This document shows positions 1-32,427 of a stretch of DNA of 32,427 nucleotides, in pieces (position 1 is the stretch's first letter; each line of letters starts with the position of its first letter). Under the pieces are notes generated by a model, which saw only the letters and a list, made by a program, of their open reading frames with translations, was not told where the DNA came from and made no database searches. The position numbers were made by a program, and so were the translations under genes. This DNA is from a virus (lineage: Duplodnaviria > Caudoviricetes), in IMG/VR virus record IMGVR_UViG_3300044676_000154, positions 1 to 32,427 of that record; one strand, 5' to 3'.

Positions 1-1951
1 GATTAAATGATGCTGGTTGAAATACGCTTCGTGTAGACCAGATGCCCCCAGATGCACTTGATTCAACACCAGCAGTGCCAAATGCTGAACTCGTCTTTCC
101 CACCAGCAGATTGCCGCTTGCATCCCAGCGTCCGGCTTCTGAGTCATCAACTAAAAAAGTTATATTAGATGAACTGGCTGCGCTTCCTTTATCAGATTCA
201 AATTTCAAACTTCCAAAACTGTTAGAAATGCGGCAAGTTCCATAGTTGTCAACAATGTCCAATGCAGCAACTGAATTTGTGCTTATGAAGTTTGCAACAG
301 GGTCAGTTGTTGCAGAATTAACAGTCAGCCCATCAGCCGTGACAGTGCCAGTTACGTCAAGGTTTCCTGACGCATCAACAGTCAACTCATCGTGGTTATC
401 AAGGCCAAGTGTAGCCAGTGAAGCACCTACGTTGGTAACGTCAAACGTACCAAAGGCAACAATGTCTACAGTGTCATTCAGTGCTGCACCTGTTGTTAGT
501 ACAACATTAGAACCATCTGTAGCTGTAAAGTCAGTGCCAGCAATCAGCTTAACACCATTGAGGTAGACATCTACATAACCAGCATCATAGGTAGCAGCAA
601 AGCTAGTCTGCCCAGCAGTGGCTGTGTAGGTCTGACGCTCAGATGTACCATTGACAGACGAACCAGCATTAACAAAGCCAGAACCGTCATAGACCTTCAT
701 CACATCGTTAGTGGTATCAAACCACAAGTCACCCTCTGTAGGTGATGATGGGGCTGTCGCTGAGATGAAGTAGGTATTGGCGAATGAGTTAATGTCAGTA
801 AGGTTGGTTGCTACAGTGTTGACGTTAGCAATGTCTGTACCTACCGCATTGACGTTAGCAATAGAACCAGCAACAATACCGATATCTGTTGCATCCGCTG
901 CTACTGCATTAATATTTGTAGCATTACTAGCTACGTTGTTAATGTTTGTAGCGTTACCTGCAACTGATGTAATGTTAGCTGAATTAGCAGCGACATTGTT
1001 TACGTTAGTGATGTTACTAGCTACTGTACCGATGTCAGTAGCATCACCAGCTACAGCAGTAACATTAGCAGAGATACCAGCTACTGTTGCTACATTGCCT
1101 GAGATACCTGCTACTGTGTTTACATTAGAGATACTTGAAGCTACTGTACCAATGTCTGTGGCATCTGCTGCTACTGCTGTTACATCAGACGAAATACCAG
1201 CTACTGTATTAACACTAGCAATGTTAGTGCCTACTGTATTAACATTAGCAATAGAATTAGCTACTGTATCAATTTCAGACACAGCTTCATTCAAGTCATT
1301 GGCAGCAGTTTCAATCTCAGAGATAGCCTCATTCAAGTCGTTGGCTACTGTAATAACATCTGCAATGTTAGTAGCTACTGTATTAACACTAGCAATGTTA
1401 GTGGATACTGTGCTAATATCAGCAGCATCTGAAACAACTGCTGTTACATCGCTTGCGATACCTGCAACAGTTGTTACATCAGAAGCAATACCTGCTACTG
1501 TAGTGATGTTAGGTAGGTTTGTAGAAATAAACTGCTTGTTTACAGCATCGTTATTGTTTACAGGAGTCCCAACATTCTTAATAATGCTACCCTGTGCATC
1601 CCACTTGTTATCCGTATCTAGTGCGATTGCGTCACCAACACGGTCAATAGCTTCCTGAGAAGCATGGAAAGTCTGGATACTAGAATTATCTAGGTCTTCT
1701 TCAGTAAGAACTGAACCAGACGCAAAGTCAACTGCACGTGTTGTAAGGTCTGTAGTACGGCGAACCTGTACCAGAGTACCAATAGCAGGTGCAGATGTTA
1801 GTTGTACAGTAGAGGCTGAAGGAAAAGTCAGGCCAGTTTCAGCCACACCATCTACTGTAACACTTATTTCAGAAGTGTTCTGATATGTAAAGGTAATAGA
1901 GAACTGTGTGGTAGTTCCATTACCTGTATAGTTGTCGTATGAAAAAGCCAT
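1..1951 (-). CDS. gp17: Tail fibre protein (T7 gp17-like N-terminal anchor), 3' end beyond the window
   Basis: Absent from the ORF track; segments translated by hand from ATG at 1951. N-terminus MAFSYDNYTGNGTTTQFSITFTY...VQVRRTTDLTTRAVDFASGSVLTEEDLD is a gp17-type anchor. It is followed by a repeat shaft, a GDLWFDT module, a TATAGQTSF...VYLNGVKL module and RWDASGNLLVGKT near the window edge, all in the same frame. Confidence 0.93.
   Translation of the reverse strand, partial: MAFSYDNYTGNGTTTQFSITFTYQNTSEISVTVDGVAETGLTFPSASTVQLTSAPAIGTLVQVRRTTDLTTRAVDFASGSVLTEEDLDNSSIQTFHASQEAIDRVGDAIALDTDNKWDAQGSIIKNVGTPVNNNDAVNKQFISTNLPNITTVAGIASDVTTVAGIASDVTAVVSDAADISTVSTNIASVNTVATNIADVITVANDLNEAISEIETAANDLNEAVSEIDTVANSIANVNTVGTNIASVNTVAGISSDVTAVAADATDIGTVASSISNVNTVAGISGNVATVAGISANVTAVAGDATDIGTVASNITNVNNVAANSANITSVAGNATNINNVASNATNINAVAADATDIGIVAGSIANVNAVGTDIANVNTVATNLTDINSFANTYFISATAPSSPTEGDLWFDTTNDVMKVYDGSGFVNAGSSVNGTSERQTYTATAGQTSFAATYDAGYVDVYLNGVKLIAGTDFTATDGSNVVLTTGAALNDTVDIVAFGTFDVTNVGASLATLGLDNHDELTVDASGNLDVTGTVTADGLTVNSATTDPVANFISTNSVAALDIVDNYGTCRISNSFGSLKFESDKGSAASSSNITFLVDDSEAGRWDASGNLLVGKTSSAFGTAGVESSASGGIWSTRSVFQPASFN
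780..1515 (-). repeat. Tandem 10-11 aa repeats (TVAGISSDVT / TVATNIANVN) in the tail fibre shaft
   Basis: About 30-33 nt degenerate periodicity, with gctactgt recurring on the + strand; includes a 14-aa duplication ANDLNEA(I/V)SEI(E/D)T. Confidence 0.9.
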
Positions 1952-1962
1952 TTGTTTTCCTA

Positions 1963-4900
1963 TTAATTTCCTAATTCATTAGCCACGTTATTGATTAACT
2001 GCCTTGCTCCATATAAGGATTGACCTGGAAGTAAGCGTAATGCTCTTCTATATTCTGATTCTGATATCTCACCATTTTCAAAAGCCTTAAGCAGTTGAAA
2101 ACCTGACTGAGCTATAGAAATAGCAGGTGGTGTCATAGCATATGTATTACCATCCATCGCACCTGTAGTTAGTTGATAGATATAACTAAACATAGAAGCA
2201 GCACCAACCTGACTCATAGCACCTACAGCAAAGTTTGTAGGAGACATACGCTCTTTGATATACTCATCAGCGTCACTGCGTCCCATAGCATTCATCTGAA
2301 CACGTGCTAGGTACATCATTGATCCCATGAAAGCAGCAGACATAATAATCTTTGCTACTGCTACATCTCCATGTGCTGCTCTTACCCCTAGACGCATGGT
2401 CTGTTGTTCCAAGGAAGCCAAGGGAAAGCTCAAGAACTGGAAGAAGGTCTTACCTATTTCAGAGCGTAGAAATCCATTAGTAGATGCGATATTCATTTCC
2501 TGTACGTTCTGCCTTGCTTCCTTAAAACCAGAAGCTTGGAAAGCCTCACGTACATTCTCATCCCACTTCTCTAAGTTAAGTCTATCTACCACAGTTCCTT
2601 TAAAGGTTGCGTGTTTATTGATAGCCTTTTTTATTTCTACACCCATCTCATCAGATATACCTAATTGCTTTAGTTTTATATCTGAGAAAGGCATACCACC
2701 CTTTTTAGCAGCCTTAGCCCACTGTGTAGTATAGTGAAGCATAGACATCCTACGTAGCGTTTGGGTAATACCATTCAAGCCTGACCAATAGGAAACAAAC
2801 TGTTGTCCTTTGAGTGCAGCCTTACCAGCCCAATGCTGTTCAGGACCAATGTATCCTTCTACGTTACTACCTTCATAGCGTGTAGCTCTGTTATATCGTC
2901 CTAGTTGTACCTCACCACCAATACCAAAGGCTTCAATAAGTTCTTTCATAAGACCATCTTCAAGTTGTCCTTGAGAAGCCTTCTTGAAGAGTTGGTTGTA
3001 GGCTGGCATGGTACGCATAAGAGTAGTCAGAGAATACTCAAACATAGCGTTAGACAATTCCATCATGGCTGACATACCTGACATTCCCATATTTACTGAG
3101 AATGAATAGGCACGTACACCAATATTAAAGTCTCTCGCTCTGTTGGATATCTCTTCCCTATGAGCTAGTCTACCAGTAATTCCATCATACATAAATTTCA
3201 GAGAATTAATTTCTGACTCTGCTTTATCTGAACTGAGGTTTCTGGTTTTTACTTCTGTTCTAATACTATCAATAAACTCTTCAAAAGAAGAACCAACCTG
3301 ATTAGTATTGATACCATTACGAGCTAGTCCAATAGCCCCTGACATCTGGAAAATGTAAGAGTTATGTAGCTGTTCTATGTCCTCTTCTAGTAGGTCATAA
3401 AACCTCAAATCTTCCATCTCTCCATCTGCACGTGTTACACTAATAGAGGTACTTTCGTCTAGGATAAGCCTTGGTCTACTTCGCTTATGACCTTTAGCTG
3501 GTTTAGACAAAACAAGCAATTCCAAAACGTCATCAATAGCGTCAGGTGAAAGCTCGTCCTTGAACTCAGCCTTCATCAAATCAGCTATATCTTCTAACGT
3601 CATCTCGTTAGCACCTGCTGGACCACCACTCTTTTTAAAGGTACGATCTACGATGCCTTTGGTGTAACCTGTAGCTATCCTACGAATAAACTCATTAGCT
3701 TCTGCTTCTAAGTCTTTGGTAGAACGTCTGGTTGGTTTCTTTTTGGAAACCTCTTCAGCCTTCTTAACAAGTTTCTTAATAACGTCATTAACAATATCAG
3801 GCTGACCCTTACGTAGTGCAGCTTCAATTAGATTAGCAATCTGTTCGTCTGCGCTATCTCCTAATTTTGCCCTCAAGTCTCTAATCTTTTCTTCGTTAAA
3901 GATACGAGGTAGATAGTTTAAGTGCCTATCTAACATATTAGGAGTAAAACCAGCAACATCATACTTGATGCCCATCTCAGCTAATGCACGTTCCTGCTTC
4001 TTAACTAAATCACCAATCGCTTTAACTTCAGGGTCTACATCTGAGATAAGCCCACGTGCATATCTTGCAGCTAGGGTATTAAAATCTGAGATGGAACCAC
4101 CAGTACGCTTAGTCCACTTACGCTGATTAGGGTGTAGCATATAAGCAAAGCTAGTTCTAAACTGACCTTGTGTACGTTCAGCTATCTCTGATGCTGAGTC
4201 ATTAGCTTCTAACTTACCATCCTTATAACCGACACCATTCATCCCTAGTTTTCTAGCACCTAAACGAATGCGATTAACCTCAGACATACCAGCACGATAG
4301 CCTGTGGAGATAAGCTTACGTAAGCCTAACATACTCCATCCAGCTATCTCAGGAATAGCTGCTGCTTCTGTATCAGTTACTTTAGCAGCAGGGGTGACTA
4401 CTTGTACTTCTTCTCCTAGAGATTTATTCAAATCAGTAGCATCTAGGGACTCAATGAATTGTTCTGTTTTTAGGTTTTCATCTATAAGACGTTGTGCTAC
4501 AGCTTCTACATTGTTAGCTTCATAGAAAGCTTTTTGTGCTGGGGTTAATTCACCACCATCAGCTACAATCTTAGCAAGCTGTGCTACGTTACCACGTTTG
4601 ACAAATGCAGTAGTAGCTGTGTTAAGAGTACCACCTAGTCCTGCACCAAAGCCCATAGCTATCAGTACATCATTACCATCAATGTCATACTTAAGACCAG
4701 CACGAATACTCTCAAAAGCAGCAAGTTCAGCACCTGTTACTGTAGCACCAGCAGCAAAAGCCCTAGCTTTACTATAAGCTTTCTTGGCCTTTAGAGCCGC
4801 ACCAGCGGTCAGTGTAGCTGTTCCAGTAAGAGGAGCAGCCGGACCACTCAAGGCCGACACAGCAGCCGTAGAGCCTATAATAGTAGACCATTCTACAGGA

Positions 4901-5346
4901 TCAAACATAGAAGCTAGGAAGGTAGATGTTGTACCCTTCCAACCCGCTTCTGCTAGTTCTGCTCTATTCGCTTGAGTGGTTAGGTGTGTTTCTTTTGTAG
5001 CTAATGCGCTATCTACACCTACTGTTAGTGCTTCATCTAACACCTCACCAATGGCTGTGTAGTCAGTTAAGCCATCAGTGAGAGTTGTTAGTAGTTCTGG
5101 TGTGAACTTATCTACTGGCTGACCCTCATAAGAACGAAACCTATCCACATTATTAGCTAGGGTAGGGATAATCCATTCCTCAGAGGCTGCGACAGGTAGA
5201 CTAGCCAGAAATCCTGGTTTATCTTTCTCTGCCTCACGCTTTGCGTTGACAAGAGTGCTTTCGCTAACCGTTTGGGTTACAGGATAGGCAGTTTCACCTG
5301 TCTCAAATCCTAGACCCTTCAGTATATCTTGTGCTGTATCAGCCAT
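1963..5346 (-). CDS. Internal virion (ejection) protein D, T7 gp16 positional equivalent
   Basis: 1127 aa, directly before the tail fibre; Ala/Gly-rich hydrophobic segments; C-terminal FFQFLSFPLASLEQQ-type segment typical of this class. Confidence 0.8.
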   Translation of the reverse strand: MADTAQDILKGLGFETGETAYPVTQTVSESTLVNAKREAEKDKPGFLASLPVAASEEWIIPTLANNVDRFRSYEGQPVDKFTPELLTTLTDGLTDYTAIGEVLDEALTVGVDSALATKETHLTTQANRAELAEAGWKGTTSTFLASMFDPVEWSTIIGSTAAVSALSGPAAPLTGTATLTAGAALKAKKAYSKARAFAAGATVTGAELAAFESIRAGLKYDIDGNDVLIAMGFGAGLGGTLNTATTAFVKRGNVAQLAKIVADGGELTPAQKAFYEANNVEAVAQRLIDENLKTEQFIESLDATDLNKSLGEEVQVVTPAAKVTDTEAAAIPEIAGWSMLGLRKLISTGYRAGMSEVNRIRLGARKLGMNGVGYKDGKLEANDSASEIAERTQGQFRTSFAYMLHPNQRKWTKRTGGSISDFNTLAARYARGLISDVDPEVKAIGDLVKKQERALAEMGIKYDVAGFTPNMLDRHLNYLPRIFNEEKIRDLRAKLGDSADEQIANLIEAALRKGQPDIVNDVIKKLVKKAEEVSKKKPTRRSTKDLEAEANEFIRRIATGYTKGIVDRTFKKSGGPAGANEMTLEDIADLMKAEFKDELSPDAIDDVLELLVLSKPAKGHKRSRPRLILDESTSISVTRADGEMEDLRFYDLLEEDIEQLHNSYIFQMSGAIGLARNGINTNQVGSSFEEFIDSIRTEVKTRNLSSDKAESEINSLKFMYDGITGRLAHREEISNRARDFNIGVRAYSFSVNMGMSGMSAMMELSNAMFEYSLTTLMRTMPAYNQLFKKASQGQLEDGLMKELIEAFGIGGEVQLGRYNRATRYEGSNVEGYIGPEQHWAGKAALKGQQFVSYWSGLNGITQTLRRMSMLHYTTQWAKAAKKGGMPFSDIKLKQLGISDEMGVEIKKAINKHATFKGTVVDRLNLEKWDENVREAFQASGFKEARQNVQEMNIASTNGFLRSEIGKTFFQFLSFPLASLEQQTMRLGVRAAHGDVAVAKIIMSAAFMGSMMYLARVQMNAMGRSDADEYIKERMSPTNFAVGAMSQVGAASMFSYIYQLTTGAMDGNTYAMTPPAISIAQSGFQLLKAFENGEISESEYRRALRLLPGQSLYGARQLINNVANELGN

Positions 5347-5357
5347 TTCTTAGTTCC

Positions 5358-8300
5358 TTACGATTGTTTTTCGTATTTTGCTAGACTTCTATCAAAAGCT
5401 TTAGCACGATCAATGCGCTGTGCATAATCATCACCAGCCCACCAGTTGTCTAACCAGAAGTCTCGTACAGATTGTTCACCGCTTAGTACCTTGGCAATAT
5501 CTGCTGTTCTATGCTGTAACATAGCATACACAAACAGAGCCTTCTGTTGATTACCAGATAGCTCTGAAGCATCTGCTATATCAGCAGGTAGTTCAGCAAT
5601 CCAAGCAGGTACTGGTTGTTTTAATCGTTTAGTAAACAGGTTCTTTGTAGACTGAATGTAAGTTTTCAAAGAAGCAGGTTCAATTTGCATCAAGCCTCTA
5701 GCTGGACCATTCCCATATTGTTTCAGGTTAGGATCAAGTGTTCCATCTGACTCATGGTAAGCGATAGGCATTATGATTTTATCTATAATGTCTTGCCCTG
5801 AATAACCCTTTAAGCCTACTGCGATATCTAGAGCTTCGTCTAACTGAGGTTGAGTTTCAACATCGTATTGTTCTTCAGATGCGTTTGTCACTGCAATAAT
5901 ACTCCTTGCAATCTCTGCTTGTTGTTTAACTGTTATCCCTCGTTTAGATGCAATCGCTCCAAACAGACCACGCTCATTAAGACCAAGCTCATCTACAATC
6001 TCAGGAGCATCCTTCAAGATTTTCCTAGCTTCTTTAATAGCTGATAGGTTAGAAAACTTTTTCTTAGTATCTTGATAAGCACCCTCAAAGAATGTACCAA
6101 CACCCTCTTTAGAAGCTGAGATTAATGGCAATGCTCTTTGAATGTTCTGGATAATTTCAGAAGGAGCTTGCTTATATGTACCTGTCACTGCATCCTTTAC
6201 CTTTTGGTAAACTTCAGCAGCGGCGGTTTCTCCTTGTAACATCATGTCATCAGGAGATAACATCTCATCAGCAGGAGCAGGTGTTTCTACAACAGTAGGT
6301 ACAACAGGCTCTGGCTCTGGGAACACTTCTTTAATGATAGTAGGTACTGTTTCACCTAGTCTTGCTGCTTGTAGTTGTGCTTGATACTGTTGTTCAAATG
6401 GAGACATCTGAGCTACAGCAGCTTCATAATCAGCAATAGAAGGTGGTACAGCAGGTGCTACCTCTGGAAGATTAGCTTCTTTAATTCTGCTTTTAACTTC
6501 AGCCATTAACTTTGGAATAAAGGTTTTATCTGTTAGGATTTGTGTTTTACTTACAGTCTGAATAAATCCTACACGGTGGCCTTTACCATTGTAAACATTT
6601 AAGCGTAGTGCATTACGATTATAAGGGTCATTACTAAAACCTAACCCAAGATTATCATCATCAGCCCCAGCGTATTGTTGTTTGAGATAGTTTTGTAAAC
6701 TTGGTTCTTGTGCTAGTGTAGATGTTATTGTATCTACTGCTGTAACCAAGGGTACTTCTTGACTAGGATCAGTGTTTAACTGCTTCAAAGAAATCTTTAC
6801 ACCATTACTTAGTGTGTGTACAACATGATCCTGTTCAAATATCTCAGAAGCTTTATCAATAGCATCCTGTTCATTATATCCTAAGTTCATTAGAATAGAA
6901 GCTGTCTCTGCTATCTCATAAGCATTGGAAACAGTATTAATAGTTTCACTATGATCTGTAGATAGTGGACTTATTTTATCTAGGTTTGATTGTACAGAAG
7001 CTTTTAACTTACTGGATGGTTTGATATCAAAGTTTGCACCTTGGGCAATACCAATATCTTCAATGATATCTTTACCCATACCAGCGTCACGATTAAGGAC
7101 GCTGATGATTTTAAATCTTTTCTCCATCTCAGAAGTCATTAAGGTTTCTGGGATATCAATATTATAAGCACGTAATTCTTCTACTGCTCTAAAAGCAGCA
7201 ACAGCGGCATTTGCCTGTGTAGCGTCAGTTAAATCACCTGAAGCCCATAAGTTTCTACCACTCATAATAGCATTGCGGTTTGCTGTGGGAACAAAACCTC
7301 TCGCACGAAACCAATTCATCTGAGCTATTCTAGATAACCCATCTTGTTGTGCTACAATTTCAAAAGCTTTAACAACATCCTCTGGTTTATCTGTTTGCTT
7401 ACCACCGGCTGGTCCTACTTTTTCAGTACCAATTTGCAGATCACCATAATTACCAGTGTCCATATTCCTTCGGACAGCCTCAATGGTCTGTTGTTGGAAC
7501 CAAGCAGGTTCTTGAGCTTTTAGTATAGCTTTATCGCGTATAGCTAGTTCACTATCAATGATCTTGTACATTTTTTGATAACGAGGTATTCCACGAAACT
7601 TACGATCCTCTGCCCATTGATAAGATGCAGTTCTACCATTAGCTTTAACATTAGGTGCAATCACGTTTTCCATGATGTAGTCATTAATCATAGCTTGACT
7701 ATAACCATAAGCTTGAGAAGCTTGCCTTACAATCTCATCAATGTTTTTCTTCTGTAAGTCTAAACCAAACTTAATATTCTCAGGAGCAAGTGGACTACCA
7801 TCTTCCTCAGTCTCTGGTGTGTAACCTAAATCTGAATCAATACCTAAAACTTCACTACCTATTTTACCCATATTAATGTTAAAGGTATGTTTGAATTTCT
7901 CAGGATCGTAAGTTGTATTAAACCAAGCAAGGTTACCTATTTGAATATTATCTGAAACAGCTTTAACTAGTAAATCATCACCTGATTCTTGAGCTTGTTG
8001 AATAAAAGGCTGCATAATTTCAGCACGTCTAGCAGCTACTTCCTCATCAGACATCTCTAAATAATCTGATGAATTATTTTCAAAGTCTTTTCTAGCAGCT
8101 CGTAGAGCATTAGACGTTCCAATTTTTGCATCTAATGTACGTGCTGACGCAATGCCTTGTTCTGCTTCTCGTTGAAGCTTTAATTGTTTTTGTTTTTCTA
8201 CTTGAGCTAGTTGTTCCATTCCTGGACTAATAGCTTCTATGAAAGCACCAAGACCGCTTTTACCAACAGGTTGTTCAGCAGGACGTACATATGTTTCTAC

Positions 8301-8369
8301 TGGACGAGCTACGGCTTGCAGCCTTGCAGAAGGCCGCAGCCTTTCTACAGGTGTTCTACGTTTTGCCAT
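5358..8369 (-). CDS. Internal virion protein C (gp15 positional equivalent) with C-terminal lysozyme-fold/lytic transglycosylase domain
   Basis: 1003 aa by synteny; C-terminal IAYHES...GPARGLMQIEP matches the SLT catalytic ES and GLMQ motifs. Confidence 0.8.
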   Translation of the reverse strand: MAKRRTPVERLRPSARLQAVARPVETYVRPAEQPVGKSGLGAFIEAISPGMEQLAQVEKQKQLKLQREAEQGIASARTLDAKIGTSNALRAARKDFENNSSDYLEMSDEEVAARRAEIMQPFIQQAQESGDDLLVKAVSDNIQIGNLAWFNTTYDPEKFKHTFNINMGKIGSEVLGIDSDLGYTPETEEDGSPLAPENIKFGLDLQKKNIDEIVRQASQAYGYSQAMINDYIMENVIAPNVKANGRTASYQWAEDRKFRGIPRYQKMYKIIDSELAIRDKAILKAQEPAWFQQQTIEAVRRNMDTGNYGDLQIGTEKVGPAGGKQTDKPEDVVKAFEIVAQQDGLSRIAQMNWFRARGFVPTANRNAIMSGRNLWASGDLTDATQANAAVAAFRAVEELRAYNIDIPETLMTSEMEKRFKIISVLNRDAGMGKDIIEDIGIAQGANFDIKPSSKLKASVQSNLDKISPLSTDHSETINTVSNAYEIAETASILMNLGYNEQDAIDKASEIFEQDHVVHTLSNGVKISLKQLNTDPSQEVPLVTAVDTITSTLAQEPSLQNYLKQQYAGADDDNLGLGFSNDPYNRNALRLNVYNGKGHRVGFIQTVSKTQILTDKTFIPKLMAEVKSRIKEANLPEVAPAVPPSIADYEAAVAQMSPFEQQYQAQLQAARLGETVPTIIKEVFPEPEPVVPTVVETPAPADEMLSPDDMMLQGETAAAEVYQKVKDAVTGTYKQAPSEIIQNIQRALPLISASKEGVGTFFEGAYQDTKKKFSNLSAIKEARKILKDAPEIVDELGLNERGLFGAIASKRGITVKQQAEIARSIIAVTNASEEQYDVETQPQLDEALDIAVGLKGYSGQDIIDKIIMPIAYHESDGTLDPNLKQYGNGPARGLMQIEPASLKTYIQSTKNLFTKRLKQPVPAWIAELPADIADASELSGNQQKALFVYAMLQHRTADIAKVLSGEQSVRDFWLDNWWAGDDYAQRIDRAKAFDRSLAKYEKQS

Positions 8370-8977
8370 TATTGTCCTCCACCTTGTCCTACTGAATCAG
8401 CATAACCATAAGTATAATTCTCTGATCTAGGTTTATCCTTAAAAGTAGATTTATAATTATCAGGTTGATTTACCTTAGCAGAGTTATATGCACCAGCAGC
8501 AGAAGCCGCAGTTCCCACAGCCGCAGCTAGGAAGTTAGGCATAACACCCTGTTGTAGAGAATTAGTTCTATTAAGTGCTTCCGCAGATGCGCCGCGCTTT
8601 TCAAGCTCAATCTGTTTCTCTACATTCTCTAAGTTTCTATTTATTGTGGTAGTACCACGTAGCTTTTGGGCTTCGTAATCTTGAAGCAATAAGTCAATAG
8701 AGTTACCAGTAACACCAGCTTCTCCTGCTGCTACAAGGGCTGCACCCTCACCTTCCATAGCTTTAATACCTAAAGCTAGTTTCTCTTCAGCAGCAGCTTC
8801 TGATTCCTGTATCACTCGTTGATTAAGGGTTTGTACTTTTAAATCTCTTGCATCATTAGCTGCTAGACGATTGGCATCAAATCTAGCTTGAGTAGCTTGT
8901 GCTTCTGCTACACCCTGTTCATAATCTGATACCCCTTTAGCAACTGTTAGTACAGCCATAGTAACTGGGTCACACAT
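8369..8977 (-). CDS. Internal virion protein B (gp14-like)
   Basis: 202 aa, MC start, AAGEAGVTGNSIDLLLQD motif, synteny. Confidence 0.85.
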   Translation of the reverse strand: MCDPVTMAVLTVAKGVSDYEQGVAEAQATQARFDANRLAANDARDLKVQTLNQRVIQESEAAAEEKLALGIKAMEGEGAALVAAGEAGVTGNSIDLLLQDYEAQKLRGTTTINRNLENVEKQIELEKRGASAEALNRTNSLQQGVMPNFLAAAVGTAASAAGAYNSAKVNQPDNYKSTFKDKPRSENYTYGYADSVGQGGGQ

Positions 8978-9434
8978 CTTGTATCCTCACAAATTCTAAA
9001 AAGGGTTTATTACCTACACCCCAAGTTTCATGCCGTTTGATAAATGTAAATCCTACAAACTTTAACCAATTAATAGCTACATTGTAGTTAGCATCACAGG
9101 CATTAGTTAGTATTGGATATTTATTATTAGTTTCTTTTACCCACTTAAGAGAACCTCGTAAGAAGGGGAGCCATACTTTAGTTATTGGTGGTGCAGTTAG
9201 AAGCCAAGGAATACCTACTGTATCATCAACTCCTACTACTCCATAAATACCAGCAATCTCATTTGTATCGGAGACAATAATAGTCCAGCATTCATCTGAT
9301 TCATCTAGACCCTGCTGTAAAGCTTCCTTAACATCTCCATGTGAGGCAAGTACTTCTTCTGTGTCCTCTGGTCTTAGGTTTGTTGCCAGATGGTCAACAT
9401 CAGCCTGAGTACTGGCTCTCACATGGACTTTCAT
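8970..9434 (-). CDS. Internal virion protein A (gp13-like, GNAT-like fold)
   Basis: LATNLRPEDTEEV and N..AINWLKFVGF motifs. Start moved to ATG 9434 (AAGGAG SD, TAATG overlap with the gp12 stop); 154 aa. Confidence 0.85.
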   Translation of the reverse strand: MKVHVRASTQADVDHLATNLRPEDTEEVLASHGDVKEALQQGLDESDECWTIIVSDTNEIAGIYGVVGVDDTVGIPWLLTAPPITKVWLPFLRGSLKWVKETNNKYPILTNACDANYNVAINWLKFVGFTFIKRHETWGVGNKPFLEFVRIQDV

Positions 9435-11773
9435 TACATTCTCCTTGAACGCAGATTGAAGAAACCTTCCCATTCTGCTGATTGGAATATACAGGGTAAG
9501 TGACTATCACTTTCAATAGTTACTGATGTTTCACTAGCATGACCCATTACACCAAAACGATATGTTCCAGATTCAATAGCTGCCACATTCAAGATGTTAG
9601 CACCACTACCAACCACACGTCCTGTAAATGTACGAGTGTACACCTGACGCTTTAGTGGCCTTAGGACGACCTTAAAGAACCCTGTCTTGTTATATACAAC
9701 CGCATAGTTTCTTAAGTGTAATTGTCCTGTGGTAATTGCTTTGTTCTCTTGTTTTAGAACTGGCTCAGAGAATTGGTATTTAAATGTAAATGGTACACCT
9801 GCAAATACTTTCTCAGAATTAGCTAACTTAGCTGCCACTTCTCCAAGAGTAATAACTTTACCTGTCTGGTCAATATAAATAACTGCTGCATCTGTATAAG
9901 GAATAGACGTTAAACCAGCAGTCTCTAGCATCACTCGCCTATCTAGGTGAATAGAAAAACTACCACTTGTATAATTAGTAGCTTCATCAACAGACAGGTT
10001 AATACGTTCTAGGAATAGATTTGTACCACGTTTGATTAGGATATAGATGTCTGCACGATTAAATGACATACTAATTACATCACCATCAAATACCCAACGT
10101 GACCATGAAGCCTGTAGTTTTTCCCTACCAGACCAGTAATACCTGTAGAGGTATAAAGCAGTGGGGTCATTTGAACACTGCACCAGCAGCATATCTTCAT
10201 TAGATGATGCTTCAATCTTAGTTATTTCACCACTGAGATATTCAGGTACATGAGAAGTAATCTCATTAGCATCGTTTACATCAGTGTCAGTATCAACAAA
10301 GTATTCCCACATACTAGACCAAGCACCACGCTTAGAGGAAAAGTATACATACTTACCTGCTGCTGCTGGCTTTGCCAATAGGCTAGTCTCAAACTCTGTA
10401 GTGTTAGCTACGTTGACAGTCTCAGGGGTAAGTACAGGGTCTCCTGTTACTTTAAACTGAGTAAGGTCTGAGAAGAGAAGCAATGCCTCGTTAAAAGGTA
10501 CAGCGTGTTTAAGAATACTAACTTTGTTTGAGGATACTGCTACATCAATAGGGTCACTATCAATGATGGTTAGTGTAGACTTACGAAAGAAATCAAAGTT
10601 TACAAACTCACCAGCAGTAGAGAAAATAACATTCTCATCTGCTAATACTCCTAGCCTGTTCTTATGAAAGAAAATATCAGCTAGTGTAAATCCTACAAAG
10701 GAAGGAAATGGGTTTGTATCATCATCACCAACAAGCCTGTTAGCATAACTAGCAGTGTCAAATGTAAAGTTTCCACTAGGTAATTTAGATAACTTATGTG
10801 GTAGTGTTGAAGCATCTAGAGAAATTTCTACATTAGAAGCTACAGTTTCTTTCCACACTCCATCAATAAACTTAACATAATAATCATCCTGCGCTTTTTG
10901 ATTATCGCCTGATATTTTAATTAGAAAGTTATTTGGACCTTCTGTTGGTAGTTGTTTAAAGTCAGCGGTCTCACCCTTGAATACTTTGAGATGGTCATTA
11001 CCATGTGAGTCACCAACCTCTACCTGAAAGTCTGTACTATCTGTAGATTGGATGTGGATGACTGAGCCATAACGAGTAAAGGTAACACCTGAAATAGCAC
11101 TAGCATCACTAACTACTGTATAGTATGTTCCATTAACTGTGCTTGCAGAAAACGTATTTAAGTTCTCAGCAATCAAATCAGTAGATGCACCACGTTCAGC
11201 GTTCTGTGTATCTGTTGTATTAGCTTGTGTAGAGGACTTAGTAGAAAACTCTACTGTGCCAGTGCTTGCTCCTTTTGTAACCTTCAAACGATAGGTAGAA
11301 GCATAGTCAGCTTGTTTGACATAGACTAGTGCTTCTGGATTACTTGTGGGAGATACTGTAGCTGCTTTGGCTACTACTTTATTCTTATTAATAATGAAGG
11401 TTGCGTCAGCAATAGAGACAGCAGATAACTCTTCATTAGGATTTGTTAGTCCTGATAAGTAGGCAGCAGCATTATTAGTAACAGTTTTAGCTACACCATC
11501 TTTATCAAATACCCTGATAGTACCAGCAGTATCAATCACCATAGAGTAGAACTCATTCTCATCTCTACGAATAGTGTGAATAAAAGCTTTATCTAGGTTT
11601 GAGATAACTCCAAGGTCAGCTACGTGCTGTGAACTAGGACGCTTAGACAAACCTGATACAACGCTTGACAGTCCATTCTCCTGCAACTCAGCCTGAGTAT
11701 TCAAGCGTAGTGAGGGTGGCTGCTGTGACACACCGTTAATTAGGTTTGGGATTGATTGACTGATGAGTGCCAT
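9434..11773 (-). CDS. gp12: Tail tubular protein B (nozzle, gp12)
   Basis: MALISQSIPNLINGVSQQP start; RLVGDDDTNPFPSFVG, FFHKNRLG and QASWSRW motifs. Confidence 0.96.
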   Translation of the reverse strand: MALISQSIPNLINGVSQQPPSLRLNTQAELQENGLSSVVSGLSKRPSSQHVADLGVISNLDKAFIHTIRRDENEFYSMVIDTAGTIRVFDKDGVAKTVTNNAAAYLSGLTNPNEELSAVSIADATFIINKNKVVAKAATVSPTSNPEALVYVKQADYASTYRLKVTKGASTGTVEFSTKSSTQANTTDTQNAERGASTDLIAENLNTFSASTVNGTYYTVVSDASAISGVTFTRYGSVIHIQSTDSTDFQVEVGDSHGNDHLKVFKGETADFKQLPTEGPNNFLIKISGDNQKAQDDYYVKFIDGVWKETVASNVEISLDASTLPHKLSKLPSGNFTFDTASYANRLVGDDDTNPFPSFVGFTLADIFFHKNRLGVLADENVIFSTAGEFVNFDFFRKSTLTIIDSDPIDVAVSSNKVSILKHAVPFNEALLLFSDLTQFKVTGDPVLTPETVNVANTTEFETSLLAKPAAAGKYVYFSSKRGAWSSMWEYFVDTDTDVNDANEITSHVPEYLSGEITKIEASSNEDMLLVQCSNDPTALYLYRYYWSGREKLQASWSRWVFDGDVISMSFNRADIYILIKRGTNLFLERINLSVDEATNYTSGSFSIHLDRRVMLETAGLTSIPYTDAAVIYIDQTGKVITLGEVAAKLANSEKVFAGVPFTFKYQFSEPVLKQENKAITTGQLHLRNYAVVYNKTGFFKVVLRPLKRQVYTRTFTGRVVGSGANILNVAAIESGTYRFGVMGHASETSVTIESDSHLPCIFQSAEWEGFFNLRSRRM

Positions 11774-12357
11774 TAGATTGTTCTCCGTCCCTGCCTATCA
11801 ATAATACTAAAGGTGTCATAGTTGTCAAAGATGTTGTGGTCATCCGCTGCCTTGTCAAAGTCTCTTAGCTCTACAAAGGCACGGTTCTCATCCTGCTGTT
11901 GGAACTCATGTAGTGTTTGGGAACCTACTACACGGTCTTGGAAGATACGTGTAGCACGTAGGACAATATATCTTTTAGCTACCTCAGGTACATCATTAAA
12001 GGCTAACTGTACTACAACATCCAACGCAGCGTCTGTGCCTACATTAAATGTGTGGTTTGTCCTGTCATACATTTTTAATCCACGCTGTACTAGATTAGGC
12101 GAGTTAGCCTTAAGCGTGGCATCTGCTCTAAGAATATCAGCAGGTAGTAATATCTCACCTGCTAATGTCTGAGCGAAACTTTTATTTAATTCTGTGTTGA
12201 AGTGCCAGCCCATAGACTGTACTTCTCTGTCAACAGTATCTAAGATACTTTCTGCAATCTCAGCTTCAATAAGACCTGATGATAAGCTACTTACTGGTGC
12301 TTCACCAATAGAAGAAAGCATCGTATTGACTGCATCTAGTTTACTTGTTCCAGCCAT
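11773..12357 (-). CDS. gp11: Tail tubular protein A (adaptor, gp11)
   Basis: LDAVNTMLSSIGEAPV and EVQSMGWHFNTE motifs. Confidence 0.96.
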   Translation of the reverse strand: MAGTSKLDAVNTMLSSIGEAPVSSLSSGLIEAEIAESILDTVDREVQSMGWHFNTELNKSFAQTLAGEILLPADILRADATLKANSPNLVQRGLKMYDRTNHTFNVGTDAALDVVVQLAFNDVPEVAKRYIVLRATRIFQDRVVGSQTLHEFQQQDENRAFVELRDFDKAADDHNIFDNYDTFSIIDRQGRRTI

Positions 12358-12366
12358 GATAGCTCC

Positions 12367-12642
12367 TTACCATTTAACTTTATGTGACCAGTATTTTGCA
12401 CTTAGTTTTGATTTTGGTTTACCTTGAGCATTGTGCCTAGCATAGTAGCTACGCTTACGTGCTTTATCTTTAGCTGATGTAGGGTTTTTTCCTGCACCCT
12501 TAACACCCTGCTGCCCAAAACGTATAAGTTTAATTTTTAAACCTTCTTTGGCTAATACCGCATGGGATTTAGTTTTGTGTTTAGGGGTGCGTTTAGGCTT
12601 ATTATACCCTGCAAACTTTTCTCCACGGTACTCAATAGCCAT
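12367..12642 (-). CDS. Small basic hypothetical protein
   Basis: 91 aa, Lys-rich, with RFGQQG...RKRSYYARH...KYWSHKVKW. Start overlaps the upstream stop (TAATG). Confidence 0.8.
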   Translation of the reverse strand: MAIEYRGEKFAGYNKPKRTPKHKTKSHAVLAKEGLKIKLIRFGQQGVKGAGKNPTSAKDKARKRSYYARHNAQGKPKSKLSAKYWSHKVKW

Positions 12643-12797
12643 TACTTTTTCTTTCCATACTTAGCCATGATAGCAGCTACCTGCTTCTGTGGCTTACCAC
12701 CAAAGGACATCTTCTTGCCTGTCTTCTTAGCCGCAGCCTTGGCAGACGCAATACCTTCTTTGGTATATTTATATTTCTTTCCACCTACTTCTGGCAT
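12642..12797 (-). CDS. Small basic hypothetical protein (51 aa)
   Basis: Not in the track. MPEVGGKKYKYTKEGIASAKAAAKKTGKKMSFGGKPQKQVAAIMAKYGKKK, with GGAG SD; fills the gap exactly. Confidence 0.75.
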   Translation of the reverse strand: MPEVGGKKYKYTKEGIASAKAAAKKTGKKMSFGGKPQKQVAAIMAKYGKKK

Positions 12798-12810
12798 ATC
12801 AAACTCCAAT

Positions 12811-12840
12811 AAAAAAGGGAGTAGCCGTTAAGCTACCCCC
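12811..12840 (-). terminator. Intrinsic terminator after the major capsid gene (T-phi equivalent)
   Basis: GGGGGTAGC-TTAACG-GCTACTCCC followed by TTTTTT, a few nt after the capsid stop. Confidence 0.9.
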
Positions 12841-12847
12841 TAGTTAA

Positions 12848-13963
12848 TTATACCTCAGCCAGACCGATACAAGCAGCAGGACGCAGGACGTTATGCCCCA
12901 TTGCGTATTTTGCTACCATCAATGTGCCTTGACGGTTAATTTGATATTCTGATTCCATACCAAGGTCAAGAAGCTTGACAGTGGCAACGGCATCTGGTGT
13001 GAATACAAAGCCACGGAACTTAGAAGCAAGAGCCACCATGTCTGCGCCATCTACGTTAGCAGTAGGCAGGTCATAGTGAGTAGTGCGTCCTGAACCAGCA
13101 GTGTTAGCCAGAGGAGCGTTGTCTGAAGTCTTACCCTCATCAGGATCAGCAGTTGTGAAGTTCTGATAAAGGTTAGAGACATTGGCGTGGTTTGACATGA
13201 TGACAGGCATACCTGCAATCATTGGTACAGTTGCAGAAGCGATTGAACCTGCACCACCAAAGTCTTTGTTCATGTAGACAAGCTTGTTGCCATCAGTAAC
13301 ATCAAGCAATGCGTAGTACTGGTCAGGAGCCAGAGCTACAACTGCACCAGATGTATCTACGTTCTTGACATCAAACTCTTTCTTAGCGTCAAAGATAGCT
13401 TTAGCAATCTTAGCAGCGTCCAGAGAGTCAGCAGTAACTGTACCGATGTTGACGTTGTTTGTGAAGTCTTCTTCAGCAAACGCTTTGTAGTCTTGAACAA
13501 GACCAGCAGCACGTGTTGCGTTGGTTGACAGAGCAGCCTTAACAAGCATACGAGCTACGTTCCGATCAGCTTCGTTAGCTAGTGCGATACCAGCTTCCTT
13601 AGAGTAGATTGAACGTACATCGTAGTGGTTGATTGCTTCATCAATGTTAGCAATGAACTGGCTTGAGATAAGCAAGTCGTCAATTGTGACGATACGCTCA
13701 CCTGCACGAATTGAACCACCAGTGATTTCATTTCCTGGGGTCAGGTATTCAGCAGTTGCACGGCCTGTCATTGGGAATGAAGCAGACTTACCCTTTGAGA
13801 TTGTGCGAGTACGCACCTTATCCATAAGGACTTTCTTTTCTTCAAAAGCTGTTAGGACTTCGCCAGCATACAGCTTGAGAAACAGGTCACGTACGTCACC
13901 TGATAGGTTATTCTGGCCTTGAAAGCTTACGCTATAGGCCGGATTTGAAGCGGCTTGTGCCAT
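12848..13963 (-). CDS. gp10: Major capsid protein (gp10)
   Basis: LFLKLYAGEVLTAF, RTISKGKSASFP, ITIDDLL-like and AKYAMGHNVLRP motifs. Confidence 0.97.
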   Translation of the reverse strand: MAQAASNPAYSVSFQGQNNLSGDVRDLFLKLYAGEVLTAFEEKKVLMDKVRTRTISKGKSASFPMTGRATAEYLTPGNEITGGSIRAGERIVTIDDLLISSQFIANIDEAINHYDVRSIYSKEAGIALANEADRNVARMLVKAALSTNATRAAGLVQDYKAFAEEDFTNNVNIGTVTADSLDAAKIAKAIFDAKKEFDVKNVDTSGAVVALAPDQYYALLDVTDGNKLVYMNKDFGGAGSIASATVPMIAGMPVIMSNHANVSNLYQNFTTADPDEGKTSDNAPLANTAGSGRTTHYDLPTANVDGADMVALASKFRGFVFTPDAVATVKLLDLGMESEYQINRQGTLMVAKYAMGHNVLRPAACIGLAEV

Positions 13964-14176
13964 TTTTAATTACCTCTTAGTAATGTTAATGTGAGTTGAA
14001 GTACACTCTGCATTACACTACATCCTTTCTCCAAGATTGTCCCTCGCAAGGGGTCAGGGGTAATCGTTTGTTATGTTTAGCTTCGTGTTAGGGTTTCCCC
14101 TTTTAAATACACCAGCATTGATGTACTTAAAAGGAGAGGGGATTCTTATACAACCCCCTCGCCCCATGCAACAATG
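13964..14176 (-). promoter_or_regulatory. Structured non-coding leader of the capsid gene
   Basis: 213-nt intergenic region with at least four hairpins (see findings), then an AT-rich stretch and GAGG SD. Confidence 0.6.
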
Positions 14177-14944
14177 TTAGAACAGGCTAGACCGTGCCAA
14201 CTTATCAGCAACCTGCTGCCTGTAAGCGGGGTCTTTAGCGTATCTAGGGTCACTCATAGCCGCAGTTAATTCTGCATTGCTTTCAAACTTCCCGCCTGTG
14301 GATACTGCACTTGAATTACCTTGCATAAGGTTTGGTGCAGCCTCAGAACGATACCTAGCATTAAGACCTTGAATTGCAAGTCTAATCATATTAGGGTCTT
14401 GCGTTTCCATTACTGCATTAAAAGCATCAATCTCTGCTTCTGGTAGTGCATCTGCTGCCCAACCTACAAGCTCTTGATACTGTTCTGCTCCCCCTACTAG
14501 AGAGAACATTTCTGATTGGACTTGTTGTGACAGGGCATCCTGACCAGCAATCCATGCGTCAACTACTGACTCAGGGAAACCAGCTTCTTCCAAGGCTGCA
14601 TAAGCATCCTCAGATAGCCCACCAAGTTCCATGTATTCTTGTTGAAGAACATCAAAGTCAATACCATTAGCCCCAAGTACCTCAGAGATTTCTGAAGCAC
14701 TCTGGTTTACTAACTCTTCTGCATCAAGTTCTTCTTGTTCTTCTTGTTCTTCTTGAGGTTGGCCTAACTTACTCTCTAATGCAGAGTAAGCTTTAGCCAT
14801 ATCCTCAATTGATTTAAACTTTTCAGGTAGCCACTCAGGACGTTCAGCATCTTGTTGTGTGCCTTCTACCTTTTGTAGCATTTCATTAATATGCTCCTGA
14901 GATTCAGGGGCAGGTTCTTGATAAGTATTTACTGCATCAGCCAT
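14177..14944 (-). CDS. gp9: Capsid scaffolding protein (gp9)
   Basis: RPEWLPEKF...MAKAYSALESKLG, VGGAEQY..LVGWA and AMSDPRY..DPAYR motifs; acidic. Confidence 0.95.
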   Translation of the reverse strand: MADAVNTYQEPAPESQEHINEMLQKVEGTQQDAERPEWLPEKFKSIEDMAKAYSALESKLGQPQEEQEEQEELDAEELVNQSASEISEVLGANGIDFDVLQQEYMELGGLSEDAYAALEEAGFPESVVDAWIAGQDALSQQVQSEMFSLVGGAEQYQELVGWAADALPEAEIDAFNAVMETQDPNMIRLAIQGLNARYRSEAAPNLMQGNSSAVSTGGKFESNAELTAAMSDPRYAKDPAYRQQVADKLARSSLF

Positions 14945-14946
14945 TT

Positions 14947-16509
14947 TTAACTCATACGCTCCATAGATTGTCTAACTTGGTCTGGGTCCATCTTACCTGC
15001 GATAGCTGGTGCTGCCTTCTGCAACGCCCCCATTCCTGCTTGTTCTAACATTTGTTGTTGCATCATCTGTTGTTGCATAGCTTGTTCTTGTGCCTTCTGT
15101 TCATCTGATTTAATCAGGCCAGAGGTATCAATACCAAGTGATGCTGCTAGGCGGTCAATGTAATCGCCTAAGTTCATCTCGCTTTGAATAACTTCAGGAC
15201 CAAGAGGTTGAAGATACTGCAAGAATGCTGCAAGTTTATTCAAGTCTTGACCACGACCAAGAGCCTCAATACCAGTAACAACAGTAGGTTTAACACTGTC
15301 CTTTGGCATCTTAGGCATCTTGCCCTGCTTTGTTAGTGACTCCAATAGCAGGTTAATAAGTGGAAGCTGGAACTCTTGAGATAGGATGGAGTATACACCA
15401 CCAAGAGCAGTCTCAAGTTCCTGCGCCATGAAGCGAACTTCTTCAGCGGTGACTCGTTCTGCTGCTCGTTGTACACTACTATTCAATAGGAAAGCAGCAG
15501 CAAGACGGTCATTAATCATACGCATAGTTTCTAAAGACACGCGGAAATCAGCGGCTTTAGCTACTTGTAGTGTAGAGACATCGTTAGCATCACCCTGTAG
15601 GAAAGCTCCGTTAGGTGCAGCAGACAGGTCTTTAGTCTTTGTTGTCCCATTAGGACGTACAAGAAACAATACCTTTGCTGATGCTGCGCTACCCTGAACG
15701 ATAGCTTTAGTTAGAGCTTCTAGACTACGCAGGTCTCCAATGTATTCTTCAATGAAACCACGACCATAATCCTCACCATCAATACGTATAAAACGTAGAG
15801 GAATGAATGGGTTATTGTCAGCCTTAAACATACCACGTGAGGTCTCAACAATGATACCAGCTACCTCTTGGATAACTTCAAATCCTTTAGCAACTTTAGT
15901 CAGCCTTGTATAAAGGTCATAACTTTTGGCTGGTGTATCTGATGGCGGTATCTGTGCTTTGATTTCTTCAGGCAGTGTAACAGGAGCCATAGACTCCTTG
16001 GTAATAATCTCTAGTACATTGCCCATTGCATCACGCTTAACAACGTAGCGGTCTGGTCTGAATACTTTCATACCACCTTCTTTTGGCATATATACCAGCG
16101 CATTACCAGTGACGATAAGCAGCTTTAGTGCCTCAAAGGTTGGTACACGGATTGACTTACCCTCAATCTCTTGCATTGCAGCACGTTCAATACGTGCAAG
16201 TCCTTCTTCCACTTGACCACGATTATCACCTGCTAGTTGTTGCAAGTCAAAGTCATCAATAGTCAGGCGAAAGAAGGGGCTGTTAGGGGGCAAGAGAGCA
16301 AGCAATAGTTTAGATGCAAGGTTGTTTACACCTCTTGCTCCAATGCCTTGATATGGTGTAGCATAGATAGATGAACTACTATGTCCCTCGTCAGGCAAAA
16401 GAGTAGGAATAGTAAGCCTTGCTGCCTCACGGCCTCTCTCTAGGAAAGTGTCTCTCTCTCCTTCTAGTTGGCTGTAGCGTTTAGCTACTGTACCTACATC
16501 TTGTTCCAT
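14947..16509 (-). CDS. gp8: Portal (head-tail connector, gp8)
   Basis: YQGIGARGVNNLASKL, GEDYGRG and ERVTAEEVR..AQELE..LGGVYS motifs. Confidence 0.97.
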   Translation of the reverse strand: MEQDVGTVAKRYSQLEGERDTFLERGREAARLTIPTLLPDEGHSSSSIYATPYQGIGARGVNNLASKLLLALLPPNSPFFRLTIDDFDLQQLAGDNRGQVEEGLARIERAAMQEIEGKSIRVPTFEALKLLIVTGNALVYMPKEGGMKVFRPDRYVVKRDAMGNVLEIITKESMAPVTLPEEIKAQIPPSDTPAKSYDLYTRLTKVAKGFEVIQEVAGIIVETSRGMFKADNNPFIPLRFIRIDGEDYGRGFIEEYIGDLRSLEALTKAIVQGSAASAKVLFLVRPNGTTKTKDLSAAPNGAFLQGDANDVSTLQVAKAADFRVSLETMRMINDRLAAAFLLNSSVQRAAERVTAEEVRFMAQELETALGGVYSILSQEFQLPLINLLLESLTKQGKMPKMPKDSVKPTVVTGIEALGRGQDLNKLAAFLQYLQPLGPEVIQSEMNLGDYIDRLAASLGIDTSGLIKSDEQKAQEQAMQQQMMQQQMLEQAGMGALQKAAPAIAGKMDPDQVRQSMERMS

Positions 16510-16677
16510 TTAGTATACCTCTAGTTTCTTTTTCTTGTACTTACTCAGTACAATCTCTTCAGGAGACATCTCCTCACCATCCTCAACAAAAGGCATAGTG
16601 GCGTTCTGGTCTATTTGATACTTAGACTTGCCCATCACTTCTTCTTCATCGTGGGGTTTAAATGTAACCGCACCCAT
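16510..16677 (-). CDS. Small hypothetical protein (55 aa)
   Basis: Not in the track. MGAVTFKPHDEEEVMGKSKYQIDQNATMPFVEDGEEMSPEEIVLSKYKKKKLEVY; abuts the portal start and fills the gap. Confidence 0.7.
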   Translation of the reverse strand: MGAVTFKPHDEEEVMGKSKYQIDQNATMPFVEDGEEMSPEEIVLSKYKKKKLEVY

Positions 16678-16681
16678 GACA

Positions 16682-17089
16682 TTAGCCTTTCGGGATGTTC
16701 AAGCCTGAACCGCCTTCACCACCTACTTGGGCTGCTGCTTGCTTAAGAACCAGAGCTTTCTTACCCTTACGTCTGCGTTTCATCTGTGTACCAGATGTTT
16801 CAATACCAGTAGGAGCATCTTCAGTCTGTTCTTTAGGCGCACCTGTACGTGCTTGTGCTGTCTGTGATTGTGCTGGTGGTCTGCGGTCTGTCTTATCAGT
16901 ACCCGCCACAGTATCTTTAACTTCTTCAACAGTTTTCTTGTAAGCTTTTTCTACAGGTTCAACTACTGCCTTCTCAACCTTCTTGATAGTCTTCTTTACA
17001 GGACGCTCAAGAGGCTCAACAAGTTTCTTATCTACAAACTTGGTAGCTTTCTTAACAGCCTTCTTAACTTTTTTAGCTGGCGCACCCAT
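16682..17089 (-). CDS. gp7.3-like small virion protein
   Basis: MGAPAKKVKKAVKK start and RKGKKAL...GSGLNIP end resemble T7 gp7.3; lies before the portal. Confidence 0.75.
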   Translation of the reverse strand: MGAPAKKVKKAVKKATKFVDKKLVEPLERPVKKTIKKVEKAVVEPVEKAYKKTVEEVKDTVAGTDKTDRRPPAQSQTAQARTGAPKEQTEDAPTGIETSGTQMKRRRKGKKALVLKQAAAQVGGEGGSGLNIPKG

Positions 17090-17090
17090 A

Positions 17091-17315
17091 CTACTGCCCC
17101 TTTGTTATCTGTAGGCCAGCACCTTCGCTGCCTGTTTGAAGGGAAGTATCCATTGCTGTAATCAATTCCTTCTTACCCTTGCGTTTTTTCTTGATACCCA
17201 TCATAGGAGTTTCCTCCATGCCAACCTCTAAGTCGGGGGTCTTAGCCACCGCAGTCACTGGTCTAGCAGGAGCAGGTGGTGGGGTTGGCATCTTGGGTCT
17301 AAATAATCCACCCAT
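17091..17315 (-). CDS. gp6.7-like small virion protein
   Basis: Start moved to MGGLFRPKMPTP (GAGGA SD, just after the upstream stop); KRKGKKEL motif; synteny. Confidence 0.7.
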   Translation of the reverse strand: MGGLFRPKMPTPPPAPARPVTAVAKTPDLEVGMEETPMMGIKKKRKGKKELITAMDTSLQTGSEGAGLQITKGQ

Positions 17316-17316
17316 A

Positions 17317-17499
17317 TTAATCATCCTCAAAATCTTGGTCTTGTAATTCAACCAGTTTGTTTATCACAGATTGCTGACCCCTGAGGAAAGCTAACTCCTC
17401 AGAGGTTACTTGATTAAGCGGAAGTTTGTTAGGGTATAGTTCATATAACCTACGTAACAGTCCATCTGTGATATTAAAATCGTTACCTAATACTCTCAT
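17317..17499 (-). CDS. Conserved small protein in the gp6.5 position
   Basis: LYELYPNKLP...AFLRGQQSVINKL; first gene after a putative late promoter. Confidence 0.75.
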   Translation of the reverse strand: MRVLGNDFNITDGLLRRLYELYPNKLPLNQVTSEELAFLRGQQSVINKLVELQDQDFEDD

Positions 17500-17514
17500 T
17501 TTTACAAACTTTCG

Positions 17515-17532
17515 CTAATAGGGGTACTTTAG
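17515..17532 (-). promoter_or_regulatory. Putative phage RNAP promoter (late genes)
   Basis: CTAAAGTACCCCTATTAG; the 13-nt core is identical at three sites; lies at the replication/structural boundary and overlaps the nrdJ stop. Confidence 0.75.
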
Positions 17533-19427
17533 ATATCAACCAACTCACAAGCACCAGCAGTACAGGCTAGAGTTTGGCTACCAGAAGTAGTATCTTCCTT
17601 CTCATACAGGGATAAAGCAGTCCAATCAATAGACTCAGGCATCTGTTCCTTAAGTTCTAGGTATTGTTCTTCTTCAATCTCTTGATAGGGAGCCTGTGCA
17701 TAGCTGTGGTCACTGTGAGGTAGGAAAGAAATACCTGAGCAGATGTCAAAGTTCTTGTACACCCAGGCTCCTACTTCCATCCACTCAGCATCCTTGACTG
17801 TAATAGTCACTGATGGTTTATGCTCACACCAGTTCAGTGCATAGTTCTTCCACAGTTCTAGCTGCTCTAGTGCAGTCATATCATTACGAGTAACAGCACC
17901 AGATGGTGACTTAGTAGGGAAGCTGAACACTGTAGTAGAGTCAGGCTTCATCACACATGGTTCAGCAGGGATACCACTGTCCTTCATAAACTGTGTTAGT
18001 GGGTCTTTGTTATCACCACGTACAGTACGAATGTAGTATGCGCTGTGTCGTGCATGGATACCTGAAGCTGTATCAGTTAGCTGCGATACTGTACCACTAG
18101 GTTTAACGCAGGTGATAGCAGTAGAAGCAGTCACACCAAGCTTGTCAGCATAGACACGATTGACATCAATGGCCTGTGCCTTAAGCTCTTGTAGCCAGCG
18201 AGGGCTATCAACAGTCTTAGACAGTACAGCATTGTCCATGATACCTGTAAGGGAGACACCAAGTAGACGTTCTTCTTCAGTATTCTTCTGCCAAATCTTA
18301 CGCAAGTATGGCATCTTAGTAAAGGTAGACTGTGCTGTACCAAGAATAGTAGCTAGGCGTACCTTGCGGCGTAGGCTTTCAAGGTCATCATGCTCACGTA
18401 CCACCACCTCTGTTAGATTACAGAACTGGTAAGGGCGTAGGATAATCTCAGAGCAAGGGTTAGTACCCCACTCATGTCCTGTCTCTCTACGTCCATTCAT
18501 CTTAACGTGGTTGTCTGCTGCTGTACGTGAGAAGATACCACGCTCACCAGACTTAGACTCTACTAGTGAGAGCCACTCACGCATGAACCCTTCCATGTCA
18601 GGCTTGTCTGTGTAGGCTACAGAGTTATTAGCCAACGCACGTTGACCCTCATTCTCCCACCACTGACCAGACTTAGCGTGTGCCATACGTCCATCACTAA
18701 GGTTAGACAGGCTAATCATAGCTGATCTACGCACACCACCAACAACTACTACCTCGCCAATCTTACACATGATGTCGTGGCATTCAATGCTGGTTAGCTT
18801 ACGTCCTGCTGCTACCTTAAACTTAGCTACAACGAACTTGAACAAGTCATCAAGTGGTTCAGGTCCACTAGCTCTACCACCAAAGGTCTTGAGCCTTGCA
18901 CCTGCTGGGCGAATAGCAGACAAGTCCCACTTAGGAATGTCCCCTGAGTACAGATGAGACAGCAGTTTGTGTAATGCTTTAGCCCATCCTTCCTTGCTAT
19001 CCTTAACTGCAATGATATCATCACTGTAGTCTAATGCCTCAGGTACATCAGGTAGCTTGACAATAGACTGACGCTCCACTGAGAAGCCTACACCTGTACC
19101 ACATAGTAGGATAAACATAGCCTCATCAAAGGCACGAATATGATCCACTGGTAGATAGCTACAGTTATAGATACAGGTATTATCTCTGTCTGCTGCTACA
19201 CCTGCTGTCATCAATGCCCTCATAGAAGGCATGACCTCAAGGTTGATGATAGCTTCTTCAATTTCTTCTAAGTCTTTAGGGGGTAGGCCTGTCTTAGCAA
19301 TGTAGTTGATGTATCGCTGCACTGTCTCAGGCCAAGTCTCTCGCCTGTTCTCATCCTCTAGCCATCGTGCATATCTACTGGTGGCAATAAAAGTCTGGTA
19401 GTCTGTTGGTAGGTAATTGTTTCTCAT
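17529..19427 (-). CDS. nrdJ: Class II (adenosylcobalamin-dependent) ribonucleotide reductase
   Basis: SRYARW...RRETW, NC, GTGVGFS, VVGGVRRSA, TNPCSEI, TCVKPSGTVS and a C-terminal CTAGAC redox tail; no beta subunit in the window. Confidence 0.9.
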   Translation of the reverse strand: MRNNYLPTDYQTFIATSRYARWLEDENRRETWPETVQRYINYIAKTGLPPKDLEEIEEAIINLEVMPSMRALMTAGVAADRDNTCIYNCSYLPVDHIRAFDEAMFILLCGTGVGFSVERQSIVKLPDVPEALDYSDDIIAVKDSKEGWAKALHKLLSHLYSGDIPKWDLSAIRPAGARLKTFGGRASGPEPLDDLFKFVVAKFKVAAGRKLTSIECHDIMCKIGEVVVVGGVRRSAMISLSNLSDGRMAHAKSGQWWENEGQRALANNSVAYTDKPDMEGFMREWLSLVESKSGERGIFSRTAADNHVKMNGRRETGHEWGTNPCSEIILRPYQFCNLTEVVVREHDDLESLRRKVRLATILGTAQSTFTKMPYLRKIWQKNTEEERLLGVSLTGIMDNAVLSKTVDSPRWLQELKAQAIDVNRVYADKLGVTASTAITCVKPSGTVSQLTDTASGIHARHSAYYIRTVRGDNKDPLTQFMKDSGIPAEPCVMKPDSTTVFSFPTKSPSGAVTRNDMTALEQLELWKNYALNWCEHKPSVTITVKDAEWMEVGAWVYKNFDICSGISFLPHSDHSYAQAPYQEIEEEQYLELKEQMPESIDWTALSLYEKEDTTSGSQTLACTAGACELVDI

Positions 19428-19744
19428 CTGTTGTCACCACTCCCTTGTAGTACGCCACGTTCCTTGCGGCTTTCTAATTTCTGTATGTTCATTGCAGCTA
19501 TAACTTGTAGGCTATAGTTAATATCCCTAGCCACTGCCGCCACATACCAAAGAACATCTCCTAGTTCTTTGGCAATCTCATGTGCTTCGGCTTTAATATC
19601 TTTACCATCTCGTACAATCTTCTTGATCTTCTCCGCTACCTCACCTGCTTCACCTGCTAGGCCAAGGGTAGGATAGACTAGCTTGTAGTCCTCTGGATAG
19701 ATAGCGGTTTTGTTTGCTCGTTCTTGGTATTCATTGAAGTCCAT
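19424..19744 (-). CDS. mazG: MazG-like NTP pyrophosphohydrolase
   Basis: LGLAGEAGEVAEKIKK...KELGDVLWY...N..KL..R motifs. Confidence 0.92.
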   Translation of the reverse strand: MDFNEYQERANKTAIYPEDYKLVYPTLGLAGEAGEVAEKIKKIVRDGKDIKAEAHEIAKELGDVLWYVAAVARDINYSLQVIAAMNIQKLESRKERGVLQGSGDNR

Positions 19745-20016
19745 TACCAGTTTTTCCCTTTAGTCTTTTCCATTAGCTCAATCATCTTGTTAAGATACCA
19801 CACAGCTTTCTCAGCATCCTGAATAGGATTACCCTTCTTAAACAAGCGTGAACCTGTATACTTAATTACATTACCATGACAGTAGCTGATAGCTTCCCAC
19901 TCACCTAACACATCTACAATGTAGTCAATGGTTTCAATCTTACCATCAGCGTAGTGAGCAGGACTATTAACCATGTCTTGCTGCTTCATGTACTCTTCAT
20001 GCCTTAGGGTGTCCAT
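19744..20016 (-). CDS. T7 gp1.7-like nucleotide kinase (DUF3310 family)
   Basis: DMVNSPAHY...IETIDYI...GNVIKY..R..KG...D.EKA.WYL signature. Confidence 0.88.
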   Translation of the reverse strand: MDTLRHEEYMKQQDMVNSPAHYADGKIETIDYIVDVLGEWEAISYCHGNVIKYTGSRLFKKGNPIQDAEKAVWYLNKMIELMEKTKGKNW

Positions 20017-20714
20017 AAGTATACCTCACCTGTCTCTGTGTTGTACTCACCATCACGTAGGATACGTGCTAGTCGTGCGTTCTCTAGTGCTACTTCTTCT
20101 GAAAGAAACTTGCTATCGTACGTCTTAACGACTGCATCCCAAGAACAATCAACGTCAAGAATTTTCTTGGCAGTGATAGCACCCACAGAAGGGCATCCTT
20201 TATAGTTGTCAGTAGCATCTCCAACCAGCGTTTGATAGAAGAATTGGTAGTCAGCTTGTTCCACTGATTGCTCAACCACTTCCCCATCAATCCAATGCTT
20301 TGCCGGAATAGTAAGTAGGTCTTTATCTTCAGACCAAATAATAGTATCTGTATTCTTAGTACCCAATATCCCCAAGACATCATCTGCCTCCAATCCCTTG
20401 TACATAATAGTGTTGTATGTATCTGTAATATATTCTCTAGCCCAGCCTAGTAGCATAGGCTTGCGTGTGTCCTTACGATTAGCTTTGTAGTAGGGAGCAA
20501 TGTCCTTACGATAGTTTGTCTTATCACTAAGAGCAACAACACAATCCTGAACAGGTGCTTCTAGTAGCTTAGTGATCTGATCTTCAATCCGAATAGCTAC
20601 GTCCTGTTCCCAAGAGTATAGAGTCCACAGTCCATCACCCCAATTAACTGGTGTCTCAGCAGAGGCAGCAGCCTTGTAAGCAATGATGTCACCATCAATA
20701 AGCAGTAGGGTCAT
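20004..20714 (-). CDS. gp6: 5'-3' exonuclease (gp6)
   Basis: LLIDGD, YKANR, LEADD, SEDKDL, GDATDNYKG motifs; likely start MTLLLIDGD at 20714. Confidence 0.95.
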   Translation of the reverse strand: MTLLLIDGDIIAYKAAASAETPVNWGDGLWTLYSWEQDVAIRIEDQITKLLEAPVQDCVVALSDKTNYRKDIAPYYKANRKDTRKPMLLGWAREYITDTYNTIMYKGLEADDVLGILGTKNTDTIIWSEDKDLLTIPAKHWIDGEVVEQSVEQADYQFFYQTLVGDATDNYKGCPSVGAITAKKILDVDCSWDAVVKTYDSKFLSEEVALENARLARILRDGEYNTETGEVYLWTP

Positions 20715-20877
20715 CTTTAATATCCTCTTCCTTCTGAGCATTACGTAGTATACGTAGTCCTGTCTGTACCTGAATGTAGTCTAGGTATGCCTCAACAATC
20801 CACTTAACACTGAGACATATACTGACACTCAGGAATGAGCAGGTTAGTATTAACTTCCATACAAAATCAAAGTCCAT
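20695..20877 (-). CDS. Small membrane protein
   Basis: 60 aa with an N-terminal hydrophobic helix; overlaps both neighbours and fills the gap. Confidence 0.65.
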   Translation of the reverse strand: MDFDFVWKLILTCSFLSVSICLSVKWIVEAYLDYIQVQTGLRILRNAQKEEDIKDDPTAY

Positions 20878-21361
20878 GTGTCATCCTATGTTTAACTAAG
20901 TATTCAAATGCTCTGTGTGCATTGTCAGGATTATCCTGTAGCTGGCCTATGCCTGTGTTACAAGGCTTACATATCCAACCCCTGAATGTGTCACTCTCAT
21001 GGCAGTGGTCAAGTACCCATGTCTGCATAGACTTCTGACCATGCCTACCAATCTCTTGAATGGTACGTGTGCAGATAGGACAGGAGTAGTCGGGATCAGG
21101 ATAGTCATGTTCACTACGTAACTGACGTATCAGTTGCTGGTGTCCTGACTTACATGAGCGACAGGTTCTCTTGATCTCTCCTGACTGCATTACATTATAG
21201 TTAGAGATATCCTGATAGATACCACACTTGATACACTCTACTTCCTCAATGGGTGTCTGACCAGTTTCTTCCATACTTGTATTCGCTGTCAAGTCTGCAC
21301 CTGAAGTTGAAGTGCTTTTCAACATCCCGCATACATCCAAGAATAATTCTCCCTGCTTCAT
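20867..21361 (-). CDS. Endonuclease VII-like (His-Me) nuclease with N-terminal Zn finger
   Basis: CIKC...CRSC, then CPIC...LDHCH...FRGWICKPCNTGIG...DN. Start uncertain; overlaps the DNA pol 3' end. Confidence 0.88.
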   Translation of the reverse strand: MKQGELFLDVCGMLKSTSTSGADLTANTSMEETGQTPIEEVECIKCGIYQDISNYNVMQSGEIKRTCRSCKSGHQQLIRQLRSEHDYPDPDYSCPICTRTIQEIGRHGQKSMQTWVLDHCHESDTFRGWICKPCNTGIGQLQDNPDNAHRAFEYLVKHRMTHGL

Positions 21362-22952
21362 CTTCCTGCCCTTCCTTAACTAGTACCTGCACCTCATCGT
21401 GGATGAATGCTACAATCTGTGCATCAAGTCCTGCCTTCTTAATAGCATCAGCTATAAAGACATACCAGGTTTTGCACACCAACGCTCCGCAACTCTGCAA
21501 GAGGGTATTCAAACTAGCGTGGCTGTGTCGCACAGGAATGATACGTCCATCAATACCCTTGACCCACCCACGTTCATCTGCTGCTTTGGACACAGCATCA
21601 CGTAGCTTCTTTAGTGCTGGAAGTTTCTTCAAGAACTTAGCCTTGATTGCCTTACCTTCCTTCGCACCCCTGCCTATGATCTTGCCTGTCTTCTCATCAC
21701 CTGAACCATACAAGAATCCATAGATGAATGTCTTGGCTTGGTTGCGTGACTCAAGACCGGCAGCTTTTTGATTAGCAGTATGGATGTCACCATTCAAGAC
21801 CACATCAGCGTATGCTCCATCATCATAAGCAGCCATATAATGAGCAAGACAACGTAGCTCAAGACCACTAGCATCAGCACCAAGTAGACTATACCCGCGA
21901 GGAGCGATGAATAATTCTCTACACTCCTTGCCATATGGCGCACCCACGCTTGGTATCTGGGCTGTATTAGGATTGGAATGAGTACACCTAGAGGTAACAG
22001 CACCCATATGGTTGACTCTGCCATGTATCTTTCCACCTCTCTCCATCTTCAGCCATGCTTGCTTACCTGTTGCAAGCTGACCTATACGTTTGTTCAGTAG
22101 TAGATATTCATTTAACATCCTAGCCTCTGGCATATTAATACCAGAGAGGACAGTCTCATCCACCTTAGGCTCACCATTGTCAGTGAATAACTGTGGCTCC
22201 CATCCTCGCTTGATAAGTCTATCAGCAATCTGCATACGTGATGCAGGATTGAATGGGATAGTCTTAGTCTTAGTCTTCATCTCAACTATAGTAGGCTCAA
22301 AGGTTTCTTGTAACTCAGACTCAAGGTCTGCCTTGCGCTGTGCCAAGGTAGAGTATAGTGCCTGTGCTTTTGTTACATCGAAAGGAAATCCTTTCTCTTC
22401 CTGCTCAATCAGCAGTGTGTGTATTCTAGTTTCTAAGTCAAGGGCTGCTTGACTAAAATTTTTTTCAATGATTTTACGATACAACTTTTCTGTAACTGCT
22501 GTATCTTGGATGCAATAGTCCAGCATGGCTGGGGTGTATGTTGCAAAGCTCTCGCTACCAGTATTGAAGTCACCTTTTAATTCTCCTAGTCTGTAGCCCC
22601 ACGCTTTAAGTGAGTGACTCCCAATTAGCTTCATAGGATAGTCACCCTTCTTATGTAGCTTGAAGTCAATCTCTTTAATGTCAGGCCAAATTGTTCTAGA
22701 GTATACCAACGTATCAATGATAGTACCAGTGTACTCAAAGCCATGTAGTTTCTTTAACGCTCGTAGATCATAGTCAATAATGTTATGACCTATTAGTGTG
22801 TCAGCTTGGCTTAGTAGTTCTAGTCCTTCCTTGATCTTGTTAGGGTCAAAGGCTTGTACTTCATCTGTGTCCACATCTCTAACTACGATGCACCACAACT
22901 GAGTAATGTCATCTAGTAGATTGTCTGCTTCAATATCAAATACTAATCTCAT
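21246..22952 (-). CDS. gp5: Family A DNA polymerase with 3'-5' exonuclease (gp5)
   Basis: FDIE, GHNIIDYD, YCIQD, DASGLELR, RNQAKTFIYGFLYG and HDE motifs; likely start MRLVFDIE with GGAG SD. Confidence 0.97.
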   Translation of the reverse strand: MRLVFDIEADNLLDDITQLWCIVVRDVDTDEVQAFDPNKIKEGLELLSQADTLIGHNIIDYDLRALKKLHGFEYTGTIIDTLVYSRTIWPDIKEIDFKLHKKGDYPMKLIGSHSLKAWGYRLGELKGDFNTGSESFATYTPAMLDYCIQDTAVTEKLYRKIIEKNFSQAALDLETRIHTLLIEQEEKGFPFDVTKAQALYSTLAQRKADLESELQETFEPTIVEMKTKTKTIPFNPASRMQIADRLIKRGWEPQLFTDNGEPKVDETVLSGINMPEARMLNEYLLLNKRIGQLATGKQAWLKMERGGKIHGRVNHMGAVTSRCTHSNPNTAQIPSVGAPYGKECRELFIAPRGYSLLGADASGLELRCLAHYMAAYDDGAYADVVLNGDIHTANQKAAGLESRNQAKTFIYGFLYGSGDEKTGKIIGRGAKEGKAIKAKFLKKLPALKKLRDAVSKAADERGWVKGIDGRIIPVRHSHASLNTLLQSCGALVCKTWYVFIADAIKKAGLDAQIVAFIHDEVQVLVKEGQEDEAGRIILGCMRDVEKHFNFRCRLDSEYKYGRNWSDTH

Positions 22953-22970
22953 ACTGTGTCTCCGCACTAG

Positions 22971-24590
22971 TTAAAAGGGTATGTCTTCTATGTCCTCATC
23001 GTCAAAGTAAGTCTCAACCATACGTCCTGTATCTTTCTTGTACTCAAGCGCACAGCATAAGCCTGTCTCACCTGACCACCTATTCTTCAACACACGTACC
23101 TGACTTACATTAGAGTTGTCGTTGTCCTGCTGGTTGCGTTCCAATCCAATAACAATATCAGATAGCTGACCAATAGCAGCACTACCACGTAGCTGTGACA
23201 TAGATGTTTGTGCGCCATCCTCATGTCCTCTGTCACCAGATGGACGCTTGAGGTGAGACACAAGTATCATGCCGCAGTTAAGTTCTTCAACAAGAGAACG
23301 CAAGGCAGTCATGGTGTTGTCAATTATTCTACGTTCATCACCACCTTCCAAGCCTGATACAACAATGCTAAGGTGGTCAAGAATAATGTAGTCGCACTCA
23401 CAACCACGCACAAGGTAACGTATCTTGGATAGAAGGTTATCGCTATCAGTACTGCCCCAATGGTCATATAAGAAAACCCTACCAGACCCAACTGTAGCAT
23501 CAAACGCATGACGTAACTCCTCTTCTGGTGTGTCATCATGTTGTAGGTGGAGAGGTTTGTTTAGCTCAATGGACATCAGACCTAGTGAGGTACGCTTGAC
23601 GTTCTCCTCTAGTGCTATGTATCCAATGGTCTGCCCATGCTTGATGAAGCTGTGTGCAAACTCTCTAGCTAACTGGCTCTTCCCTATGCCACTACCTGCT
23701 GTTAGCGTGACGATCTCACCACGCCTACAACCACCAGTTTTTTCTTGGATTCCTGGATATGGGTAAGGCACTGATGCCTTGTCATCCTTTTGAATAACCA
23801 AGTCCCATACCTCAGTACCAGCTACGATACCATCAGGTCTGAATACCTTGGCCTCAAACAAAGCATCAATCAGTTCCTTTACCTTACCAGCTACCAGCAT
23901 TTCGTTGGCATCCTTGTATGGCTCAGGTAACCTTACGATCTTAGCCTTGTTAGGTGGGAGCATGGCAGCACACTCCATTGCTGCTCGTTGTCCCTGCTCA
24001 TCCATGTCAAAGCATAGCACCACATGGTCAAACTTACTGAGCCACTCAATAGATTTACCTATTGCTTTCTTGGCACTGTTGCAGCCTGATGGTACTGAGA
24101 CACTTGCCCACTTGTTACCATTAGCTTGGGACACAGACATAGCATCTAGCTCACCCTCACATATAGTAACGAACCTGCCACCATCTCGCCACAGATGCTC
24201 ACCAAACAAGCCAACCTGTTTGATGTTACCTAGTACTGAGAAGTCTTTGTTAGCAAAGCGTACCTTCTGTGCGTGGAGTACACCATACGCATCACGATAG
24301 TTTGCTACCTGTACCTTCTGTCCTCTGTATGTGGATACACCATAGCCCCACATCTGGCAGGTCTGTTGTGTTAGTCCACGTTTCTTTAGCTCCTTGAAGT
24401 CAAGGTCTAAGAACACACTATCGTCTGTCTCTATAGCTGTCACTGCTTGTACCTCATCTGGTGGAGTATAGGTTTCACAAGAGAAGCAGAAGGAATGCCC
24501 ATCTGTATACAGACTATTGGCATCCCTACTACCACAGTGAGGACAAGGCGTGTGCCTTAGGAACTCACTCTCATCAGTCATCAGTACCAT
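22971..24590 (-). CDS. gp4: DNA primase-helicase (gp4)
   Basis: CPHC/CFSC Zn domain, TOPRIM EGELD and DMD, Walker A GSGIGKS, ILDHL, LRGSAAIGQLSD, acidic tail. Start could be 24581. Confidence 0.97.
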   Translation of the reverse strand: MVLMTDESEFLRHTPCPHCGSRDANSLYTDGHSFCFSCETYTPPDEVQAVTAIETDDSVFLDLDFKELKKRGLTQQTCQMWGYGVSTYRGQKVQVANYRDAYGVLHAQKVRFANKDFSVLGNIKQVGLFGEHLWRDGGRFVTICEGELDAMSVSQANGNKWASVSVPSGCNSAKKAIGKSIEWLSKFDHVVLCFDMDEQGQRAAMECAAMLPPNKAKIVRLPEPYKDANEMLVAGKVKELIDALFEAKVFRPDGIVAGTEVWDLVIQKDDKASVPYPYPGIQEKTGGCRRGEIVTLTAGSGIGKSQLAREFAHSFIKHGQTIGYIALEENVKRTSLGLMSIELNKPLHLQHDDTPEEELRHAFDATVGSGRVFLYDHWGSTDSDNLLSKIRYLVRGCECDYIILDHLSIVVSGLEGGDERRIIDNTMTALRSLVEELNCGMILVSHLKRPSGDRGHEDGAQTSMSQLRGSAAIGQLSDIVIGLERNQQDNDNSNVSQVRVLKNRWSGETGLCCALEYKKDTGRMVETYFDDEDIEDIPF

Positions 24591-24819
24591 TCCTTAACAT
24601 ACGTGCTACATATTCCAGCCCATCTGCTATGCTCTCAAGTACATCATCAGGATATTTATCCTCATCCTCTAGCATACTCAAGGCCATGTCCTCATAGTAT
24701 GCCAGTTGTTTAAACTCAAGGTCATCCACGTAAATGGATACACTCAAGCCACGATCAGTAAACTCTGCATTCATATCTATCTCAGAGATTACTTCTTCCT
24801 TGACATCAATTACACTCAT
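24574..24819 (-). CDS. Acidic hypothetical protein (81 aa)
   Basis: Start moved to MSVIDVKEE (AAGGAG SD); overlaps both neighbours. Confidence 0.75.
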   Translation of the reverse strand: MSVIDVKEEVISEIDMNAEFTDRGLSVSIYVDDLEFKQLAYYEDMALSMLEDEDKYPDDVLESIADGLEYVARMLRNGTDD

Positions 24820-25186
24820 GTAACCACTCCTTAGGTATAGTTCCTTCTGCCCAGACAAAACCTTGTCGGTCTGCCCACTCACCACAGGTCATCTTAGTAC
24901 CATCCTTCCTCTTCTTAGCACCCTGTATTGTAGCGTCTGCCTTCTGAAAGACAAAGCGTACATCCAAGTCAGGATACTGTGCCTTGATTGCCTTCATCTT
25001 GCGCTGGCTATCCTGTCTGAGATAGCCCTTAAGTTCTACAATCATTGTGCCTACTGCTAGGTCAGGGATGTAGTGACGTTCCACATAGTAGGCCAGCTTC
25101 TCTGGCTCATACACATAGGGAACGCCACGTTCATCAAGGTCTTGGATGACCCTTGCCTCAAAAGTCCCCTTCGTCATTGGCAACAT
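24806..25186 (-). CDS. gp3: Endonuclease I / Holliday junction resolvase (gp3)
   Basis: FE..V...L, YE, YIPD, IVELKG, PDLDVRFVF and WA...GF motifs; start 25186 or 25177. Confidence 0.93.
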   Translation of the reverse strand: MLPMTKGTFEARVIQDLDERGVPYVYEPEKLAYYVERHYIPDLAVGTMIVELKGYLRQDSQRKMKAIKAQYPDLDVRFVFQKADATIQGAKKRKDGTKMTCGEWADRQGFVWAEGTIPKEWLHECN

Positions 25187-25793
25187 CAGAGTTATTGTGG
25201 TCATCAAAGATATCAGAGGCATCATCCTTCGCTACTGCGGTGGAGACAAAGCCTTCCTCTTCATCAAAGATGTTAGCACCCTTGGCATACTCAACCAAGT
25301 CAATGACTTGTACTGCCTTGAGGCGTAGGCTTACACCAACTGACTTGCTTGACTGCATCAGGTATGGAGCAGGGTCTGCTGCTACCTTAATGACTGAGCC
25401 ATTACCAATCAATGTGGCCTTGGTTAATGGGTTGCGTTTGGAATCTACCACCACAGGTTTCATGTTGAAGGTCTTGCCATCACGTGACTTGACTACAGCT
25501 TTCATCTTAGCGCGGAAGCGTAGGTTGCCAGTGGGGTTACCATCTTCATCTACTTCTGGTTGATAGGGAGTAGCTGTGGACAGGACTGCCTTTAGCTTAG
25601 GCTGTTCCTTGACAACCTTAGCATGATGCTCATTCACCACTGCGTCTAGTTGTTCACACAATTCTGCTGCTTCTGTTTCTGGAACCATGACATCTACAGT
25701 GTAGACACCATCAGGATCAAAGTGTGTGTCAGGCTCAAAGACCTTCGCCCACATTGCTTTACCTTTAATGACAATCATATGTTTCTCCTTCAT
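25158..25793 (-). CDS. gp2.5: Single-stranded DNA-binding protein (gp2.5)
   Basis: PDT.F, IGNGS, GVSLRLKAVQVIDLVEY and an acidic C-tail ending in F. Confidence 0.95.
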   Translation of the reverse strand: MKEKHMIVIKGKAMWAKVFEPDTHFDPDGVYTVDVMVPETEAAELCEQLDAVVNEHHAKVVKEQPKLKAVLSTATPYQPEVDEDGNPTGNLRFRAKMKAVVKSRDGKTFNMKPVVVDSKRNPLTKATLIGNGSVIKVAADPAPYLMQSSKSVGVSLRLKAVQVIDLVEYAKGANIFDEEEGFVSTAVAKDDASDIFDDHNNSDVANDEGDF

Positions 25794-25806
25794 GTTTGTC
25801 TGTTGG

Positions 25807-25823
25807 CTAGAGGGGTACTTTAG
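25807..25823 (-). promoter_or_regulatory. Putative phage RNAP promoter (replication genes)
   Basis: CTAAAGTACCCCTCTAG between the RNAP stop and the SSB start, the position of T7 phi1.1. Confidence 0.75.
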
Positions 25824-25825
25824 GA

Positions 25826-27472
25826 TTAGGCAAAGAAGTAATCAGACTTAAGTACTAGTGCTAAGTCTAGCTTACCCATAGCTGGTGGGTAAGGTACGTC
25901 ATTGGTTCCTAAAGTTCTTACTGCATGATCCCTCAGTTCATTGAGGACATCATGTGTTTCATACATATTAACAAACTCACTACGCAGTATGTCAGACATG
26001 ACAGGCATTGATGTACTGTGTGTACCATAGCTGTCATGTACCATTGCAAAGTCACGCAATCCATACTGCCTACACTTGTTAATAGTCTTAGTCATTGCGG
26101 CTGCATCCAGAGAGTGAATGAAGTTAGGGCTACTGCCCAAACCTGTGCGCCTCTTGTTTACTGTATCCTTTATATCTTCAACAATATTGAGGCGTACCAT
26201 CTCACCATTGATGTGCGTCTTGATACGTTTAGTCTCAGTGTTACTGTAGTGCTGGACAACCACCCAACCTGTAGGAGTTATCCATTCCATGTGCTTGGTG
26301 TGGTCTGAGTATACCTCGCTGATCTGTTTGATGTATGACATTACCTTACTAGCTGACTGGATCACATCACTGATGGCATCCCAAACAAAAGCAGCTAGGT
26401 AATTACTAGCAGGGAATAGGTCAACACCGAAGACGTTCTCCTTACCTGCCTCTATCTGTTCAGTCATAGCCTCTTGTATGTATGAGCGACAGGCGTGGCG
26501 TGTACCACTGTAGGGTACGATCATAACAGGACGCTTGGTCAGTGACCTGTCAATCCCAAAGGCTAACCACTGCCTAGCTAGTTCACTGTTGTCCTGCTTG
26601 ACACGTGCCAGTGCTTCTTCAGCTACCTCAGTGTAGATATCCTGAGGCACAGCGGCTGGTATAAGATTGGTAGCCCTACCCCCACGCTCATCCCTAAGGA
26701 TGGCTGAGAGGTGCTGTAATCCATTGCAACTGCCATCTGCTGACACAGGGAAGCGTGACTCGTAGCCCCACCCCTGCTTGACTAGTGATGAGAACTCCAT
26801 ACACCAAGCCAGGAATTGATAAGGCTTGTCAGCCTCAAGCCATAGCTGGTTGTCGTATGGGTTGTCAACAATCCTGTGTACCTCATCAGCAAAGTCCCAT
26901 GCCCATGTCTCACGCTGGTCTAGTGTTACCTTGTCATTGCCATACAGATTAGCACCATGAATGCACAACCAACGTGCATCATCCCAACTGTTGATAGGCA
27001 TGGGGCGGCTGAACTCTAGCAATGACTTGCTCCAATCAGCAGACTGAGGTGAGAGGAACGTGCTGCTTGCATACTTGCGGGAACGAAAGTCGTTCTGCCA
27101 CACGTAGAAGAACTCATCGTAGTCTGAGTAGGACTCAGCTACCTGTAGTGTACGCTCTACTTGTATGCGCTTGCTCACGCTTCGGTTGTTAATGGAGTAG
27201 ATACTATTCCTAGTGCGTGACCACTCGCGGAACTCATCCCTCTCACTCTCAGTCATCTCCTTGGGTTCCTTGGTGAATGGGTAGTCAGGCAAGGGAAGAT
27301 CATCCCTCGCTGGTAGCTTACCCCACTGCTGCCCATTGTCCCATACCTGCCTTATTACTTGAAGGAGAGGGCGATTGATACGCCATGCTGTATGCTGTAG
27401 TGCATTCAAGCAGGTGTACTCTTGGTTTAAGTCTGCTTCTCCTAAGCGTCTTAGGTGTTTCTTTAAACTCAT
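25826..27472 (-). CDS. T7-like RNA polymerase, C-terminal catalytic part (thumb/palm/fingers)
   Basis: LQHTAWRIN, DFRSRKY, motif A DGSCNGLQH, motif B RSLTKRPVMIVPY, PNFIHSLDA, motif C HDSYGTH, C-terminal SDYFFA. Confidence 0.96.
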   Translation of the reverse strand: MSLKKHLRRLGEADLNQEYTCLNALQHTAWRINRPLLQVIRQVWDNGQQWGKLPARDDLPLPDYPFTKEPKEMTESERDEFREWSRTRNSIYSINNRSVSKRIQVERTLQVAESYSDYDEFFYVWQNDFRSRKYASSTFLSPQSADWSKSLLEFSRPMPINSWDDARWLCIHGANLYGNDKVTLDQRETWAWDFADEVHRIVDNPYDNQLWLEADKPYQFLAWCMEFSSLVKQGWGYESRFPVSADGSCNGLQHLSAILRDERGGRATNLIPAAVPQDIYTEVAEEALARVKQDNSELARQWLAFGIDRSLTKRPVMIVPYSGTRHACRSYIQEAMTEQIEAGKENVFGVDLFPASNYLAAFVWDAISDVIQSASKVMSYIKQISEVYSDHTKHMEWITPTGWVVVQHYSNTETKRIKTHINGEMVRLNIVEDIKDTVNKRRTGLGSSPNFIHSLDAAAMTKTINKCRQYGLRDFAMVHDSYGTHSTSMPVMSDILRSEFVNMYETHDVLNELRDHAVRTLGTNDVPYPPAMGKLDLALVLKSDYFFA

Positions 27473-28242
27473 CTGCGCCTCACTATAGGTAGTTCATCTA
27501 TTGCTGCACCATGATACCCACCACCTGTTACATCAGTCCAATCCTTAGGGACTATGATGCAGGGTGCATACCTTGGCTTGGCTGTCTCAGCATAATCATT
27601 GAATGCCTTGATCCAATCCTCAGTTCCTTTCGTTGCCTTGACTACAGTAACAGTCTTGTTCCTTGCTGTTACCTGCTTGGTTAGCTCAACGATGCCAGTG
27701 TGTACGATTATCAGGTCAATCATACGCAAGCCCACGTGTATCCTGTCAGGCTTAGTCCACTCAGTATCCTTGAACCCATCCTTGTTCATCTTGTGGGTCA
27801 GGCCATAGCGTCTAGCACCATAGGCTTTCTTCATGGCTAGTTTGATTGTATTCTTTGCTATACTTCCTTCACTCTGAACCCACCTATCAAGCCTGTCCTG
27901 GATTTCTAGGTTACCACCTATAGACTGAGCAGCATGGAGCAGCACAGACTTCTTACTGATGGCATCAACTAGAGACACCACTGCTAGGTAGGCTACCTGT
28001 TCAGCATCCATGTCCTTGATACGTGCGTAGGTTATGTCGCGGTTAGACTTTGGGTTTTGTTGTAGGTCAAGGATACCCTTGGCTACATCCTCTACGATAC
28101 GAGACACAATAACCCTGCCATGCAGTGTGTTGGACTCCATGCCTGATGCTACAGCCTTGTCTCTCGCCTTGCGAAATCTATCTATACCACCTGTCATCAT
28201 GTCAGCTTCCAACTCAAGCTGAGTTTCTAAAGTACCCCTCAT
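27469..28242 (-). CDS. T7-like RNA polymerase, N-terminal domain part
   Basis: QLELEADM..GGIDRF, WTKPDRIHVGLRMIDLII..TG and PCIIVPKDWTDVTGGGY correspond to the T7 RNAP N-terminal domain up to about residue 300. Confidence 0.93.
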   Translation of the reverse strand: MRGTLETQLELEADMMTGGIDRFRKARDKAVASGMESNTLHGRVIVSRIVEDVAKGILDLQQNPKSNRDITYARIKDMDAEQVAYLAVVSLVDAISKKSVLLHAAQSIGGNLEIQDRLDRWVQSEGSIAKNTIKLAMKKAYGARRYGLTHKMNKDGFKDTEWTKPDRIHVGLRMIDLIIVHTGIVELTKQVTARNKTVTVVKATKGTEDWIKAFNDYAETAKPRYAPCIIVPKDWTDVTGGGYHGAAIDELPIVRRR

Positions 28243-28244
28243 AG
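28227..28244 (+). promoter_or_regulatory. Third copy of the putative phage promoter, in antisense orientation over the RNAP start codon
   Basis: CTAAAGTACCCCTCATAG on the + strand; same 13-nt core. Confidence 0.55.
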
Positions 28245-28258
28245 TAAGCCCCCTAAGG

Positions 28259-28414
28259 TTACACTATATACTGTATACCTGCTATAGCACCTACAATCAT
28301 AGCAATAAACATCAATGCTACTTGTGCTGGTACTGCACCCTCATAGTCATAGCACATACCATACATAGATACCAGAGCTAAACTTATAAAGACTAAGATT
28401 AATACTGTTGTCAC
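28259..28414 (-). CDS. Small two-TM membrane protein (51 aa)
   Basis: Not in the track. GTG start overlaps the upstream TAG, GGAG SD; MTTVLILVFISLALVSMYGMCYDYEGAVPAQVALMFIAMIVGAIAGIQYIV. Confidence 0.7.
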   Translation of the reverse strand: MTTVLILVFISLALVSMYGMCYDYEGAVPAQVALMFIAMIVGAIAGIQYIV

Positions 28415-28599
28415 TATTCTTCTCCATAGTTAGCCATCATCCACTGCTGCTGTGCTGTGATTACTTCATACTCATCAGCATCCTCAGTCCACTCAGCTAG
28501 ACAGGACAAGCAGAACCATTCTATCTTATTGTCTATAGCATAGAGTGCTTCTGCTTCTGCATTGTTGCAGTAGGGACACTTCTTAAATCCCATACTCAT
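28414..28599 (-). CDS. Zn-ribbon protein
   Basis: CPYC...CLSC; ATGA overlap with the upstream gene. Confidence 0.75.
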   Translation of the reverse strand: MSMGFKKCPYCNNAEAEALYAIDNKIEWFCLSCLAEWTEDADEYEVITAQQQWMMANYGEE

Positions 28600-28817
28600 A
28601 CCTGCTTCCTCTCCTCTTTGACACGCATCAGTTTACCTGCGGTGTACCCATGTTTGTACTTGATATAGTACTGGTGCTGCTCGTCCTTGTCGTACTCATT
28701 CATGTTACCCTGCTTGTGGTATCCATTGTAGTACCCCATTACATAGGCATCATCGTATGTGTTACGCTTGTTAGCCCAGCTTTTCCAGGCGTTCATCTGT
28801 GCATCACGCATCGTCAC
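28596..28817 (-). CDS. Hypothetical protein with YxxGY repeats
   Basis: AYVMGYYNGY and YKHGYTAG; GGAG SD; tightly packed with neighbours. Confidence 0.75.
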   Translation of the reverse strand: MTMRDAQMNAWKSWANKRNTYDDAYVMGYYNGYHKQGNMNEYDKDEQHQYYIKYKHGYTAGKLMRVKEERKQV

Positions 28818-29043
28818 TACTCCATACTAAGCTATCCACCTTGTGTCTAGCCATGTCTAGCTTACCTACCTGTGACATCCATACATCCTGACATTCATAG
28901 ATAGTCTGTAGCATATCACTAGTCTCTGTTAGTAGTTCGTTTAGTGCTGCCTTCTGGTCTGCATTGAGTACCTTTAGCAAGTCCTTCTTTGCTTTCTGTC
29001 GTGCTGCTTCCTTCTTGCGATACTCTTTCATGTAGTCGGTCAT
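28804..29043 (-). CDS. Hypothetical protein
   Basis: 79 aa, AAGGAG SD, helical composition. Confidence 0.75.
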   Translation of the reverse strand: MTDYMKEYRKKEAARQKAKKDLLKVLNADQKAALNELLTETSDMLQTIYECQDVWMSQVGKLDMARHKVDSLVWSSDDA

Positions 29044-29097
29044 TACTCTGTCTCCTTCGTGACTGCATTACTGCTCTGTGTACTGGTGTTATCTTCA

Positions 29098-29391
29098 TCA
29101 ATCATTATCCACCACCAGACTTAGCATGTTATCGTTGCTGCTGTCAAGTTCTATCTCATAGTGGTTCATAAAGATAGACAACTCGCCATGTTCCATGGCC
29201 TCATAGACAATATCAAACAGGTCTTGAATGTCATAGACCTGTAGTCTGTTACCCTCTAGTGCATAGCCCCGCTTGTTTGGTATGTAAACCATCAAGCATA
29301 CTTCAAGATAGTCTTCGTCTGACTGCGACACTGACAGCATGTAGTCGTTGCCCTTGTCAGGTGGCAGGTGTATGTGTGTGCATCTAGTCAT
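29098..29391 (-). CDS. Acidic hypothetical protein (97 aa)
   Basis: Start moved to MTRCTHIHL (GGAGG SD, overlap with the upstream stop). Confidence 0.7.
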   Translation of the reverse strand: MTRCTHIHLPPDKGNDYMLSVSQSDEDYLEVCLMVYIPNKRGYALEGNRLQVYDIQDLFDIVYEAMEHGELSIFMNHYEIELDSSNDNMLSLVVDND

Positions 29392-29563
29392 CTTCAACCT
29401 CCACTTCCATTGCCCATAATACTTCTGCCTCATAGCCATCAAGCATGTTCTGCACCTCGTGCATTGCTAGTTCTTCTGCTTCATTAAAGCCATCGGCATC
29501 CACGATGACAGTGCGCTGCGTCAGCACACGAACCGCCACCTCATACTTACCTCTGTCACTCAT
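29384..29563 (-). CDS. Acidic hypothetical protein (59 aa)
   Basis: Start moved to MSDRGKYEV (AGGGG SD); V.V.A....EAEELA pattern common in small phage proteins. Confidence 0.75.
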   Translation of the reverse strand: MSDRGKYEVAVRVLTQRTVIVDADGFNEAEELAMHEVQNMLDGYEAEVLWAMEVEVEDD

Positions 29564-29759
29564 AGTCCTGCCCCTTGTCACGTTCTTGTAGCTGGTCAAC
29601 ATCTATATCCTCGCAGATATATGAGTAGTCAAAGTTGTCTGCGTTGAATAGCTTTACTGTGTTATCATCATTGCGAATGTAGTCATCTGCTTCGTTATCC
29701 CATACAGCTACCGGCATATCCCATACCAGTACGCTATAGCTTTTCTCTATGTCAAACAT
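29556..29759 (-). CDS. Asp-rich hypothetical protein
   Basis: 67 aa, GAGGGG SD, overlaps the downstream gene. Confidence 0.75.
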   Translation of the reverse strand: MFDIEKSYSVLVWDMPVAVWDNEADDYIRNDDNTVKLFNADNFDYSYICEDIDVDQLQERDKGQDYE

Positions 29760-29771
29760 TGTCTTGCCCCT

Positions 29772-29981
29772 CTAAAACAGTGGTTCATATGTAGCACCAT
29801 CATCATACCTAGATCGTAGGCTAGATAGCTGGTGCCTCATGCTTACTACATCCTGTGATGCCATGCCTTCCCACTCAGCATCCTCTATCTGGACTGCTAG
29901 TGCCTTCATCTTTGTTAGAATACTGGAAAGCCTAGCGTCTTGTGTGATATCTGGGTAGGCTGTGTCAATGTACATACTCAT
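29772..29981 (-). CDS. Hypothetical protein
   Basis: 69 aa, AGGGG SD, ends G..YEPLF. Confidence 0.75.
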   Translation of the reverse strand: MSMYIDTAYPDITQDARLSSILTKMKALAVQIEDAEWEGMASQDVVSMRHQLSSLRSRYDDGATYEPLF

Positions 29982-29991
29982 AACTTATCCC

Positions 29992-30675
29992 CTATTGATT
30001 AGCTTCCATTACTGCTTGTGCAAACCCTCTTGGTGTAGCACTCCTGATATTCTTGGTCTTCATACTCTTACCGCCTAGCTTGCGGTGCTGTGTGCTACTA
30101 CCATAGCTATGACACATCACCTCTCGCTTGTCAGGCATTATAAATCCATTGCCTGTCCAAAGGCAAGTCTTTTTTGAGTACGCATCTCGCGGTGCTATAT
30201 ACTCAGGCCACCTTGGATGGATATCATCAGGTGCTAGGTATCCACCATACTCATAAGGATGAAAGTAATAGTCAGGCTTACGCCATATAGATGCAAGTCT
30301 AGACACAGGATTTTCTATATAGAATGGACACCCTAACTCCATGCCTACATACCCACATAACATAGCATGATGCGCTGCTTCCTGCTGAAATCCTGGATTT
30401 TCCCTCTCTTTATTAGCAAAGTGTGCCGCACCTGATACAGCAAGATCAGTACATACTGGAAAAGCTGACATGAATACAGCCTTGTGCTTGTGCTTGTTGA
30501 TGATAGTCTCCAACACCATAGCACTATGCAGGTCAGCCTTCCAATAGGTGATACCATCTATTGTTTTTTCACCTTCATGCTGTATGTCATACGCATGGCA
30601 CTCATACCCCGCATCTGCCCAAGGTCTAAGTGCCTCACCTGTATAATCATACAGGCTAATCACTTGGTTTCTCAT
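29992..30675 (-). CDS. C5-cytosine DNA methyltransferase-like protein
   Basis: VISLYDYTG (atypical motif I), YDIQ, FPVCTDLAVSG (catalytic PxC), IENPV (motif VI), KKTCLW and RSATPRGFA. Confidence 0.75.
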   Translation of the reverse strand: MRNQVISLYDYTGEALRPWADAGYECHAYDIQHEGEKTIDGITYWKADLHSAMVLETIINKHKHKAVFMSAFPVCTDLAVSGAAHFANKERENPGFQQEAAHHAMLCGYVGMELGCPFYIENPVSRLASIWRKPDYYFHPYEYGGYLAPDDIHPRWPEYIAPRDAYSKKTCLWTGNGFIMPDKREVMCHSYGSSTQHRKLGGKSMKTKNIRSATPRGFAQAVMEANQ

Positions 30676-30678
30676 GTC

Positions 30679-30783
30679 TTACCCCTCAAAGTAATCGTTC
30701 AAGATTGCTGCAATCATGTCAGCTATGAACAAGGCAAAGCCTGTTACACCTAGCACGAATATAAATAATATAAGAATGTCCAT
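30679..30783 (-). CDS. Small single-TM peptide (34 aa)
   Basis: Not in the track. MDILILFIFVLGVTGFALFIADMIAAILNDYFEG, with AGGGG SD. Confidence 0.6.
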   Translation of the reverse strand: MDILILFIFVLGVTGFALFIADMIAAILNDYFEG

Positions 30784-31052
30784 TTGTCTAGCCCCTTTTA
30801 ATATTGGCAGAGGCGGTAGGAATTGAACCCACTCTCTCAGGGTTGGAACCTGATGTGCTACCGTAACACTTCGCCCCTAATAAATCAATAAATATATGTA
30901 GGCAGTTTATCCACATGCCTAGGTGGTAGTCCTTCCTTTCTATCATAGCGTAAATGCTATGGACTAGGTACTTGGTCAAGTCTTACTACATACCACATGA
31001 AAGCCCCTAGTCATGGCTCATGTTTGAAACTTTAGCTATTTGTCTAGCCCCT
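30782..31052. repeat. 15-nt direct repeat ATTTGTCTAGCCCCT flanking the tRNA segment
   Basis: Exact copies at 30782-30796 and 31038-31052. Confidence 0.85.
30805..30878 (-). tRNA. trnW: tRNA-Trp (CCA), with encoded CCA end
   Basis: Cloverleaf: acceptor AGGGGCG/CGCCTCT, D arm GTGT-TACGGTA-GCAC, anticodon arm TCAGG-TTCCAAC-CCTGA, T arm GTGGG-TTCAATT-CCTAC, G73, CCA; 74 nt. Confidence 0.93.
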
Positions 31053-31755
31053 ATCCTACTACAAATCCACTAGTATCTTGCTTGGCTTTGCCTTTGGCAT
31101 ACAAGGCAACAACCACACCTTTAGGATCAAGAAAACGCAAGTCATCCTTGTCACCATCTACCACAGGAAAACCCATGTATGTCTTTGGTATATTGTCCTT
31201 GTGCCTAAACACTACAGCCATATTGCTAGTCTTGCGATCACGCATAGTCTCTAGCACCATGTCACTATAACGCTGGCTTGCCTCGCTATACGATAGCGTT
31301 ATGTGATAGTTCTTTGGCAGTACCTTACTCACCCGCTTGATGTCCTTGGTATAGTCATAGAATTGTATCTCTGGATACTCCCCAGCCATGTCTATATGAC
31401 GTTCCCAATGGATATCACTAGTGCCATTGAGCCTAACCACAGGCTTGATGCCCTTCTTAAGACAGTATTTGCGGAACGCTATCAAGTCGTCATGTAATTG
31501 TGCAATAAACTCGCCACGATTATCCCGCCACAAGATAGTCTTGCGCTGTCTAGCAAGCTGAACACTATTCATAGCACCCCTACCAGCAGTATATAGACAC
31601 CCCGCCTTGCAGCCAGCAAGCACAGCCATAGCGCATATGTTAATGCCCTCTACTGTATCTGCTGGTGCTAAATATAATATGGCAGTCATGTACTCGCTAC
31701 CATCACCTTTAACTGTCTTGGCATTATTACCAACACCTAATAGTTTTAGTTTCAT
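31051..31755 (-). CDS. GP88-like, putative Fe-S/radical-SAM-like protein
   Basis: C-x7-C-x3-C (CAMAVLAGCKAGC), RLNGTSDI, FYDYTK, DGDKDDLRFLD; start moved to MKLKLLG (GAGGAG SD); 234 aa. Confidence 0.7.
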   Translation of the reverse strand: MKLKLLGVGNNAKTVKGDGSEYMTAILYLAPADTVEGINICAMAVLAGCKAGCLYTAGRGAMNSVQLARQRKTILWRDNRGEFIAQLHDDLIAFRKYCLKKGIKPVVRLNGTSDIHWERHIDMAGEYPEIQFYDYTKDIKRVSKVLPKNYHITLSYSEASQRYSDMVLETMRDRKTSNMAVVFRHKDNIPKTYMGFPVVDGDKDDLRFLDPKGVVVALYAKGKAKQDTSGFVVG

Positions 31756-31768
31756 GGCTACTACTCCT

Positions 31769-32054
31769 CTAGCTATTACAAGGTACAACGATTGAAGGGA
31801 GAACAATCGTTGCCCTTTATACGTCATGCTGGACGTTTTGTAAAGCGTCCTGTAATCGCACAACGACTAACAGATAGGTATCCTTGGTGGTTGCTAAAAG
31901 TCCCCTTGCGTCCATAGCGATTAGTCACGCGCCGGAATTGCAAGTTATGCTTACCAATAGGATTAACAGTTACATTCTTGATTGTCTTAAACTTAATCAT
32001 AGCATCTACTCCTAGTGCTGTTATAGGTACACCATTGCACCTTGTAATAGCTAG
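31769..32054. repeat. 20-nt inverted repeat flanking a small early gene
   Basis: ctagctattacaaggtacaa (31769-31788) versus ttgcaccttgtaatagctag (32035-32054): 19/20 complementary. Confidence 0.88.
31824..32000 (-). CDS. Small basic early protein (58 aa)
   Basis: Start moved to MIKFKTIKNV (AGGAG SD); ends RCAITGRF. Confidence 0.7.
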   Translation of the reverse strand: MIKFKTIKNVTVNPIGKHNLQFRRVTNRYGRKGTFSNHQGYLSVSRCAITGRFTKRPA

Positions 32055-32427
32055 GGATTTGTCCTTGCTATCGGACTCCACCCTAGCTTGGCCTAGCATC
32101 CTCGCAGCACATAGCCTAGCGGTACTGTCTATGGCTTGGGCTTCCCTTGCATATGGCAGGACTGCAAACCTTATCCTTTATAGTGCTATCCATTAGGCTA
32201 GTACACTGCAAGCTTTAGGTGCTTCGTAACCTTCTATTCTCTTAGTCTTACATATTCTGTTTAGGCTGTCTAGTCATAATCGTATTCGTTAGGCGTATTG
32301 TTTTATTCATCTTTCAAAACTGTACCCTCGCCCATTGGCTCAATCGGTCTTTGTTTCTGCTAGTACCTTGTAGCTACCCCTAGGGCTTGTCGCTGGTGTT
32401 TCGCTTTGTTCGTTTTGATGTTTAGAT

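Follow-up and report, generated by a model that had tools for sequence, protein, structure and literature searches.

T7-type RNA polymerases (RNAPs) are, as a textbook property, single-chain enzymes. The window analysed here, a 32,427-base stretch representing part of a T7-like phage genome whose genes lie on the minus strand, encodes its RNAP in two open reading frames, which raises the question of whether the phage makes a natural two-chain enzyme and, if so, how the chains are produced and brought together. The small subunit gene (257 aa; 27469..28242, minus strand) covers the T7 N-terminal domain, residues about 29–300 with the C-linker included, while the large subunit gene (548 aa; 25826..27472, minus strand) covers the thumb, palm and fingers, motifs A, B and C, and the specificity loop. 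The arrangement described in the initial annotation was found in the sequence: an ATGA stop/start overlap (27469..27472, minus strand), and a GAGG Shine-Dalgarno site for the large subunit (27478..27481, minus strand), 5 nt before the second ATG and within Val-Arg codons of the small subunit. The domain content was that of a T7-type RNAP collinear with T7, with Pfam RPOL_N on the small subunit (E 3.8e-11) and RNA_pol on the large one (E 5.8e-103). PHROG 414 (816 positions) was covered by the small subunit over 4–266 and by the large over 270–816, and alignment with T7 RNAP matched them to residues 35–298 and 302–883, respectively. Since R255 of the small subunit aligns with T7 residue 298, and K4 of the large subunit with residue 302, the break falls at T7 299–301 and nothing is lost, which agrees with the position of about residue 300 first estimated by eye. 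The catalytic motifs claimed to be intact were indeed present, namely A (D246), B (R309, K313, Y321) and C (H479, D480), together with the YFFA end. The AF2 models had pLDDT values of 84.6 (small subunit, mean) and 87.2 (large subunit), the latter matching T7 RNAP in Foldseek with a TMq of 0.88. The specificity-loop hairpin (large-subunit residues 413–430; 26183..26236, minus strand), located by alignment with the T7 loop, is a beta hairpin in the model and co-varies with promoter type.

That the split is an assembly or sequencing error, or a dead gene, has a negligible probability: the window is an uncultured assembly, and lesions do occur near the site, since the distant locus L368 has a one-off 13-nt deletion there that leaves no start codon near it, but the split recurs in 323 sequences, across independent assemblies, and both of its halves have dN/dS ratios of ∼0.1. 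The 1-nt indel error that the initial annotation had proposed to look for was absent from the assembled contigs (which, rather than raw reads, provide the junction support): gap-free contigs crossed the junction in 7 of 8 runs, from 6 studies (runs X4, X5, X8, X6, X11, X12 and X14), no run among them being marked as a potential source, and no bridging piece was found among those listed for X10. A compensating 1-nt insertion/deletion at 27504–27508 was seen only in one extra, diverged contig in each of X4 and X6. Among 49 distant control loci, 45 read through the site, 3 were cut by contig ends and 1 was broken. The deletion in L368 (L368:1226-1235), in a distant phage and with no new start codon, is itself either a lesion or an assembly error.

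The classified set comprised 349 loci plus the window; the loci overlap and share ancestry, and counts are therefore not independent. Of these 350 sequences, 323 were split at the same site, 21 were fused and 6 incomplete; at the gene level, the RNAP thus departed from the one-polypeptide form in 323 of the 344 scorable sequences. The split loci reduced to 183 distinct junctions, and clustering of the 275 complete large chains gave 80 groups at 90% identity and 9 at 60%. Instead of all close relatives being fused, the 21 fused loci were all at most 44% identical to the window's large chain, and the split loci (315 with enough overlap) at least 48%. A protein search with the small chain returned 132 relatives of 141–450 aa; 101 of the 120 listed stop 3–4 residues past an LPIV-type motif, and most of the remaining 19 stop at the same place with a variant motif. 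Longer forms of the small chain numbered 2 among 2191 candidates, with identities of 40% and 25%. Median dN/dS values of 0.107 for the small chain and 0.091 for the large one (73 close pairs) indicate that both halves are under purifying selection. Catalytic motifs A, B and C and the C-terminal end were retained in 269, 272, 275 and 275 of the 275 large subunits, respectively, and the DX2GR motif reads DFRSR in 192 of them.

Another possibility is that the junction is recoded (by a −1 frameshift, readthrough or a ribosome hop), yielding one fused 805-aa polymerase for which the second start is incidental. This is very unlikely. The frame classes favour it in part, the −1 class accounting for 155 of the 181 scored junctions, and the window's second frame has 7 open codons ahead of its ATG; however, 14 junctions belong to the +1 class and 12 are in frame, so that all three classes occur, and at four loci whole genes separate the halves (one ORF at L219, two at L236, one, thyX, at L037, and five at L238). 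A single recoding event is excluded by these three frame offsets and intervening genes. The stop-to-start gaps of the 181 scored junctions (2 of the 183, without the motif used, were dropped) were −4 in 123 cases, the geometry of the window, −1 in 29, 0 in 1, +1 in 12 and +3 in 8, with one each of +8, +11, +14, +19, 219, 307, 690 and 975; the +19 junction is a short tandem duplication of the junction. A conserved frame offset accompanied by a shift signal was not found: only 6 of 183 junctions have a slippery heptamer close to the stop, and in 4 no open stretch of the second frame precedes the start. As initially claimed, the window's junction contains no homopolymer and no slippery heptamer before the stop; a TTTAAAG lies just past the second start, in a position unable to fuse the frames, and no stable RNA structure was detected at the junction (z −0.31). 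A start codon was present at every junction (183/183; 171 ATG, 11 TTG and 1 GTG).

The codons that form the Shine-Dalgarno site are informative in this respect. The Arg codon concerned is AGG in 158 of 173 tight junctions, a codon that makes up 26% of the 2950 other Arg codons. The spaced junctions differ according to what follows the stop: the 3 with an inserted gene starting there have AGG, and the 5 at which no gene begins have CGN. This is the pattern that selection on the ribosome-binding site predicts, the sequences being related ones. Both the break and the Shine-Dalgarno site, whose sharing by independent genomes had been put forward as a check, are features common to the clade, and the split is natural and set up for reinitiation from a Shine-Dalgarno site of its own. 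An intron at the break was rejected, as no Rfam intron was found in the window or in the four loci with inserts; so was a split intein, the halves ending and beginning with polymerase residues, and a homing-endonuclease origin, for which there was no match among the inserted ORFs scanned (7 proteins). The near-identical polymerases of L238 and L236 have 5 and 2 small genes, respectively, between their halves (L238:2779-3758; L236:6777-7081), the junction therefore acting as a gene-insertion spot.

Comparison with T7 RNAP defines what each chain would do. The C-linker, residues 251–296, is the final part of the T7 N-terminal domain according to PMC11617373, so the small chain is the whole of that domain. 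The proposed separation of a promoter-binding N-terminal domain from the catalytic core stood in one part, the small chain containing the whole domain with the C-linker, but failed in another, since the promoter specificity loop (T7 residues 739–772 in bioRxiv 10.1101/140871) resides in the catalytic chain. Promoter recognition would therefore be shared, and the small chain would not be a swappable specificity factor. The tolerance of T7 RNAP to splitting at about residue 301, to which the initial annotation had pointed, is documented in the supplement of PMC4299498, which gives a seam at 301–302, with splits at 301 or 302 active in a bisection screen. Opto-T7RNAP(302), split at 302/303 and equipped with light-gated dimerisers, works and has the lowest dark (basal) activity of the variants described in bioRxiv 10.1101/140871; halves cut here therefore need not associate well unaided, which suggests that the natural pair would need a better interface than that of T7. 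The engineered enzymes resemble the present one in being cut within one or two residues of the same place and in having fragments that are active when co-expressed or dimerised; the clade's split, unlike theirs, is natural, has no added dimerisation domains and is maintained by selection.

A two-chain relative in another phage, N4 RNAPII, had also been named, and PMC4496689 does describe gp15 and gp16 as the products of two adjacent genes that form a T7-family heterodimer, cut after the thumb and DX2GR; the origin and advantage of this fission are there called unclear. Both systems thus have two adjacent genes for non-overlapping parts of T7 RNAP, but at different cuts. On the window's large subunit, the end of N4 gp15 maps to residue 161 and the beginning of gp16 to about 160; both alignments are weak (E 2e-4 and 3e-6), and PHROG 2051 agrees with them. 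DFRSR occupies large-subunit residues 128–132, and with the N4 cut at ∼160 the cut in the window's clade lies ∼160 residues upstream of N4's. N4 RNAPII has a truncated N-terminal domain and needs gp2, whereas the window phage has a full-length domain and a T7-like genome; the N4-type combination of a cut after the thumb and DX2GR with a truncated N-terminal domain was not found in the window. Neither a virion RNAP nor a gp2 cofactor of the N4 kind was detected among the 36 proteins scanned from this incomplete genome. With the one-chain RNAPs of T7 and the Autographiviridae (PF14700 plus PF00940; PHROG 414), the pair shares full-length collinearity, core fold and motifs, a position between the early genes and those for SSB, endonuclease, primase and DNA polymerase, and the 17-base promoter geometry. 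It differs from them in being encoded by two genes, with up to five unrelated genes between them in the clade, and in that only two forward promoters were seen in 32 kb. A literature search outside subscription journals found no report of a natural split at this site; the word 'split' is absent from the main text of the marine Autographiviridae paper PMC11092137, and no natural split was found in the available parts of PMC13029058, PMC10134795 and PMC9145550.

The RNAP is best regarded, with high confidence, as a coupled two-chain enzyme present throughout the clade, whose two products are likely to assemble non-covalently into one working polymerase. Ribosomes ending the small-subunit gene would restart on the large one at the Shine-Dalgarno site within the last codons, giving roughly matched amounts. 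The small-chain tail, equivalent to the T7 C-linker region, would dock on the core and leave the N-terminal domain able to rotate between initiation and elongation. This conserved C-terminal tail (residues 223–257; 27472..27576, minus strand) has 8 invariant residues among its 35 positions (50 sequences aligned) and low pLDDT values of 46–53 when the subunit is folded alone, the remainder being predicted to fold by itself; from conservation and model we infer that it is a docking arm for the large-subunit core. The assembled enzyme would read TCTAAAGTACCCC-type promoters, the small chain attending to the upstream AT-rich part and to melting, and the large chain providing specificity.

It is improbable, albeit somewhat less so than recoding, that the small chain acts as a dissociable initiation factor, which the core would bind at promoters and then release or exchange. 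Mitochondrial RNAP does bind and release or exchange initiation factors. Cutting behind the C-linker releases the N-terminal domain as a whole, the small chain is predicted to fold alone except for its tail, and engineered halves cut at 302 are nearly silent until forced together (bioRxiv 10.1101/140871), all of which would suit such a factor. In elongating T7 RNAP, however, the RNA exit channel is built by the H subdomain, a part of the N-terminal domain (PMC11617373), so that the N-terminal domain would be needed throughout. Tight coupling fits 1:1 production, and the pairwise identities of the two halves correlate (Spearman 0.84), although linkage would give the same result.

The origin of the pair was examined in large-chain and small-chain RNAP trees (41 and 34 selected rows, respectively, without a mixture model). 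The large-chain tree placed three stand-alone cores and the split forms in a group with the fused proteins P0121, P0125 and P0135 (99/99); constraining the split forms to one clade was not rejected (p-AU 0.546), a result that does not show such a clade. In the small-chain tree, fused P0121, which is 50% identical to the large subunit, was sister to all split forms plus P0125 (95/95). P0125 (808 aa, fused) had a long branch and was placed within the split clade by both free trees, and its junction is about four residues shorter than those of T7 and P0121; it is possibly a re-fusion, or else its placement a branch-length artefact. The simplest interpretation of these trees is that an ancestor resembling P0121 underwent a single fission. 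The stand-alone cores P0126, P0140 and P0136 are of 538–557 aa and 40–42% identity. P0126 and P0140 (557 aa) group with the clade, their split status being judged from length and start only, and P0136, which groups with fused proteins, may represent a separate split or have a wrongly called start.

There are exactly three occurrences of CTAAAGTACCCCT in the window: one following the large-chain stop, one ahead of the late genes and one, at 28227–28239, in inverted orientation. The first belongs to a predicted phage promoter for the replication genes (25807..25824, minus strand), directly after the large-subunit stop, where a like motif is found clade-wide; the second to a predicted promoter for the late (virion) genes (17516..17533, minus strand), after the ribonucleotide reductase gene; and the third to an inverted predicted promoter (28226..28243, plus strand) in which −3 to −1 are the complement of the small-subunit start codon and the predicted +1 is at 28243. 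Each of the three copies is consistent with a binding part of 13 bases, an AT-rich part of 4 and a purine at +1. Variants of the motif after the large-chain stop track the specificity-loop sequence across the clade, the promoter being identified by this co-variation and by position only. Beyond the inverted copy lies the GGGGG Shine-Dalgarno site of the small subunit (28249..28253, minus strand), whose complement occupies positions +7 to +11 of the predicted antisense transcript. Scans for sigma-70 promoters and terminators remained at chance level.

The inverted copy is confined to part of the clade. Within the window's subclade (62% identity or more; 41 representatives), an inverted copy of the phage's own promoter was found on the small-subunit start codon in 41 of 41 cases, always with −3 to −1 aligned, versus none of the 33 representatives tested in the outer group (39 in all). 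Over −11 to −5 the inverted site matched the own promoter at 6.68 of 7 positions, compared with 4.39 for shuffled pairings, and none of 10000 shuffles scored as high, in a test that ignores relatedness. Palindromes before the small gene did not separate the subgroups (26/41 versus 18/36). The small-subunit start codon is ATG in 26 of the 41 representatives and TTG in 15; TTG starts, at 15 of 41 small and 11 of 183 large subunits, hint at selection for low polymerase levels.

A copy of the phage's own promoter inverted over the start codon of the first RNAP gene is new here and suggests autorepression. In this subclade only, the enzyme would bind the inverted promoter on its own start codon and fire an antisense RNA over the ribosome-binding site and the early genes. 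The bound polymerase would meet incoming early transcription head-on, the antisense RNA would mask the ribosome-binding site, and the large chain would be shut off as well through coupling. Judging from the position and conservation of the site, we lean toward negative feedback of this kind on RNAP synthesis, with modest confidence. A function other than feedback, in replication or end processing (primer RNA toward the left end) or as a block on early-gene read-through, is possible but somewhat doubtful, and would change this regulatory step alone. For Phikmvviruses, a reversed phage promoter in the early region has been proposed to stop early-gene read-through (PMC10914365), and in the window no real plus-strand gene was found past 28243. 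However, the site keeps its exact register with the start codon in all 41 representatives, at the price of dictating the first five residues, and neither a primer nor a blocking role would need this position. P001 of LUZ19, a Phikmvvirus, is similarly a single antisense promoter that lies in the early region and serves the phage's own RNAP, with transcripts running over the structural genes gp47–gp49 to the right genome end (PMC10914365); the window's inverted promoter differs from it in overlapping the RNAP start codon and pointing over the RNAP ribosome-binding site.

The full proposal, a tentative one that may well fail in some part, is that a two-chain T7-family RNAP arose naturally a second time, by an independent route: the entire moving N-terminal domain would have become a gene product of its own with an evolved docking tail, dose would be self-controlled by a reverse promoter on the start codon, and the fission would be reversible, with P0125 as a re-fusion. 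If true, it would provide a family of two-input polymerases that assemble by themselves, ready for use and with at least seven promoter types, and synthetic biology would gain natural split polymerases with matched promoters. A second and widespread fission at a site other than that of N4, together with fused sisters and a possible re-fusion, makes the question of origin and advantage testable. Since the passage from initiation to elongation involves rotation of the very domain that is set free here, the pair would probe this switch without a covalent link. It also carries a warning, namely that split RNAP genes are easily taken for frameshift errors or lost from RNAP surveys.

As for the phage itself, the window fits the Autographiviridae, as judged from genes and RNAP trees only, in having its own RNAP gene and in carrying early, replication and virion genes that follow a T7-like order along a single strand. 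From the early genes onwards the order is RNAP, SSB, endonuclease, primase-helicase, DNA polymerase, exonuclease, MazG and ribonucleotide reductase, followed by the portal, scaffold, capsid, tail and internal virion genes. The runs containing window sequence were mostly estuary metagenomes. No cultured relative was found: the nearest phage records among the matches listed were 34% (small chain) and 39% (large chain) identical, and blastn returned two short patches. Its DNA polymerase is ∼50% identical to those of Roseobacter CRP phages and one pelagiphage; the RNAP of CRP-227 is one gene. No prophage of the split-RNAP clade was found among 14 genome loci, all 14 scoring as fused. Among 401 genomes of one order, 6 gave a match, in every case within an open frame (558–948 aa), and a split prophage RNAP was not confirmed there. 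An integrase gene was found just upstream of the small-subunit gene in 23 of 28 cases in the outer group, and in none of the 31 with enough sequence in the inner group. In 10 of 14 outer-group loci checked, a tRNA-Leu(TAA) gene also lies just upstream of the small-subunit gene (e.g. L219:806-894, L236:5728-5816 and L238:1731-1819), which is likely to be the attachment site of temperate members; this region could be used for host finding.

Other features of the window were recorded. A probable tail-fibre gene (1–1952, minus strand), its N-terminus recognised by eye, runs off the left end, the genome being incomplete; plus-strand ORFs at 42–1658 were rejected as genes, being shadows of it. The early region contains a tRNA-Trp(CCA) gene (30805–30878, minus strand), as well as a DNA methyltransferase gene (PHROG 757) and a GP88-family gene (29992–30675 and 31051–31773, minus strand). 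In the interval between the DNA polymerase and exonuclease genes lies an Endonuclease VII-type gene (20867–21361, minus strand), possibly a free-standing homing endonuclease.
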